Source of the DNA: Candidatus Bathyarchaeota archaeon
GTDB taxonomy: Archaea; Thermoproteota; Bathyarchaeia; 40CM-2-53-6
Direction of reading: 5' to 3'
Length of the DNA stretch: 64,000 nt
Assembly (NCBI GenBank): GCA_963706285.1
Contig: CAVPLU010000012.1
Coordinates: 96,001 to 160,000 of the forward strand
Position numbers and translations under genes: made by a program. The notes below the pieces were generated by a model that was given only the letters and a program-made list of their open reading frames with translations, had not been told where the DNA came from and made no database searches. This document shows positions 1 through 64,000 of this stretch, piece after piece (positions within the stretch are counted from its first letter, which is position 1; every line of letters starts with the position of its first letter).

Positions 1-842
1 CTTCGCTTCTTCGACGATCTTTTCACCATCGACCAACTCGCCATTGATGCAGCCACTCTGACATTCTCGAGAAACCAGTTCGTTGATCTTTGCTCTTGAG
101 TTCGTGTTCTCGCTCTCTTGTCTTTTCGATCCAGCTGTCCGGTTGGAATCGAATGTTCTTTGAGCTTGAACCTCTGCGACTTTCAGGTCTAGGGCTTGAC
201 TCAGAACGCTCAATTACTGCGCCTTCGCCCTTGCGAGCCGCAAGCACATCTGCCACCTGATCAGTTATCGCTCTCCTGATGGTTTCAGTCACGTTCTCTT
301 TCTCGTGGAATTGTCTGAGCGATTCGATCTTGCTGAAGTCTCTGGTGGGTTCAGAGCCGTCGAAGATTCTGAACAGTTATCTCCTCAAGCCTGTGTCTGC
401 CCTCTGGAGAGTTGACGTCAGCGATCTTCATCATTTCTCTGACACTCGCACCTAACTCGTGTCTGCAAACCTGTGATCTTCTCTGCGGCTTCCAGTCTCA
501 CGTGATAGCGCTCACGTCCTGCTCTAGAGCTCGTATACTCGATTTTCGATTTCACGAATCTGTTCTCGGAAAGCGACTCAGCTGACCTGAATGGGTTCGA
601 TCGTTACCGGCAACTGGTGGCAGAGCGCTGTGAGATTTGCAATCTTTGAACTAATCGTAACGAGTCGATAGAGTCTTTCGGATGTCGGGCAGGGAGAAAC
701 TGCACCCTCGTAGCCTTTGAGCATGTCTTTTACATCAAGCAATTCGATGAGCTCTGGCGTCACGAAGGTATCTCATGACGGAGTCGAAGTGGTCTTTGTG
801 AACAATGATCTCAATGCGCTTCATTCTTGCGGGGAATAGCAT
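1..842 (-). CDS. atpI: A/V-type ATP synthase subunit I, N-terminal part (heavily frameshifted, runs off the window start)
   Basis: Manual translation from ATG 842 gives MLFPARMKRIEIIVHKDHFDSVMRYLRDA, which joins ELIELLDVKD (ORF 578..763) after a frameshift. This resembles the MLxPxxMxxxxI...V...L...I N-terminus of archaeal subunit I. Confidence 0.7.
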
Positions 843-1047
843 GTTGGACACCTCTTGGCGAGAACTACCTCACGGGGTCCGTCGATCCTCTTAAGACTTA
901 ACCTTTTGAGTGCTCTGTGAAATCATCGTTCCGTAATGATTCCGATGGGCCGTCACTGCCCGTACTCGTGACTGGATCGTTGGTCATTTGAGGAGATGAG
1001 TTTTATTGCATCGAGTGAGTATTTCTACTCTTGAGGTCAACGTCGTC

Positions 1048-1225
1048 ATGCCAAAATGCGACAAATGCGGCGACGAATTCAGGGACCTTCAAGAATGCGA
1101 TTTCTGTGACAAGTATTTCTGTTCAGCAGCATTACGCGGATCATATGGCATGGGAACAAAGACACTCCGGATTAGCATCAGAAGAGGGCCGGTTCTGGAG
1201 AAAGAGGACATCACAGCCCGATTAG
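1048..1225 (+). CDS. Small AN1-like zinc-finger protein (one frameshift)
   Basis: MPKCDKCGDEFRDLQECDFCDKYFC plus QQHYADHMAWEQRH... from the next frame gives CxxC-x9-CxxC-x4-C-xx-H-xxx-H. Confidence 0.6.
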
Positions 1226-1248
1226 ATCCGAGCATCCGTCTAGGTGCG

Positions 1249-2710
1249 CTACCCGAGGCCTAGGCTGGCTAGGCTCCGAACCGTCGCATCGATGATTGCT
1301 CAAAAGAGGAGCAGGATAGATTCCGAGCAAGAGTAAGCGGAACGAGAAAAGCAGCAAGCGCCAAGAGCTCGAATCTAGGCGCTTCATTCCTTGTCAGAGG
1401 ACGGGCGGGTGCACTCATCAGAACTCTGCGAAGCATCCACACAAAGTAGCCAGCGGTTATGGCTGGAATGAGCACTACGAATGCTAGGAGGAGATTCACT
1501 TTGATCGCGGAGAGGATCACCATGTATTCGCTGATGAAACTTGCAAAGCTTGGAAATCCCATCGCGCCAAGAGATGCCAGTACTAGTAGAAGAGCAGTGA
1601 ATGGCATCACTTTTCCTAGGCCAGAAAGTTCTCGGATCGTCCTGGTCCCCATCTGATGGTGTATCACACCTGACATCAGAAAGAGCATTCCAATGGCACA
1701 GGCGTGATTGAACATCTGGAAGACCGCTCCAGAGAGCCCCATTGCCGTGAAGGTGAAGGCGCCTAGCAGAACGTATCCCATGTGGTTTATGCTCGTCAGC
1801 GCAATCATACGCTTCAGGTCCTGCTGAACCATTGCCACAATAGCACCATACGCCATCGTCAAAATCGCAAGGCCGATCAGTGCTGGTGAGAGAACGCGTG
1901 ATGCTTCAGGGAACAAGCTCAACAAGATGCGAATGAAACCGTATCCTCCCATCTTCAGCAGCAGACCGGCAAGCAGGACGCTGATCGGTGACGGTGCTTC
2001 AACGTGAGCATCCGGAAGCCACGTGTGGAATGGAACGACAGGAAGTTTGACGGCGAAACCGAAGAACACAGCGACAGCCATGGGTATCTGCAGCATCAAA
2101 GGCACTTTCATGTTCGACAGAGTCACAAGATCGAACGTGTGAGGTTGAGAGAAGACGTAGAGAGCGATGAACCCTAGAAGCATCACGGTGCTGCCAACGT
2201 GTGTGAAGATCAGGAACTTCATCGCGGCGTACTTTCTCCTCGGTCCTCCCCAGACTCCTATGAAGAAGAACATGGGAATGAGAACTAGCTCCCAGAATGA
2301 CGTAGAAGAGAATCAGATTGAGCGAGGTGAAGACTCCAATTATCGATCCTTCGAACAGTAGAAGAAGCGCATAGTACGGGCCTATGGCGAACTTGATCTC
2401 TCGCCATGAACCCACTGTAGAGAGCGTCGTCAACAGCGTTGAGATTATCAGCAGGGGCAGGCTTATTCCGTCGATTCCGAGCACAAATGTCAGGCCGAAT
2501 GATTGCGCCCAAGGAAAAGTCTCGACCATCTGAAATCCTGTGCGTTCTAGTCTGGAAGGTGGCAAATGCCCACAGAGCAAGAACGAGCGTAGTGACTGAT
2601 ATCAGCAGAGCAAGTGCCTTGGCGGCTTTCTCGTTGATGCGTGAGACCAGAAATACCAAGAGGGCTCCAGCTATCGGAAGCAGCACCATTGTCGAGAGTA
2701 TGCCGACCAT
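1249..2710 (-). CDS. nuoM: Complex I-like antiporter subunit NuoM (second copy; frameshifted)
   Basis: ORFs 2285..2710, 1999..2580 and 1269..2273 join. Motifs GIDGISLPL, VKLPVVPFHTWLPDAHVEAPSPISVLLAGLLLKMGGYG, DLKRMIALTSINHMG. Confidence 0.9.
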
Positions 2711-2716
2711 TTGAGA

Positions 2717-4820
2717 TCACTTTCCCAAGAAGACTAGCGCGATTACAATTAGGAAGACTCCGAACGCAAAGAGCAGCAAGTATTGCTGAACCATTCCGGT
2801 TTGAAGCCTTGAGATAGCACGGGAGAAGCGTTTACCGGTCGCGGCTATGCCGTTCACTGCCCCGTCCACGACCCGGACGATCGAACCTGTCGCCGCCGCT
2901 TGATATGCCGACTGACAGTCCGGAGACTCCGCCGCTGATGCGGTCAAAGAATCTGGATTCGACCCACTTACCGAGAGAGTGGCTCAAGGCGATTGTTCCG
3001 TTCACGAAAACGACATAGTAGGCCGGATTCACGTAGAGTCTGTTCCACAGGAAGTTGTATCCGGATCTTAGCAGAGGGTTCTCGAGCATCTTTGATGCGT
3101 CGATCTTCCTTGAGATGTAAAGCCCGTATCCGATTGCTCCACCCACAGCGAGGACTAGGACTGTGGTAAGAGTAGCTGCCAATTCTGGAGAAAGATATTG
3201 AAGAAGGCTCTCATTGGGGATTCTCTCGGGCACATTGCCAACAAGGGTCAGGCCTCTGCTCAGAAATCCGGTGAGAGCTTCTTCAAATAGAGGCCCGGCG
3301 AGGCCAATGATGATTGATGAAGCAGCGAGTAGGAGGTACGGGATATACATGATGGGGCGAGCCTCGTGGATGACTACTCCTTCGTGTTCCAGCTCTTTGA
3401 TGTGTGCACTTTTCGGTCCAAGAAACACCCATCCAATGATCTTGAGGCTGTAGACGAATGTGAGTGTTGCTGTGATCGCGGCGAGCACGTAGAGCCAGAG
3501 CTGTCCAGACTCCCATGTGACCGCTAGGATGGCGTCCTTGCTCCAGAATCCACTGAATGGAGGGACCCCCGACAAGGCCAGAACGCAAACCAGCATTGTC
3601 ACAAAGGTGAGTTTCATGTTTGATCTGATGCCTCCCATCTCGTTCATGAATCGAGTTTCACAGGAGTGTATGACAGCCCCGGCAGCCATGAAAGCCGCGG
3701 CTTTGAAGATCGCGTGGTTCATCAGGTGAAACAAGCCCGCGGTGTAACCGGCGGCAAATTGCATGCCCATCCCGCCGACGCCGATCGCGAGCATCATGTA
3801 TCCTATCTGAGAAGCAGTCGAGTATGCCAACGTCTTCTTCAGCTCTTTTGCAACAATCGCTTGAGCGGCTGCAGCGAGAGCTGAGATCGCTCCGATCCAT
3901 CCAACAATCTCGAAGAATGTGAAAGGCTGACCGTACGCAATGATGGCAGCGAAGAAGATAGGTCCGGCGCGTGCTACCAAGTAGACTCCTGCCTTCACCA
4001 TTGTGGCAGCATGGATCAAAGCGGAAACTGGTGTGGGGCCAGCCATTGCATCAGGTAGCCATTCGTGCAATGGAAGCTGAGCTGACTTGCCGATTGGGCC
4101 CCAAAGCATGAGAAGCGCCGTCGGCAGAAGGAAACCTGTTTTCGCCAAATCGCCTGCCCAGCTAGTGTTTCGGGACAGTTCAGCAAGATTTAGCGTTCCC
4201 GCAGCCGAGTAAATGATGAAGATTGCAACGAGCAGACCGATGTCCCCGATTCTTGTCATTATGAATGCTTTCAGTCCCGAATGACTTGGAGGGTAGGTCA
4301 TCGGTATTCCCCAAGTTCTGTGCCCCTCGGAACCTACCCACTTGTCAGGCTCGTCAGTGTACCAGTAGCCTATCAACCCGTAGGAACATAACCCGACGCC
4401 CTCCCACCCAAACATAAGTTGCAGCAAATTGTCTGAGAGAACCAGCAATAGCATGTTTCCGATGAAGTAGTTGATGAAGAACCAGTATCTTGTGAGAGTC
4501 TTCTCTCCCTGCATGTAACCGATGCTATACACGACAATTAGGAAACTGACCCATGCGACTACATTTGACATCAAGACACTTAGTGGATCGACAAGCATGC
4601 CTGCTTTGATTCCGAGAGAGGGGATCCACTGGACCTGCAGGTCATATGTCTGACCGTCCAGAACGTCCGGAATCATCATCGACGCCAAGATCGCGGCGAG
4701 TAAGGGAAAAACGGCAGCGACTATGTTTCCTCCCTTGCGATTAATTCGGGAGACCGGCACGACTACGAGTGCGCCAACCATCGGGAGAATCCAAACGAGC
4801 CAAGGGACTATCGTGTTCAT
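2717..4820 (-). CDS. nuoL: Complex I-like subunit NuoL (frameshift near 2880)
   Basis: GWEGVGLCSYGLIG, GKSAQLPLHEWLPDAMAGPTPVSALIHAATMVKAGVYL. The C-terminal RLQTGMVQQY lies in ORF 2717..2947. Confidence 0.93.
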
Positions 4821-4830
4821 TGTTCAACCC

Positions 4831-6318
4831 TCATTTGATCATGGTTGAAATTTGCGTGAGTATTCCGCTGATCACGGTATCAGGCAAGATTCCCAAGATA
4901 ATCGCCACTGCAGCTAGTATGATCAGTGGAACGGTCATCGTGAAGGGAGCTTCTACTACTTCCGTCAGTTCTGCAGGCAAGCGCCCGAAGAAGATGCGTT
5001 TCATTGTCCACAGAGTATATCCGGCCGTGAGCGCTGTCGAGATGACTGCGCCGATCGCAACAATCAGCTTCTGTAGCGTGAGAGGATGCATCGCGGAATT
5101 GATGGATCCGAAGAAGATCAAGAATTCTGATATGAAACCGCTGGTAGGCGGAACGCCCACTATCGTTAGGAACCCGATTAGGGCAGCTGTGGCGGTAATC
5201 GGCATCTTTCTTGCGAGTCCTCCTAGCTTGGATATGCTTCTAGTTCCATGCGCTTGCACTATGATTATTCCAGCAACCATGAACAAGATGCCCTTGCCCA
5301 TTCCGTGGCTCAGATAATGAAACATCGAGCCAGAAACACCATCAATTTGGACTGAAGCGATCCCAAGTAGAATGTATCCCATCTGACTTACGCTGGAGTA
5401 TGCCATCAGACGCTTTATGTCGTCTTGAACGAGCGCCATCAGTCCGCCGTACACCATCGTGATCAACGCCCAGATGCTAAGCTGAAATGAGATCGCGCCG
5501 ATCAATTCGGGAGAGATTGTCATGAGAATTCTCACGATGGCATATCCTCCGATTCCGATCATTGCAGGGGAAAGCAGAGCACTGATTGGAGTAGGAGCCT
5601 CCGCGTGAGTGGAAGGAAGCCAGACGTGAACACCGAAGGTCGCCATCTTCACGAGGAGTCCCGTGAGGATCATGAGTGTAATCCAGAACCCGTAGGGTTT
5701 CGGAATGACGGCAGATGCCAGTGACGATAGGTCGAATGTTCCTGCGACGCCCCATAGTGTCAGGATCCCTGCCAGAAGTGTAAGTGCTCCGACATGTGTC
5801 CACATGAAATACATGAATGAGATCTTGTCTCTGTCGCCGTATCCCCATCGAGCAATCATGAAATACGAAGGAATCAACATCAACTCGAAGAATAGATAGA
5901 ACTCGATCAGGTTGGTGGCAAGTACAGCTCCGATCATTCCAGCCGCGTAGAGTAGATACAACGCGAAGTAGAGACCGTACTCCTTAGATTCTTCACCCAC
6001 CCTGTTAGATTCTTCACCCAGCCTGTGCCTCATGTACGGCATTGAATAAACTGAGATGACAAAGCAAAGCAGGCTGACTGTAAAGACGATGGGTACGCTT
6101 AGTCCGTCAGCCCTGAAACCGAAGTACCCGATTGGTTCCCATTGGAATTTCTCCATAACATTTCCTTGCAGAGCCGAGAAGATGACAGTCAGTGTGGAAA
6201 GACCAAGGGGAACCGAGGTGATCCATCCCACCCGTGATCCGAGTCGGTTCGAGAGGAACCAAACCACAGGGACAAATGCAAGCGGCAGGGCAACGCTCAG
6301 GAAAAGCAGTGAAGACAT
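4831..6318 (-). CDS. nuoM: Complex I-like antiporter subunit NuoM (first copy)
   Basis: FYLFFELMLIP, KMATFGVHVWLPSTHAEAPTPISALL, DIKRLMAYSSVSQMG; intact, 495 aa. Confidence 0.9.
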   Translation of the reverse strand: MSSLLFLSVALPLAFVPVVWFLSNRLGSRVGWITSVPLGLSTLTVIFSALQGNVMEKFQWEPIGYFGFRADGLSVPIVFTVSLLCFVISVYSMPYMRHRLGEESNRVGEESKEYGLYFALYLLYAAGMIGAVLATNLIEFYLFFELMLIPSYFMIARWGYGDRDKISFMYFMWTHVGALTLLAGILTLWGVAGTFDLSSLASAVIPKPYGFWITLMILTGLLVKMATFGVHVWLPSTHAEAPTPISALLSPAMIGIGGYAIVRILMTISPELIGAISFQLSIWALITMVYGGLMALVQDDIKRLMAYSSVSQMGYILLGIASVQIDGVSGSMFHYLSHGMGKGILFMVAGIIIVQAHGTRSISKLGGLARKMPITATAALIGFLTIVGVPPTSGFISEFLIFFGSINSAMHPLTLQKLIVAIGAVISTALTAGYTLWTMKRIFFGRLPAELTEVVEAPFTMTVPLIILAAVAIILGILPDTVISGILTQISTMIK

Positions 6319-6321
6319 AGA

Positions 6322-6630
6322 CTATCCTCTAAGACGATTGAGTTTCCGAAGGTCTATTGTTCCGTTGAGTCTAAACGCCACAAGTATCAAGGCCAACCCT
6401 ACGGTGGCCTCCATTGCGGCTGCTGCGATCGAGAAGAAGACAATGTTCCAACCTGTCAGAATCGGCGGATTAGAGTATCGTGCAAATGCCACGAGGTTGA
6501 TGTTTGCAGCATTAACAATGAGTTCCACAGAAAAGAGTAGGCGGATAGCATTCCTCTTCGAGACCAGACCGTAGATGCCGATTCCAAGTAGTGCAGATGA
6601 TAGAATGATGTAGCTACTGAGTGGTTCCAT
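6322..6630 (-). CDS. nuoK: Complex I-like subunit NuoK
   Basis: LLGIGIYGLVSKRNAIRLLFSVELIVNAANINLV...AAMEATVGLAL. Confidence 0.93.
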   Translation of the reverse strand: MEPLSSYIILSSALLGIGIYGLVSKRNAIRLLFSVELIVNAANINLVAFARYSNPPILTGWNIVFFSIAAAAMEATVGLALILVAFRLNGTIDLRKLNRLRG

Positions 6631-7138
6631 TAGATTTCTCCTCCCGCTCAACTTTTACAAGTGTTAGGCCGCCAACAACAGTGGCTCCGATGAGGAGCCC
6701 GAGGATCACAAGAGGAACAGCATAGGATGATGCCAATAAGCGACCGAGTTCCCGCAATGTGACTTGATAGAGTGCTGGCGCTTCCACAGAGCCAGGCATG
6801 AGCATGATGACGGCGCCTGCCATTGCAAGCGCGACCAGGCCAGCAACGAGCGCTCCTCCACGACCGAGACGACTCGGTTCTTCTTGCTCCACGATCTTCC
6901 CAGACTCTCTTCTGACCAGCATGATCGTAAAGAGAATCAAAACTACGACTGCACCTACGTATACGGATATTTGGAACATCGCCACATAGTCAGCGCCAAG
7001 AAGTATGAATAGCCCAGCCACTCCGATCAGCGAGAACGCGAGGCCGACCGCACCATAGATCAGTTCTTTGACTTCTAATGCGAAGATGGCCGACACGATG
7101 ATAAGACCGCTGATGGCAAGGAACGCAATGTCGACCAT
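6614..7138 (-). CDS. nuoJ: Complex I-like subunit NuoJ
   Basis: AGLFILLGADYVAMFQISVYVGAVVVLILFTIML. Confidence 0.92.
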   Translation of the reverse strand: MVDIAFLAISGLIIVSAIFALEVKELIYGAVGLAFSLIGVAGLFILLGADYVAMFQISVYVGAVVVLILFTIMLVRRESGKIVEQEEPSRLGRGGALVAGLVALAMAGAVIMLMPGSVEAPALYQVTLRELGRLLASSYAVPLVILGLLIGATVVGGLTLVKVEREEKSNGTTQ

Positions 7139-7139
7139 T

Positions 7140-8135
7140 TTAGATCCCCCAAACCCAACCTAGCCCACTGATGATCAGGGCAATGGTAACAAAGATATTC
7201 GCTAATGCTAGGAGGAGCAATCTAGTCCAGCCCGCCTTGAGCAAGATGTCCACTCTAACTCGTGGAAAGGTTCCTCGGATTATAATTATGACACTGGCCA
7301 CGATGAATGTCTTCAGAACAACCCAGACGGGTTGAGGTACAAAACCGAAGCCAGACCATCCTCCAAGAAATAGCGTCGTGATCAATGCGGACATTATGTA
7401 TAGTTTAGTGTACATTGCCAAGAACCCTAACATGAAAGCGGGGCCAGTGAGCTCAGTCATCCACCCCATAACCAGTTCACTTTCAGCTTCAGGCAAGTCG
7501 AACGGAGTCCTTTCAAGCTCAGCCAGCGCGGCTGTGAAGAACACTACAAAACCTAGTATTTGCGGTATCACGAACCATAGTCTCTGTTGAGCCTCCACGA
7601 TCTTTGTGAGATTCAGTGTGCCTGTCATCATGACTATGCCCAGAACTGAAAGCCACATCGGCACCTCGTAGGCAACCTGTTGGAACAAAGACCGCAACCC
7701 GCCGAGAAACGGATATTTGCTGTTGCTTCCCCAACCGATCAGAAGAATGACACTTGGGAATAGCGACATAACAGCAAACACGTAGACAAGACCTACGTCC
7801 ATATTTGCAATAACAAGCCCTTCACCGAATGGAATAGCTACTGCAGGAGCAAATGCGAGGAGCATCAAACCCAACGCGCAGAGCATTAGTAGTTTCATGT
7901 CAGCGAACTCTGGAAAAATCATCTGTTTGAACATCAATTTGGCGCCGTCGGCTATTGGCTGGAGTATACCTGAGAGACCTGCATACAAAGGTCCTATTCT
8001 AAGCTGGACGCGTGCAAGCACCTTTCTTTCCAGCCAAGTAAGAAAAGCAGCACTCAACATTACGTTGAGGAAACCGGGGAAGAAGACCAATTCGAGAAAC
8101 GTGCGTGAAGTGATTATCCTCACAGCAAGGTTCAC
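7140..8135 (-). CDS. nuoH: Complex I-like subunit NuoH
   Basis: WLERKVLARVQLRIGP, LQPIADGAKL, AELERTPFDLPEAESELV. Confidence 0.95.
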   Translation of the reverse strand: MNLAVRIITSRTFLELVFFPGFLNVMLSAAFLTWLERKVLARVQLRIGPLYAGLSGILQPIADGAKLMFKQMIFPEFADMKLLMLCALGLMLLAFAPAVAIPFGEGLVIANMDVGLVYVFAVMSLFPSVILLIGWGSNSKYPFLGGLRSLFQQVAYEVPMWLSVLGIVMMTGTLNLTKIVEAQQRLWFVIPQILGFVVFFTAALAELERTPFDLPEAESELVMGWMTELTGPAFMLGFLAMYTKLYIMSALITTLFLGGWSGFGFVPQPVWVVLKTFIVASVIIIIRGTFPRVRVDILLKAGWTRLLLLALANIFVTIALIISGLGWVWGI

Positions 8136-8168
8136 GATCTCTTGAGGAGCCGGAAGTAGCCAACTATG

Positions 8169-8531
8169 TCACCAGAACTCTCGTTTCCCTGATAAGTACA
8201 AAGCGTAGGCCAGTGGTGCGATGAGGACAGCAACGAAAATCATAAACAGGTAGTTTTGAGTCAAGGATACTGTGGAGAAGGCGAGCCCCCAGGTGAAGAG
8301 AAACATCGCCACGACATCGAAGGCGATGAACATGATCAGATACGGATAGTATTGCATCATGTAACGTTGTCTTGCTTCGCCCAAGCGAGTCTGACCAGAT
8401 TCGAAAGGTGCATCTCTGATTGGGTCTCTTCCCTTTTCACCCATCAGCCAGCCAAAAAGCAGGAGCGGAAACGCGACTAGGAAGACTAGTATTTCGAATA
8501 TTGCCACAAGACTCCAGACATCAAGCACCAT
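8169..8531 (-). CDS. nuoA: Complex I-like subunit NuoA
   Basis: PFESGQ...QYYPYLIMFIAFDVVAMFLFTW; three predicted TM segments. Confidence 0.9.
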   Translation of the reverse strand: MVLDVWSLVAIFEILVFLVAFPLLLFGWLMGEKGRDPIRDAPFESGQTRLGEARQRYMMQYYPYLIMFIAFDVVAMFLFTWGLAFSTVSLTQNYLFMIFVAVLIAPLAYALYLSGKREFW

Positions 8532-8669
8532 TCAATTCTTCCTCTGCAAAGCTGTGGGCAGATCTTGCAGTGACTAAGCGGTACGAATATAAAGCGTACT
8601 GCTCAATTCACAAACTCGAAATACGAGCTGGGATCTGATAGTCTTCCCCCTAGAACAAGATGAAGTCAC

Positions 8670-8822
8670 ATGACTTGGAAATCGCCTGGAATGACGCACA
8701 TGTGGTGCCCCAAGTGCAAGCAACAATATGGCACCGACGTAGAAGTGATTTTGAAGGATAACAAGATCGTCTACAAGTGGAAATGCAAAACCTGTGGAAG
8801 CGAGAACTACTCCGAAGACTAG
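8670..8822 (+). CDS. 50-aa zinc-ribbon microprotein (not in the ORF track)
   Basis: Manual translation MTWKSPGMTHMWCPKCKQQYGTDVEVILKDNKIVYKWKCKTCGSENYSED. Two CxxC knuckles; fills the gap between nuoA and the prenyl synthase. Confidence 0.7.
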   Translation: MTWKSPGMTHMWCPKCKQQYGTDVEVILKDNKIVYKWKCKTCGSENYSED

Positions 8823-8827
8823 GCTCA

Positions 8828-9754
8828 CTAGATCTCTCGCTCGAGTGAAAAATTCGCGAGCTCTTCTAGAGCCGCCTTTCCTTCACCCTCTTTCAGGATA
8901 GTAATCTCAGATTTTGCCTTCTGGACATGTTCCTTTGACGCACGGGTTGCGAAAGCAATGGCCTTTTGCCTTAATGCCTCAGTTGCGTCATCCCTGTTCT
9001 TGTTCTCGTTCCGATCTAGCATCTCTGACACAGGGTTACGGAGTGCGGTCTCTCCTAAGTAGTGGGCAAGTACCAGGTTGGCTCGTTCGCGCTTTGACGA
9101 GTTGACGTTGCCAGTGAGGTCCAGTATGTCGTCTCGGATCTGGAACGCAACGCCCACAGCTCTTCCGTAGTTATACAAGGCGCTGATCTCTTCGCGAGAT
9201 CCGCCGCCAACAATGCCGCCTATCCCCGCAGATGCACCAAAAAGCGATCCCGTCTTCAAGTCTGCGATGTTGAGGTAGTGCTCGACATCTATGGCGAGCT
9301 CTGACACTACGTCGAGTATCTCGCCTTTGCTGAGCTCAACGAGGGCCCATCCGATCATCTTCATAATCTTCGGATCCTTGTAGTCCGATAGAACGTGGAC
9401 TCCTTCTGACGCCAGAAACAATCCCGCGCTGATCGCTTTGTCGTCGTTGAAAGCGACGTTTAGGGTGGGTGTGCTCCTTCGCATTCTATCCTTGTCGATT
9501 AGATCATCGAAGATCAACGATGCGGCGTGTACAAATTCGACGGCCACGGCCGCATTCAGCGCAGATTTTTCTTCACCTTTTACAGCCTGTGTGGCAAGCA
9601 GAACCATTATTGGTCTCAGGCGTTTGCCTCCGGTCCTGAACGTATACCTCACGAGTTCACTTGCCTCGCTCTGCTCGAACCCGGACGAGAGGATCTCGTC
9701 TATGCGTTCGTTCACGATCTTACGTTTCTCTTCTATGAGGTGCTGAAACTCCAT
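8828..9754 (-). CDS. Polyprenyl diphosphate synthase
   Basis: GGKRLRP, FARM HAASLIFDDLID..RR, KTGSLF, SARM FQIRDDILD. Confidence 0.92.
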   Translation of the reverse strand: MEFQHLIEEKRKIVNERIDEILSSGFEQSEASELVRYTFRTGGKRLRPIMVLLATQAVKGEEKSALNAAVAVEFVHAASLIFDDLIDKDRMRRSTPTLNVAFNDDKAISAGLFLASEGVHVLSDYKDPKIMKMIGWALVELSKGEILDVVSELAIDVEHYLNIADLKTGSLFGASAGIGGIVGGGSREEISALYNYGRAVGVAFQIRDDILDLTGNVNSSKRERANLVLAHYLGETALRNPVSEMLDRNENKNRDDATEALRQKAIAFATRASKEHVQKAKSEITILKEGEGKAALEELANFSLEREI

Positions 9755-9837
9755 TCAGTCCACATCTGGGAGATCCCACATTTCGATATCAGTCCTAGAT
9801 AAGCAGACAAGTAGCTCACAACTTGGCCAGATTAGCC

Positions 9838-10527
9838 TCATTTTTGGCAGGCCCCGGCCAGGTCTTCGATCGCGGCCAACTGATCCTTTGCCTTGACGAT
9901 CCCGCTGGCCACAAGAACTCCTTGAGTGCCGAGCCTAAGGGCTTCCCTAACATCCTCTCCGGAAGTGATTCCTGCCCCGCAGAGGATGGTGACCTCAGAG
10001 TTGATTCGCCTGATTCTTGCCACGGTGTCGGTGATTACTTCGGGCTTCGCTTTGGAGACGGCTACCCCGCTGCCGATAAGTTCGGGCGGTTCCACAGCTA
10101 TCATATCGGGACCGAGCGATGCAATCGCCGCGGCAATGGGCGCTGAATTCGCACAAACCACGGTCGCAAGCCCAAGATCTCTGGCTCTTGTGATAGTGTC
10201 CTCGATTATGTTAGCTTCAAGCCTTCGCTCAGAATGATTGACGAGGATTCCAGAGGCGCCGGCTTCAAGCACCGACTCAGCCAGCACATGACCAGTATGG
10301 GAGCCAGGTTGGATCGGATCCATGTGCTGAGCGAACACTGGAACCTTTGTCTGTTGCGAAACGAGTCTAAGATCGGTCGCCTGAGGAGCGACCGCCACCG
10401 TTACGTCGAATCTTTTGCTCGCTTGCTCCGCGTAATTTGCGAGTTGGACGGCTTTGTTTCCCGTTGCTTCGAGATAGCACTTGAAATTGACCAGAACAAG
10501 CGGAAGAGAGATCTTGCGGCCGGTCAT
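9838..10527 (-). CDS. tpiA: Triosephosphate isomerase (archaeal type)
   Basis: VNFKCY, NHSERR, AVEPPELIGSG, CGAGI, LVASG. Confidence 0.96.
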   Translation of the reverse strand: MTGRKISLPLVLVNFKCYLEATGNKAVQLANYAEQASKRFDVTVAVAPQATDLRLVSQQTKVPVFAQHMDPIQPGSHTGHVLAESVLEAGASGILVNHSERRLEANIIEDTITRARDLGLATVVCANSAPIAAAIASLGPDMIAVEPPELIGSGVAVSKAKPEVITDTVARIRRINSEVTILCGAGITSGEDVREALRLGTQGVLVASGIVKAKDQLAAIEDLAGACQK

Positions 10528-10648
10528 CAGATCCACCCTTGCACGAACACGCACAGCCATGCACAAACTTAAGCCTTCATAGAACGTCAGAACGGGATTT
10601 CAGAACTGTAATATATTCCAGGTCTGGGATAGCCTGACGCGAGGATCC

Positions 10649-11764
10649 ATGTCTACTGTCCCTCGAAAAACCACAGTGTCTGTGATAAAGGCTGACGTGG
10701 GCTCCGTTGCAGGTCACGCAACGGTTCATCCTAAGCAGATTGAGGCCGCGCGCAAGTTCCTAGAAGAAGCGCGAGGGAAAGGAACGATCTCTGACTTTCA
10801 TGTAACCCACGCCGGAGACGATCTAGAACTCATAATGACTCACACGAAAGGAGAGAACGCAACAGCCGTGCATGAGATGGCTTGGCGATGTTTCAAAGAA
10901 ATCACGGAGAAAGTGTCGAAACCTCTCAAGCTCTACGCCGCGGGTCAGGATCTTCTTTCTGACGCCTTTTCCGGCAACCTCAAAGGAATGGGGCCTGGCG
11001 TTGCGGAACTTGAATTCGCAGAGCGACAGAGTGACCCTGTGCTGATCTTCATGGCCGACAAGACCGAACCCGGTGCATGGAACTTTCCCGTCTTCAAGAT
11101 CTTCGCAGACCCATTCAATACTGCAGGCCTGACCATAGACCCCGAATTACATGATGGATTCATCTTCACAGTCCTTGACGTTGTTGACAATATCTCGGTT
11201 GACATCAAATGTCCCGAAGAGATGTACGACCTGCTTGCCTTGATAGGGACCCCAAGCAGGTACGTCATTTCGAAAGTCCGTCGGCACGACGGTTTGCCAG
11301 CCGCAGCTGCTAGCACGTCGCGCCTCTCATTGATTGCTGGCCGATATGTGGGTAAGGATGATCCTGTCTGCATCGTGCGTGCGCAGCATGGGCTTCCAGC
11401 AGCGGGTGAGATTCTGGAGGCGTTCGTTTTTCCTCACCTGGTTGCTGGCTGGATGCGAGGATCACATCATGGCCCCTTGATGCCTGTTAGTGTCGAGGAT
11501 CACCAGAACAAGACCAGTCGTTTCGACGGCCCACCGCGAGTGGTAGGTCTCGGTTTCCAAGTGGGTGATGCGAAGTTGGTCGGCCCCGTCGACCTGTTTG
11601 CTGACCCCTCCTTCGACAACAGTAGAGAGACTGCCAACTTAGTTGCTAATTATATGAGATTGCACGGCCCATTCATGCCGCACAGACTTGGTCAGGAAGA
11701 GATGGAGTATACAACCATGCCCGATGTCATGAAGAAACTGAAGAGCCGTTTCGTGAAGACGTAG
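10649..11764 (+). CDS. fbp: Bifunctional fructose-1,6-bisphosphate aldolase/phosphatase
   Basis: IKADVGS, GDDLEL, YAAGQDLL, DKTEPGAWN, YVGKDDP, GWMRGSH, MEYTT. Confidence 0.97.
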   Translation: MSTVPRKTTVSVIKADVGSVAGHATVHPKQIEAARKFLEEARGKGTISDFHVTHAGDDLELIMTHTKGENATAVHEMAWRCFKEITEKVSKPLKLYAAGQDLLSDAFSGNLKGMGPGVAELEFAERQSDPVLIFMADKTEPGAWNFPVFKIFADPFNTAGLTIDPELHDGFIFTVLDVVDNISVDIKCPEEMYDLLALIGTPSRYVISKVRRHDGLPAAAASTSRLSLIAGRYVGKDDPVCIVRAQHGLPAAGEILEAFVFPHLVAGWMRGSHHGPLMPVSVEDHQNKTSRFDGPPRVVGLGFQVGDAKLVGPVDLFADPSFDNSRETANLVANYMRLHGPFMPHRLGQEEMEYTTMPDVMKKLKSRFVKT

Positions 11765-11833
11765 CTCTCCACTTCTTCATGTGCGCAGAAACGCTATTAC
11801 ATCACAAGGCGAATCTTCAACGAGGCTCTACGA

Positions 11834-12777
11834 TTGAAGCTCAGAGTTCTAATCTGTGATCCAATTCACCAGGATGGCGTCAAGCTTCTTCGCGACGCGG
11901 GTTGCGAGGTCGTTGAGAAGCCAAAGATAACCCAAGAGCAACTTCTGCTGGAAGCCAAGAATTTCGATGTGCTCGTAGTGAGAGGGAGAACCAAGATTAC
12001 AGCGGAGGTAGTCGCTGTGGCCCCTTCGCTTAAGGCCGTTGCCCGGTCAGGAGTTGGCCTCGACAACATTGACCTTGAAGCTGCCAAGAAACGCGGGATA
12101 GCCGTCTTAGTCCACGCCTGGCGCTCCTGTCGTGAGCGTTGCGGAACTTGCAATCGGCCTGATGCTCTCTCTGTTCAGACAGATACCTTTGGCGGACCAA
12201 GCTATGAAACAGGCTGCAGTGGACGAAAAGCCAGCTGATGGGACGCGAACTCCACGGAAAGACGCTCGGAGTTGTCGGGGTCGGCGGTCGAATTGGCGCC
12301 GAGGTGGCACGAATTGGAATTCAGGGATTCGGAATGAAGGTCCTTGGATACGACATCGTTGATGTGACAGACAAGGCCAATGATCTCGGTTTCGAGATAT
12401 GCTCTGACCTCGATTCTCTGATTGAAAGAGCGGACATAGTGACGATTCATGTTCCGTACCTTCCGTCCACTCATCACTTGATAGATAGTTCACGGATCCG
12501 TCGCATGAAGCAGGGATCCATACTCATCAACACGTCGCGCGGCGACATTGTCGACGGAAAGGCTCTGCTTAGCGCCATCAAGGAAGGACGGATTTCAGGC
12601 GCGGGCCTTGACGTGTTTCATGATGAACCTCCTAAGGAGGACTGGGAGAAAGAACTTGCCGCATTGTCAGGCGGCATTTCCGTCTGCACACCTCATGTCG
12701 GTGCTCAGACCTCAGAATGTCAACGACTCGAAAGCACAACCGTGGCAAAAGATATCGTTAGACTGTTTGGAAGATGA
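11834..12777 (+). CDS. D-2-hydroxyacid dehydrogenase, D-3-phosphoglycerate dehydrogenase-like (frameshifted)
   Basis: Three overlapping ORFs: RSGVGLDNID, SVAELAIGLM, GRELHGKTLGVVG, INTSRG, GLDVF..EP, TPHVGAQT. Confidence 0.88.
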
Positions 12778-12782
12778 ATTGG

Positions 12783-13107
12783 ATGAGTGCCACATTCAAG
12801 GACTTTGAGCGATTGGACATACGGGTCGCAAAGCTCGTTTCGGTTGAGAATATGCCAGGGATGAAGAAAGCTCATGAAAGCCAAAGTGGACTTGGGCGAC
12901 CGAATCGCCAACGCAGTCTTGGGTGGCGCTGAATACTACAAGCCCAACGACCTTGAAGGCAAAACGGTTGCCGCAATAGCAAACATGGAACCGAAAACTG
13001 TCGCCGGAGTAGAATCTGAATGCATGCTATTGGCAGCAGATGACCATGGCAAACCGATCTGGATAACTTTCCCAGATAGCCTTCCTCCTGGCACCAAGAT
13101 ACGGTAG
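12783..13107 (+). CDS. tRNA-binding OB-fold protein (Trbp111/CsaA-like; one frameshift)
   Basis: MSATFKDFERLDIRVAK followed by KVDLG...ANMEPKTVAGVESECMLLAA. Confidence 0.88.
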
Positions 13108-13274
13108 GAAGATTCTCGATCCGTCCCGGTCAGAACGGTTGAACTTTGTGTTTCCTCGTTTGATCCGTTTGAGGGGGCTGCTTCGCTGTAGAGGTTGTTC
13201 CGGCGTATGACTCTGAAGGTTCTCAGGGGAGAGTTGTATCTACTCAGGCGACAACGATTCGTGCCTTGGTTGGC

Positions 13275-13361
13275 ATGTGGATGCGCGTCGATGAGCATCA
13301 GCGCTTAGATGCTCTTGAGGCAAGGATCAAGAAGTTGGAAAAGCAGGTGGTGAAAGGATGA
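13275..13361 (+). CDS. 28-aa coiled-coil peptide, or the remnant of a longer gene
   Basis: MWMRVDEHQRLDALEARIKKLEKQVVKG; its stop overlaps the next ATG (ATGA). Confidence 0.4.
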   Translation: MWMRVDEHQRLDALEARIKKLEKQVVKG

Positions 13362-13934
13362 CCGACAAAGTCGAAAAGCTTTCCGAGCGCGTGTCCAGGT
13401 TGACTCCTGACGGTAACAGTCAGGCGCTGGCGCTCACAGCCGAAGAAAGGAACATGGTTAGTTACTTCTGGAGTCAGCTACACTGGATGCCTGATGAGTT
13501 TGAGGAATACTGGGCGATCCGGACCCGGATGGAGGACATTCATGCTGCTGTAGGTTCCGTCCATTTGGGCGCGGAAGAGAATCGGGAGTACATGAAGCTT
13601 AGCGAACGAAGCACAGAACTCGTTCACGACATACTTGGGAAGCGCGTACGCGCTAACAATGTCATTCGTGACATGATCTGGCCGGAGCTTGCTCCACGTG
13701 TGGTAAGATGCTGTAAGCTTCAGGAGAAACCGCAACTCACCGACGATGAGGTTGAAGAGTTGAAAGGGCTGATGGAATGGTTCAGCAAACTACGGCAGGA
13801 GGCTTTGAAGACAAGCTGTCAGGGGTTGCAAGCTGTCGGCGGAGAAGGCTATGGAAATGTTGAAAGAGACAGAGTGTGAGGAATGCGGCAATGCGGGAGA
13901 GCAAGCGAACGCCGTTGGCGCCAGCACACAATAG
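13358..13934 (+). CDS. Hypothetical helical protein, probably with a C-terminal CxxC..CxxC after frameshift correction
   Basis: ORF 13358..13879. Removing one G from the GGGG at about 13822 gives SCQGCKLSAEKAMEMLKETECEECGN. Confidence 0.55.
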
Positions 13935-14012
13935 CACGCAAGACCCTGATGTTGTCAGGGCAATGAACCTTGAATAGAGTTAGCGTTCAACACTGGGTGG
14001 GAGAAGCGACGC

Positions 14013-14492
14013 TTGCCGAAGCCTAAGCCGCAACGGATTCGTAAACCCGTCCTGATCGGAATATCCGCCCTGATCGGTTTTGCTGCAACATTTGGTTTCG
14101 ATATGATCTATGACGTCCCCGGATTGATCTACCCCGTCATTGATGGAGTAATCACAGCAACCCTCTCGGCTCTGCTGGCATTTTTCGGGTGGTCGCGAAG
14201 TGGGCAAAGGTTCAGAGAAGTTCTGGTGCTAATGCTTGTCCTGCCATTCCTTCAGTACATGTTGTCGGGCTTGGCATTGTCGATAGCTTATGGAATTCCT
14301 CTTCAGGCGGGTATGATAGTGCCATTGGATCCTAATGGTATTGCATTCCTTGTTGTCAACGGGGTGGTGTTTGCCGTGATTGGCGTTCTGTCGAGCTCCC
14401 ACGGTTTATCGGTCCCCATCTCTCTCGGAAGCAAAGGAACAAGAGTCGAGTCGAGAGAGAGCATGGGACTAGGAGCTGCAAATGCTAGTTAG
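14013..14492 (+). CDS. Hypothetical membrane protein (~4 TM)
   Basis: 159-aa ORF with four hydrophobic segments. Confidence 0.6.
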   Translation: MPKPKPQRIRKPVLIGISALIGFAATFGFDMIYDVPGLIYPVIDGVITATLSALLAFFGWSRSGQRFREVLVLMLVLPFLQYMLSGLALSIAYGIPLQAGMIVPLDPNGIAFLVVNGVVFAVIGVLSSSHGLSVPISLGSKGTRVESRESMGLGAANAS

Positions 14493-14711
14493 ATTCAAAG
14501 GCGACTACGAAGCCTCCTTCCAATGACACGACACAATACACCAGAAGACCAAATACGGAACCTGTCTCTCACACTATGTTCATGTGACGACACATTCACG
14601 GCACGAGAAGAAGCAAAGAATTATTCTAGCGTGCAAACTCAAACGAACCTTATATATTCACGCGATTAATGGGTGCGCCACCTTACTAAGCAAAGCCACG
14701 GAGATCCCTTC

Positions 14712-15641
14712 ATGGAAAGACGAGCGACCTTCACAATTTGCTTGTTGACCATTCTGGCATTCTCGTGGTCAGCAACCTGTGCACACGCTTCGTCAGTCAA
14801 CTACGCGATTCATGGCGGAAAGGTGACCGTGGAACTTTCCCTGCAGTTCTTCCAGAACGTCACAGCAATGCCAAGCGTGAGCCAGACGTTCTCGGGTGCA
14901 GCGTCTCAGAGTCTTTCATCCGCAATAGAAGGCAGCCTCAGAAACGAGGCCCGCAGCGCCTCAGTTTCCTCGCTTTCAGGTGATCTGAAATCAACAGGTA
15001 ACTGGATCAACACGACAATCCGATTCGATATCAGCGGGGTTTCCACCCAAAATGGGAGCCTCCTGAATCTGAATTGCTCTTGGATTCGCTTCAAAGTAGC
15101 CAACGATCTCAAGCTCGGAGATCTTAGCTACAACCTAATCGGAGCGACCTACATCAAACCAACATTTGAGAAGTATGCAGACTTTCAGATCGCTCCCCTC
15201 AATGCAACCGTTTCTGGAGTCGTATACAGACTTGACACATTGGATGTGACTCCTGAAGTCGCGGCTCAGAAGGCTGGCAACGCGACACTGCTTGACTTTA
15301 GCTACGTTTCACCGCCAGTTGAAGAGTGGAAGATGTCATTCAACTTAACTCAGGCTTCAACAACGTGGACTTACGCACCAGTTCCCGCTGTTGCAATGCA
15401 AATGGCGGTAACACCGAAAATTGGAGCGGCATTTCATCTGGATGCTTCGTATGCCTACAACGCGACCCTTTCAGTCGATGGATTCGCTCATGTGCACGCA
15501 GACACAATAACCACGGATGTTTCAAGTGGTTATGAACCGCTGCTCATGCTGGCTGTCGTGATCGCGACTTTCGCGGTCGCTGTGGCGACAAGTTGGGTTT
15601 ACAGGTCTCGACGAAAGCAATTGCCTCGAAGACGAAAGTAG
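14712..15641 (+). CDS. Secreted, C-terminally anchored cell-surface protein
   Basis: Signal peptide ending AHA, Ser/Thr/Asn-rich body with several N-x-S/T sequons, C-terminal TM plus basic tail RRKQLPRRRK. Confidence 0.8.
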   Translation: MERRATFTICLLTILAFSWSATCAHASSVNYAIHGGKVTVELSLQFFQNVTAMPSVSQTFSGAASQSLSSAIEGSLRNEARSASVSSLSGDLKSTGNWINTTIRFDISGVSTQNGSLLNLNCSWIRFKVANDLKLGDLSYNLIGATYIKPTFEKYADFQIAPLNATVSGVVYRLDTLDVTPEVAAQKAGNATLLDFSYVSPPVEEWKMSFNLTQASTTWTYAPVPAVAMQMAVTPKIGAAFHLDASYAYNATLSVDGFAHVHADTITTDVSSGYEPLLMLAVVIATFAVAVATSWVYRSRRKQLPRRRK

Positions 15642-15646
15642 CGCCG

Positions 15647-16171
15647 CTAAGCGCTTATTCTGGCGCTCGCCATTTTGGTGAGGGCATCTTCGCCGAATGA
15701 GCTTGAGAAGTGCTTAAGCAATATCCCTCGATAGAGTGCAGCCTCGTCCTCGCTCATGTACTGGAACATGTACGGGCCTTGGTATGGCGATGGTGCTCCG
15801 TCTCTTGTTATGAACTCAATGTGCATGAGCGGCTCTCCGCATTTGATGGTTATGGGCTGGCGATCGTTGCTCAGATTCACAAGCTCCAGCGCCAATCGTC
15901 CGACGAAACCGCTGTGGACTTTGGCGGCGTTCAAGAATGATAGCCCCATTCTTCCATATCGACTCTTGGCAGTGAGGTGAGCCACGTAGTTCGGAGGAGT
16001 GAAAACCACCTCGTGCGAGATTAGATTCTTGTGCTCCAGATAGTGCAGCGTCGTCTCATCTCTGACGGTTAAGACATATCCGTCACCATCTAGAAGATCG
16101 AAATCGAACGGGTGAACGCACTTGAAGGAGTTGACGAGTTCAAGGAGTTTGTCTTTTCCCAGTATGCCCAA
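15647..16171 (-). CDS. dCTP deaminase/dUTPase family protein
   Basis: AKSRYGRMGL...VHSGFVGRLALELVN...PYQGPY. Confidence 0.8.
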   Translation of the reverse strand: MGILGKDKLLELVNSFKCVHPFDFDLLDGDGYVLTVRDETTLHYLEHKNLISHEVVFTPPNYVAHLTAKSRYGRMGLSFLNAAKVHSGFVGRLALELVNLSNDRQPITIKCGEPLMHIEFITRDGAPSPYQGPYMFQYMSEDEAALYRGILLKHFSSSFGEDALTKMASARISA

Positions 16172-16239
16172 CGCTCGTATCCCACCTGTCTGGTGAACTG
16201 CTCCATTCCTCTGTTTTGTGAGTTTCGGATCGCAATATG

Positions 16240-16755
16240 TCAGGCAGAAGGAACGGCTGTGAAGGGCAGTTTCAAGCTCGCGCCACCAGCGTTCTCCTGG
16301 ACTTCCGGGGCAACCTTCAGCATAACGACGGTATTCGTGCCGAATTGAACAAGGAACGGAACAGAGACCGAGATCACGCTGGATTCTAGCTGAAGATTTC
16401 GTGAAGCGCCGTTGGTTATCATCGTCGCGTTCGTCACCTTCACGCGTATTGCTTCATACTGCCCGAGAGGCAGGCTACCCAACGCAACAACCTCGCTCAT
16501 GTTAGTCATTGCCAGATCTACAAGAGTTGATTTGTTTGATATGGACTGCCAAGCCGACGGCCCGCTAATGTCCAATCGGTGGGCACTGATTTCCGAGATG
16601 GTGACGTAGAGATGGTCTGCGTGAAGAGAGGTTGTCGAGGACAAGGTCACCTTCACGCCTCCGTTTATCAGCGGCGGAAACACTATGAGAAATGCCACTA
16701 CAAGCAGCACGATCACGGCGATGATTCGTTTTGCCCGCATCGTCTTCAGCTTCAA
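16240..16755 (-). CDS. DUF4382-like membrane-anchored exported protein
   Basis: N-terminal TM; HLYVTISEISAH...VDL...LPLGQYEAIRVKV pattern. Confidence 0.65.
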   Translation of the reverse strand: MKLKTMRAKRIIAVIVLLVVAFLIVFPPLINGGVKVTLSSTTSLHADHLYVTISEISAHRLDISGPSAWQSISNKSTLVDLAMTNMSEVVALGSLPLGQYEAIRVKVTNATMITNGASRNLQLESSVISVSVPFLVQFGTNTVVMLKVAPEVQENAGGASLKLPFTAVPSA

Positions 16756-17045
16756 GCGGCTCTATCAGAAGTGAATTCCATATAATCGTATCTTCGGTCA
16801 AGATACGTTCTTGTACAGACTGCTCGCTTCCGAGCGCCTCGTCCTAGCCGACGGTGAGACGTGGAGAGAAACAAGCGAAACGTTAGCTGCTGACTTCACT
16901 GTATGAAGATCCAACCCAGTGACGCCATCAGTAGTATGCGAGTGCTTCACCTAGTCGATTAGTGCATTTCATGCGGAATGGTTATCTAGCGCCAGACGAG
17001 CGTCGCTAGGTTGATCTCTAAAACCATTGGAGACTGAGATAGGGT

Positions 17046-17483
17046 TTGCCGAAGAATATCCTGGCTCCTGTCGATGGTTCTACGTACATGGAACGAAACG
17101 TCAGATACACGTGTCACATCGCCAAGAGTATGGGTTGTGACATGACGCTACTTTACGTGGTGACGATGCCGATCGGCATCATGTCGGACTACGGATATGC
17201 ACCTCCTGCATTTGTCGACATTGAGCAGTTTCGACGAATCGGCTCCGAAGTTCTTGAGAAAGCCAAGAAGATTGCACAAGAGAGCGGAATAGATGCCAAG
17301 ACTAGGCTGGAGGTAGCGTCTGGGAACGCTGCACAGAAGATCCTTGAAGTCGCCGAGAGCGGAGGGTTCGACCTAATCGTCATAGGCTCCAAGGGCCACA
17401 GCCTTCTCAGAAACGTGCTCGTCGGAAGCGTCTGCGACACAGTTTTCCGCCACTCTAAGTGTCCGGTCCTGGCGATACGGTAG
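17046..17483 (+). CDS. Universal stress protein (UspA family)
   Basis: NILAPVDGS, DLIVIGSKG..LVGSV...HSKCPVLAIR. Confidence 0.93.
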   Translation: MPKNILAPVDGSTYMERNVRYTCHIAKSMGCDMTLLYVVTMPIGIMSDYGYAPPAFVDIEQFRRIGSEVLEKAKKIAQESGIDAKTRLEVASGNAAQKILEVAESGGFDLIVIGSKGHSLLRNVLVGSVCDTVFRHSKCPVLAIR

Positions 17484-17680
17484 AGCCGAACAGCCACCAG
17501 CCGTACATGTGAAATATGCTGTTACTTAGCAGCCTTGGCTTTTCGTATTACGTCACCGTTGGACCTGGTGAACTTGATGCTGTCGCCTTTCTCAGCTCGG
17601 CTTCAACCCTATTCATTAACGAGTTATCTACACCCTCGAAAGGGGTCTAGCACAGCAATCCAGAGAACTCGTATCGATTG

Positions 17681-17753
17681 AAAAGAAAGAAACCAGAAAA
17701 AAGGGAAGTCGGCAAGAAGCGAACCCGAACTCCTTCTGGTCGAGTTTGCTTCT
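17681..17753 (-). terminator. Hairpin plus U-rich terminator downstream of the Tyr-rich peptide gene
   Basis: Minus strand AGAAGCAAACTCGA-11nt-TCGGGTTCGCTTCT (about 13 of 14 pairs, 17715-17753), followed by CCCTTTTTTCTGGTTTCTTTCTTTT. Confidence 0.6.
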
Positions 17754-17783
17754 ATGCTAACAGAATAGCCTTGTCGTTTTTGT

Positions 17784-17951
17784 CTAGTAGTGGTGGTAAT
17801 CAGCGTGAGGTGGTATCATGTGACGATCAAACCACTTGTAGTCATAATGTCCTCCGAAGTACGGATAGTCATAGAACTGTACGGGGTAGTACCAGTACTG
17901 CGGATAAGAGTACTGAGGATAGTACCAGTATTGGGGATACCAGTATGACAT
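17784..17951 (-). CDS. 55-aa Tyr-rich YPQ-repeat microprotein (not in the ORF track)
   Basis: MSYWYPQYWYYPQYSYPQYWYYPVQFYDYPYFGGHYDYKWFDRHMIPPHADYHHY. Perfect SD GGAGGTGA 7 nt upstream; downstream terminator. Confidence 0.8.
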   Translation of the reverse strand: MSYWYPQYWYYPQYSYPQYWYYPVQFYDYPYFGGHYDYKWFDRHMIPPHADYHHY

Positions 17952-18033
17952 ACCTCTCTCACCTCCTAACCACTCATGAACTACTGCCTAGACGCTAGAG
18001 AAAGTGCGATTGACTGTCGACGAGTTTCTCAGG

Positions 18034-18303
18034 CTAAAGGTGGTGCCATTGAGAGCGTCCACAGTTCGGACAGTAGTCAATGCCTGCATCAGTTGTAGCA
18101 ATCAAGGGCTGGAAGCAATACCTGCAATCCTCCATCCTCTCCACTTCTTGAGAATGGTTGGCAATAGTGCGGATCCATTCAGAGCCAGGCTTCGGATAGA
18201 CGTACCAGTGCTCATGTGGAAATCCATAGTCGTGGTATTCATACGTCCGATGTGCTGGACAATAAGCCACATCCGGCAGAGCACTTAACCCTCTATATGA
18301 CAT
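18034..18303 (-). CDS. His/Tyr-rich small zinc-ribbon protein (paralog 1)
   Basis: MSY..ALP..YCPAH...CRYCFQPLIATTDAGIDYCPNCGRSQWH; paralogous to 19663..19917. An alternative start at 18309 is possible. Confidence 0.8.
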   Translation of the reverse strand: MSYRGLSALPDVAYCPAHRTYEYHDYGFPHEHWYVYPKPGSEWIRTIANHSQEVERMEDCRYCFQPLIATTDAGIDYCPNCGRSQWHHL

Positions 18304-18572
18304 ACTCATTTTCATCCTTCCCTGCCATAATGGTAAAGCAAGGTCAGCATACATCTTTCAGTTTACAAGCGTTAGATATTGACGCCCCCGACAAGATGTG
18401 CACAGAAACATTGAGTTCTGGATCAATGTGGTGTAAAGCCTAGTAGTATTCAGCGTTAAGAAAACCTCAACCGAGGAAATCCGCAAGCCTCATGTGCTCG
18501 CTGTCAGCTTCAAGCCCTCGACGAGATGCGAGTGGCAAGGTCTTTATTGGGAAACAGAGAATTCACCAAGGG

Positions 18573-19376
18573 GTGCAACAGGTGCAGGTCTCAATCGATG
18601 GAACAACGATACACTACGTTGACTCCGGAGATCCTGCAGGCTAGACCCATCGTTCTTATTCACGGATTTCCGTTCAGTCATGAGATGTGGAGCCCACAGA
18701 TCGCCTTTCTAGAAAAGAAGCTGCGTGTCATCGCCTACGACGTTCGAGGGCATGGCAAGAGCGATGTTGGCGACGGCCAGTACACCCTCGAACTGTTCGT
18801 GGACGACCTCATAGGTCTGCTAGACCATCTGAAAATAGAGAAAGCAGTCTTGTGCGGGCTATCGATGGGGGGTTACATTGCTCTGAGAGCGATTGAACGA
18901 AACCCTGAACGCTGGCATGCTCTCGTTCTCTGTGACACCTCCTCGCAGGCCGATTCGAATGAAGCTAAGCTTAGACGTGCAGCCACGATAAGGGCGATTA
19001 AACGTGAAGGCGTGAAACCATTCGCAGACACATTCTTGGAATCAGCCTTCGCTCAGACGGCCAAAGACGCCGAAGCTGAGACTGATGATGAAGAAGATCA
19101 TCGAATCGAATTCGCCCATTGGAATTTGCGGAACCCTCCTTGCGCTTGGCTGGAAGAACAGATACAACAGCCGCGTTGAAAACAATCAACGTTCCAACGC
19201 TCATTCTTGTTGGAGAACTCGACAAGATTACCCCGCCCGTCCTCTCGCAGAGGATGCATGACGAGATCAAAGGGTCCGAACTTCACATTATTCCTCATGC
19301 TGGACATTTGAGTAACCTTGAAAACTCGGCGGAATTCAACAAGTGTCTGCTTGACTTCCTACAAGGACTGACTTAG
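18573..19376 (+). CDS. Alpha/beta hydrolase (enol-lactonase PcaD-like; frameshifted)
   Basis: MQQVQVSIDGTTIHYVDSG, then LIHGFPF, YDVRGHG, nucleophile GLSMGG, VGELD, AGHLSNLE. Confidence 0.88.
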
Positions 19377-19662
19377 AACCACTTAGCCATCAGATGATGC
19401 TTGAGCTTTGGCCTATTGCTGACTCTAATATGCTGGCATTTTCGAAGGCTGGCCCGCAGTTGATGCCAGCGCAAGTGCTCGCCAGACTCTTGGACGAGGC
19501 AAGGTATCTTTCTCACACTCAGGCGTATCATGTTTGGCGAAACCATTGATAGACCCTCCTTAGCTCTTGTCTCTGTTCGGAAAAGAGCCTACAATGGTTA
19601 GCGGTCGTAAACTGGAACACGTATGCTGGACTCGTCCATTCTCTTCTTACAGTGAAATTGAA

Positions 19663-19917
19663 ATGAGCTACGTATACCAAGCGTTACCGGGGTACTGTCC
19701 TTGGCATCAGAGCTACGACTATGACTACCTGTACTCCTACAGTCCTCAGCCACTATCACATGTGGACATGCAGCATTATCCTCTTGTAGGTGAGCATCAC
19801 GGCGGGGTACACATCTCAGAGAACTGCAAATACTGCTTTCAACGGCTGGTAGCCACCCAAGATCCAAGCATAAACTACTGCCCACAGTGCGGAAGGTATC
19901 AGCCGCATCGAATCTAA
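19663..19917 (+). CDS. His/Tyr-rich small zinc-ribbon protein (paralog 2)
   Basis: MSYVYQALPGYCPWH...CKYCFQRLVATQDPSINYCPQCGRYQPH. Confidence 0.8.
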   Translation: MSYVYQALPGYCPWHQSYDYDYLYSYSPQPLSHVDMQHYPLVGEHHGGVHISENCKYCFQRLVATQDPSINYCPQCGRYQPHRI

Positions 19918-20041
19918 ACATACTTTCCAAAACGACATTGGGGGCCCCAACGGCCCCCGTAGGCACAGTAGCTGAAACCTTCCACAATTCGATTATCTGC
20001 TTTACCCTTGAGATAGAAAATAATCGTTTCAATTCCTTTGA

Positions 20042-20989
20042 CTAGGCAATGAGTTGGCTGGTAGACGAGGCGATCTGTATCGGCGCTTCGCCGCACAGTT
20101 GAGCGATCCTGTTCCAGTTATGTTCGACTTGCCTCCGCAATTCTTCAAGATCCTTGGTGAATTCTGGCGCGAACAGGTGCCTGAATCTGCCTTGGGGTTT
20201 GAGGAATTCCTCAAGCGGGATTGGTTTCGGTATTTTCATGCTGAGTTTGTACTTTCCATTTTCCACTTCGTAGAGAGGGAAGTACCCGGTCTGGACGGCT
20301 AGCCTGGCGAGCTTGATCGTCTCACTGGTCTCGAATCGCCATCCGAGAGGACATGGCGCCAGCACATGTATCACCGCTGGACCTTTGATCGCTGTAGCTC
20401 GCCGAACTTTGGTTATGTAATCGTTCCAATATGCAACGGAAGCCGTGGCGGCATATTCCACTCCATGTGCAACACAGATGCCGATGAGGTCCTTCTTCGC
20501 GTCTGTCTTGCCAGGGATCTTTGAGCCTGCGGGTGTGGTCGTTGTGGCTGCCCCATATGGTGTTGCGCCAGACCTCTGTATTCCGGTGTTCATGTATGCC
20601 TCATTGTCATAGCAGATGTAGGTGAAATCGTGCTTCCTCTCGAGAGCGCCCGACAGCGCTTGGATTCCAATATCAAATGTGCCTCCGTCTCCGCCAAACG
20701 CGACTATGTCAACCGCGTCGGCCTTTCCCTCTTTTTGTAGGGACGCTTCGATCCCCGACGCTACCGCAGAAGCGTTCTCAAAGAGTGTGTGAACCCAGGG
20801 CACCTTCCAGGCTGTGTCAGGATAGATTGTGGTCGCAACCTCAAGGCAACCGGTAGCGTTCACAATGATTGTGGGCTTCTGCAGGGCTTTTAGTGTGATG
20901 CGTGCCGTGGTTGCAGGACCGCAACCAGTGCACATTCTGTGGCCTGGACCGAAGGACTCTTGCGTTGAAAGCTCTTTCAGACTGACCAC
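20042..20989 (-). CDS. porB: Pyruvate/2-oxoacid:ferredoxin oxidoreductase beta subunit
   Basis: GHRMCTGCG, ATGCLEV, TPP motif GGDGGTFDIG...DNEAYMNTG. Confidence 0.95.
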   Translation of the reverse strand: MVSLKELSTQESFGPGHRMCTGCGPATTARITLKALQKPTIIVNATGCLEVATTIYPDTAWKVPWVHTLFENASAVASGIEASLQKEGKADAVDIVAFGGDGGTFDIGIQALSGALERKHDFTYICYDNEAYMNTGIQRSGATPYGAATTTTPAGSKIPGKTDAKKDLIGICVAHGVEYAATASVAYWNDYITKVRRATAIKGPAVIHVLAPCPLGWRFETSETIKLARLAVQTGYFPLYEVENGKYKLSMKIPKPIPLEEFLKPQGRFRHLFAPEFTKDLEELRRQVEHNWNRIAQLCGEAPIQIASSTSQLIA

Positions 20990-22183
20990 TAAGCTCGCAC
21001 TCCCATGAAGGTCACCGGATCGTCGATCTCAGCACCATTGGCCTGATGTAGCGCGGTTTCGAATATGCCTTCGATGTCGCTTGGTTTGATGTCTCTTCCG
21101 CCTAAACCGCATATGACGTTGAAGATCTTGGTCTGAATACCTGTAAGTACTTTGGTTGAGGCGATATCGCTGCATAACGCACCGTAAGGTGCCCCGAATG
21201 ATATGGCTCGGTCAATTACGCCGACGCTCTTCGCTTTTGACAGCACCTCGTGCAACTTCTTTTGTCGGGAAAGGTCTGTACTGCCAAAGCTTGACAACAC
21301 CGACACGCTTGCCTTTCTGCCTCATCTTTGCTGCAACAGCGCGAGCTGTTCCGGCGACGCTGCCCATGCATATCACCGCGGCATCGGCGTCTTCCATGTC
21401 GAAGGCGGATAGTTTTGAGTATTGTCTGCCCGAGATTTCTTGGAACTCATCTGCTACTGAAGCAATAACCGGCGGTGCGTTCTTCATTGCCTCGACTTGC
21501 TGTCGTTTGAACTCTGTATAGTAGTCAGGGAGCGTCAGCGGTCCGAAGGTCATTGGATTCGTCGTGTCCAGCTTATAGAGTGGGTTCCTCTTGCCGAGGA
21601 AGGCGCTGACTCTGTCATCTTCGAGTACGGCTACGCCTTCCATTGCATGAGAGATCGTGAATCCGTCTAGGTTCACGGTCACTGGAAGCGATACCTTGTG
21701 ATCTTCTGCGATCCTGAAAGCCTGGATAGTCCAGTCATATGCCTCTTGTGCGTTCTCCGCATATATCTGGATCCAGCCGCAGTCTCTGGAACCCATCATG
21801 TCTGAGTGGTCGTTGTGGATGTTGATAGGCGCGGAGAGTGCCCTGTTAGCAACCGCCATAACAATCGGCGTGCGCAAACCTGAAGCGAGGTAGAGCACCT
21901 CATGCATCAATGCCAGTCCTTGGCTCGATGTTGCCGTGAACACCCGTGATCCAACAAGGCTGGATCCAACGCATGCCGAGAGCGCTGAGTGCTCGGACTC
22001 AACGCAAACAAACCGAGTGTCAACTTCCCCGTTTGCCACATAGTCGCTGAATCGTTCAACCATTATCGTCTGAGGAGTTATCGGATAGGCGGCAACAACG
22101 TCAACTCGAGCTTGTTTGGCTGCAAAGGCAACAGCCTCATCGCCATTCATTCCGACGATCTTCTGAGAAATCGTCTTCGACAA
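20989..22183 (-). CDS. porA: 2-oxoacid:ferredoxin oxidoreductase alpha subunit (frameshift near 21250)
   Basis: AAYPITPQT, VESEHSA, TATSSQGL, C-terminal GLGGRDI. Confidence 0.94.
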
Positions 22184-22184
22184 C

Positions 22185-22472
22185 TCAGCTCTCCTCCATC
22201 ATCGTAATAGCTTTCATGGGACATTCGGTGGCGCAGATCCCGCATCCTTTGCAGTAATCATAGCTGAACTCGATTGTCTTCGGTCCGCGCAGGATCGCAG
22301 GTTCTGGGCAGTAGATCCAACATATCAGACAGTTTGTGCATTTTTTTGCATCCAAGGTCGGACGCTTGAGTCGCCAAGTTCCGGTCTTGTTTCGCTCAGC
22401 AGATCCGGGAGTCACAAGTACTGCGCCCATAGGCAGCGAACTCCATCCGGGCTTGTCTTCTGCTGCGCTCAT
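22185..22472 (-). CDS. porD: 2-oxoacid:ferredoxin oxidoreductase delta subunit (2x[4Fe-4S])
   Basis: TGTWR..RP, CTNCLICWIYCP, YCKGCGICATECP. Confidence 0.95.
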   Translation of the reverse strand: MSAAEDKPGWSSLPMGAVLVTPGSAERNKTGTWRLKRPTLDAKKCTNCLICWIYCPEPAILRGPKTIEFSYDYCKGCGICATECPMKAITMMEES

Positions 22473-22475
22473 TCC

Positions 22476-23024
22476 TCACTCCACCGTCTCATAGACACGC
22501 CGTATTAGCTCTACGTTCTTCTCTCCGAGGCTTCCCGAGAAACGATCCTTGATCGCCTTCTCAATCGAGCTTAAGGCTGCGAGTGGCGCAACCTTTGCGA
22601 GCGCACCCAGCATTGCAGTATTAACGATTGGCCGCCCAGCGATCTTCATCGCCAGATGTGTTGCGTCTATGGTTCGAACTTGGCTCTGGCTCAATGAGAG
22701 TGTTGAAGCCATCTCACTTGACCGCTTGGGAGAGTTCAGAACCACTTGCCCATTTTCTAACAGGCCCTTTGTGACTCTGACTGAAGCTAGGAGTGAGGAG
22801 TCGAGAACCACAACGAATCCCGGGTTGTAAATCTGGCTTCTTGTTTCTATTACCTCGTCGCTTATCCTCGTAAATCCAGAGATGGGAGCGCCAAGTCGCT
22901 CAGGCCCAAATTCCGGAAAGGCTTGGACATGTTTACCCTCAAGAAGGGCAGCCTGGGCAAGCAATCTGCTTGACGTGATCACGCCCTGCCCAGCCCGTCC
23001 ATGCCATCTTACCTCATGAAGCAA
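22476..23024 (-). CDS. porG: 2-oxoacid:ferredoxin oxidoreductase gamma subunit
   Basis: EVRWHGRAGQG, FPEFGPERLGAP, NTAMLGA. Confidence 0.95.
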   Translation of the reverse strand: MLHEVRWHGRAGQGVITSSRLLAQAALLEGKHVQAFPEFGPERLGAPISGFTRISDEVIETRSQIYNPGFVVVLDSSLLASVRVTKGLLENGQVVLNSPKRSSEMASTLSLSQSQVRTIDATHLAMKIAGRPIVNTAMLGALAKVAPLAALSSIEKAIKDRFSGSLGEKNVELIRRVYETVE

Positions 23025-23436
23025 TGAGAAATCTCCCGAAACTCTCGGGCGTGTACGCGAAAGCTACATATTAACAGCACGCAGGTCAATTTTCTATATA
23101 GGTTCGACAATTCGCTGTGAGTTCATTGTTAGAAGGGACGAGTTGAATCCTCTGGAAATCGCGCGTCCTATCGGATTCTTTCACGCGGAATCGGAGCATC
23201 TCACTCACGCCACGTGTTTTCGCGATGCAACTTGCCGATCTTGGAGGGCGACAGCGATGTCTGAGTTCAGCTTCTGAATGAGCACTTTCAAGTAGCTTTT
23301 CTTTGATTGACCGGCAAATGATTCCGTCAATCGACTTATCCTTTCATGTGGAGCACTAGATGCTTACATGTGATCTCTGCAACACGCGACAAAACTGAGA
23401 TATGCTGGGTCGCGACAGAACTTGGTCTGACAAGGC

Positions 23437-24144
23437 TTGACGTACTCCCCCATCATCGCAGTTCTCGTATCTGCATTGTTTGCGGCCATTTCCGATCTTG
23501 CTGGAGCTATACTCTTTCTGAAGTCGAGGTTTCGGTCTATTCAAACCAGGTACGCTGTAGGGTTTGCTTCTGGGATTCTGGTCTCCGCCGCATTCCTTGA
23601 ACTTATTCCGCAGGCTGATGTGTCGACAAACGCGCTAATCGTTCTCCTAGGCTTCTTCACATTCTACTTGGTCGAGAAGGCGATAATGCTCCACTCTTGC
23701 GGTGAAGCTGAGTGCGAAGCGCATACTGTAGACTGGATCTCTATCGTCGGAATGGCTTCTGACAACATTGTTGACGGAATAGGTATTGCGATCGGTTACG
23801 CGACAAATCCCTCCCTTGGTCTCGTGATCACTTTGGCAGTAATCGCTCACGAGATCCCTCAAGGCTTCACGACAGCAGCACTCGCAACCAGATCGGGATT
23901 TCGCGTGTGGCGAATCATAGTTTTTCTCCTTATTGCGGGTGCCATGTATCCAATCGGAGCTGCGCTGGCGTCACTCATACCGGCCAATTTCTACACCATG
24001 GCAATAGCATTTGTTGCAGGTGACTTCATCTACATAGGCGCGGGAGACCTTCTCGGGGAAGCCCATAAGAAGTTCAACGCAAGAGTGGTCATCTCAGTAG
24101 TTCTGGGCGGCCTAATCGCTGTAGCTCTCAACTTCCTCGGCTAG
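23437..24144 (+). CDS. ZIP family (ZupT/GufA) metal transporter
   Basis: FASGILV..AFLELIP, DNIVDGIGI, HEIPQG. Confidence 0.9.
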   Translation: MTYSPIIAVLVSALFAAISDLAGAILFLKSRFRSIQTRYAVGFASGILVSAAFLELIPQADVSTNALIVLLGFFTFYLVEKAIMLHSCGEAECEAHTVDWISIVGMASDNIVDGIGIAIGYATNPSLGLVITLAVIAHEIPQGFTTAALATRSGFRVWRIIVFLLIAGAMYPIGAALASLIPANFYTMAIAFVAGDFIYIGAGDLLGEAHKKFNARVVISVVLGGLIAVALNFLG

Positions 24145-24300
24145 AACTGGCTTGAGGTCAACCAAATCCTCTAGATCGAGACTCACGTTTTCTAGTCCAT
24201 CACGACGACTCGCTACTCGCATGCATTGTACCATTCGCGTGCCCACCGTGGCCGAAACTGTTATCGTGATTGGAGCTTGAGTATGCCCTAGAGGCCGAAA

Positions 24301-24876
24301 GTGATGACACAGAAGATGATTCTCTACCACGAATCCTCGGGCGATGCTAACACCGAGGCCACGCTCCTTGCCGCTAAAGACAGAGCTGCAGCATTGGGGA
24401 TTCGCGAGATTCTCGTGGCTTCAACGGTCGGCAAGACCGCTGTGAGAGCCTTGGAGATATTCAACGGATTCAGGCTGATCGTGGTGCGTCACCATACGGG
24501 TTTTCGGCGCCCTGGATCGCAAGAAATGACAAAACAGAACGAGGATATCCTAGTCAAATCGGGTGTACCGATGGTGACCGCAGGTCATGCTTTCTCAGGT
24601 GTCGAACGTGCAATGAGAATAAAGCGAGGCACAATAGGGCCTTTGGAACTCATGGCCGACACGCTCAGACTCTTCGGCGAGGGCACAAAAGTCTGCTTGG
24701 AGATCACTGTTATGGCTGCAGACGCGGGTGCGATTCAAGTGGATCAACCAGTGATCGCGATCGCAGGAACCGGCGAAGGAGCGGATACTGCATTAGTGGT
24801 TCAGCCTGCTCACTCGAACAACTTCTTTGACCTCTACGTGAAAGAGATCATAGCAAAGCCCTCAGCTCGAACATAG
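24301..24876 (+). CDS. Stand-alone pyruvate kinase C-terminal-like domain protein
   Basis: NTEATL, VASTVGKTA, HAFSGVER, FGEGTKVCLEITVMAADAG, GTGEGADTA. Confidence 0.85.
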   Translation: MMTQKMILYHESSGDANTEATLLAAKDRAAALGIREILVASTVGKTAVRALEIFNGFRLIVVRHHTGFRRPGSQEMTKQNEDILVKSGVPMVTAGHAFSGVERAMRIKRGTIGPLELMADTLRLFGEGTKVCLEITVMAADAGAIQVDQPVIAIAGTGEGADTALVVQPAHSNNFFDLYVKEIIAKPSART

Positions 24877-24947
24877 GGTCGAGGACACTGTCGGCACGTA
24901 CAATAGAGGTTAAGATCGCAGTATCATCTACTTATCTGGGGGTCCGA

Positions 24948-25292
24948 ATGCAGCTTCGTCAAATGCTGTGGGCTCCGCGTCGGGTTCCCGTATGCGTGTT
25001 CGAAAAGACTCGTGGGAATAGTCTGACCTCTGATCGTCGACTCATCTTCCTGGGAAGGATGACTGTCTCGCCTTTGCTATCCATCGGCGCTACAGGATAT
25101 TTCGCCTATCTGGCTAACTGGGGGCGATTCCGCTCGATCGTGCTATCTGAGCTGAAACGTATCATGTCAGCTGCGGGCCTTGACAACTCGTATCAGATAG
25201 AGAATTGGTTCATGGCTAAGGATCGTTTGATTATTCATGTCGCAAAGAACTCTCAAGAAAAATGCAAGCCAATCCAATCTACTATACAATAG
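24948..25292 (+). CDS. Hypothetical protein upstream of the transposase
   Basis: 114-aa ORF only; no recognisable motif. Confidence 0.35.
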   Translation: MQLRQMLWAPRRVPVCVFEKTRGNSLTSDRRLIFLGRMTVSPLLSIGATGYFAYLANWGRFRSIVLSELKRIMSAAGLDNSYQIENWFMAKDRLIIHVAKNSQEKCKPIQSTIQ

Positions 25293-25365
25293 GGGACGAC
25301 ATTGGCTGAGACGAAGATTCCTCGAGACTGCATTAGGGTAAGATCAATGATGGGCGTTCCATTTT

Positions 25366-26291
25366 TTGGAAACGATCAGCTCTCGTCCAAGACCTCTCGC
25401 TATCGTGCAAGTATTGTGGTTCAAGCTCGCTAGTCAAGCGCGGAAAACGACAGACAAAGCTCGGCGTGAAACTTCAGTATGAGTGTAAGGCGTGTGGACG
25501 ATGGTTCGTCCAGAACGGAACGCATCTTCCACGCGCACGAATAGATGAACGCTTACAAGGCATGGCTGTCGATCTCTATTTCAGCGGGTTCAGTGTTCGC
25601 AAGATCAAGCGGTTCCTAGAAGAATACTACCACGTCCACAGTCAGCCATGTTGCGATCTACAAGTGGCTTCGCAAATACAGCCAACTACTAGACAGACTA
25701 CACGCGCCAATTCAAGCCTACAACAGTCAGGCGTATGGAACGCGGACGAAATGATGGTCAAGGTTTCACATGAGAAGGTTGACCCAGTTAAGGCGCATAG
25801 AGGACGCTACTTCTACCTCTGGAATGTGGTGGACAACCAAACACGGTTCCTACTAGCAAACAAACTCAACGCTCAATCGTGGCTATCCAGAAGCACGAAG
25901 CGTATTCCAAGAAGCACGACAAGTTGCCCGACAAGCTCCAAGCGTCGTCATAACGGACGCGGCCAAAGCGTACGAGGGCGCATACGCTGAAAGCGTACCC
26001 GAACTTCGCAAGATCGTTCACCTAAGCCGATGCAGTCTACGATCAGGCCACAACGCAAGAATCGAACGGTTCCACGGCTCAGTCCGTGAACGCGAGAAAG
26101 TCATGCGATCACTGAAGCATCAGAAAAGCGGTCAAGAACTCCTAAACGCCTACCGAGTCTGGTACAACTACATTCCGACCACACATGAGCTTAGGCGGCC
26201 TAACGCCAGCACAAGCCGCAGAAATCCCACTAGACCTCGGACAAAGCAAGATGCTCAACCTAATCCGCAAAGCACGAGGACTAATCGCTAG
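25366..26291 (+). mobile_element. IS6-like DDE transposase with N-terminal zinc finger (multiple frameshifts)
   Basis: CKYCGS..VKRG...YECKACGRWF, HTH (AVDLYFSGFSVRKI), WNADEM, YLWNVVD..TRFLLA, VITD, NARIERFHGSVRER, YNYI..H.SLGGLTPAQAA. Confidence 0.85.
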
Positions 26292-26691
26292 ACATACGAA
26301 GAGTTTCTACTACGACACAGGGTCACTGCTGAAATATGGACATGGCTTGTGTGAGTGGCTGATCTCTTTCGGTCTCATAAGCATGTTTCCAAGTGTGCCG
26401 AGAAATCGGCCCGAATTGCTCGCATTCGACAACAGTCGGTGATGAAGGGAAGAGCTGTCGTGCAGGCAGCGACACGAGCTGTAGTATGCGACAGTCTACA
26501 AGTCATCAACGATGAAGGTGAGGAACGCTACGGATGGAGGAGCCTAGCGCATCCGCGAACAGCCTTGACAGAACACCGAAACCCGATTCAACTTACGTGA
26601 CAAAAGTTAACAGAACCTGATTCTTTACGCTCCAAGAAATTGGAGCCTGCCCAGATGCTTCCGTGGATTTCGCGCGTTGCCTGAGATTACC

Positions 26692-27054
26692 TCAGCCGGC
26701 CTTGGGGTTACTCTCCATGATTCCGAATGCGTTCCCTTCGGTGTCGACGCAGTAGCAGAAGTATCCTATGCCTGGGATGGCTGTTTTCGGTGTGACGGTT
26801 TTGCCCCCTGCCTCGATGATCTTCTTGGCGAATTCGTTGACCGATGTAACTTCGATCGTGTTGACTGTGGTCTTCTGAGTTTCCCTAGTCATGATCGCAC
26901 CGTTGATCCCCGGCTGGTTGTCTGGTCCCGTCGTGGCGAGCCAGTAATCGATCGGGCCCCATTTTTCGATCTTCCAGCCGAACACTCTCTCGTAGAACTT
27001 CACAGCTCGACCAGGATCGTCTGCGGGAATCTCGAAATGCACTACCCTAGGCAA
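26692..27054 (-). CDS. VOC/glyoxalase family protein
   Basis: VVHFEIPADD..RA.KFY..VFGW, GINGAI, DTEGNAFG. Confidence 0.92.
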   Translation of the reverse strand: MPRVVHFEIPADDPGRAVKFYERVFGWKIEKWGPIDYWLATTGPDNQPGINGAIMTRETQKTTVNTIEVTSVNEFAKKIIEAGGKTVTPKTAIPGIGYFCYCVDTEGNAFGIMESNPKAG

Positions 27055-27145
27055 AGAACTTGCACACTCATTGTTGACAACGTCCTTTCAGCTTCAAAAG
27101 CGTTGGGAGGTCCTTCTTGATGCAGGTCGCGGATCGATTATCCAA

Positions 27146-27276
27146 TATGGGGTAATTCAACGACTTCAATACGAGCTTCAGCACGTAGTCTTGATGTGTT
27201 AGTGCACCCGGGGGCCCATTTACCCCATTTGGGAATACTTATCCAGACAGACACCATTCTATACTATGGGGTAATT
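27146..27276. promoter_or_regulatory. Three copies of an ATGGGGTAA motif (putative operator sites)
   Basis: TATGGGGTAATT at 27146-27157 and 27265-27276; inverted ATTTACCCCAT at 27218-27228. Confidence 0.55.
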
Positions 27277-27712
27277 GTACGTGTCCATCCCTGAGACGAT
27301 CAAGGACAAGGAATACTGGGCCGAGTACATGAAAAAACATGGCTTCGCAACCCCCAAGATCGAGGCCGATCGCACCAGCATCGGCGACTTGAAAGTATTC
27401 TGCAGCATACTATTCCCATACAATCCAAGGAAGGCTGAGCTGGCAGAAGCGATCCTTCGAGAAATGAGCCGAGCTCGCCTCAGCAAAGTCGAACTGTACA
27501 AGGACCTGGCTCCAAAACTGATCCGAGAGAAGCATTGCTCTGCGAGAACGCTAAGCCAAACTTGGCAGTCGCTTCTAAGGAGCGGCCTCCTAAGCCGCGC
27601 AAGAAGAAATGAACCAGCACAACTAAGCGACAAGTTCTCTAACAGATTGGAAATGCTCGCACGCTATTGGCGCGAAAGGATCGTCGAAATACCCAAAGGA
27701 GAACTGGCCTAA
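27275..27712 (+). CDS. Putative winged-helix DNA-binding protein
   Basis: TLSQTWQSLLRSGLLSRARRNEPAQLSDKFSNRL resembles a recognition helix plus wing; GTG 27281 is an alternative start. Confidence 0.55.
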   Translation: MYVSIPETIKDKEYWAEYMKKHGFATPKIEADRTSIGDLKVFCSILFPYNPRKAELAEAILREMSRARLSKVELYKDLAPKLIREKHCSARTLSQTWQSLLRSGLLSRARRNEPAQLSDKFSNRLEMLARYWRERIVEIPKGELA

Positions 27713-27863
27713 TCCTCGAATCTTGACCTCATTGAACGCAACGCCATCCTCAGTGAATGTGCTCATGCCCCCAATGGGTTGCGGGCTCTCCGGCACGTTG
27801 GCCGTTGCGAAAACTCGGCAATCCAATTTTTTGGATTGTTTCTGAACAATCCAGTTTTTTGGA

Positions 27864-28286
27864 CTACGCGGTGTATCGATTGTCAGTCTTTGGAGCGGCT
27901 TGACTTGCAGCCGGACTGGGAAGGGGCGGCAACGGGGCCGGAATGCCAATCGTCTTTGAGATCAAAATCGCTTCCGCGATCGCCGTGCCTGAAATGGCTT
28001 GAATGACTTGCCCTGGAGGAGCTTTCTTCTCCTTCTGTTCCTGAAGGATCTTCTGCAGCTCATCCTTCTCGCCTTGGATCTTTGCGCGACCTTTGATGCT
28101 GATCTGCGCGATCGCAGGCGTGAAGTTAACAGTGAACACGAACGGCGACCGTAGGCTCCCGTCGCTCTGCTCTTCTATCCCAAGCACGTTGATGTTCACC
28201 CCTATCTGAATCTGCGACGGCAAGTCCTTCTCGACATCCCACAAACGCTCGCCTGTCATGTTCGTCACAAATACGTTGACCTTCAC
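27864..28286 (-). CDS. Archaeal hypothetical protein
   Basis: 140-aa ORF, beta-rich N-terminal half plus C-terminal helix and Pro-rich tail. Confidence 0.7.
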   Translation of the reverse strand: MKVNVFVTNMTGERLWDVEKDLPSQIQIGVNINVLGIEEQSDGSLRSPFVFTVNFTPAIAQISIKGRAKIQGEKDELQKILQEQKEKKAPPGQVIQAISGTAIAEAILISKTIGIPAPLPPLPSPAASQAAPKTDNRYTA

Positions 28287-28421
28287 CCTGCAAACCTCAA
28301 CCTACTACGCAGTCCCTCACGCCTCTTTAACCTTGTCAAACCACCCCTGTCACGACTCGGTTCGACTTGACAGAAAGCCTCAAGTCATGGTTTTATGCGT
28401 GCGTTCCATTTTCCTATCCAT

Positions 28422-28446
28422 ATTCCGTTCCGCTTTGGAACGGAAT
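28422..28446. repeat. Perfect 10-bp inverted repeat upstream of the AbrB-like gene
   Basis: ATTCCGTTCC-GCTTT-GGAACGGAAT, about 25 nt downstream of TTTTAT (28391). Confidence 0.7.
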
Positions 28447-28462
28447 GCACATCGACTGACAG

Positions 28463-28732
28463 ATGATCGAATTGCTGGAAGTTTTGGCAAATTACGTCGC
28501 GACGAGAAAAAGAGGAAGAAACGGAAAAGTGTACGAATCGCCGCGGATCTACCTTCCAACGAAGCTGACGTGTGATTCGGGCTTTCCGCTGGCTGGAAGG
28601 ATGACTAGAGTGAGAGTAAGGGTAGAGGGAAGGCGCCTGGTCGTAGAGAAGGCGTCAAAGAAGGATCTGAGGAGATTCGGCGAGTTGCCTGTCAAACGGA
28701 CCAAACGTAAGAAACGCAGGAAGAGGCGATAG
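28463..28732 (+). CDS. Small basic AbrB/SpoVT-like DNA-binding protein
   Basis: PRIYLPTKLTCDSGFP...VRVRVEGRRLVVEK; Lys/Arg tail. Confidence 0.65.
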   Translation: MIELLEVLANYVATRKRGRNGKVYESPRIYLPTKLTCDSGFPLAGRMTRVRVRVEGRRLVVEKASKKDLRRFGELPVKRTKRKKRRKRR

Positions 28733-29258
28733 TGCTCGTTACTTTGGGAGAGGATCGAGCGCGACCAGACTGATGGATACGTTCGAGGTAGCCCTCGCGG
28801 TCTATCTCCCCCGCCCTTATGCGCGTCGAGGAAATCGGCTCGAAGTCCTCAGCGACAACCATTCCGATAGAAAGTACCGGTAAAGGCCTGAGGCCACGCC
28901 GTCTCCTTATCGTGTTGATCCTGTCAGCTGTCTTCTTGGTCAGTCGGCTCACTATGAGCGCAGCAATTGTCGAGTCATTGATCGCGGGGCCGTACGGGTC
29001 GTCCAAGGGCACTATCTTTGCCCTATCAGCAAGCTGCTCCTTCTTGAGGAAGGAGATGAGTTCCCGTTTTCTTTTCGGGTAGGGATCCACTCGATGATTC
29101 TTGACGAGTCGTTTGACGAAACCGTTGCGGCTCAAGCCAATTAGGACTCGGTCGCCTGCTCGAAAAGCCGTTCTGAGGAGGATCTTGTGGCCCCTGTGAA
29201 GTGCATCGAAGGTTCCGCCAACGGCCACTTCTCGGAAAGGCGGCCTTTTTGAAGTCAG
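28692..29258 (-). CDS. coaD: Phosphopantetheine adenylyltransferase (archaeal)
   Basis: VAVGGTFDALHRGH, LDDPYGP, PISSTRIRAGEIDREG. Exact start uncertain; it abuts the pok stop. Confidence 0.92.
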   Translation of the reverse strand: MTSKRPPFREVAVGGTFDALHRGHKILLRTAFRAGDRVLIGLSRNGFVKRLVKNHRVDPYPKRKRELISFLKKEQLADRAKIVPLDDPYGPAINDSTIAALIVSRLTKKTADRINTIRRRRGLRPLPVLSIGMVVAEDFEPISSTRIRAGEIDREGYLERIHQSGRARSSPKVTSTIASSCVSYVWSV

Positions 29259-30181
29259 AGCAACCGAGCCCCTGCGAAGTCCAAGGAAGACGAGAATGCT
29301 TGCACTCTGGGAAAGCGTTTTTTGACGGCTGCCAAGACCCTGCCTGCCAAATCCTCGATGGCAATCGCGTGAACTGCTTGTCCCAGCATGTTCTGGGTTG
29401 CACCGATTGCTCCAGCGTCCTCCATCACCTCTATGAGTTGGGCAGTCTGAGGCGACATCAAGCCCAATCCATAGGCAAATTCCTTTGAGGCAGTCATGAA
29501 GTTGGATGGTCGAAGATCTCTCACGATCGATTGAAAGGCCTCCTTGCCCAACGCATTGACTTTCTTCCTCAGATCTCTTGATCGTAGGGCTTCCTTGGTC
29601 GGTATTGGACCAACACATGCGGAGACAACTTTCAGATCAGGCGGGACTGATACTCTGTCAATCACAGCAATACCGGGACCTCCACTCTTCCGAGTAATGA
29701 CAAAACCCCCCGTGAGGATTGGACCTACAGTTCCCAAGCCCGTTCCGTTAGCGATCTCTGCTCCATGCACTATTCGTCCAATCTCGTTGACGGACATTCC
29801 AAGATCTGCACCTTCAGCGAACGCAAGAGCTGCTGACATAGAACCCGCAGCGCTGGCTCCGTAGCCTGCGCCAATCGGAACACGTACATCGTGCTCGACG
29901 ATGACTTCGTACTTCTCTCCCGAGACCTGAAGAAGTCTTGAGATCGCTGAAATGGTAGTCCTCGCTTCCTTGGCAAGCCGCTTGTTGATTCGAACAGAAA
30001 TCTGCGATGTGTTTGCGTGCTTCAGTCGCACACGTGTTAGCACGCCTCTGGATATCACCAACCCGCCACCTCGGGCGCCGGCGTATGAAGGATCTTTGAA
30101 GGGGCGCCCGTCGGGCCGCTTGTCGCGAATCTCGAAGAAGCTGCTGATCCCCGCAGGTGAGAACGCAGATGTCTCATGCAT
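29255..30181 (-). CDS. pok: Pantoate kinase (GHMP family)
   Basis: AFSPAGISSFF, PIGAGYGASAAG, AEIANGTGLGTV, QNMLG. Confidence 0.92.
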   Translation of the reverse strand: MHETSAFSPAGISSFFEIRDKRPDGRPFKDPSYAGARGGGLVISRGVLTRVRLKHANTSQISVRINKRLAKEARTTISAISRLLQVSGEKYEVIVEHDVRVPIGAGYGASAAGSMSAALAFAEGADLGMSVNEIGRIVHGAEIANGTGLGTVGPILTGGFVITRKSGGPGIAVIDRVSVPPDLKVVSACVGPIPTKEALRSRDLRKKVNALGKEAFQSIVRDLRPSNFMTASKEFAYGLGLMSPQTAQLIEVMEDAGAIGATQNMLGQAVHAIAIEDLAGRVLAAVKKRFPRVQAFSSSLDFAGARLL

Positions 30182-30927
30182 TTGCGTTCTTGCTCTTCGC
30201 TGCTCGCCCGATTCTGAGACTTGGCAAAGTCGCCTGTACTGCCTTGACTATGGGCGGGGTAAGCACCAGTAGGAACGGGATCTCAGACAAGTAGGTCCAG
30301 AGCGTGGTTCCGTATGCGAAGACGATCGGCAGAGGGCTAGAACCCAGACCCAGAACTTGAGGCATCACAAACAAAGAGCTGTACGCGACTAACCCGAATC
30401 CGATTATGAGGCTTCCTAACGCGAGCCCGATTGACGAAGCCGCTTGCACATCCGCCCAAGACGAGCGCGCCAGATAAGGCACGGCGACCAGCGCGACCAC
30501 AAGGGCACTGATTCCCGGCGAGAATTGACAATGTTGACCCCGAAAGACGCGTACACGCCGTACGCCGCTATGATGATCGGAGCCGCAATGCCTGCAATGA
30601 TATTTCCGTATCTTGCTGCACCTTTCAGCGACCTTTGGAGAGAAATCCTAGAACACTGAATGCGACAAAGTTCGATGGCACACCGACGAGAAGACTGAGG
30701 AGCGCGTCGTGATGACCGTAGACTACGTCGGCGATGAAGATTCCAACTGCTGCACCTACGCCGCCGACCCATGGCCCAAAGAGAACCGCGAACGCGCCAG
30801 GAACAAAGACTTGGGGCCAGAATCTAACCCCGAAGAGAGTCGGAAGCGAGGCTGACAGTACACCCAAAGCGGCGTATAGCGCCGCGTTGAGGGAGGCCGT
30901 GGCTACCTGTAGTGCGGTCTCTCTCAT
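30174..30927 (-). CDS. ECF transporter S component-like membrane protein (frameshifted)
   Basis: NAALYA, VRFWP.V.VP..FAVLFGPWVGGVGAAVGIFIAD; three ORFs join. Confidence 0.75.
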
Positions 30928-31303
30928 CTCAAATCGTCAGAGGCACGAGGCGCATATGCCTTAACACTTCCCTAGAGACACTGGGCATGTCTCCAAAGTG
31001 TATATAGAATGGATTTCAGCATTTCCACTGGAAATCGACGAGCGCTAGGACCACCGCGCCGCATCCTTTCTGTCTGAACTTCGATGAGCTCCAAGCGCGT
31101 TTTGATTACTTTTGATGGTGAGTTGCTGCATCTTCGCGACATCTGGAGCTTCCATGATAACAATTCCGAATTCTGCGAATCCACAGTGACCAGAGAGTGG
31201 ACACTCGCTTTTTCGCGCCCAGTCGCAAGTCATCAACACTGCGGATCAAGAAGATCCGGATGTGAAGGTTTTTACGGGCACAAGCGCTCTCAACTGTTTG
31301 CGT

Positions 31304-31468
31304 AGCCCGGTGGTGTAGCGGTCAAACAGCCTAATGGACTAGGCATAGCAATGGCGCCAGACCAATGAGGCCACTAGATGGCTCTGGATCCCGCACTAGG
31401 AGAAGAAACCTGCCGACGGGAGTTCGAATGGTTCGTTAGAGAACCCGAACATCTCCCCCGGGCTACCA
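31304..31468 (+). tRNA. tRNA-Gln(CUG) with four introns (31326-31342, 31351-31379, 31388-31407, 31429-31451)
   Basis: Exons join to AGCCCGG TG GTGT AGCGGTCAA GCAT A GCAGG CTCTGGA CCTGC CGAC GGGAG TTCGAAT CTCCC CCGGGCT ACCA (76 nt; A1-U72 as in archaeal tRNA-Gln; encoded CCA). BHB/BHL-like motifs at the junctions; TATA-like TTTTTA about 30 nt upstream. Confidence 0.92.
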
Positions 31469-31769
31469 TCAACCACCGCCATTAGATTAGAGGTGGTTTC
31501 TCATCAGGGCAATCAACGCCATGACCCACGCCTTTCCGGCGTTGATGAGAACTCTCAAAGCGGCCCCTCTTTCCCGGAAAGCGGCCCCTCTTTGGAGGAT
31601 GTGATCAAGCACCATGCTAGCGGTCCACCACCTAGACGGCAACAAGTGCAATCTTCTACCCGTGGAATCTGGCTCAACTGAGGACTCTCCTGCTGTGACG
31701 AGCCTGGCGTGACTCAAATCCATGCATCTGAACCCAAAGACATCATTATGCTTCCAAGAAACCGATTAG

Positions 31770-34199
31770 CTACGCACTAGCCCGTTGACGCTTCTTCTTC
31801 ATCACAAGTGAGAGGCCCGCAACACCCAATATCACTGCCACAATTGTCGCAACAACCATCGGCATTTGCAGCAGGTCTAGGGACCATGGACCACCGTTCG
31901 ATGTCGTTCCTGTCTCTGTCTGAGTTTGATACTGACTTCTCACAAAATAGTAGATGCCGTCCGATCCTAGTGCGGCTACGATGCAGCATGCATTCCCTGA
32001 GATCGCGACGTGGCCACCACCCGTAACATCCGCTTGTCCCGGGTAAGTGTAGTTCCCCAACAAGTGACCGTCGTCGCTCAGAATTTGAAGCGTTCGAAAT
32101 GTACCAGAATCAGAATAGGGGCTTGAAATAATCACGACGGAGACGTCTCCTCTGTCCGACATGGATACTGATACAACTGATCCGTTCACGTCCGTCTCCC
32201 AGTACGGTCCGGTCGCATTTCCAAGGAGCAACGCTCCTTCGGGGCTACCGGCAAGGAATCTTTCGCCACTCTCAGAAATCGTGACCATAGGTTTGTTCAC
32301 GGACCTGCTCCATAGGATTCTCCCTTCGTGATCAAATGCATCAAGCTGGGAATCGCTCCCAGCCAGAACGTATCGGCCATCTTTGGATACAGCAACGTTC
32401 CAGACACATCTTGGAGCGACATATTTCCAAATCTGCTTTCCTTCTCTGTCGTACAGAACTACTCCATTTCTTCCACCGCAGACTGATCCGAAGCGGACGG
32501 ACTGTTCTCTCATAGCGGCGGCCACGTACAATCCGTCAGCGGAGACTGCCACGTTACTGTGCACGTGAAGGAATTCATAGTATCCCACGAGTTCAGTTGC
32601 ATTCGTGATCTGTTTCCACAACTGGCGGCCTTGCGAGTCGAATGCAGAAATGAAGGTATAGTTGCCCCAGACGACACCTGATACCGCCACCAGACTACCG
32701 TCATCAGACATTGATAATGAACTTGCGACTGATTTCGCGTCCAACGCCGTGGTCCTAATCTGGCGTCCGGTGCTTACGTCATACCAGGCTAGGACAGTCT
32801 GCTCTTGGTTCCCTGTTTCGGTCGAGTTGACTGTCACTAGAATTTGGCCGTTCGACGAAATTGCCGAGATACTTGTGGATCCGTAGATTCCGATTGGGCT
32901 TATTGTTCCAGTCATCATTATCGTTCCATTGTCATTGATGACAGCAGTGCCCAGTGATTCTCCTGATGAGTATCCGATGGCTATTCTTTTCCCGTCCTGT
33001 GAAGTCTGAATGTTGAACGGGAGGGAGGACCCGATCTCGGTGTGCATCCATAGGATATTTGCCCCTGCATCTAGCACGTACATCACGTTCTCGCCTCCAA
33101 CCGCGGCCATTATTCCCGGCCCTCCTATTGCGACCGATCGCACTACCGAACGCAGATTTCTCCTTGACAATACGTTGCCAGATCGGTCCAGAACGTGGAT
33201 AGTGCCATTCAAATCGCCTACAACGAATCTGGAGCCATCGTTGGCTACGGCGAAGGCTTCCACGCTATAGGGCACCTGAGAATCCCACAGTTTCTTGCCG
33301 TTCACATCGAACAATATGACATGAGCGTCGTTGAAGAGTCCGCCTGCTACAGCGACGTATTCTCCTGAATCAGACACCCAGAGGTGCGGATACGACTCAG
33401 CGTATTCGAAAAGGCGGGGTAGTGGTGCAGACCATAACGGATTGCCGTTCTGATCGAAAAGATAGACCCCTCTTGGGCCCGCGGCAGCAATCACCAGTCC
33501 ATTCGACGACATAGCCACGTAGACAACAGCATCGTGAACGGTTGCATTCCATTTCTTTCCGGAATCAAGATTGGCAAAGTAGAGGAAGTGATCTCTGTCT
33601 GTCCTGCTCCATGTTCCAACCGCAACGTACCGTCCGTCCTTGGAGATGACCGGTGCGCTTGCAAGATCTGATTCGCTTCCGAATCTCTGATCTAGAAGAA
33701 TGGCTCCACTTCTGTCCTTCACGACAAGCCGTTTTTGCCACCCGTTCGAAAGGCGATTGGCGCCCACTATCGCTGCCCTTACGCTATCCGTGGAAAGTGC
33801 AGAGTGATCGATCTTATCTAGGGTGTAGTTCCATTGCCTTTGCAGTGTGTCCGTGTCAATCAAAGACACTCCCTGTGCTCCCACCACGGTAGGGTATTCG
33901 GTTCCCAGAAGTGCTGATTTGCCATCAGAGGAGAACTGCGCGAAAACAGCATTACGATCGGGCAGATGCCAGATCAATCTCCCCTTGGAGTCATAGAGGT
34001 AGTAACCATCAAAAAGAACTGGGAGTAGGATCTTCTGGCCGTCTGGTGAAACAGCTGCCAACTGAAGATCTCCCACGGGGAGTTTCCAAGCCAGTTTGTA
34101 GTCATCGGAGACTTCGTTAGAAGCCACTGATAGTTGACTGCTTGATGCACAAGATACTAGGATCAGCGTCATTAGCAGCAGAGATGACAAAGATTTCAT
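31770..34199 (-). CDS. Secreted WD40/PQQ-like beta-propeller surface protein with C-terminal TM anchor
   Basis: Signal peptide; many repeats of the form (A/I)SxDGxYVA...V.LFD..G..LW; Thr-rich linker, TM, KKKR tail. Confidence 0.88.
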   Translation of the reverse strand: MKSLSSLLLMTLILVSCASSSQLSVASNEVSDDYKLAWKLPVGDLQLAAVSPDGQKILLPVLFDGYYLYDSKGRLIWHLPDRNAVFAQFSSDGKSALLGTEYPTVVGAQGVSLIDTDTLQRQWNYTLDKIDHSALSTDSVRAAIVGANRLSNGWQKRLVVKDRSGAILLDQRFGSESDLASAPVISKDGRYVAVGTWSRTDRDHFLYFANLDSGKKWNATVHDAVVYVAMSSNGLVIAAAGPRGVYLFDQNGNPLWSAPLPRLFEYAESYPHLWVSDSGEYVAVAGGLFNDAHVILFDVNGKKLWDSQVPYSVEAFAVANDGSRFVVGDLNGTIHVLDRSGNVLSRRNLRSVVRSVAIGGPGIMAAVGGENVMYVLDAGANILWMHTEIGSSLPFNIQTSQDGKRIAIGYSSGESLGTAVINDNGTIMMTGTISPIGIYGSTSISAISSNGQILVTVNSTETGNQEQTVLAWYDVSTGRQIRTTALDAKSVASSLSMSDDGSLVAVSGVVWGNYTFISAFDSQGRQLWKQITNATELVGYYEFLHVHSNVAVSADGLYVAAAMREQSVRFGSVCGGRNGVVLYDREGKQIWKYVAPRCVWNVAVSKDGRYVLAGSDSQLDAFDHEGRILWSRSVNKPMVTISESGERFLAGSPEGALLLGNATGPYWETDVNGSVVSVSMSDRGDVSVVIISSPYSDSGTFRTLQILSDDGHLLGNYTYPGQADVTGGGHVAISGNACCIVAALGSDGIYYFVRSQYQTQTETGTTSNGGPWSLDLLQMPMVVATIVAVILGVAGLSLVMKKKRQRASA

Positions 34200-34290
34200 T
34201 TGGACTCCACCTCACACGACCAGAATTCAATCTGCCCAAAACGGAGAGCGGAAGAATAGTGTCTGCGCTCGCACAACACGATTCCTGCGA

Positions 34291-36070
34291 CTAGAAGTGT
34301 GTCAGGCGGTACTCAAGCGCATCCATTTCAGTGAGGATCTCGCGTGGTAGTCGGTCGCCGAATTGTTCAAAGAATTTGCGCTGGTCAGTGATGTCTTCAA
34401 GCCAGGCGGATCTATCTACTTCAAGGAGCGCCTCCATGTCGTGGTCCGATATTTCAAGTCCCGTCAAATCGAGGCTTGACTTGTGGGGCAGGTAACCTAA
34501 TGGAGTGGTGACCGCTTCTGCTTCGCCTCTACTCCGTGCGAGGATCCACTCGATGATCCTTAGATTCTCTCCGTAGCCTGGCCAGAGGTAACGTCCGTTG
34601 GCGTCCTGCCTGAACCAGTTCACGTGAAATATCTTGGGTGGCTCAAGCATTCGGGCGCCCATCCTAAGCCAGTGCACGAAGTAGTCAGCCATATTGTACC
34701 CGCAGAATGGCAACATCGCCATTGGGTCACGCCGCAACTGGCCCTGCTTGCCGTACTGAGCAGCAGTCAGCTCCGATGCTGCCGTCGCTCCGACATAGAC
34801 GCCGTGCTGCCAACTGAATGCCTGATAGACCAATGGAGCCAAGTGAGCGCGTCGGCCTCCAAAGACGATCGCCGAGATCGGCACGCCGTGGTGCTGCTCA
34901 AGCCGGAAGGAGACAGATGGCACTTGAGAAAGAGGCGCAGTAAAGCGGCTGTTAGGGTGCGCCCCCAAGACGGGGTTACCGTTCTCGTCTTTCATTCTGA
35001 GAGTTCCAAGGGCGACCACGCCAATCGAGACCTTCGCTGGGAGGCGGATCGTCTCCGCCCTCCCACCACACTCCTCCATCCGATGTCAAGATCACGTTTG
35101 TGTAGATGGTGTTCTTTCTGATCGCGGTCATGGCGTTAGGATTCGTCTTGGTATTGGTTCCGGGCGCGACGCCGAACAGACCTATCTCCGGGTTTACTCC
35201 CCAAAGGCGCCCGTCGGTGTCAATTCTCATCCACGCGATATCGTCTCCGACGGTCCATATTCGATACCCTTTCTGTTGCAACCCTTTCGGGGGAACCAGC
35301 ATTGCCAAATTCGTCTTTCCACACGCGCTTGGAAACGCAGCCGCTAGATACTCGATGCGGCCGTTCGGCTCTTCGACGCCCATGATCAGCATGTGTTCTG
35401 CAAGCCAGCCTTCCTGACGGGCTGTGTAGCTTGCCATGCGTAGCGCGAGGCATTTCTTCCCGAGAAGCACGTTCCCTCCGTATCCGGATCCGACGCTCCA
35501 GACAGTGTTGTCTTCGGGAAAGTGCAGTATTAGTCGCTTGTTGATGTCCAGCTCAGCCTTGCTGTGGAGGCACTTTGTGTACTCCCGGTTGCTGTCCAGA
35601 TAGTCCAGCACCTTGCTTCCCATTCGAGTCATGATGTGCATGTTTTCGACGACGTATATGCTGTCGGTGAGCTCAACTCCAGTCTTGCCGAAGGTTGACC
35701 CGACCGGACCCATTGAGAACGGGATCACGTACATGGTGCGGCCCTTCATCGAGCCCGCGAAAATCTCACGTCCTCGCCGGTATCCTTCCTCTGGCGACAT
35801 CCAGTTGTTGTTCGGTCCGGCTTCATCCTTCTTGCTCGTGCAAATGAAGGTCAGCTGTTCCGTTCGAGCTACATCATTCTCGGCGGTCCTATGCATGACG
35901 CAGCCGGGCAGCTTCGACTGATTCAGCAGGATCAGTTCGCCGGTCGAGATCGCCTCTGCGCGTAGCCGTTCCCTCTCAGAGTCAGAACCATCACACCAGT
36001 AAATCCGCTCAGGCTGACAAATATCCGCCATATCACGCACCCAAGCGTGGAGCTCCTTGTGGTATCCCAT
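34291..36070 (-). CDS. pckG: GTP-dependent phosphoenolpyruvate carboxykinase (frameshift near 35000)
   Basis: DVARTE..TFIC, GSGYGGNVLLGKKC, FPSACGKTNLAM, GDDIAW, HPNSRF, FHVNWF. Confidence 0.96.
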
Positions 36071-36358
36071 CTTGTCTTCTTCCTCTGTTTGACCGACCGG
36101 CTTGCGTTCCGGCGTAGTGATCGCTAGGCTCCGTCGTATGAGGTTTGTTCTTGTTCTCGGAAGGCCCTTCATCGCGAAAGGCACCTTCAAAGAAAGCTGA
36201 TTGCAGAGATCCACTAGGCGAATCCTGCATACGCGCAACGCCAGATCTGACGAATCGGATTTCCTGTTAGGTTGTCCTGACGGCTTGTCTCGTTGTTCCA
36301 CCCATCGCCTTTCTATATATCATCGGGGGACCAGTTGGGGAGAAGAGTGGTTCCACGC

Positions 36359-38458
36359 ATGGATTTGGGTGAATATCCGAAATACGCCATCGTCACACTT
36401 GCTGGTCTTCTCCTTTTCTTCTTGGGCGCTTCTCTGCCCTTCCAGCCTAACACGGTGGCTCTTGTTTCGCTCTTCGCAATGGTCTTGTTGACCGTTGCCA
36501 TGAGTTATGGGAATAGAAGTCCGTCGGGCGGCTTCTTCCTGGGAGTATTTGCTTCGATCACTTTCCTGCTTGGCTTCTTCGTCATGACTTGTGTTTGGGA
36601 ATTGTACCAGCCTTTCTCCGTCACTCCGTCTCCATTGCAGCCTGGAGAACACCCCTACATAATTGGTCCAGTTGGATTCTCGGAGGGGAGCCTAGACCTC
36701 CTAACGCGGATACTGTCTTCTTACGGCACACAGATGCTCTCCGCGGTTTTCGCCTTTGCCTCAATCGGTCTCTTCTTCGGAACATTCGGGTACGTATCCA
36801 GTCACATATCCCTGCATGCCTCGACAACGCAACCTCGCATATTCAGAGATTACTGGTCAAGTGTTCTCCAATTGGGAAAAAGCGAGAAAAGAGAGTTCGA
36901 CTCATTCGACAGAAAGCTCAGCACCTGGAGCTTCAGAAAAAGGGAATGGTGGAAGAGGATTCTTGAGAGGATAACAGAACCGCAGGCTGATCTCATATTT
37001 GTCCCGCAGAAGAAAAAAACACCCGAGTTCGGCAAAGGAGATCTGTTCGACTTGTCGTCTGGCCGAATGATCGGTGATGGCCTCGCAGACCCGTCTGATC
37101 TGGCATCTAGATTCAGGCCCTCTGTCCTCAAAATTGCAGAACTGTCGTCTGATCCGAAGGGCGTTAGAAGGGTTGCATTGGAGAATCTGTTAGCCAAGTT
37201 TCTGAAACGAGTTATGTTCTCTCGTGGAATCTGGGTTATCTATCTCCTGCTCTCCGCCGTTTTGATCTATGCAGTCAATTCTGCCTGGGCTTCCAAGTTG
37301 GCTGCGCAAGCCACACAACTTGCAGGATCATTTCGTTTAATCTCCGATGGGGGAGGCCGTGGCTCCTTCTATGATCTGATAGCGCTTAGCAATGGAACGA
37401 GCGCACAGGTCACAGTATATCCCGCAGCTGTGGCGTCGGCCCTTGTAGCGTCTGCGATGACGCTTTTCTTTGTGTGGCGCTGGCGCAAGGCTTCAAGGGA
37501 GCTCTTTGTCAGGCGCCCAGACGAGAGAGTTCTGATTTTCTTTGTGTACATAATCCTCACGCTTCTCTACGGCTTCTACTATGAAGTTATGGTGAATCCT
37601 CCTGCGATTCCCGAGAATTGGATTGGATCTTGGTTTGTGTGGACTCGGTGGCTTGTGGCTCTGACTGTTCTGTTAGGGGTGGGGTACATTTGCATACATC
37701 GCGAATGCGAGGTTGTGAACATGTACTTCTATGATAACCGACCATCCACGCCGAGCCTCTCCAAAGTGGCACCCTTCAAAGAATCTGATGAGGAGCCCTT
37801 CTGGCTGAAAGAAGAAGGGGTCAAAGCGTACTGGGTTCTCCGGTTCATGTACTTCTGGCGATATGAACTCACAACCGTGCCACACTCCGACTGGGAGCGT
37901 GTCGAGGTTTGGATTGATGCGGAGAACGGAGCAGTAAGATGGGTAGTAAGCGACTACCATTACAGAGAACTCTGGTACAAAGTGGAAGGTAATCTACCCT
38001 TGGTCTACGTGCGGTTCTTCATGAACTTCCACACGCCGATCCCGATCGTAGACTCTGACGAGGCCGGACTCCTCTCTGGAATATTCGGCCAAGAGGCTGG
38101 GAGACTGGTAAGGATAGCTACAAGTGGGAAAGCATCGGAGGTCGTCGAACAGTTGCGCTCTTTTGAGGCCTCCGATGAGGCAAAGCAAGATGTGCACCCG
38201 GCAGGTTGGATTCAGAGTTACGGATTGCCGCGCATGGCAGCCGAGTTTTGCAGCAAATTAGACTGGACCTACTGGCGGTATCCACACGGCCTCGACAAGC
38301 CAGAAAGATACGTCGAAAGCCCGGCTGCTACGGTCGAGGATCAGCCAAAGATCCGTGTTGGACCTCGCGGACCGGCCCAACGTTTCTGTGTTCAGTGCGG
38401 TGGTGCACTGGCCTCAGGCGCCGGATTCTGCACAAACTGCGGAAAGAAGACTGCCTAG
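36359..38458 (+). CDS. Polytopic membrane protein with an HxDWE-motif domain and C-terminal zinc ribbon
   Basis: About 8 TM segments; FMYFWRYE...PHSDWERVEVW; FCVQCG...FCTNCG. Confidence 0.8.
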   Translation: MDLGEYPKYAIVTLAGLLLFFLGASLPFQPNTVALVSLFAMVLLTVAMSYGNRSPSGGFFLGVFASITFLLGFFVMTCVWELYQPFSVTPSPLQPGEHPYIIGPVGFSEGSLDLLTRILSSYGTQMLSAVFAFASIGLFFGTFGYVSSHISLHASTTQPRIFRDYWSSVLQLGKSEKREFDSFDRKLSTWSFRKREWWKRILERITEPQADLIFVPQKKKTPEFGKGDLFDLSSGRMIGDGLADPSDLASRFRPSVLKIAELSSDPKGVRRVALENLLAKFLKRVMFSRGIWVIYLLLSAVLIYAVNSAWASKLAAQATQLAGSFRLISDGGGRGSFYDLIALSNGTSAQVTVYPAAVASALVASAMTLFFVWRWRKASRELFVRRPDERVLIFFVYIILTLLYGFYYEVMVNPPAIPENWIGSWFVWTRWLVALTVLLGVGYICIHRECEVVNMYFYDNRPSTPSLSKVAPFKESDEEPFWLKEEGVKAYWVLRFMYFWRYELTTVPHSDWERVEVWIDAENGAVRWVVSDYHYRELWYKVEGNLPLVYVRFFMNFHTPIPIVDSDEAGLLSGIFGQEAGRLVRIATSGKASEVVEQLRSFEASDEAKQDVHPAGWIQSYGLPRMAAEFCSKLDWTYWRYPHGLDKPERYVESPAATVEDQPKIRVGPRGPAQRFCVQCGGALASGAGFCTNCGKKTA

Positions 38459-38480
38459 AACGGGCTCCTGAATCTTACCG

Positions 38481-38921
38481 TCAGCTAAGAAATGTCAATA
38501 TGGAGATTGCAGACCAGGCTAGTAGAAAGATAATCGGCAAGAACTGAGTAAGGTATGATGGGCTTGAAAACGGTTCTCGCGATGCGTGACTTTCAACTTG
38601 GGAATAGCATCGAAACGGATCCAGCTCCTCGTCAAGCCTTATGACCTGTTCCCTCCACAACTGAATCCACTTGATCGAGCTTCGCAGTACCAGCAACCAA
38701 AAGACGGCCGTGAATGCACCCAGTATGGGAATGACTCTCAGGACAGCAATGCCTCCCTTCAAACTGGGAAACGATACGGCAAAGGCTGAAAGAAGACCGG
38801 CATGAGCCAACAGGAAAAAGTTGGCTCTAATCCAGTACTGCGCTGTATCTTGCTTCAGATGGTCGGTCACAACTTTGAAGATCTCAATGTCACGCTTGAG
38901 GTTCTTCCGCCGCGTTGGCAT
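38481..38921 (-). CDS. Small 3-TM protein, RipA-like octameric membrane protein pattern
   Basis: YWIRANFFLLAHAGLL...W...S.KW..LW...VIRLDEEL. Confidence 0.55.
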   Translation of the reverse strand: MPTRRKNLKRDIEIFKVVTDHLKQDTAQYWIRANFFLLAHAGLLSAFAVSFPSLKGGIAVLRVIPILGAFTAVFWLLVLRSSIKWIQLWREQVIRLDEELDPFRCYSQVESHASREPFSSPSYLTQFLPIIFLLAWSAISILTFLS

Positions 38922-39237
38922 GATTTGTCCCAGTTTCTGCAGATGCTCATAAGCAATTGAGCTTTGTGCAACCCTACGGATTCGCAATCCAGACTTCCCT
39001 GGAGAGAGCCATATCTATCCGAATGTTCTGGGAGCAACCACATCACCTGCGGAAACATGGCACAATTGAAGCGGTCCAAACAATCCCAAAACGTGGAGAA
39101 TTCTGACGACCGCGGATTGGGAGCAGCTGCTTAGAAGAAAAATAGAATCTCATCAACTGCGCGGGTAGGGTGGCACTCGCAGAACCAGCTTAAACGTCAC
39201 TCAAGGCTCCAAGGCTAGTAATGCGGCGCCAAGAGCT

Positions 39238-39717
39238 CCGGTGAGTTGTGGATTGTCGGGCAACCAGAGCTCGGTGCCAAGCTGCTTAGACAAGTAGTAT
39301 CTGAAGGCGGGATTCAAGGCCACGCCTCCAGCACATGGACGATGAGGGCTTTTTCATGTTGATCTCAGACGAGAACATATGATGAACTAGGCGGTCTGTA
39401 AAGCGTGGTCCGCGCGTCAATCGAGGCTGACTTCATGAACCTCGCGAAAGTGAGAAATGGTCGCCGCACTCATTGTCGTTCCGCGAGCCAGGCCGAACCT
39501 AGCTACACTGAATTCGTCAAGGCCATCATCAATCAACAGACGGACCGGGTCAAGGTGCAACTCCTGAGGAGTTCATTAAGTTGGCGAGGGGAATGATGGT
39601 GGGATACAAGAGACCAAAGGAAGTCGAATTTAGAGATTCGTTACCAATAGCACAGGTCGGAAAGTACTGCATCGAGTGCTCAGAGAAGAGGAACTCAAGA
39701 AAAGGACAGCCAAGTGA
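39238..39717 (+). pseudogene. Decayed C-terminal remnant of a long-chain acyl-CoA synthetase
   Basis: Fragments GELWIVG, MDDEGFF, VKAII, GYKRPKEVEFRDSLP...GK and VLHRVLREEELKK, with internal stops and no N-terminal portion. Confidence 0.7.
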
Positions 39718-40001
39718 TAGCACAAAAGAGAACGACCTGCTGAATATTCCCAGCCATCGTCGCCTGTGTGCTCGCTTAGGTGGTCGTCTCCTCTCTAGTA
39801 GAGATAGGTCACAAACGAAATTCTGATTCGTCTACAGAAATCAGCGCCAGATTATTCACGGAAATCCAGATCGTTCTGGAAGGCGTTTCGGTTTACGAAT
39901 AGAATCCATCGCTCGTCACGGGCTGGAGTCTTACTCGTAATTCAATTCATATATCAGCGATGACTAAAGGGCTTCAACTGACTCTACCAAGGTGTAATGT
40001 C

Positions 40002-40536
40002 GTGTTCGCGGATTTTGCGCTGTCGTTGCCGCCTCTCTGGTTTGATCCAGCCGTGTTCCTGATTAACCTGGCTTGGGTTCTCATACGCAGCTCCATCACG
40101 TTCATAATGTGTTTCTTTCTTGGGCTGGCGGGACTCAAGATTCTCGATAGGCTTACTCCTGGCATTACGGAAATGCACAACATCAAACGCACACCTTTGT
40201 CGATGGCTGCTTTTCGCACTAGGGATGTTCATATTTCTCTCGCTAACATTCGTCGGCTCCGTCACCGCGCCACTCCCTATCGGAGTCTCATCAGGTCTTG
40301 GTGCAACCGTCGGGCCCTTTCTTGTTCTGGGTTATAGACTCGTTGCGCTACTTGCAGGCTTCATGATCGCAATGGTCTTCGCAGGCATCTTCTACAGGAT
40401 GCTTTCCAAAGCGGGACCATTTGGAGTAGATCTCGATGATGTGAACAAGGACCCAGTGGCCACAGGCATCTACGTTGTGGGGTATCTGATATTCTTGGGC
40501 GCGATTCTGTACGCCGCTTTGCTCATACCTGTCTAG
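40002..40536 (+). CDS. DUF350-like membrane protein (frameshifted)
   Basis: ILDRLTPGI.EM and VDLDDVNKDPVATGIY repeats, TM-rich. Confidence 0.65.
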
Positions 40537-40556
40537 GACATGAAGAGCCGACATCG

Positions 40557-42360
40557 CATGAAATTCATGCCGGGTCCCATTACGAATTGCCTCAGTTGTC
40601 TTTCTTTGCTTAGTATTCATTTCCCCTCTCATCACCGGAGGCACGGCGTGGAGTGCAGCCAGGTCCTCGACACATGCATCTGAGGTCACAAATGATTCGA
40701 AGCTCATGTCGATAACTCCATGGAAGCCGAGGCCAGTTCTGGGACCCCAGGACACCATCGTTCTCCTTGTGCAATTCCAGGACGTCAGGTTTCGGAGTTC
40801 GATCACAGATATTCATTCCCTGGTTGATCATGTTGACAAGTGGTTCAGAAGATCATCCTATGACAAAATGTACATCAACTACTCGATCTATGAGCATGTC
40901 CTCACGCTTTCCGACAGGATGTCCTCATACGGTGCGCCTAAAGCAGGGGACCAGCGAGGAGATGATTCCACTAGAAGTGAGAGGTATGTGAGCGACACAC
41001 TCAACCTAGTCATGTCCCAGGAGAACTTGAATCTGGAAGACTACAAGCATGTTGTGCTAGTTCATGCTGGCGGCGATGAAGCAGATACCGGCAACCCAAA
41101 TGAGATTTGGAGTCACTGTGACTGCGTGGGACCGATTGCCGATGAGGACCCCAGCAATGAAGCACCCTGGGTGCTCTCTGATTCTGGAAGGATAACTCAC
41201 GCATTCTGGGGTATTTCGACTTTCAGTGAAGACGAGCCGTGGGCGGTCTTCGTGCACGAGTTCACGCATAGTCTGGGCGTGTCGGACCTCTATGTGTACG
41301 GTTCCGACGGATACTCGGAGAGTCCGGGAATTGGATTCTGGTCAAACATGGCAACAGGTGCTTTCTTGGACCCGCCTTCTGATATTGACGGATGGAGCAA
41401 ATACATCCTAGGCTGGATCGATGCCGTCACGATCGGTTCGCCTCAGGGCGAATACACGATTCACACGCTTGACTCAGTCCAAGACCCCAAGGCACTGCTA
41501 ATAGAGATCAAGGGCAACGAGGACGAATACTATTTCGTTCATGCACGTCGGAGGGCGGAAACAGATGCTGCCTTGCCGAGCGAAGGAGTCCTTGTCTTTA
41601 GGGTGAATCGTTGGCGTGATGTAAGTCTCGCAGGCGAGGAGTTGGCTGTCCTCTACGACGCAAACCCTGACACACCCCGAGAATGCAATAACTACGAAGG
41701 CGATGGACGTGAACTCTGCAAGTTGCTGGACGCTCCCTACAACGTAATGGGGAAGCAGTATCAATTCAGCTACTATGACTTGTCAGCCAACCTTCTTCTG
41801 AACGATAACGGTTTCTGGGACGAGAATGCCCGAATTGCGTTCAAGGTTGAGGCCTCTGGAGACGAGGCGTTCAAGATCACGTTAGGCGGCTCGCCCGATG
41901 AAGTGGGCATAACAGTAACAACGACTAGCACAACAGGAACAACTGAAGGAGGAACGCAGGGTTGCATCATAGCAACCGCGGCTTATGGTTCAGAGATGGC
42001 ATCCGAAGTTGTCTACATGCGCTTCGTCCGTGACAAGCTGATAGGTTCGACAAGTGTGGGCAGCACGCTTGTCGGGGGCTTCAATGCATTCTACTACTCA
42101 TGGAGTCCTCCAATAGCCAAAGCGATTGCTCCGAATTTCATTTTGCGAGCAATCTTCCGAGTCCTCTTGGTACCTCTTGTATGGATAGTACACGTTACAG
42201 CTGGGATTGTACACTGCGGTGGTGCAAATATCCGGTAGCGCAGACATCGCGTCTATGGTAGCGTTTCTGCTTGCAGCGTTCATGTCCGTGATGTGTTACG
42301 TCGCTTTGCCAATCTTTGCCACAAAGAAATTCTTGGATTCAATGAGGATGCGCCGTCTGA
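40557..42360 (+). CDS. Secreted M6 (immune inhibitor A-like) metalloprotease with CFI-box-CTERM domain (frameshifted at both ends)
   Basis: VLLVQFQD, VHAGGDE, IWSH, HEFTHSLGVSDLY, WSKYILGW; Thr linker, then GCIIATAAYGSEMA.EV..MR..RD...FNAFYYSWSP. Confidence 0.9.
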
Positions 42361-42571
42361 ATCTACGACACTGATAGTGTCCAGACCATCCAAATCCGGT
42401 GCCTGTTGCGGACCTTTCCTCCGCAAATTTCGCGACTTGGCTGCTCGAATAGGCTCTGCAACTTCACCATATTCGCAAGTTGACTGTTCACAGCATTGTG
42501 GCGCTCAGATTCGATTTCTCCAGCCCTGCATTATTCGCCAGTAGATAGAGGAACTCCATCCCGACAAACGG

Positions 42572-43804
42572 CTAGTAGACTTTCTCTTCGGTCCGTTGCG
42601 CTTCCGGAGCATCTGCTTCAGTCTCCCGCACTTGCGATTTCGTCGCAAGAAGTTCGCGGTAGTACTCGTGTTGTATTATGAGATCCATGACTTCATTCGT
42701 TCCAGTCCAGATCATGATCAGCCTCGTGTCTCGCAGGAGACGCTCGATTGGGTAGACGTTGGTGTAGCCTATGCCGCCCATAATTTGCATGGCATGGTTG
42801 ATCACCTGCCAAGCTGCATCAGTCGAGAATTTCTTTGCTTCGGAAACCAAACGTCGGCAGCGGCCTGGATCATCGTTCGCGTCTACGCAGCTGGCAGCAG
42901 CATGCACAAGTCCTCGTGCAGCATCAAGCAAGGTAACAGAATCAGCCACTTTGAAACTGACTGCTTGGAACCTGCGTATGTTCTCGCCGAATGCCTTGCG
43001 TTTGTCTGAATATCGTGCCGCAACTTCGAGCCCGGCGCGCCCCATTCCGATGGCTCCGGCGGCGCTGGTCATCCGCTCCGGAATCATCATACGGTAGAAG
43101 ATGTCGCTCGCACAGTTCTCCTTGCCAACGAGGTTCTGGGCGGGCACTTCGACGTCGCGTAAGACTAGACGTCCAGTTCCGCCACCTCTGGTTCCCAGCA
43201 ACCCGTAGAGGTATTCTGCGTCGACCCCCGTTCCTCGCTCGACAATGAACGCACTGATTGACTGGTGTGGTGGACCGTCAGGCTTGGTTCGGGCGTAAAC
43301 TAGGAAAAAGTCGGATTTCGCTGCCCCCACAATGAAACGTTTCTCACCGCGTAAAACGTAGTAGTCGCCTTTTCGTCGGGCCTCGGTCGTTGTTCCGAAA
43401 AAGTCTGAACCGCCTCGTGGTTCAGTCAAAGCTTCAGCGGCAACCCTCTCACCAGCTACCAGCGGCGTAAGCCAGTGTTCCTTCTGTTCGTCAGTTCCGA
43501 ATGCGTTAAGCGCCTCACCGACGATGCTTGGCATCACATAGGCGCAGGCAAGTGATGTACCAAGGACGCCGACTTCTTCTATTGCAACAATCTCGTCCTT
43601 CCACCCGAGTCCTCGGCCGCCGTACTTTGAGGGGAAACGTAAACCCAAAAGTCCTCGCCGTCCGGCTTCTCGAACATAGTCGCGCGGGTATTGTATTCGG
43701 TCAGCATCCATGTCTAGGATCAGCTGACGAGGCACAGACCGGACGAACTCTCGGACCTCATCCCGTAACTTCCGCTGATCCGCGGTCAATATTGGCTCAA
43801 ACAT
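42572..43804 (-). CDS. Acyl-CoA dehydrogenase
   Basis: [42 protein letters not shown]. Confidence 0.93.
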
Positions 43805-44128
43805 GATCACCCATTTGCAGCTGAATCATATTTGTAGTAGTATCCAAGTCGGAGAGAACGATACGAGTGTGTACGAAGTAAAACCACAGCTGCAGCTAAT
43901 GGTAACGATACTACAACCTTACCAAGCTTAGCGTGCCGCACTTTCAATGAGTTCGGGATGCATGAAAGATCTAGCAGGGGGAGGAGACTGACTCGAGGCT
44001 TGAGATGCCTCTTAGCAGCAACTCCTGGCAAATCTGTAGACTGCTAGGAGCTGTGAAGGAGCCCTGTAAGAGTGAAGGATAAAGACTCTTCCAAGACTTA
44101 AGAAGGGAATCCTAGGATACGTGAAACC

Positions 44129-45382
44129 ATGCCCTCGAAAGTAAAGGATCCATCTCTTTCGCAACAAGGAATGCTCAAAATAGAATGGGCAGAATCTCGT
44201 ATGCCTGTCCTTATGGCTTTGAGAAAGAAAGCATTGAGAAATCGACCGTTGAAAGGTATGAGAATCGGCGGTTGCCTTCACGTTACGAAAGAGACGGCAG
44301 TTCTGGTAAGAGCTATCCGAGATGCAGGCGCAGAGGCGGCTTGGTGTGGCTGTAACCCGCTTTCGACCCAAGATGATGTCGCTGCCGCATTGGCGAAGGA
44401 AGGCGTGTCCGTGTTCGCTTGGCGAGGATTGTCCACACCTGAGTACTACTGGTGCGTCAACCAAGTGCTTGACTGCAAACCTCAGCTCACGCTTGACGAC
44501 GGAGCCGATTTGGTCTTCACGATTCATCAAGAACGAGCCGATCAGATAAGCGGAGTAATCGGGGGAACTGAAGAAACCACAACGGGCGTTCATCGCCTCC
44601 GCGCCATGGCAGATCAAGGCAATCTGAAATATCCGATTATGGCAGTGAACGACGCCAAAGTCAAGTCTGATTTCGACAACGTCTATGGAACGGGCCAGTC
44701 TTCTCTGGACGGAATCCTGAGAGCTACAAACGTGCTCCTGAGCGGTAAGAGTTTCGTGGTCGCAGGATACGGACACTGCGGACGAGGTCTGGCAACCAGA
44801 GCAAAGGGGATGGGATCCAATGTCATCGTCTGCGAGGTCGATCCTTTGAATGCTCTCAAGGCAGCAATGGATGGCTTTCGGGTCATGCCGATGGCCGAAG
44901 CTGCCGCTGTGGGAGACATTTTCGTCACAGCAACCGGCTGCAAAGATGTCATCACCGAGAAACAGATGAAACGCATGAAAGACGGATCCATTCTCTGTAA
45001 CACAGGTCACTTCAATGTTGAGATCGCAGTGAAAGACCTTGAACGTTTGGCAAAGAAGAAGCGGGAAATCAGACCAAACAACGTAGAGTACACGTTGCGA
45101 GATGGTCGCAGGATCTATCTTCTTGCCGACGGAAGGCTTGTCAATCTAGGTGCAGCGGAAGGGCATCCTTCGGAGGTAATGGACATGAGCTTCGCTACCC
45201 AGTTCATGTCGCTGATCTACTTAGCTGAGAAAGGTAGAGACCTTCAACCCGGGGTGTATCCGGTTCCGGAAGAACATGAACGAGAGATCGCAAGGACAAA
45301 GCTTGCAACTATGGGAATGAAGATAGACACTTTGACAGGCGACCAAGATCGTTACTTGCATGACTACCGCGAAGGCACTTAG
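44129..45382 (+). CDS. ahcY: Adenosylhomocysteinase
   Basis: CLHVTKET, NPLSTQD, EETTTGV, KSDFDNVYGTG, GRLVNLGAAEGHPSEVMDMSF. Confidence 0.97.
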   Translation: MPSKVKDPSLSQQGMLKIEWAESRMPVLMALRKKALRNRPLKGMRIGGCLHVTKETAVLVRAIRDAGAEAAWCGCNPLSTQDDVAAALAKEGVSVFAWRGLSTPEYYWCVNQVLDCKPQLTLDDGADLVFTIHQERADQISGVIGGTEETTTGVHRLRAMADQGNLKYPIMAVNDAKVKSDFDNVYGTGQSSLDGILRATNVLLSGKSFVVAGYGHCGRGLATRAKGMGSNVIVCEVDPLNALKAAMDGFRVMPMAEAAAVGDIFVTATGCKDVITEKQMKRMKDGSILCNTGHFNVEIAVKDLERLAKKKREIRPNNVEYTLRDGRRIYLLADGRLVNLGAAEGHPSEVMDMSFATQFMSLIYLAEKGRDLQPGVYPVPEEHEREIARTKLATMGMKIDTLTGDQDRYLHDYREGT

Positions 45383-45396
45383 CTGGAACCCGAAAC

Positions 45397-46365
45397 CTAT
45401 AGCGTGACTTTGACTCTGCCCTCTTCAGATTCTCTAACGAGAACCAGCGAGACGCTATCGCCGGCTTTTCGCGTTCTTATCTCTTTCTGAAGATCTTCCA
45501 TAGAAGTCACCTCTTTGTCACCAATTGCGACTATTACATCGCCTGAGCGCAATTGTGCGCGTTCTGCTGGGCTTTCTGGGATGATTTGCATCACGATCAC
45601 TCCAGAATCAGCTGCCAAATTGAACCTTCGTGCGACTTCTCGGGAAACGTCGAGCCCAATGACTCCTAACCAAGGTCGGGTGACCCGACCATATTTCACA
45701 ATATCTTCTAGCACCGCTTTTGCTGTATTGACCGGAATTGCGAACCCTATGCCTTGAGCTCCGGGGATGTGAGCGGTGTTGATTCCAATCACTTTGCCTG
45801 CCAAGTTGAGCAATGGGCCGCCGCTATTGCCGGGGTTGATTGATGCGTCTGTCTGAATCAAGTTCTCGTACACTCTTTCTGCTAGAATATGGCGGTTCAG
45901 AGCGCTGACAACGCCGACTGTGACCGAGGGACCGCCGACCAGTCCAAACGGGTTCCCGATAGCGATCACTGTTTGTCCTACTCGCAGTTCACTTGAATCT
46001 CCCAGCTCGGCGAGAGGCAAATCGCGTGCATTGATTCTCACAACGGAAAGATCGTTGGCGGGATCTGAGCCTACCAGTTTTCCCTCGAACGCTCTGCCGT
46101 CTGTCAAAGCGACCTCGATCTCACCTGAACCAATAGTGATGTGATGATTAGTCAGTATGTGTCCTTGATCGTCAATTATGAATCCTGAACCGAGCCCGCG
46201 AGCCGGATGCACATGGAGGAACGCGTCCCTTTCAAAGCGAATAGTATTGATGTTGACCACGCTTGTCTCAACTTTTGCTATCGCTGCGATAACATCGTCA
46301 TCGTTTGGCACTAGCCATTCCTCGCTCAGCACATAGGGCGTCTGCTGAAAAAGGTGCCGAGACAC
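45397..46365 (-). CDS. HtrA/DegP-like trypsin protease with PDZ domain
   Basis: GSGFII, LTNHH, D-L-S-V, IQTDASINPGNSGGPL, RPWLGV; no obvious signal peptide or TM. Confidence 0.92.
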   Translation of the reverse strand: MSRHLFQQTPYVLSEEWLVPNDDDVIAAIAKVETSVVNINTIRFERDAFLHVHPARGLGSGFIIDDQGHILTNHHITIGSGEIEVALTDGRAFEGKLVGSDPANDLSVVRINARDLPLAELGDSSELRVGQTVIAIGNPFGLVGGPSVTVGVVSALNRHILAERVYENLIQTDASINPGNSGGPLLNLAGKVIGINTAHIPGAQGIGFAIPVNTAKAVLEDIVKYGRVTRPWLGVIGLDVSREVARRFNLAADSGVIVMQIIPESPAERAQLRSGDVIVAIGDKEVTSMEDLQKEIRTRKAGDSVSLVLVRESEEGRVKVTL

Positions 46366-46729
46366 TATCAGATCGGATCAGTCATGCTCAATTCTCATGC
46401 TCTTGCCCGAATAATATTGTCTTCACGATTTTCAGAACGAATACGCGCTTTTTGGGCGCACAGTGTTACCGATTCACGGCATCATTGACCTTTTAGGCCT
46501 ATAAGTGCCTCTAAATCTGAATTAGATGCTATTTTACGAGCTAATGAGCTGCTACGAGGGCCTCAACTTCAGGGCTATATCGTCCTTTTGGAGAATATTT
46601 ATATCAGACGATTATGACGCTAATATGCCTTCCGACCAAATGGCCGCCTTCCGTTCCCGAAAGCGTTGTGGAGGTTCGTTTTGGCGACAGATGGTGCAGG
46701 CACGTCATAGTATGAAGAGTGGAGAAGAA

Positions 46730-47656
46730 ATGGCCGCAACAACCAAGAAGATTGGAAAGATAACGAACTGCCCCGAGTGCGCGAGCAGCAACCTTGTCGA
46801 GGACTTTGACCTAGGCGAGGTTATCTGTCAGAATTGCGGCCTCGTTCTGAGTGAGCATGCAATCAATCGTGGACCCGAGTGGCGGGCTTTTACAAAAGAA
46901 GAGAGAGATGAAAGGGGGCGCGTCGGCCTTCCGACTTCATTCTCTATTCACGACAAGGGCCTCTCGACTGTCATCGACAGAGTAAATCGAGATGCCTATG
47001 GACGTCAGTTGCCTCTGGCGACACGCCTTGAGATGCTGAGGCTTCGAAAATGGCAGATCAGGACACGCGTTCATTCATCCGCTGATCGAAACCTTGCTCA
47101 GGCAATGGCTGACTTGGACAGACTAACCGACAAGCTTCACATCCCCAACCCCATCAAGGAGAGAGCTGCCGTCATCTACCGGAAAGCTCTAGAGAGCGGA
47201 CTTGTAAGGGGAAGATCGATCGCTGCAATCGCAGCAGCCTCTCTCTATGCCGCATGCAGACTTTCGGAGACACCAAGGACACTCAAAGATCTCGCCGCAG
47301 CTACCCGCATACGCAAGAAAGACGTCGCTCGATGCTACCGACTTCTCGTGAGAGAGCTTGACCTAAGAATGCCAGTCGAAGATCCGGTCAAATGTGTTTC
47401 AAAGATCGCAACGAAAGTCGATATCAGTATGCCGACACAACGACGAGCCATGGACATTATCAACGAAGCACGAAGGAAAGGAATTGTTGCAGGCAAGGAC
47501 CCGATGGGTCTAGCCGCCGCAGCACTGTATGTTGCATGCGTGCTGGAGCAAGAGAAGAAAACTCAGAAAGAGATCGCTGAAGTCGCGAATGTGACCGAGG
47601 TCACCGTCCGCAATAGATACAAGGGGCTCAAGGAATCTCTCAAGCTCAACGTGTAA
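46730..47656 (+). CDS. tfb: Transcription initiation factor B
   Basis: CPEC...CQNCG ribbon, GPEWRAF, two cyclin repeats, VTEVTVRNRY. Confidence 0.97.
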   Translation: MAATTKKIGKITNCPECASSNLVEDFDLGEVICQNCGLVLSEHAINRGPEWRAFTKEERDERGRVGLPTSFSIHDKGLSTVIDRVNRDAYGRQLPLATRLEMLRLRKWQIRTRVHSSADRNLAQAMADLDRLTDKLHIPNPIKERAAVIYRKALESGLVRGRSIAAIAAASLYAACRLSETPRTLKDLAAATRIRKKDVARCYRLLVRELDLRMPVEDPVKCVSKIATKVDISMPTQRRAMDIINEARRKGIVAGKDPMGLAAAALYVACVLEQEKKTQKEIAEVANVTEVTVRNRYKGLKESLKLNV

Positions 47657-47676
47657 CTGGGCAGTTCGTTATCACA

Positions 47677-47690
47677 CCCTTTTTTTCTTT
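47677..47690 (+). terminator. Oligo-T terminator after tfb
   Basis: CCCTTTTTTCTTT about 20 nt after the stop. Confidence 0.55.
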
Positions 47691-47827
47691 GGCATCCTCT
47701 GTTGCCGAGGAATGGAATGCCACACGTTGCCCGGCAAGTCAAGGATTTGTCATTCGCAACTGCTTATCGTACGAGCCGCAATTAGTCAGCAGGCCCGCTG
47801 ACCGTGATGAACACCAGATGGATCCTG

Positions 47828-48058
47828 CTATGTGACCTGTTCTTTGTTATCGGAAGCTTCTTGAACAGAGTCCGGCAATTTAACCTCTAGAACTAGTCTT
47901 CCTGCGTAGCCGCATTGATTGCACAGATACAGTGGCGGCATGAGCCACCCGTCCATCCCGCTTGATTTGCGGATGTTCAGACTTCCACATCTCGGACATG
48001 CTGCGGTGGATTCACTGCGACCCTTTAGCGACTTAACTACCTCGATGAAACGGTTCAC
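47828..48058 (-). CDS. Small zinc-ribbon protein
   Basis: CPRCGS...GWLMPPLYLCNQCGY.G..VLE. Confidence 0.8.
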   Translation of the reverse strand: MNRFIEVVKSLKGRSESTAACPRCGSLNIRKSSGMDGWLMPPLYLCNQCGYAGRLVLEVKLPDSVQEASDNKEQVT

Positions 48059-48082
48059 CTTTGCATCCCGGCAAATGATCGC

Positions 48083-48391
48083 TTAGTGTATCTCGATGCT
48101 TGTTTCAGGAAAGCCTTGTTGTACGAGTATTTTTCGAACTTTGTCGCGATGATCGCCCTGCAGTAGTATCAGGCTGTCTTTTGCAGTTCCTCCGCATGCA
48201 CAATAACTCTTGAGTTTCCCAGCCAGACCGTTGAGGTCAACGCTCTTGGCGTCGATTCCTTCAATGACTGTGGTGGGTTTACCCCATTTCCTTGTCTCAA
48301 GGCGGACCTTCACAAGCTGTTGTTCCATGCTGATGGTGCCGCATACGCAAAGATCCTTTGGGAGACCGCAGGTCGAACAGACATCCGCCAT
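48083..48391 (-). CDS. Translation initiation factor aIF1 (SUI1)
   Basis: CSTCGLPKDLCVC, WGKPTTVIEG, LKSYCACGGT, LQGDHR. Confidence 0.96.
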   Translation of the reverse strand: MADVCSTCGLPKDLCVCGTISMEQQLVKVRLETRKWGKPTTVIEGIDAKSVDLNGLAGKLKSYCACGGTAKDSLILLQGDHRDKVRKILVQQGFPETSIEIH

Positions 48392-48560
48392 TATGGGACT
48401 CTAATGCTCCTTGACTTGGTGACCAGGCGTTAGCACTTAGAACGTATTTAAAGGTACTCACATATTCAACCTTCACGATCTTTCCTGAAAAGTAGAGGTT
48501 CGAGATAGAATTCCTTCCACACGAATCTTTTTTCGAATCGATCTGAGGTTCTTGCTACGG

Positions 48561-49735
48561 ATGTCTTTGCCTGCGAATCTCACGGCTGAAGCGAAAGCCA
48601 AGTGGAACAAGGCTCAGCAGGCAAGAACAATCAAAGAGAAGATCATAGCGCTGCAGGAATTCTTATCTGCAATTCCAAAACACAAGGGAAACGAACGCCT
48701 TCGTGCACAGACAAAGCGGAAGATTGCTCTACTGAAAGCGGAAACCCAGGCCAAGCGCAAGCCAGTAGGGATTAGGATTGCCGAACGAGGCATACAAGAA
48801 GGCTGGCGCCGCACAGATCGTGATCCTTGGGCTAACGAAAGTCGGACGAAGCAGTTTGCTAGGCGCCGTCACTGGCGCCAAACCGGTTGTGGCATCGTAT
48901 CCGTACGCCACTAAAGAGAGCGTGCCTGGAATGCTGCGATTCGAGGACGTGCAGTTTCAACTCGTTGAGCTTCCGGCTCTCGTGCCAGGAAACGAGGAGG
49001 AATTTGTGTTTCAGGAAGGCTCCGCGGATCTAGTCCGCAACTCTGATGGCCTCATCGTGATGGTAGACCTAGGTGCTGATCCTGTCAAACAGTTGGACGT
49101 CATACTCGCTGAACTTGTGCGCTCGCAAGTCAGCCCAGAGAAGTTGGAATCGAATGCAGGCATTTCCAAAACGAGATCTGGGGGCGTGCACCTTGTCACC
49201 ACTGGTCGCCTCTTGGCTGCACACGCGAAGAAATCGCGTCATTGCTGAAGAACTACGGTATCTCGAACGCAATTGTCCGAACAACGGGAGATGTGACACT
49301 TGACAATATCGAGGATGTGATTCTTGAAACCAACCTCGTCTACAAACCTACAGTTGTCATTGCCAACAAGGCAGATTTGCCGCATGCTTTGGAAAGACAT
49401 AGACAACTTCTGGACATCGTGGGCTCGAAGATGCATATTCTTGCGGTTTCATCCCACACTGGGATTGGACTCTCAAGTATTGGAAGGAACTCTTTGAGGC
49501 CTTGGATCTTGTCCGAGTCTATACTAGAGAACCGAATGCCACTCGTCCGTCACCCGACCCCTTCATCATTGGGAAAGGCTCAACGGTTGGGGAGCTAACT
49601 CACAAGATACACAGCGCACTCTTCAATGATTTTGGGTACACGCGAATTTGGGGCAAGAGTGTAAGCTATGGTGGGGAACGCGTTGGAATCGGGCACATCC
49701 TCTCCGACGGGGACGTTGTGGAGATACACGCGTGA
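48561..49735 (+). CDS. DRG/OBG-family GTPase-like protein with TGS domain (frameshifted)
   Basis: PANL..EA, IPKHKGNE.LR, GAAQIVILG, YPYAT, ANKAD, RVYTREP, LSDGDVVEIH. Confidence 0.88.
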
Positions 49736-49762
49736 ATGACTTCAGGAGCACATAGTCGCCGG

Positions 49763-49852
49763 TTAGATTGTCGAGCGACGACGTCTCTTGATGTTTTTTA
49801 CGCGCCAGAATCCGCTTGCGTCGCGGTAGTATTCGAAAGATTCCATTGACAT
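49763..49852 (-). CDS. 29-aa basic microprotein (not in the ORF track)
   Basis: MSMESFEYYRDASGFWRVKNIKRRRRSTI with GTGAGG SD 7 nt upstream. Confidence 0.45.
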   Translation of the reverse strand: MSMESFEYYRDASGFWRVKNIKRRRRSTI

Positions 49853-50135
49853 AATTTCGCCTCACACTATACTACGTCAAATTGTGACTTATTCCTTGGA
49901 TCATCTTCTACAGCTGATCCGCAATCGAAATAGCCAGAAAACGCATGGCTCACCTGCACATATGCGTCAACGCAACTGGGAACGCATGCCTAGGATTCGC
50001 AGATGAGGCTCAACAACTAAACTGACTGAGCAACTCCACTTCGATGAATCAACGGTATTTTTGCTTATATCGTATGCTCACTTGATATGCAATCTAGGTC
50101 GGATAGGAACGCGGTGTCGCAGCGCGACCAGACAC

Positions 50136-52616
50136 CTATCTCCTGAGGATCCCAAGTATGCCGGCGATGATTCCGAGGATTCCCCCTGCCAGGAATCCTC
50201 CACCTATGATGAAACTCAGCACGGCGAACGGGAATGTTATTAGCGCTCCAATTGGGCCGCGCCTCATTAGCATCATGAAACCACCGGTCATTATAGTGAA
50301 TCCAGCGATGAGGCCGATGAGAAAAGCGATCGACTGTCCCAGACCAGATGGACCTCCCAACCACCAGAATATTCCGGACCAGTTGGTCGGCGCACCCCAG
50401 AAGCCAGGCGAGAGTAATGCCGCGGCATTAAGGAGTATCAGCACCGCGGACGCCATTGCTAAAACGAAAGCCCAAATCGCTCTCCTTCCGGTGAACGTTG
50501 GGAGCAATTGCCTTGAGACCACAGCGGGGCCCGCGACCAAGCCCGTGCCGACCATTGCTCGCCTGTATCTGCAGTATGGACAGTACACAGCGTGAATACC
50601 AATCGGTCTCCCGCAGCGTGGACACCGTACGCGTTGTGCATCCGCGGGAACAACATACATCGGCCTAGCGGGGACTATTACTGGCGCCGCGGGAACGCAC
50701 ACGGGTCGAACTGGGGGCGGTCCTCGCCGCCGTGATGACGCGGCAAATGCGAGAAGACCAAGTGCAATCCCCAACGCGGCCATCAGCAGAAGTAGCAGTA
50801 GCGTGATCAGTGGGATACCCCCCGGCGGCGGCACGACTTTCACAATAGTAAGAGTGAATGGCGTTGATCTCGTCGCGGTGCCATTTGAGCCAGTTATGAT
50901 GAGCGGATAGGTGCCGTTGACTGCGTCTGGACCGACGCAGAATCTCATTATTGAGCTAGCGGTGCTTCCCGGCAAAGGCTTGGGCGCAGGAGGGTTGAAA
51001 GTCACTGTCACATGCTCCGGCACACCGGTCACATTGAGCGTTACATTCTGATTGAACGCCGCGATCGAGGTGACTGTAACGATCGCTGTCTTACATTCCG
51101 TCGCATTGATAGTCAGTAGAGTTCGGGGAGACGGATATTCCGAAATCGGTTGGGCGTCCGATCACATTCAAGGTGACAAGAGTCCATTTCGGTGTGAGAG
51201 ATGTGGATGATGGAGGATATCCGGTGACATTGAGGACGTAGCTTCCAATCGGAGTTGCGATTGGCACGTTGACTGTCAAGGTCGAGGTGGCGATCCCGCC
51301 TTCCGGCGGCTGTGGCGCTGACGGGCTAAATGTGGCCGTTGCCCCAGCAGGAAGGCCCGTGACTCCGAGAGTTGTGGAAGAATTGTAGATACCGAATGCT
51401 CTGACGGTGATTGTGTAGCTTGCCGAACTGCCCTGAACAACTGTGACAGATGCTGGAGCAGCTTCCACTGAGAAAGTCGCTGGGCGGAGGACCGTGGACA
51501 AACTTGTTGCCGTAGATCTGGTGTACAGCATAGTAACCGTTGTCGCCAACAGTCGCCCGGTCCTGTTGTTGTGGATGGAAAGCGAGACCCTCCACAATCC
51601 CAGCCCCATATTGGAAGTAGAACGCTAGAATTGCGTATTCATTGCTGAAGACTGCCGAAGTTGTTCGAGTCGGCGAGGATCCGTACATCATTCACTCTGC
51701 CCGCTGGCACCGACGAAACAACATAACCCTGGGATTCGGTAAAGACGTTAATCTCATTGGGTCGCGGGAGAGGATTGTAGTATTGACTCGGAAACTCCGG
51801 TATGAGTCTGTCGGCCGAGGCACCGTACTTCGCGGGGTCGTACTTTCTAGGCGGATTATATGCGTAGGCAGATGCGACTCTGTCAGTCGGCTGGAGCCCT
51901 GAAATCGTTACGTATCCCGGAAATGTCGAGTCAAGGTCCAGCAATGCACGATCAGTGAAGATCACTTCGTTGCCAGTGGTGACCTGGCTTCTGAGATTGC
52001 TGGCAATCTGACCTGGAATGAAACCATTCCAACCATTACAGTCCACAACAATCAGCGAGTAGCTGAATATGATGTTTGGATTTGCCTCAAGCTCACCGTG
52101 ACTGATAGCGTCATAGGGTATTTGCATCTCATCGAGGGTGACATCAGTTCGTTCCCCAAGGAGGGTTCGCCCCTTACGAGCGAGGATCTTCGTTGGCTGT
52201 CCTGACTCTGAATATGTTGTTCAACACTTGCTGTGATGTGAGCACCCCGACTGTTACAGTCTCAAAGCCCGGTGTGCTTCTTCACCTGGGCTACCTTTGC
52301 CGCGTCAGTCGGAAGGACTAGGAATGGCCCGCCAAGGAAGACTGCTGGCGATGCGGTCATGTTAGTGGATAGAGTGACGTTTGGCGGCTCTATCACTCTG
52401 AACAGCGGAATTCGGTTCGGATCACGCAAGAAGGGCGTGCACGAATCCGAAGACCAAGATCCTTTCTGCTTGTTTATCATCCATCGGAATTACGAGCGTG
52501 CCGGCCGGAAAAGATAGGCCATTCTCCAAAGGTGGAAGGGCAAACGCTACTGGCATAAGTGTGGAGGCTATAGCAAGCGCTATCACAAGAACTGCCACTA
52601 CAATCCTACGTCGCAT
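50136..52616 (-). CDS. Large surface protein: signal peptide, Ig-like repeats, TM, zinc ribbon and C-terminal TM bundle (multiple frameshifts)
   Basis: MRRRIVVAVLV..AFA; repeats of DF.IS.SP.S..V.QG..A.Y.ITV...GLP.G.TATF.P; CPRCG..YCPYC; C-terminal FIIGGGFLAG. Confidence 0.75.
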
Positions 52617-52958
52617 CTGGATACAAGCTCCAAACGTTTTGCTACTGGTAACCTGAAGTTCTGTCGTGTCTAGACTGGTTCTGGAAGTCATTTAAGACTT
52701 GACGAGTTCCGCCTACTTACCTAAGACCTGTTTTCGCCTGCGAACAAGTCATATTTCATGCTCGCTTGACTTGAATGTGCTGATCTTGAACCGTTTGGGG
52801 GCTTGCCATAGTCAGAAAAGCATGATCATTTGCGTCAATTCCCTACGCCACAGAGGCCCATTGGCATGAGAGCCTCTCAGGGTTGCCTCATTAATGAGCC
52901 GATCAGCTCCCGGAAGCCGTTCAGGCGAGAGATGGACTCCATTGTCCGCGTTCTTGGC

Positions 52959-53519
52959 TTAGGCCTTGAACCAGCGGAAGACCAGATAGTCCATCTTGGC
53001 TTTCTTCTTCTTCGGAACTGCGATGGTGAATTGTTTTCTCACAGTGGTCGCAAGTCTACCGGCTAGCACAATCTCGAACGGACCCATCTTGTCGTTCTCG
53101 GTTCTTCCGGTCACTATGAAGGGCGCATGGTCAATGCCGGGGCCATGCTCATAGACGGCAAAATCCGATCCGAATCGAATTCCTGGAGTAACGATGAATC
53201 CTTGATTGCGGAGGTCCTTGTAGACTGAATAGCCAAGTTCGAAGTTCTTGTATGTAACCGCAGCTAGCTTCATCAACCGAGCACGAGTTATCGGTTTTCT
53301 AGTTTTCGTGTCAATGACATTGATTCTCCTTTTCTCTTGAAGGTAGAGCGCCTCCATCATGTCCAAGACTAGGGGAGCAGAGAATTCCTGGTCCGGTTTG
53401 GGTTTTGGGATGCCAACCGGTTTTCCAAAGAATCCTTGTCGGTAGATGGCCACGCCGTCTCTGGGTTCCCATACAATGAGTCTTGTCCCTACGAGTTCAG
53501 CAACTGTCTTGCCAGGCAA
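52959..53519 (-). CDS. endA: tRNA-splicing endonuclease catalytic subunit with crenarchaeal-specific loop
   Basis: GFFGKPVGIPKPK (CSL), EALYL, VYKDLR..G, G.RFGSDFAVY, HAPF, RLATTVRK (Y/H/K triad); single unit, 186 aa. Confidence 0.94.
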   Translation of the reverse strand: MPGKTVAELVGTRLIVWEPRDGVAIYRQGFFGKPVGIPKPKPDQEFSAPLVLDMMEALYLQEKRRINVIDTKTRKPITRARLMKLAAVTYKNFELGYSVYKDLRNQGFIVTPGIRFGSDFAVYEHGPGIDHAPFIVTGRTENDKMGPFEIVLAGRLATTVRKQFTIAVPKKKKAKMDYLVFRWFKA

Positions 53520-53530
53520 ATGGGAACCCT

Positions 53531-54190
53531 CTAGCCGGTCAACGCGATTACTCTGATGAGGTCAACAACATCTACGCCGAGGTCGGCAATTTCCTCGGCT
53601 CGTTCTACGATGTCGCGCAAAAGGAAGATTTCGTGTAGGGGAAGCTTGCCCGATAGTATTTCAAAGTCGAGATTTCTAGAATTGATATCGATCTTTCTCT
53701 CAAGCTCCTCCACCGATTTGGACGATTCAACTGCCTTGTCGGGATCGAACGCTAGGGAATGAAGAGTCTCCTTCATCCTTGTCACTTCGCTAAGAACGAG
53801 CGACAGTATCTTGGACAGGCTCTCCATGTATTTCTTCTCCAACTTCCAGTTCCTGTCCGTTGCTCCCATTAACCGGAATCCCAAAGCCTCCGCGTAGTCT
53901 GCGATTGTGGTCATGCAAAACATCAGACGCAGGAAGTCTTCCCGACTGGTCAGAAGCGAACCTGCGGAAGCAACTTCCTCCAGCAAAGTGGTTCGAAGCT
54001 TGTCATTGTCGGCGATGAGCTTCAGCATTCCTTCATAGTGCGTCTTCGTAGCCCTAGGTTTCCTTTCAGCGACACTGTCAACCATGAGGGCAAGTTCTCG
54101 TACAATATCAACAATCGTTCGCGCTTGGCTCTGGCAGACGTCAAGTATCCTGCGTTTGATTGTGGGTTGGTTCTCGATGGGAAATGTCAT
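53531..54190 (-). CDS. DUF47/PhoU-like protein
   Basis: REDFLRL...IADYAE; ELERKID...E.IAD helical repeats. Confidence 0.8.
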   Translation of the reverse strand: MTFPIENQPTIKRRILDVCQSQARTIVDIVRELALMVDSVAERKPRATKTHYEGMLKLIADNDKLRTTLLEEVASAGSLLTSREDFLRLMFCMTTIADYAEALGFRLMGATDRNWKLEKKYMESLSKILSLVLSEVTRMKETLHSLAFDPDKAVESSKSVEELERKIDINSRNLDFEILSGKLPLHEIFLLRDIVERAEEIADLGVDVVDLIRVIALTG

Positions 54191-54322
54191 TGACGTTCAT
54201 CCTTTAGCTTGCTCAGATGGTCGCTATTCATTGTCTCCGACGCCAAATTAAAGGTCTCTCCTAGATCAAGCGACGGTCCGCTCAGCGCTCAATGTGCTTG
54301 CTGAGTGGTATCGGCTATGGGC

Positions 54323-56086
54323 TTAGGAGTCAGTACCGTCTGGTAAGGGGGTTCCGAGCGTCAAGAACGGGCAGGATCTTTCTAGGTAGGCTCTCAGTTT
54401 GTCGACGAGCGTATCAATGGGAGTTCTTACTTGTTTCCATGTCACGCGATCCCGGAGCGTGACCGTCTCATCGCTCAGGGTTTGGTAGTCGATCGTCACG
54501 CCGATTGGAACGCCGATCTCATCGGCTCTAGCGTATCGTCTTCCGATCGTCCCACTCTCATCGTAGTCAACTTCGACCTTGGCGCGGCGGAGCATCTCGC
54601 ACACTGACCGAGCTTTCACATCTAGACCATCTTTTGCCATCAGCGGGAATACAGAAGCTTGGATTGGTGCAATGTCGATTGGAATGTTGAGGACAACCCG
54701 GTCCTTCACTTGCGTGTACGCATATTCAAGAGCCGCATATAGGAGTCTTTCAGCACCGAAGCTTGGTTCTACTACTTTCGGCACGAATCTTCTGCCTGAC
54801 TCCTTGGTTTCTATCCAGTCGAATCTTACATGTTCTGGAAGTATCTTGAACCCGTCTGCCGCGTAGAACCCCTTCTCTTTGATCGATTGTTCGACATCCC
54901 CACTCTTGGCGCTCTCAATCAACTTCCTAACAGTCGCAGCTTGCCCTCTGAACGCGGGTCCTATAGCCGAATCAATTGGACGTGCAACTCTCTCTTTGCG
55001 GATCACTGGTTCGTCGTACTTCTTGAATACCGTGAGATCGGAGCCTGATCCTTTGATGTGACTTGACAGGTCGTGGTCTGACCGGTTGGCGTGACCTGCC
55101 ACTTCAACCCATCCCCACCGATCCAACAGAACCTCATGATCGTACGTCTGAGAGGAATAGTGTGCACGTTCGGTTGGCGACTTTTCCTGAAAACGCTGAT
55201 TTGCGGCAGGTATCCCCAAGTCTGACATGAATTGCTGTGACAAACCCATGAAATATGCAGACCATTCAGATAGAATGAATTTCTTTTCGAGGGCTTGCCT
55301 GATCGTCGCTGTGGTTGGTTCCTCAATTCCTTTGTCTCGAAGCTGGAGCGGGAGAATCTGAACCTCCTTGTTCGCTACTTCATCGAGATATGGACATGAT
55401 TGCTCTTCAGGATCGTAGAATAGCTCGAACTCCATGATTGTGAATTCTCTAAGCCTTATTGGGCCCTGACGCGGGGAGATCTCGTTCCTTAATGCGGTTC
55501 CGATCTGGGCAATAGCAATGGGCATCCTCTCTCTGAGCGACTCGTATACCCGTTTGAAATCCACGAACATGCCCTGAGCAGCTTCGGGCCGGCCATAGGC
55601 TACTGAATCGCTGTAAGGTCCAATTGTGGTTCGGAACATGGTGGAGAAGTGTTCTGGTTTGGAGAGTTGACCGCCACATTCGACGCATCTGATCTGCTTT
55701 TCCTTGATTGCTTGCTCTATTTCCGAAAGCGAGAAGGCTTCTGCCTGAATGTTGGCGGCCTCTTTCAGTAGGCTATCGGCTTTGAATCTGCGCTTACAGT
55801 TCAGGCATGCAACCATCGAATCCTTGAATTGGGCCACATGCCCCGAGGCTTCAAGGATACGCTCAGGAGTTATGATGGGTGTGGATATCTCGACGAAACC
55901 GTGCTTCCGAATAAACGTGTCGAGCCATTTCTCAATGATCCGTCTCTTCATGATCGTTCCAAGCGGTCCGAGGTCGAGAAACCCGCTGACTCCACCATAG
56001 ATTTCAAACGATGGCCAGAAAAGACCTCGTCTCCTTGCCAGATCTGCGACCATTTCATACTTGTCCAGTTTCGCCATGTCGTCCAT
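54323..56086 (-). CDS. glyS: Glycine--tRNA ligase (alpha2 type)
   Basis: SFEIYGGVSG, ASGHV..F, RPEAAQG, RNEISPRQG..RLREF, VVEPSFG, IGRRYARADEIG. Confidence 0.97.
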   Translation of the reverse strand: MDDMAKLDKYEMVADLARRRGLFWPSFEIYGGVSGFLDLGPLGTIMKRRIIEKWLDTFIRKHGFVEISTPIITPERILEASGHVAQFKDSMVACLNCKRRFKADSLLKEAANIQAEAFSLSEIEQAIKEKQIRCVECGGQLSKPEHFSTMFRTTIGPYSDSVAYGRPEAAQGMFVDFKRVYESLRERMPIAIAQIGTALRNEISPRQGPIRLREFTIMEFELFYDPEEQSCPYLDEVANKEVQILPLQLRDKGIEEPTTATIRQALEKKFILSEWSAYFMGLSQQFMSDLGIPAANQRFQEKSPTERAHYSSQTYDHEVLLDRWGWVEVAGHANRSDHDLSSHIKGSGSDLTVFKKYDEPVIRKERVARPIDSAIGPAFRGQAATVRKLIESAKSGDVEQSIKEKGFYAADGFKILPEHVRFDWIETKESGRRFVPKVVEPSFGAERLLYAALEYAYTQVKDRVVLNIPIDIAPIQASVFPLMAKDGLDVKARSVCEMLRRAKVEVDYDESGTIGRRYARADEIGVPIGVTIDYQTLSDETVTLRDRVTWKQVRTPIDTLVDKLRAYLERSCPFLTLGTPLPDGTDS

Positions 56087-56193
56087 GTCACTGCCTTGAG
56101 TTGTTCGCGGCATCTTTGATTTGTGACGAGACTTAAGCGTAGTGCAGCAAGTACAGTGCTCGTGGCACCCACATAACCGTCGTTGAGTATTCT

Positions 56194-56630
56194 CTACTGC
56201 GCTCGCAGTTCCGTACGGGCAAGTTCAACAAGACAGCGAAAGAACTTCTCGCCTCTCTTCGGTCCAGTGCCTATTCCTGAACAATCCAAGTCCACTCCGA
56301 TTTCAAGCGAGTCGGTTCCTGAGGGACGAATGCAGAATGGGTAGAATCGACAGATGAGAGGCCTTGCTCTATAGATGGAGCATGTTGAGCCTCGAAGGAA
56401 GATGCATCTTCCCTCTCGTTTCCTAATCTTCCTGGTGTATGGCGCCGGCGCTCGCGTTGATACGCTGAACTCCCTAGCCGTCAGCTTTGTCGCGTCGGTG
56501 ATCCGCTTGACGTCAAATGGGGCAAGCAGCACGTTTCTTTTTCGCCCTGGAAGATCACTGCACGAGTTTGTGCATCGAACGCAGACCCACCGAACGCACG
56601 CAGGATATCTAACCTTTCCCTCTTTCGAGT
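56194..56630 (-). CDS. YkgJ family cysteine-cluster protein (start uncertain)
   Basis: In-frame upstream extension WVCVRCTNSC; CIFL...CSIYRARPLICRFYPF; CSGIG. Confidence 0.85.
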
Positions 56631-56791
56631 TGAAATTGGCCGAGGATCGTTGCTGAGGATCTGGAACTACGAGAGTTGCTTCGAATCAGATGATCCAAGC
56701 TCGAGCCTTCGACCGGCATGTTAGTGCGTTTTGTGGGGAGATATGATCAGAAGAGGAGTCATGTTCGGTGGCGAGGTGGGTCTGGCAGGAT

Positions 56792-56968
56792 CTATCTTGC
56801 CTTGACTCGCTTCACGACGGGCGGTCTCACTTTCTTCAGGACTCGGTAGCCGCAGAATGGGCATTTTGTTTCCGGAGTCATAGCCAACTGATCTAGAGTG
56901 AGCTTCTCACCGCAGCTGATGCACTGATACAGTATTCCTGTGGGAGATTGTTCTTTCTCTTCGCCCAT
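56792..56968 (-). CDS. rpoP: RNA polymerase subunit Rpo12 (P)
   Basis: YQCISCG...CPFCGYRVLKKVRPPVVKRVKAR. Confidence 0.93.
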   Translation of the reverse strand: MGEEKEQSPTGILYQCISCGEKLTLDQLAMTPETKCPFCGYRVLKKVRPPVVKRVKAR

Positions 56969-57135
56969 CGCGATCACTGGAAGACACCGCACGCAGGTTA
57001 GATTAAAGTGTTGATCAGCAGGTCTCGACGTACTCGATCACGTGATTCGATTGGGAAGTCCTGCTAAAGCTCGATCTTTCTTGACCGTTGCTCATGCAAA
57101 TCTACTGGCGTATCTCTCTCGGTTTCAAGCGATGC

Positions 57136-59280
57136 TCATTCGCGTTTGCTGTGCCAAACGACGACTGCCACTATTGCGAGCAGTGCCACTGACAGGGCCC
57201 CAGTTATCAAAGGCTCTTCCCTGGATTGCAGAATCATCGGCGCGAATAGCAGTGAGATTAGGTTGATCACTTTGATCATGGGGTTCAAGGCTGGTCCCGA
57301 AGTATCCTTCAATGGGTCACCGACAGTGTCACATGTCACGGCGGCTTTGTGCTCCTCGGAACCTTTGCCGCCGTAGAATCCATCTTCAATCTTCTTCTTT
57401 GCGTTGTCCCAAGCTCCTCCAGAAGTTGCCATGAAGACTGCGAGCAATTGCCCCGTGACTATGATCCCGGCGAGGAATCCTCCGAGGGCCGCTTCTTTCA
57501 GCAGGAAGCCGAGCGCGATTGGCGTCAGGATAGCTAGCAGAGAAAGGCTGAAGAGCTCTCGTTGGGCCGCCGATGTGCATATGCTAACCACTCTTGCATA
57601 GTCCGGAGGTTTAGTTCCCTCAAATACTCCAGGAATCTTGAACTGGGCACGGACTTCTTGCACTATGAGGGAGGCTGCGCGTCCGACCGCTCGAATTGAG
57701 ATCGAACTGAACAGGAACGGGAGAGCCCCTCCGATTAGCACACCTACAAGCACTATTGGATCTGCAATATTCACGCCGACTTTCTGCAGGCCAGTAGTTT
57801 CTGTGTAGGCACCGAAGAGTGAAACCGCTGCAAGGACGGCTGAGGCTATTGCGATCGACTTTGTAACTGCCTTGGTTGTGTTGCCGGCGGCGTCCAGATC
57901 AGCCATAATCTGTCGCGCTTCAGGCTCCAACTGCGCCATCTCTCCGATCCCATTAGCATTGTCGACGATGGGACCGTACGTGTCCATTGAGACATTGTTT
58001 CCCGTCAGCGTCAGCATGCCGATTCCTGCAAGTGCGACTCCATATATCGCAAAGATTGTGGAAGAACCTGTGAAGAAGAGAACTGACGCTACGATCGTTA
58101 TCGCAATCACCAAGAGCCCCCAGACAGTTGCCTCAAATCCGATGGCTAGGCCTTCGAGGATCTCGGTCGCGGCTCCAGTCTGAGAGGACTTCGCCAGTCG
58201 ATCGATCGCACGTTTTCTCGGATTCGTGAAGTGATCGGTAATCTTGTTGAAACATATCGCCAGCAGCACCCCTACTGTCGTTGCAAGAAAGACCCGGTAG
58301 TCGTGAACGTAGAGCTCTGCTAAGACGAAGAAGCTGGCAATTGAGATCCCAGCGGACAGATCGTATGAAAGGTCCATTGCCTTGAAGGCGTCGCCTTTCG
58401 TCATGCTATCCGGCCAAAGTGAGACCGCATAGGTTCCAATTATCGTGCTAACGACTCCAATGCCACGGACAAGCAGTGGGAATAGTATCCATTTGATGTC
58501 GAATGGCGTAAGGGCAAGGCCTAGGATCATGCATGAGACTATGGTGACTTCATAGGATTCGAATATGTCAGCAGCCATTCCAGCACAGTCCCCAACGTTG
58601 TCGCCCACTAGATCTGCAACAACGGCCGCGTTTCTGGGGTCATCTTCAGGGATATTCTTCTCAACCTTCCCGACAAGGTCTGCTCCGACGTCGGCGGCTT
58701 TGGTGTATATGCCTCCGCCGACTCGCATGAACAACGCAAGCAAGGTGCCTCCGAACCCGAATCCCAGGAGAACTTCGGGGGCAGATTGACGGTATATCAT
58801 GAAGATCATGGTTCCTCCGAGAAGCCCGAGTCCGTCCGTTAGCATGCCCGTTATCGTGCCCGACCGGTAAGCGATTTTGAGGGCATCACGGAAGCTCCGT
58901 CTCGCTGCCGATGCGACTCTAACGTTTCCTCTTACGGCCATGTTCATGCCCAAATATCCAACTGAGGCCGAGAAGACCGATCCCATCAGGAAGGCACCAG
59001 CTCTGCCGATGGAGATATTGAATGGGCCTCCTACAAGGGCTGAAGTCAGATAGAGCACAATCGTCAGAATAGCGATGAAGGGTATAATGGATCTCAGTTG
59101 TGTTCTCAGGTAGGCATTGGCGCCGTTCAGTATCGCCTGCCAGACTTCTTTCATTTTGCCTGAACCGGAATCTTGTCGCAGAATCTGACGCGCGAGAAGC
59201 ATTGCGTAGATCAGAGCCGCTACTGCAATTGCCATGACGCTCCAAAGCGCCATTTCCTCAAATGACCATGCCAAAGCCAT
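57136..59280 (-). CDS. hppA: Membrane-bound H+-translocating pyrophosphatase, K+-independent type
   Basis: GGGIYTKAADVGADLVGKVE..IPEDDPRN, GNTTKAVTK (Lys at the K+-independence position), GGAWDNAKK, DTVGDPLKDTSGP. Confidence 0.95.
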   Translation of the reverse strand: MALAWSFEEMALWSVMAIAVAALIYAMLLARQILRQDSGSGKMKEVWQAILNGANAYLRTQLRSIIPFIAILTIVLYLTSALVGGPFNISIGRAGAFLMGSVFSASVGYLGMNMAVRGNVRVASAARRSFRDALKIAYRSGTITGMLTDGLGLLGGTMIFMIYRQSAPEVLLGFGFGGTLLALFMRVGGGIYTKAADVGADLVGKVEKNIPEDDPRNAAVVADLVGDNVGDCAGMAADIFESYEVTIVSCMILGLALTPFDIKWILFPLLVRGIGVVSTIIGTYAVSLWPDSMTKGDAFKAMDLSYDLSAGISIASFFVLAELYVHDYRVFLATTVGVLLAICFNKITDHFTNPRKRAIDRLAKSSQTGAATEILEGLAIGFEATVWGLLVIAITIVASVLFFTGSSTIFAIYGVALAGIGMLTLTGNNVSMDTYGPIVDNANGIGEMAQLEPEARQIMADLDAAGNTTKAVTKSIAIASAVLAAVSLFGAYTETTGLQKVGVNIADPIVLVGVLIGGALPFLFSSISIRAVGRAASLIVQEVRAQFKIPGVFEGTKPPDYARVVSICTSAAQRELFSLSLLAILTPIALGFLLKEAALGGFLAGIIVTGQLLAVFMATSGGAWDNAKKKIEDGFYGGKGSEEHKAAVTCDTVGDPLKDTSGPALNPMIKVINLISLLFAPMILQSREEPLITGALSVALLAIVAVVVWHSKRE

Positions 59281-59520
59281 GCCCACCCCTTGTTTGTGAA
59301 AGTTCCACGTTCCACTGATTTGGTTCCATAAAAGCTCTTCTTGGTCTGGCACTCTTGCCGATCAGCAAATGCGGTCTGAAGCCCAGAACGCTTCCTGGAG
59401 ATGAGCACCTTGAGTCTTCAGCGCAGTAAGCCCTCGGCCCAATTCGTTCTAGATCATTGAAGGGTCTTATCTAGGCGAGGAATATGATTCGAGAAGATTC
59501 GACATCGATTCGTGATTGGC

Positions 59521-60295
59521 ATGAGATACGACGTGAGAATCCTCGGGCTGAAAGGCTTTCCACTGGTGAAACCCGGTGATGACATCGCGAAGCTAGTGAT
59601 AAGGAGAGCAAGATCCCTTGGCATCTCAATCGCTGATGGCGATATCCTCGTGATCGGTCACAAGATAATATCGAAATCGGAAGGCCGAGTGGTTAGCCTA
59701 GCTGGGAGTCAAACCTTCTATTCGCGCGGCCAAGATCGCTAGAAGATGCCTAAAAGATCCTCGGCTTGTGGAACTCATTCTCAGCGAGTCACGCCGCATC
59801 ATAAAGGTCGAACCCAAGATACTGTTGGTTGAAACGAAGCATGGGATTGTCTGCTTGAACGCTGGCATCGACAAGTCCAACGTGGAGGGCCCCGATACGT
59901 ACTGTCTTCTTCCGAAGAACCCGAAGCTTTCCGCCTCACGTATTGCCAGGCGGATATTGGCGCAGACAGGAAAACGCATTCGGGTTGTCGTCACTGATAC
60001 ATATAGCAGGCCATTCAGGACGGGACAAAGCGAGTTCGCGATCGGCGTCAGCGGACTCGATCCATTCGTAGACTACCGCGGAACCAAGGACTTGTTCGGA
60101 AACATCTTGAGATTCAAACGTGTCTCGATCGCTGACGAGCTCGCTTGCGCTGGAGAACTTGTAATGGGTCAAGGCTCGGAAGGCGTACCGGTGGCAATCA
60201 TCAAGAGCGCTGACAGAACCGGGGGGCGCAAACGTAAGGCTGGTTCTCGACTTACGATGCAGAGAAACCGAGATCTTTTCCGAGGGGCACTTTGA
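59521..60295 (+). CDS. cofE: Coenzyme F420-0:L-glutamate ligase (frameshift near 59700)
   Basis: PLVKPGDD, KIISKSEGR, NAGIDKSN, TDTYSRPFR.G, ADELA...VMGQ..EG.PV. Confidence 0.92.
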
Positions 60296-60401
60296 AGCGT
60301 CAGAACGGTCGTCCTGAGAATAATCGGAAACCATTTAAGATTCCAGCCATCCTCACGCGTCCCTATTCTGAGCCGAGCATCGTAGATCTAAGTGATCGGA
60401 T

Positions 60402-60659
60402 TTGAGTGAAATCCCGGAAGACAAGTACCAGGTCGATGTGGTGGAGGTCCCGAAGGCGATCCCTGCACCCAAGGAAAGCCTCGAGGCGATCAAGGGCGCA
60501 GTGAAAGGGAAGGCCTTAGCCAAGATGAAGAAGGAGGCTGTAGATTGCCCAGTCAAAGGCAAGAGAGTATCATTCGTTGAATGTTTCACTTGCTCCAACT
60601 TCAATAGACGGGTTAGAGGCAAAGTCGGTTGCGCAGGCCTACCTCTGAATGCATCATAG
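60402..60659 (+). CDS. Small Cys-containing hypothetical protein
   Basis: VDCPV...SFVECFTCSNF.RRVRG.V.C (four Cys). Confidence 0.7.
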   Translation: MSEIPEDKYQVDVVEVPKAIPAPKESLEAIKGAVKGKALAKMKKEAVDCPVKGKRVSFVECFTCSNFNRRVRGKVGCAGLPLNAS

Positions 60660-60744
60660 AATGGATGCTTCGCATGCGATTGATTGAAAGAAAAACAACG
60701 GAAGTTGACGCACCGAAACCTTCGGTGACTACCGCGAGAGGCGT

Positions 60745-60978
60745 CTACTTGACGACCTCACCGGTTGCAAATCTTGGACCAACCTGAGTTATGCGCACCT
60801 TAACGTGCTCACCAGGCTTGGTCTCGGGCACGAAGATGACGAAACCTTCCACGCGGGCGACTCCGTCGCCTCTGCGGCTGGTCTCTTTGATGTCAACCTC
60901 GTACTCTTTGCCCTCTTCAACTGGCTTGTTGAAGGATCTGCCACCGGATCCACTTTCCTCGGAACTCAACAGATTCAC
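60745..60978 (-). CDS. Single TRAM-domain RNA chaperone
   Basis: KPVEEGKEYEVDI...RRGDGVARVEGFVIFVP..KPGE.V.VRI..V...FA.GEV. Confidence 0.93.
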   Translation of the reverse strand: MNLLSSEESGSGGRSFNKPVEEGKEYEVDIKETSRRGDGVARVEGFVIFVPETKPGEHVKVRITQVGPRFATGEVVK

Positions 60979-61213
60979 CTCACGTCACAGTCGTTCTACG
61001 CTAGGACAGGGAAAAGGAGCGTCGGCCTACACGCATACACGTTACGGCTAACAGCCAGCCTTCCACCGTAGACCTAACAAGATCGGCCATGGCTCACAGA
61101 TGTCTTATAAGTATTTTCAGATCGATTTGACACGCACGACTGTGACACGTTCGGAGACGCACGGCTAAAAGGACGAGTGCGCCATCTCAAACAATCCATC
61201 GTGCTGAATCCAA

Positions 61214-63050
61214 ATGCACAGGCAACCATACGATCGAAATGCGGAACACACCACGGAGGAGCGCTCCGATCGCTCAGATGAAGCCCCGAGGATTGCTGTG
61301 GTTACGCCTGCCTACAAAGAGGAAAAAAATCTTACACGTGTTGGGGCGAGCGTGTTGGCGCAGAGTCTTAAGCCTAATCTGTGGGTTATTGTTGACGACG
61401 GAAGTTCGGATGGGACCTCTCGCATAGCGAACAAGCTGGCAGAAGGACAAGGTTGGATCAGCGTCACCAAAAAGGAAAGGGATAGTGGAATTACTGACGG
61501 GAGCTTTACAGCTTTCAGTTTTGGCGTCAGCAAGATTGGATTCGACTGGCATTACCTCATGAAATTGGATGCCGATACGGCGCTCCCGCAAGATTTCCTC
61601 ACTCGACTTGTTGAGAGATTTGAATCGAACCCAGATCTTGGGATCGCCAGTGGTGTCTGTGCCGGAGAGCCCGGGTTGGGTTCGCACCCGCGCGGGAACA
61701 ACAGGATGTATCGGCGCGAGTGTTGGGATGAGATCACTTTTCCGGACGGACGGCTTCGGCTGGGATACCGTCGATGAAGCATTTGCGAGACTGAACGGAT
61801 GGAAGGCTGTCGCATTTGACGATCTTGTATGCGAGCACATGAGGTCGAAGCTTCTTGACGCGGACTACAGGTTCCATCAGGGGAGGCTAAGCCGACACGT
61901 AGGTTACTATTGGTGGTTCGCAACTGGCAGAGCAATCAAGATGCTCGCCTCCTTCGGCCCGGTAGCCTCGCTCGCCTATTTCGCCGGTTATCTGAGAGGG
62001 GGCTTCGATCACGTCAATCGATCGGTCAAACAGGCAGTCAGGACCGATCAACGCCGCCGTGTGATGAACGCCTTGGGGTTCAAATCAAGGTCGCCCGTGC
62101 GAGCAAATGCATACGTGCCGCGCTTGGACGGCCATGATCCACTGATCGCTGTGGGAATGCCAACACTTAATCGAGCGAAATATCTTCCAGGGGCTCTTGA
62201 TGCCCTGCACAATGTCTCATATCCGCGAGATAGAATGCGTTTGATCTTCGTAGATGGTTATTCAACAGATGAGACATACCAAATCCTTCAGGATTTCCGC
62301 AAACAGCATGGCTCCGAATACAAGGACATCGTGCTCCTTCAAGAGAAGGGAAACATACCGGCGGCTCGCAACTTATGCATTCGAAACATCGGAAGCGCAG
62401 AATTCCTCGTCTTCGTCGACAGCGATGTTATCTTGACGCCAGACTCAATCAGTAGACTAGTCGGTCTTTCTAGCGTGGGACAGATCGCGTCCATTTTCTA
62501 CAGTAGCTTCAGCTATCAGCGACCAGCAGCGACGGTGAAGTACGTTCATACGGTCGGCATGGGTTGCACGCTTCTAGGGAGAGCGGTCATAGACAAAGTT
62601 GGCTTTTTTGACGTGACGCTTCCCGTCAACGAAGATACGGACTACTGCCTCCGTGCGAATGCGTCTGGGTACAAGATCGTACAGGACACAACCGTCCAAC
62701 TGCTCCACCAAGAAGAAGGGAGATATCGCCCTGAGCAGACAATTCGCCAGAGCATCAAGTACCGACGCGTATACGCGAAGACCTTCAGGCTGGGAATATA
62801 TCGGAAACGGCTTGTCTTGTACGCCGCACTTGATGCCGCAACCATCTTGGGCTTTCTACTGCACCCTCTCTTCTTTGCAGCGATCGGTGCTTACTTCGCT
62901 GCTCAGTTGGCAAGGCGTCGGAATCTGAAGCTAGCTTTCTATCTTACGGTCAATAGCCTCATCATTGCACCTTTGGCTCTTGTAGGCCTCTTTGAGAGGG
63001 GGCTCTCTCGGCCCCAGTCCAGCGACGTGGACAACCATGGAAAGACTTGA
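61214..63050 (+). CDS. Tandem GT2-GT2 glycosyltransferase (frameshift near 61750)
   Basis: Domain 1: VTPAYKEE, VDDGSSD, LDAD, GWDTVDE. Domain 2: VDGYSTD, ARN, VDSD, EDTDYC. C-terminal TMs. Confidence 0.8.
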
Positions 63051-63801
63051 CATCGTCGTCTGTACGAGGAACAATGAACCAACCTTACGACAGAGCCTCC
63101 AAAGGATCCTCTCCTACGGAGCCCCCGCTCGACTGATAGTCGTTGACGGCAGATCAACAGATCGAACCACCGAAATAGCCACGGATATGGGCGCTCAAAT
63201 CTACAGCGACAAAGGAAGGGGACTAGGATATGCTCGCAATATGGCCCTTCAGCTTGTGCAGACTCCAGTTTTTGGGTTCGTTGACGCGGACGCTTTCATA
63301 CCGAAAAACTGGACAGATCTGCAGAGACACATGACAGATCCGACAGTAGCGGCAGCAAGTGCCACCACAATATATGGATACGGAAATCCACCGCTGCAGA
63401 GATTCCACGAGTGGATGGCAACAAGAGGTTCGGAGGACGTGGGTTTCGTCAGTACGATTGTCAGAAGAAACGCGTTCCTAAAGGCGGGTGGAATCCGAGA
63501 GGATCTGACGGCGTATGAGGACTGGGAACTTTATGGCCGACTCAAAGCGCTCGGACTCAAATGGATCTCCGATAGAAGCGTGGTAACCTATCACCCGCAG
63601 ACCATGCTATCGTTCCTGTCCCACGCACGGCGGTGGGGATCTGGAGCAAAGCGGAGCGGAGTCGACGCAACAAGATTCGTGCGACCCTTGTTGACAAGCC
63701 CGTTTTGGGGGGTCAGAATGGCCGCTCGGGTGCATCCAATTCACGCGATCTACTACCCGCTCCTTAGACTCTCTTATCTCGTCGGATACATAGAAGGTTG
63801 A
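63037..63801 (+). CDS. GT2 family glycosyltransferase
   Basis: VVCTRN, VDGRSTD, ARN, VDAD, EDWEL, RRWG. Confidence 0.9.
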   Translation: MERLDIVVCTRNNEPTLRQSLQRILSYGAPARLIVVDGRSTDRTTEIATDMGAQIYSDKGRGLGYARNMALQLVQTPVFGFVDADAFIPKNWTDLQRHMTDPTVAAASATTIYGYGNPPLQRFHEWMATRGSEDVGFVSTIVRRNAFLKAGGIREDLTAYEDWELYGRLKALGLKWISDRSVVTYHPQTMLSFLSHARRWGSGAKRSGVDATRFVRPLLTSPFWGVRMAARVHPIHAIYYPLLRLSYLVGYIEG

Positions 63802-63840
63802 AAGATAGACCAACAGACACGCACTAGGTAACAACAGGGG

Positions 63841-64000
63841 TTGTCAGCAAACGCCCGACAGACTTGTAGTTCATGCACCAATGAGCGTCATGGGAGGCGC
63901 CGAACTCGTAAGCGCCTACATTGTGAAGACTCTAGTTGAGACCGGATTCCCTCTGACGCTCCTTTCCGACTCCTGGAACCCGAAACTGATCGAGGAAAGA
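63841..64000 (+). CDS. GT4 family glycosyltransferase, N-terminus (truncated by the window end)
   Basis: VVHAPMSVMGGAELVSAYIVKTL (H....GGAE motif). Confidence 0.6.

Follow-up and report, generated by a model that had tools for sequence, protein, structure and literature searches.

An open reading frame in which 31% of the residues are tyrosine can readily be taken for low-complexity noise. Archaeal annotation covers small proteins poorly, Bathyarchaeia are uncultured, and to our knowledge almost nothing has been reported on the accessory genes of this group. The locus described here raises the question of whether such a frame can be a genuine gene and, if so, what its product might do. It lies at 17784-17951 on the minus strand of the window, the 64,000-nucleotide stretch of DNA that we analysed, and encodes 55 residues between an ATG start and a TAG stop codon; we refer to it as YPQ.

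An earlier note on this DNA had reported a 55-residue frame containing 17 Tyr, 4 Trp and 5 His, and the translation of 17784-17951 reproduces it exactly (Y17 W4 F3 H5 P7 Q4 D4). The 24 aromatic residues amount to 44% Phe, Trp and Tyr in a protein of ~7.4 kDa, with a computed pI of ~6.1, a GRAVY of -1.25 and no cysteine. By inspection and hydropathy we find neither a signal peptide, in agreement with the note, nor a membrane segment. The tyrosine content compares with 3.1% across the long ORFs of the same genome. This 2.13-Mb genome has 29,263 stop-to-stop frames that are 40 aa or longer; ranked by the number of Tyr in a 50-aa window, the YPQ frame (16) shares places 4-5, and on this ranking we rejected a reading as a chance ORF. 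Residues 3-24 consist of two 11-aa repeats, YWYPQYWYYPQ and YSYPQYWYYPV, encoded by two 33-nt units that are 83% identical, while residues 33-49 form a near-invariant His/Asp/aromatic motif. The varied synonymous codons noted previously in the repeats are indeed found, with Pro encoded by CCC, CCT, CCG and CCA and Gln by CAA and CAG; Tyr uses TAC and TAT at 11:6, which is the genome's 66:34.

The frame is preceded by a Shine-Dalgarno sequence, GGAGGTGA (17959..17966, minus strand), with a 7-nt spacer to the ATG. It is 8/8 complementary to the genome's own 16S 3' end, being the exact complement of TCACCTCC therein, so that its description as perfect is borne out. This 8-mer occurs 50 times in the genome and has a start codon 3-10 nt downstream in 30 cases; 23 of these 30 open an ORF of at least 45 aa, two Alba genes included, where ~11% would be expected of a random start. 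At the other end of the gene, a hairpin (~17708..17761, minus strand) follows the stop codon and precedes a T-rich tract (~17681..17706, minus strand) that is likely an archaeal termination signal. Folded as a 76-nt piece, hairpin and tract reach -23.7 kcal/mol (z=-2.4), and 4 of 200 shuffles fold as well. The proposed 3' hairpin and U-tract hold up in this compact piece but not in the same region folded as a 131-nt piece, which is unexceptional (z=-0.02), and a simple terminator scan did not flag them. Four RNA runs that we aligned gave four short pieces, 88-94% alike, on porB and none on the surrounding islet, and are silent on expression; the share of sampled words was 0.00 in all 6 runs listed, and the YPQ locus was found in none of them.

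Comparison of homologues shows how the frame has changed. We assembled ten distinct variants, namely eight members of a single sequence cluster, the protein P0002 (71% identity) and L005, the sole homologous DNA locus. All indels among them are in frame and fall inside the repeat region. In contrast to the variable repeats, the C-terminal motif GGHYDY[KR]W[FL]DRHMIPPH hardly varies: 15 of the 17 positions of this core are identical in all ten variants, and invariant positions make up 17/23 of the C-terminal part versus 18/32 of the N-terminal part. The histidines at the extreme C-terminus differ, the variants ending in HHY, HY, HH or HW. The 138-aa length of one cluster member (P0007) comes from a call of this ORF that reads through upstream, and we found no fused or longer forms of the protein.

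Between the window and L005, the YPQ frame carries 8 synonymous changes over 25.3 sites and 6 non-synonymous changes over 133.7 sites. The resulting pN/pS of 0.14 (Fisher p=2e-4), based on this one pair and its 14 substitutions, is specific to this frame, and together with a pS of 0.32 it shows sustained purifying selection. Among the other five frames, the only fully open one, which is antisense, has a pN/pS of 2.2. The Shine-Dalgarno sequence and the 30 nt preceding the ATG are identical in L005, whereas the flanks farther out diverge; the core stem of the hairpin is kept there with a different loop, and the T-rich tract is conserved. With every homologue at 71% identity or more, the conservation has little depth. 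In sum, the homologues, the in-frame indels and the frame-specific constraint agree with the note's argument for selection at the protein level and indicate that YPQ, an extreme-composition frame with its own translation signals, is a genuine, selection-constrained gene.

The gene is narrowly distributed. In 40 related genomes, including 9 congeners, we found no credible match; two non-self matches were noise, one at E=0.12 with 2 internal stops and one at E=0.2 over 20 residues. Pattern searches gave no relatives among 58 matches in species-representative genomes (185,579 species genomes) or among 10 matches in viral contigs, and one among 194 matches in metagenome contigs. A single YPQ cluster exists among 1.84 billion representatives. 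YPQ matches nothing in Pfam, NCBIfam (0 families at E<=0.1), PHROGs, PADLOC or the PDB sequences, and the ESM Atlas contains the sequence letter for letter but offers no usable look-alike. Supplements aside, we found no literature on tyrosine-rich proteins of Bathyarchaeota, and no relevant literature on tyrosine-rich small proteins, microproteins or low-complexity tyrosine-rich proteins in archaea. As for the host, the best PorB matches are to Bathyarchaeota/Bathyarchaeia, and the SSU rRNA gene scores 1468 bits to the archaeal RF01959, a model that also matches bacterial control genomes. As far as these searches reach, YPQ is a new orphan family, well supported, with a range of one species-level lineage and a few metagenome relatives.

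YPQ lies within a 3.2-kb islet (about 16793..20019), together with a Usp gene, zinc-ribbon genes and genes in decay. The islet is bordered by two copies of an 8-bp direct repeat, ATAATCGT, on the left at 16785..16792 and on the right at 20020..20027. A search of 9 congeneric genomes did not find it; there the two flanks lie side by side, including in the sister genome G001 at 93-96% identity. The empty site, CCATATAATCGTTTCAAT, is intact in 4 of the 4 congeners in which the junction was read (G001, G002, G004 and G008). Judged by this comparison, the islet is an insertion specific to one Bathyarchaeia genome, and its precise presence or absence, together with the flanking direct repeats, marks its genes as mobile-element cargo. 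The insertion point is an intergenic spacer and not a canonical attachment site; no tRNA was found in 12000-24000, and the islet has no convincing terminal inverted repeats. At its right end lies a 44-nt motif (19970..20013, plus strand) that recurs at other variable regions in G001, in G008 and on the same contig (C12:42864).

The cargo itself is partly decayed. The Usp gene (universal stress protein, PF00582; 17046..17483, plus strand) is convergent with YPQ. An alpha/beta-hydrolase gene is split over two frames (18526..19376, plus strand, as 18526-19179 and 19119-19376). Just past the YPQ terminator lies a remnant with an in-frame stop (17585..17677, minus strand), from a gene like G000:C12:6221-6460. 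A further, frameshifted remnant (16830..16886, plus strand) keeps ~19 codons from the 3' end of a gene whose intact form, of 390 aa, is found in G001; that copy has no Pfam match and a weak similarity to integrases (phrog_1, E=0.009). The islet contains this frameshifted remnant only and no intact integrase or transposase gene. The split hydrolase and the two remnants raise the possibility that selection on the cargo is relaxed in this genome. In the different surroundings of L005, YPQ keeps its Shine-Dalgarno sequence, start codon and terminator, which suggests that the gene is mobile between genomic contexts.

Its closest neighbour is a small zinc-ribbon gene (CxxC...CPNCG; 18034..18354, minus strand) with a Tyr/His-rich middle, located upstream and co-oriented. 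The stop codon of this gene precedes the YPQ ATG by 82 nt on the same strand, and no TATA-like box was seen in the spacer; co-transcription is therefore probable. A sigma-70 promoter scan of the locus is uninformative for an archaeal host. A second, Tyr/His-rich zinc-ribbon paralogue lies in inverted orientation at 19567..19917 (plus strand). Both products contain pairs of C(P)XCG/CxxC motifs, which the YPQ protein lacks; P0010 is their sole database homologue, and none of 306 pattern matches in viral contigs was a relative. In L005, a relative of the upstream zinc-ribbon gene lies ~350 nt from YPQ in a wider context that is different, and since the two genes are convergent they do not form an operon there. 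The adjacency is thus observed at two loci, in related organisms. C(P)XCG zinc-finger micro-proteins of Haloferax volcanii are reported to have roles in stress adaptation (PMC6562870, PMC11241148, PMC10716476). The islet proteins resemble this class as small archaeal proteins with CxxC...CPxCG motifs, but differ by their extra Tyr/His-rich segment and by having one database homologue; the YPQ protein itself is without Cys.

Other small tyrosine-rich genes occur in the same genome, which holds at least three unrelated families of them as well as surface proteins with stretches of ~60% Tyr. At C9:84080-84627, a second such pair consists of a zinc-ribbon gene followed by an MSYY...YQPP-repeat gene, the two joined by an ATGA stop/start overlap. 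The YQPP-repeat proteins of this genus (MSYYYVPRPP...YQPPPQ...) share with YPQ an M-S-Y-[YW]-Y start, a small size and a sequence dominated by Y, P and Q. However, they are genus-wide, contain Cys in some members and adjoin a TIGR04084 radical-SAM/SPASM gene, whereas YPQ is confined to this lineage and adjoins zinc-ribbon genes. By hhalign, YPQ shows homology neither to the YQPP family (probability 0.4%) nor to the zinc-ribbon family (probability <=0.4% throughout). A second 55-aa Tyr-rich ORF, unrelated to YPQ, is equally lineage-specific and has a frameshifted twin.

These observations very probably describe a genuine translated gene for a cytoplasmic 55-aa microprotein. It would belong to a tiny orphan family of a few close Bathyarchaeia lineages, travel as islet cargo with Usp and two Tyr/His-rich C(P)XCG zinc-ribbon genes, and probably be co-transcribed with the upstream zinc-ribbon gene while being translated from its own perfect Shine-Dalgarno sequence. 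For the function of the product we propose the following. The N-terminal half derives from an 11-aa tandem duplication, Y[WS]YPQYWYYP[QV]. With 44% Tyr, Trp and Phe and a proline every 5-7 residues, it would form a disordered array of aromatic "stickers", which would bring about self-association, or joint assembly with the likewise Tyr/His-rich stretch of the adjacent zinc-ribbon proteins. The His/Asp-rich motif GGHYDY[KR]W[FL]DRHMIPPH would serve as a specific docking or metal-bridging site, and the product as a whole would be a small scaffold or adaptor in an accessory module, possibly one related to stress. This mechanism, a sticker array with a C-terminal docking or metal-bridging motif, is drawn from analogy and is tentative; gene identity and mechanism taken together are our best overall explanation, to which we give slightly less than an even chance.

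The analogy rests on prion-like Y-P-Q regions. Amyloid-forming archaeal candidate prion domains are described as having P-Q dipeptides near Tyr/Phe and a higher Tyr/Phe content (bioRxiv 10.1101/2020.07.20.212902); these domains and Arabidopsis ECT2, with its "YPQ-rich motif" (PMC7570210), are reported to form amyloid or to enter stress granules. Similarly to these regions, YPQ has three PQ and one PVQ, flanked by Tyr, within residues 5-26; it is very rich in aromatic residues, and neither a membrane segment nor a secretion signal is predicted for it. In contrast to them, it stands alone at 55 aa, shows no sequence homology, is far more aromatic and carries the extra conserved His/Asp motif. 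With Gln at 4/55 (7%) and Asn at 0/55, it is also not a classical Q/N-rich prion-like domain. On these features, YPQ most resembles sticky, self-associating low-complexity peptides.

The earlier note had also drawn a parallel to Tyr-rich spore-coat proteins, and as a statement of membership this fails. CotC and CotU have a Lys/Asp-rich composition, whereas YPQ is rich in Pro, Gln and Trp. Its archaeal host does not sporulate, and YPQ finds no match in Pfam, NCBIfam or the PDB sequences. CotC and CotU are described as Tyr-rich outer spore-coat proteins of Bacillus subtilis (PMC7944565). The host is also probably an anaerobe, which makes peroxide-driven or oxidative dityrosine chemistry unlikely.

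If the proposed sticker behaviour is true, YPQ, at 7.4 kDa, would be a minimal natural aromatic sticker in which the sequence rules behind phase separation or amyloid could be examined, and it would give a first point of entry to the many Tyr-rich proteins found in this lineage. A bolder extension places YPQ in an as yet unrecognised archaeal class of "aromatic glue" microproteins and modules that travel on small islets and build condensates or materials with Tyr/His-rich zinc-ribbon partners, either metal-bridged or covalently cross-linked without O2 (e.g., by radical-SAM/SPASM enzymes); we consider this a long shot.

Several other readings of the gene have to be weighed against the sticker proposal. 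YPQ could be a small metal-binding or redox peptide in which H35, D37, D42, H44, H49, D51 and H53 of the C-terminus wrap a metal ion and the aromatic N-terminus plays a minor part; the protein would then serve to buffer or chaperone metal, or as an electron/hole-hopping element. The near-invariance of the 17-residue core beside variable repeats would fit, as would five His and four Asp in 55 residues and zinc-ribbon proteins as neighbours. The protein is without Cys, however, the terminal histidines are among the residues that vary, none of the metal-binding families in Pfam, NCBIfam or the PDB sequences is matched, and the islet contains no metal transporter or metalloenzyme gene. We regard this reading as unlikely.

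Improbable, too, is the view of YPQ as a young, fast-evolving accessory gene with little or no cellular function, a selfish or hitch-hiking passenger of a decaying islet whose repeat arose by slippage or duplication. Sustained purifying selection, as shown by the pN/pS and pS given above, argues against it, as does the conservation of the Shine-Dalgarno sequence, start codon and terminator despite relocation to a different genomic context. We note nevertheless that the narrow range of the gene, the split hydrolase and remnants around it and its recent 33-nt tandem duplication are what this view predicts; the second Tyr-rich ORF, likewise lineage-specific and with its twin frameshifted, points the same way.

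Radical-SAM/SPASM cross-linked aromatic RiPPs of the darobactin, dynobactin or cyclophane "triceptide" type are short, aromatic-rich peptides. YPQ shares these properties, contains many YxY motifs, and could be the precursor of such a ribosomal, post-translationally cross-linked peptide, for example through an enzyme encoded elsewhere in the genome that makes aromatic C-C or C-O cross-links; this would be new archaeal RiPP-like chemistry. Enzymes of the superfamily are present, among them the product of one TIGR04084 gene at G000:C8:77928-79052 (330.9 bits, cut-off 225), which lies directly upstream of the Y/P/Q-rich small protein MSYYYVPRPP... at 6 of 6 genus loci inspected. Yet 20 of 41 relatives have TIGR04084 as a single copy, and at 8 of 8 loci of other families no Tyr-rich ORF adjoins it, so the adjacency in the genus may be plain synteny; supplements aside, we found no literature naming TIGR04084. 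None of the genome's 24 PF04055 (radical-SAM) matches lies on contig C12, no precursor family of NCBIfam is matched, and the islet is without a protease, transporter or RiPP recognition protein gene. The aromatic motifs of YPQ are repeated, but its conserved segment is C-terminal and variation is found in the repeats, an arrangement that seems atypical for a leader and core. With no maturase near the gene, the modified-peptide precursor also raised in the note is disfavoured, and we judge it quite improbable.

Still less probable is that YPQ is untranslated, its conservation being due to an element in the RNA or DNA, or the actual gene being the 106-aa antisense ORF at 17678-17998 (plus strand). 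This antisense frame is open in both the window and L005, an expected by-product of TAC/TAT-rich coding, but the 8 synonymous changes of the YPQ frame hit its second codon positions. We rejected the antisense gene on its pN/pS of 2.2 and on the conserved Shine-Dalgarno sequence and ATG of YPQ. No Rfam family was matched; the best hit, Thr_leader, reaches 21.7 bits where the gathering score is 55 (E=0.71).

Finally, an aromatic-amino-acid leader peptide that attenuates a downstream operon, as 24 aromatic codons followed by a hairpin and T-tract might suggest, is effectively refuted by gene order, since no same-strand gene lies downstream and the next gene, Usp, is convergent beyond a gene remnant; moreover, 55 aa with a conserved, non-repetitive C-terminus is unlike known leaders, the subthreshold Thr_leader hit is the sole match, and we know of no description of leader-peptide attenuation in archaea.

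With regard to detection of the protein, chymotrypsin, the protease proposed in the note, would be expected to over-fragment it at its 24 aromatic residues. Trypsin cleavage is expected to release a unique 12-residue C-terminal peptide, residues 44-55.

The earlier note had described a tyrosine-rich 55-aa ORF, and we find it exactly as claimed on the minus strand at 17784-17951, running from an ATG start to a TAG stop. Its product, the YPQ protein (pI ~6.1; GRAVY -1.25), contains 17 Tyr, 4 Trp, 3 Phe, 5 His, 7 Pro, 4 Gln and 4 Asp, and lacks Cys, Leu, Glu, Asn and Thr altogether. Tyrosine accounts for 31% of its residues, compared to 3.1% for the long ORFs of its own genome. The 2.13-Mb assembly contains 29,263 stop-to-stop frames of 40 aa or longer, and the YPQ frame ties for rank 4-5 among them by Tyr count in a 50-aa window. 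The N-terminal half consists of two 33-nt units with 83% DNA identity, which encode YWYPQYWYYPQ and YSYPQYWYYPV; it is the duplication of this unit that accounts for the varied synonymous codons pointed out in the earlier note.

A Shine-Dalgarno (SD) sequence, GGAGGTGA, lies at 17959-17966 with a 7-nt spacer to the ATG. It is exactly complementary to the 3' end of the genome's own 16S rRNA (...GGATCACCTCCT...), as perfect as had been proposed. SD sequences are used sparingly in this genome: a 5-mer core lies within 20 nt of the first start codon in about 40 of 1,046 long ORFs, and core positions peak modestly at -5 to -9. The genome has 50 perfect SD 8-mers. A start codon follows 30 of them at a distance of 3-10 nt, and for 23 of these 30 the ORF so begun is 45 aa or longer, two Alba genes included (chance expectation ~11%). 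Perfect SD 8-mers are therefore markers of real genes in this genome. Both elements of the terminator suggested previously, a hairpin (~17708-17761) followed by a T-tract, are present 3' of the stop codon, and the 76-nt piece folds at -23.7 kcal/mol (z=-2.4; 4 of 200 shuffles fold equally well), but the hairpin is unremarkable when folded as a 131-nt piece and is not listed by a simple terminator scan.

Word-indexed searching recovered a database cluster of 8 members whose representative is identical to the YPQ protein, as well as the 52-aa database protein P0002 (71% identity); a tenth variant comes from a metagenome contig, L005. Indels among these 10 distinct sequences are all in frame and all within the repeat region. 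Invariant positions number 18 of 32 in the N-terminal part and 17 of 23 in the C-terminal part, where the core GGHYDY[KR]W[FL]DRHMIPPH is invariant at 15 of 17 positions. Between the window and L005, the YPQ frame carries 8 synonymous changes over 25.3 sites and 6 non-synonymous changes over 133.7 sites, giving for this one pair a pN/pS of 0.14 (Fisher p=2e-4). When the test was repeated across all six frames, the sole other frame with a nominal signal was an antisense frame with 13 stops (p=0.019). A 106-aa antisense ORF at 17678-17998 (+) spans the YPQ gene and is open in both the window and L005, due to the TAC/TAT-rich coding on the YPQ strand; its pN/pS of 2.2 effectively excludes an antisense gene, just as gene order effectively excludes a leader peptide. 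The SD and the 30 nt 5' of the ATG are identical between the two loci, the conserved block is just 298 nt long (84% identical) with unrelated flanks, and Rfam returned no family at threshold for the locus. In sum, these comparisons demonstrate, at the level of sequence, that the ORF is coding and under constraint and that its translation signals are conserved; its location is accessory. The in-frame indels and the low pN/pS bear out the selection on the protein that the earlier note had argued for.

The host is a Bathyarchaeia MAG, whose top PorB matches (63-69% identity) carry Candidatus Bathyarchaeota/Bathyarchaeia titles. Searching 41 genomes with the YPQ protein gave matches at E<=10 in three, its own among them. 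The two non-self matches are noise, one (E=0.12) containing 2 internal TGA stops and the other (E=0.2) covering 20 residues of a 166-aa frame, and the 9 genomes of the same genus (69-95% complete) gave no match. Pattern searches gave 58 hits in species-representative genomes and 10 in viral contigs, with no relatives among either, and 1.84 billion cluster representatives searched by profile yielded the protein's own cluster alone. No match was found in Pfam, NCBIfam, PHROGs, PADLOC or PDB sequences. The YPQ microproteins form a new orphan family, extreme in composition and borne here on an insertion islet.

DNA searches of the genus reveal that window positions 14645-16792 (surface protein, dCTP-deaminase-like gene, DUF4382) and 20020/20087-21000 (porB) are contiguous in other genomes. 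The congener G001 matches the window over these flanks at 93-96% identity, and in the congeners G008, G004 and G002 the flanks lie ~56 nt apart. At the junctions, the window reads ...CCATATAATCGT before the islet and ATAATCGT at its end, followed by TTCAAT..., while the empty site is uninterrupted, CCATATAATCGTTTCAAT, in G001, G002, G004 and G008. The precise junction relative to these empty sites thus defines ~16793-20019 as a 3.2-kb insertion with a flanking 8-bp direct repeat. Besides the YPQ gene, the islet carries a Usp gene (17046-17483, +), a zinc-ribbon gene (18034-18354, -), an alpha/beta-hydrolase gene split between two overlapping frames (18526-19179 and 19119-19376, +) by either a pseudogenizing frameshift or an error in the assembly, and a second zinc-ribbon paralogue (19567-19917, +). 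An integrase or transposase gene, a tRNA and terminal inverted repeats are all absent from the islet.

At the left end of the islet (16830-16886) lies what is left of the 3' end of a gene, now frameshifted; G001 has this gene in full (390 aa), and its product there has no Pfam match and weakly matches the phrog_1 integrase (E=0.009). The right end has a 44-nt motif (19970-20013), further copies of which sit at the edges of variable regions in G001 and G008 and at another place on the window's own contig, C12 (L128 36-79; L127 172-215; L136 about 2864-2909). In G001, this motif and the 3' end of the 390-aa gene bracket differing cargo, namely a Fic/Doc pair at one locus and an NYN-plus-zinc-ribbon protein at another. 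We infer that the islet belongs to a family of variable cargo regions and has decayed, and regions bearing the 44-nt motif could together form such a family of cargo islets. We note that a gene remnant at 17585-17677 (-), which matches part of the ORF G000:C12:6221-6460 of the same genome at 86% identity and contains an in-frame stop, adjoins the far side of the YPQ terminator. A 48-nt element at 16930-16977 also occurs at G000:C13:7233-7280 (90%), C4:256702-256741 and on G001:C53, with no consistent gene type downstream of its copies.

A gap of 82 nt separates the end of the upstream zinc-ribbon gene from the YPQ ATG, both genes being on the same strand. The hydrolase lies between the two zinc-ribbon copies of the islet, which are in inverted orientation. 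Members of this family share the pattern C-x2-C...Y-C-P-x-C-G, most with a Tyr/His-rich middle segment. The genome holds four copies (the other two at L010 1510-1779 and L014 1456-1755) and its 9 congeners none; the single database homologue, P0010, is 71% identical. L005 derives from a related organism, another of its genes being 77% identical in DNA to one on the window genome's contig C4, and this places the YPQ cassette in a different context there. On L005, a short relative of the upstream zinc-ribbon gene lies ~350 nt from the YPQ gene in convergent orientation. A comparable gene pair is found at C9:84080-84627 (L106 1081-1628), where a small zinc-ribbon gene overlaps, via an ATGA stop/start, a MSYYQPPTQ-repeat gene whose 129-aa product carries YYQPPTQ repeats. 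These few, related loci are suggestive of a functional link between YPQ and zinc-ribbon proteins.

The YPQ protein would be cytoplasmic, since inspection reveals no hydrophobic stretch, in agreement with the earlier proposal that it lacks a signal peptide, and it would be disordered. The aromatic/Pro repeats would be the stickers through which it self-associates or co-assembles with the zinc-ribbon partner, and the conserved His/Asp motif would serve as a specific docking or metal-bridging site. By analogy, YPQ is best classed with aromatic Y/P/Q low-complexity assembly peptides. Archaeal candidate prion domains, going by a bioRxiv description (10.1101/2020.07.20.212902) in which the amyloid-positive ones have P-Q dipeptides near Tyr/Phe and more Tyr/Phe, offer the nearest described behaviour to this mechanism, together with the 'YPQ-rich motif' of Arabidopsis ECT2 (PMC7570210); however, the YPQ protein is Q/N-poor and without homology to the prion-like Y/P/Q classes, and hence not a member. 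The spore-coat analogy drawn previously, here to CotC/CotU (PMC7944565), holds for composition but for nothing beyond it. Possible but less probable alternatives are that the YPQ protein is a metal-binding peptide or a RiPP precursor, or that its gene is functionless cargo of the islet.

This genome is unusually rich in Tyr-rich proteins, and the genome-wide repertoire is striking; no homology of YPQ to these other families is detectable. Two paralogous surface proteins of ~445 aa (L106 5745-7088, G000:C9:88744-90087; G000:C10:107595-108932) carry up to 30 Tyr per 50 residues directly after the signal sequence; both also have an InlB B-repeat domain, of divergent sequence, and a membrane anchor at the C-terminus. 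A separate 55-aa ORF at C16:60129-60296 (L108 630-797, -), ~30% Tyr, ending in ...NYW and unrelated to YPQ, has a strong SD-like GGAGGTG upstream, a frameshifted twin on C9 (L106 about 4621-4836) and no match in 40 relatives. Small proteins with Tyr/Pro-rich tails (G000:C6:16547-16837; C3:139652-140062; C3:140109-140402; C8:79235-79576), some of them Gly-zipper membrane proteins, are also present, and in most the final residues are aromatic, as in G-[YF]-W.

A gene of the YQPP family, encoding a small Y/P/Q-rich protein (MSYYYVPRPP...YQPPPQ), lies directly 3' of a TIGR04084 radical-SAM/SPASM gene, single-copy in this genome, in all six genus loci inspected (L105 929-2053 and 2236-2577, G000:C8:77928-79576; L114, L116, L120, L121, L122) and in none of 8 loci from other families; this adjacency could reflect an enzyme-substrate pair or plain synteny. 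A second YQPP paralogue (C12:44222-44602) sits inside another insertion of ~2.5 kb (C12:42836-45313; L136 about 2837-5314), which is an insertion relative to most congeners and opens with the islet's 44-nt motif.

Follow-up and report, generated by a model that had tools for sequence, protein, structure and literature searches.

The closest described counterparts of the locus analyzed here are the multi-intron tRNA genes of other archaea, which constitute the main natural test bed for the origin, movement, and tolerance of archaeal introns. PMC4033280 gave a "maximum of three introns" for an archaeal tRNA gene, and PMC8450103 likewise gave "up to three", together with 71 introns in 46 genes of P. 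calidifontis. For Asgard archaea, 228 introns were reported from three genomes (Valentin-Alvarado et al. 2024, PMC11291895), and an October 2026 bioRxiv preprint (10.64898/2026.10.13.758758) stated 2.2 intervening sequences per tRNA gene in three families, with up to five in one gene. The tRNA-Gln(CUG) locus lay at 31304 to 31468 (+ strand) of the window, i.e., the whole 64,000-nt stretch of DNA analyzed, which belonged to a Bathyarchaeia genome (G000; C-numbers denote its contigs), and it carried four introns. An 809-aa protein encoded nearby shared 91-92% identity with an entry from an uncultured Candidatus Bathyarchaeia archaeon; the source is neither Thermofilum nor Pyrobaculum. The first-pass annotation had placed four at or beyond the described maximum: this held relative to the peer-reviewed figure of three, as far as the statements in PMC4033280 and PMC8450103 go, and did not hold relative to five, a number given in the Asgard preprint and found in two genes of G000. 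The locus is very probably a functional gene, the only tRNA-Gln(CUG) gene detected in this genome, giving a ~165-nt precursor with four protein-spliced introns.

The window was read and the locus cut by script. Its 165 nt comprised five exons (22, 8, 8, 21, and 17 nt) and four inserts (17, 29, 20, and 23 nt) at Sprinzl sites 21/22, 29/30, 37/38, and 59/60, with 89 of the 165 nt being intron. The exon and intron lengths, the four positions, the anticodon, the 76-nt CCA-ended product, and the statement that more than half of the gene is intron had all been given correctly in the first-pass annotation. The features were as follows:

31265 to 31277, + strand: A/T-rich promoter-like element AAGGTTTTTACGG, a candidate BRE/TATA, ~27-39 nt upstream of the mature 5' end
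31304 to 31325, + strand: exon 1, 22 nt; acceptor 5' strand, U8 G9, D stem 5' strand, and D loop to A21
31326 to 31342, + strand: intron 1, 17 nt, site 21/22, relaxed HBh' motif
31343 to 31350, + strand: exon 2, 8 nt; D stem 3' strand, A26, and G27-A29
31351 to 31379, + strand: intron 2, 29 nt, site 29/30
31380 to 31387, + strand: exon 3, 8 nt; G30 G31 and anticodon loop C32-G37, with anticodon CUG
31388 to 31407, + strand: intron 3, 20 nt, canonical site 37/38
31408 to 31428, + strand: exon 4, 21 nt; A38, anticodon stem 3' strand, variable region, T stem 5' strand, and T loop to A59
31429 to 31451, + strand: intron 4, 23 nt, site 59/60, perfect hBHBh' motif
31452 to 31468, + strand: exon 5, 17 nt; U60, T stem 3' strand, acceptor 3' strand, A73, and encoded CCA
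31469 to 31676, no strand assigned: dispersed repeat directly 3' of tRNA-Gln(CUG); the tRNA reading is independent of it

The joined exons formed a 76-nt cloverleaf tRNA-Gln(CUG) ending in CCA, in which all four stems were paired with no mismatch. It contained a 7-bp acceptor stem whose first pair, A1-U72, is typical of archaeal tRNA-Gln, followed by U8 G9; a D stem of four pairs (two of them G-U) with the D loop AGCGGUCAA; a 5-bp anticodon stem with the 7-nt loop CU-CUG-GA including U33; a 4-nt variable region; a T arm GGGAG-UUCGAAU-CUCCC (GGGAG-TTCGAAT-CTCCC in the DNA); and A73 plus the encoded CCA. The conserved tRNA bases were all there (U8, A14, G18 G19, U33, G53 T54 T55 C56 A58 C61). 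The 13-mer AAGGTTTTTACGG recurred at equal distance in five of seven same-genus orthologues (see below), and the other four orthologues had different A/T-rich blocks (TTTAAGATAC and AAGGTTATTA) in its place; it is a candidate promoter element, with a putative role.

BHB-type junctions were found at all four introns, strict at intron 4 and relaxed at introns 1 to 3. With C for the 4-bp central helix, built on the four exon bases that precede the 5' bulge, and with h and h' for the outer and inner helices, the motifs were (i) at 21/22 (intron 1), C 4/4 (one G-U), h' 2 bp, and no h; (ii) at 29/30 (intron 2), C 3/4, h' 4 bp, and h 3 bp; (iii) at 37/38 (intron 3), C 3/4, h' 3 bp, and h 2 bp in the primary transcript and 5 bp after removal of intron 2; and (iv) at 59/60 (intron 4), C 4/4, h' 5 bp, and h 5 bp. 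The earlier descriptions of these junctions, including the perfect BHB of intron 4 and the imperfect central helix of intron 3, were confirmed. The relaxed motif classes taken alone are weak evidence. Intron 3 would have a perfect GGAG partner with a 3' bulge three bases longer, and its C was 4/4 in orthologues G006, G019, and G023. The splice site of intron 4 could be shifted one base to the left with the product unchanged, the BHB being formed only with the 59/60 placement. Across 11 homologous copies of the intron-4 motif, 98.1% of 154 pair cells were paired versus at most 69.5% with slid partners; both sides had changed in only one of 14 pairs, and 34 of 500 shuffles reached the observed paired share. 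Covariation proper in this motif appears weak. Intron 4 showed 96% identity to intron 4 of the tRNA-Gln(UUG) paralogue.

Because exons 2 and 3 are just 8 nt long, adjacent motifs share or compete for bases: precursor bases C79-U80 were used by both the outer helix of intron 2 and the central helix of intron 3, and precursor base 40 lay in the 3' bulge of intron 1 and also in the outer helix of intron 2. A like situation of closely spaced introns was described in the tRNAscan-SE 2.0 paper (PMC8450103). The four motifs are not all fully formable at once, which implies stepwise removal or passage through alternative folds. The minimum free energy of the precursor was -60.3 kcal/mol (ViennaRNA; z = -2.4 versus shuffles), in a fold that did not contain all four motifs; with the four central helices plus the acceptor stem forced, it was -42.7 kcal/mol, at a cost of 17.6 kcal/mol. 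As a caveat, this predicted energy gap would count against the four-motif picture. The intron-aware scan (see below) additionally offered an alternative 16-nt D-loop excision for intron 1, with a similar or slightly higher score and a lower-quality placement. The overlapping motifs, the 17.6-kcal/mol gap, this alternative excision, the 3/4 central helices of introns 2 and 3, and the absent outer helix and 2-bp inner helix of intron 1 all favor a reading in which the gene is real and one or more weak-motif inserts, above all intron 1, are cut at different bonds, follow a different pathway, or are removed with lower efficiency. The orthologues described next bear against this reading, and it is considered unlikely.

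BLAST of the tRNA-Gln(CUG) locus against 41 related genomes gave a match in 34. Nine orthologous genes were compared, G000 among them as reference, seven being from one genus and two from another, and they displayed four intron sets: (i) 21/22, 29/30, 37/38, and 59/60 in G000, G001, and G019; (ii) 21/22, 29/30, 37/38, and 53/54 in G006 and G023; (iii) 10/11, 29/30, 37/38, and 53/54 in G009 and G004; and (iv) 29/30, 37/38, and 53/54 in G008 and G003. Seven of the nine orthologues had four introns, and the intron sets varied between species of one genus, with six positions in use overall in varied combinations. The T-arm intron lay at 53/54 rather than 59/60 in six of nine, and an extra 10/11 intron was present in two, with one and the same mature sequence. 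The exons kept 75 to 76 of 76 bases, with no mismatch to G000 in seven orthologues and a single one (C16/T16, exon 1) in two, while the inserts differed in sequence, length, and position: the lowest intron identities to G000 were 11/18 (21/22), 22/29 (29/30), 15/20 (37/38), and 16/23 (59/60). Intron 2 was present in all nine, 22/29 to 29/29 identical to that of G000. Judged from this comparison, selection apparently acts on the exons only.

Intron 1 was missing with exactly the predicted borders from G008, G003, G009, and G004, whose D loop was AGCGGTCAA, as expected from the borders given by the first-pass annotation. DNA contigs of metagenome run X1 also contained a form without intron 1, with GCGGTCAA directly before 31343. 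The borders of intron 1 are adopted because the orthologues without it leave exactly GGTCAA|GCAT; the scan alone does not decide between them and the 16-nt excision. Cutting at different bonds would leave the tRNA with a D arm that differs from the one in the nine orthologues, and the central-helix partner of intron 1 varied among orthologues on the intron strand (GACT, GATC, and GGCT) with four pairs always kept, both of which argue against processing at other bonds and for splicing of intron 1 at the borders adopted here. Presence or absence of introns and shifted positions with an unchanged mature product indicate that the inserts are inserts, independently of the motifs.

Metagenome contigs supported the inserts, the point on which the first-pass annotation had proposed that its reading could fail: the introns were covered by a 398-nt contig of run X3 over 31150 to 31441 (two differences) and a 155-nt contig of run X1 over 31365 to 31519 (three differences). 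The inserts could also be an assembly or binning artefact (a chimeric contig or collapsed strains), since the MAG shows 7.5% contamination, and the contig pairs C1/C6 and C4/C20 carry tRNA regions in duplicate. Against this stand the X3 and X1 contigs, the length of the contig (173 kb), and the like architecture assembled independently in eight other genomes, and an artefact is judged scarcely credible; the inserts are taken as real.

The comparison was extended to eight further tRNA-Gln(CUG) genes of the order, seven in six other families and one (G015) in the same family. They contained (i) four introns in G028, G033, and G034; (ii) three in G025, G038, and G039; (iii) two in G015; and (iv) an uncertain number, at least three, in G037. 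The 29/30 intron was present in five of the eight: G015 of the same family, and G028, G033, G038, and G039 of four other families. A further locus, L035, gave a noise-level solution only. The tRNA-Gln(UUG) paralogue of G000 (C4:264371-264535) had four introns (10/11, 21/22, 37/38, and 59/60), its orthologues in six same-genus genomes likewise had four, and its acceptor stem and T arm were common to tRNA-Gln(CUG). The existence of this paralogue, together with the 89% completeness of the assembly, leaves room for the view that the locus is a silent or decaying pseudogene, with CAG read by tRNA-Gln(UUG) or by a copy absent from the assembly. This view is very unlikely, as exon sequence changed little or not at all between two genera and in other families while the introns drifted, the promoter-like element was conserved, the cloverleaf had no mismatch, and tRNA-Gln(UUG) was itself equally interrupted. 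A functional tRNA-Gln(CUG) gene remains the preferred reading.

The first-pass annotation had warned that standard tRNA finders may miss the gene, and both tools applied did so: ARAGORN found no tRNA in the whole window, and Rfam gave no match at 31200 to 31600 even at E up to 10, and none in the window at gathering thresholds. A custom intron-aware cloverleaf search took the form of a depth-first walk from N73-CCA backwards along the tRNA template, in which any 10- to 100-nt interval passing a loose BHB filter may be skipped; the tRNA-Gln(CUG) locus scored 78. With the strict setting, the G000 genome gave 33 solutions with at most four introns, and the reversed genome gave 374 solutions, none with at most four introns, 19 with five (best score 63), and 355 with six.

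An intronless tRNA-Gln(CUG), whose absence the first-pass annotation had proposed to check, was not found in the 89%-complete MAG by ARAGORN, Rfam, arm search, or intron-aware scan. Run on the whole genome with introns allowed, ARAGORN returned 25 calls, and CTG was not among their anticodons; of the 31 matches to the Rfam tRNA model on G000, 16 passed the cut-off and none was a second CUG gene; and the fuzzy search for a contiguous anticodon arm gave eight unrelated matches with three mismatches, none similar. The scan gave a single further CTG solution, at C10:25321 (five introns of 39-96 nt, score 67), which was at noise level and was rejected. The locus is provisionally the sole tRNA-Gln(CUG) copy in G000, provisionally because the assembly is a MAG with 89% completeness and 7.5% contamination. 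From the RNA-labelled runs X17 (RNA) and X18 (RNA?), nothing aligned to the stretch; a spliced tRNA with 8-nt exons would not align to genomic sequence.

The splicing enzymes were sought in the same genome. A tRNA splicing endonuclease catalytic (alpha) subunit was encoded in the window itself:

52959 to 53519, - strand: EndA alpha subunit, 186 aa, PF01974 at 87.9 bits

Its best solved relatives, aligned over the full length, were 2cv8_A (4.4e-40), 3p1z_B, 3ajv_B, and 2zyz_B, which we take to be catalytic subunits of the Sulfolobus, Aeropyrum, and Pyrobaculum enzymes, and the alignment included a stretch at loop GKPIGISKPK of 2cv8, presumably the Crenarchaea-specific loop. A second, non-identical EndA-fold ORF of 174 aa was present on C6, and the two subunits may assemble into an alpha/beta heterotetramer. 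RtcB was represented by PF01139 at C4:105729-107043 (- strand) in two adjacent overlapping frames (326 and 261 bits; model positions 1-243 and 236-426; open frames of 281 and 226 aa), which could be due to a frameshift, an assembly error, or a split gene. G000 thus appears to encode an endonuclease of the type that accepts non-canonical sites, plus RtcB for 2',3'-cyclic phosphate/5'-OH ends. An alpha/beta endonuclease with RtcB is the set expected for relaxed, non-canonical sites, according to PMC4090602 and PMC4033280.

In the proposed pathway, the locus would be transcribed as a ~165-nt precursor, in which each intron and the exon bases just upstream would form a bulge-helix-bulge motif; the alpha/beta endonuclease would cut in the two 3-nt bulges, probably at the bonds named above, and RtcB would join the exon ends into the 76-nt tRNA with its encoded CCA, which would then be aminoacylated. 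The anticodon stem flanking intron 3 would form only once intron 2 is gone, so that removal may be stepwise or proceed via alternative folds, in an order that is tentative. The conserved exons versus drifting inserts, the reversed-genome null, and the splicing enzymes in the genome together argue for a functional gene and not a chance pattern. The four-intron observation is confirmed, and its reading is well supported.

The region directly downstream was a separate subject. Exon 5 plus ~200 nt downstream constituted a ~225-nt module at four G000 loci (window 31452-31676, C4:264519-264679, C3:122445-122669, and C18:10363-10573), and on C3 and C18 the tRNA part was limited to the 17-nt exon 5, no tRNA lying upstream of it. 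The module core, with a twice-repeated AAAGCGGCCCCTCTTT, had 14 further matches on 11 contigs, and word depth reached ~3000 at 31541-31591 in the wetland metagenome run X1. Two readings of this module were rejected: (i) the C3 and C18 copies as att sites of integrated elements, the eight flanking ORFs scanned being of housekeeping types with no integrase; and (ii) a hammerhead reading of the CTGATGAG words in the downstream repeat, to which no Rfam family matched at any E up to 10.

The intron-aware search was also applied to the whole G000 genome as a census. The D-arm and anticodon-stem rules were relaxed, and under these rules the reversed genome once more yielded nothing of the kind; a class II pass was added, which covered introns of at most 45 nt across the genome. 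In all, the census resolved 34 different tRNA genes carrying 88 introns, which measured 13-65 nt (median 21); 65 of these introns had a 4/4 central helix plus a flanking helix, four had a 4/4 central helix only, and 19 had a 3/4 central helix. No gene was intronless, and tRNA genes of G000 appear to be all interrupted: seven genes had one intron; 10 had two; nine had three; six had four (Phe GAA, Gln UUG, Gln CUG, Asn GUU, Arg CCU, and Glu UUC); and two had five (Pro GGG and Trp CCA). The mean was ~2.6 introns per resolved tRNA gene in a partial census, which contained no gene for Arg GCG/UCU, Asp, His, Tyr, or Ile-CAU and left about a dozen expected tRNAs outside. Further tRNA-like loci lay outside the 34 at C4:424466-424581, C6 ~70355 (Leu UAA-like), C13:128554 (Ser CGA-like), C4:191214, and C16:56049. 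The scan was seeded on CCA and so missed the tRNA-Ser(GCU)-like locus at C4:5388-5457 (- strand), the only one without encoded CCA among the 18 tRNA matches listed, whose 5' part lay beyond at least one insert. Six- and seven-intron solutions were not clearly above the reversed-genome null (six, 57 versus 56; seven, 63 versus 58), the top seven-intron match was not tRNA-like, and both classes were rejected. The two five-intron genes were as follows:

C3:165484-165727, - strand: tRNA-Pro(GGG), five introns (32, 64, 20, 19, and 30 nt), all with 4/4 central helices
C13:120377-120597, - strand: tRNA-Trp(CCA), five introns, one of them canonical and 65 nt long

The 32-nt (7/8) and 64-nt (13/14) inserts of tRNA-Pro(GGG) were missing from eight three-intron orthologues, and G015, with four introns, had only the 7/8 one; the mature sequence was near-identical across orthologues, with up to three D-loop differences. 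Since a near-identical mature tRNA results from fewer introns, the 7/8 and 13/14 inserts of G000 are exact additions; neither had another copy in the genome. The five introns of tRNA-Trp recurred in G003 and G004. Euryarchaeal tRNA-Trp introns hold a guide RNA, which the 65-nt intron recalls; a box C/D RNA in it was rejected, as sR40 matched only below threshold (14.8 bits, E 3.6). Blastn-short of the 88 introns all versus all, used to look for transposition from one tRNA gene to an unrelated one, gave two pairs, both between isoacceptor paralogues.

Two pairs of near-identical tRNA regions were observed on different contigs: (i) C1:14034-14186 and C6:90769-90921, with Arg UCG and one difference; and (ii) C4:222230-230678 and C20:1503-9127, with Met and Thr GGU identical. 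These duplicates fit the 7.5% contamination or strain heterogeneity of the MAG.

Multi-intron tRNA genes are a known annotation blind spot, G000 showing only 16 tRNAs above the Rfam cut-off, and the effect was seen across the 41 genomes. At E up to 1e-5, the Rfam tRNA model found 4-16 tRNAs per genome in 25 genomes of the family and 7-27 in other families of the order, even at 96-100% completeness. Given these low counts across the order, heavy tRNA interruption looks to be an order-wide trait. The tRNA-Gln(CUG) gene is probably part of a wider picture, in which tRNA genes of a Bathyarchaeia lineage are hyper-interrupted throughout the order, a condition so far undescribed; the lineage would then be a third theatre of tRNA intron gain and loss, independent and still active today. 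The partial-census mean of ~2.6 introns per gene, with six four-intron and two five-intron genes, matches or exceeds the Asgard record and goes well beyond Thermoproteales. The presence or absence of introns at species level provides dated, exact insertion events independent of the Asgard cases, and tRNA counts, which serve as a MAG quality standard, would fall far short of the true numbers in this group, which is abundant in sediments and wetlands.

A literature search, with the supplements of two Asgard papers outside its scope, returned no description of four- or five-intron tRNA genes in Bathyarchaeia, and "Bathy" occurred 0 times in the preprint 10.64898/2026.10.13.758758. The four-intron tRNA-Gln(CUG) is a previously unreported lineage of an already known phenomenon, and it was compared with four known systems. 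Split and tri-split tRNA genes (Nanoarchaeum and Caldivirga) also have pieces bounded by BHB-type junctions at similar positions, but their separate loci are joined in trans, whereas the five exons of the G000 gene were collinear within 165 nt. A split or permuted gene was rejected on this collinearity, and the exon 5 copies on C3 and C18 had no BHB partner upstream. Nuclear tRNA genes of Cyanidioschyzon merolae share BHB-type introns at D-arm, 37/38, and T-loop sites, with stepwise removal shown experimentally, but belong to a red-algal nucleus, have at most three introns per gene, and are in some cases circularly permuted, as given in PMC3728597.

Thermoproteales (Pyrobaculum, Thermofilum, and Caldivirga) share short protein-spliced introns at canonical and non-canonical sites (D arm, anticodon stem, and T loop), strict and relaxed BHB motifs, and the alpha/beta endonuclease, and sites 29/30, 37/38, and 59/60 are presumably among the intron positions known there. 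They differ in the maximum of three per gene stated in the published accounts cited above, compared to four here, five in two genes, and ~2.6 per resolved gene of a partial census in G000; moreover, intron transposition between unrelated tRNAs was reported there, while G000 gave no sign of it in the all-versus-all comparison, and Bathyarchaeia are another lineage. Asgard archaea are alike in extent as far as PMC11291895 and 10.64898/2026.10.13.758758 describe them: nearly all tRNA genes interrupted, over half multi-intron, up to five introns per gene, many D-arm inserts missed by standard tools, and repeated lineage-specific gains. They differ in being another phylum, and the partial-census mean of 2.6 in G000 is at or above the Asgard 2.2 stated in the preprint. 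The main interest is the lineage: a Bathyarchaeia order with tRNA interruption at least as heavy as that of Asgard archaea and with species-level differences.
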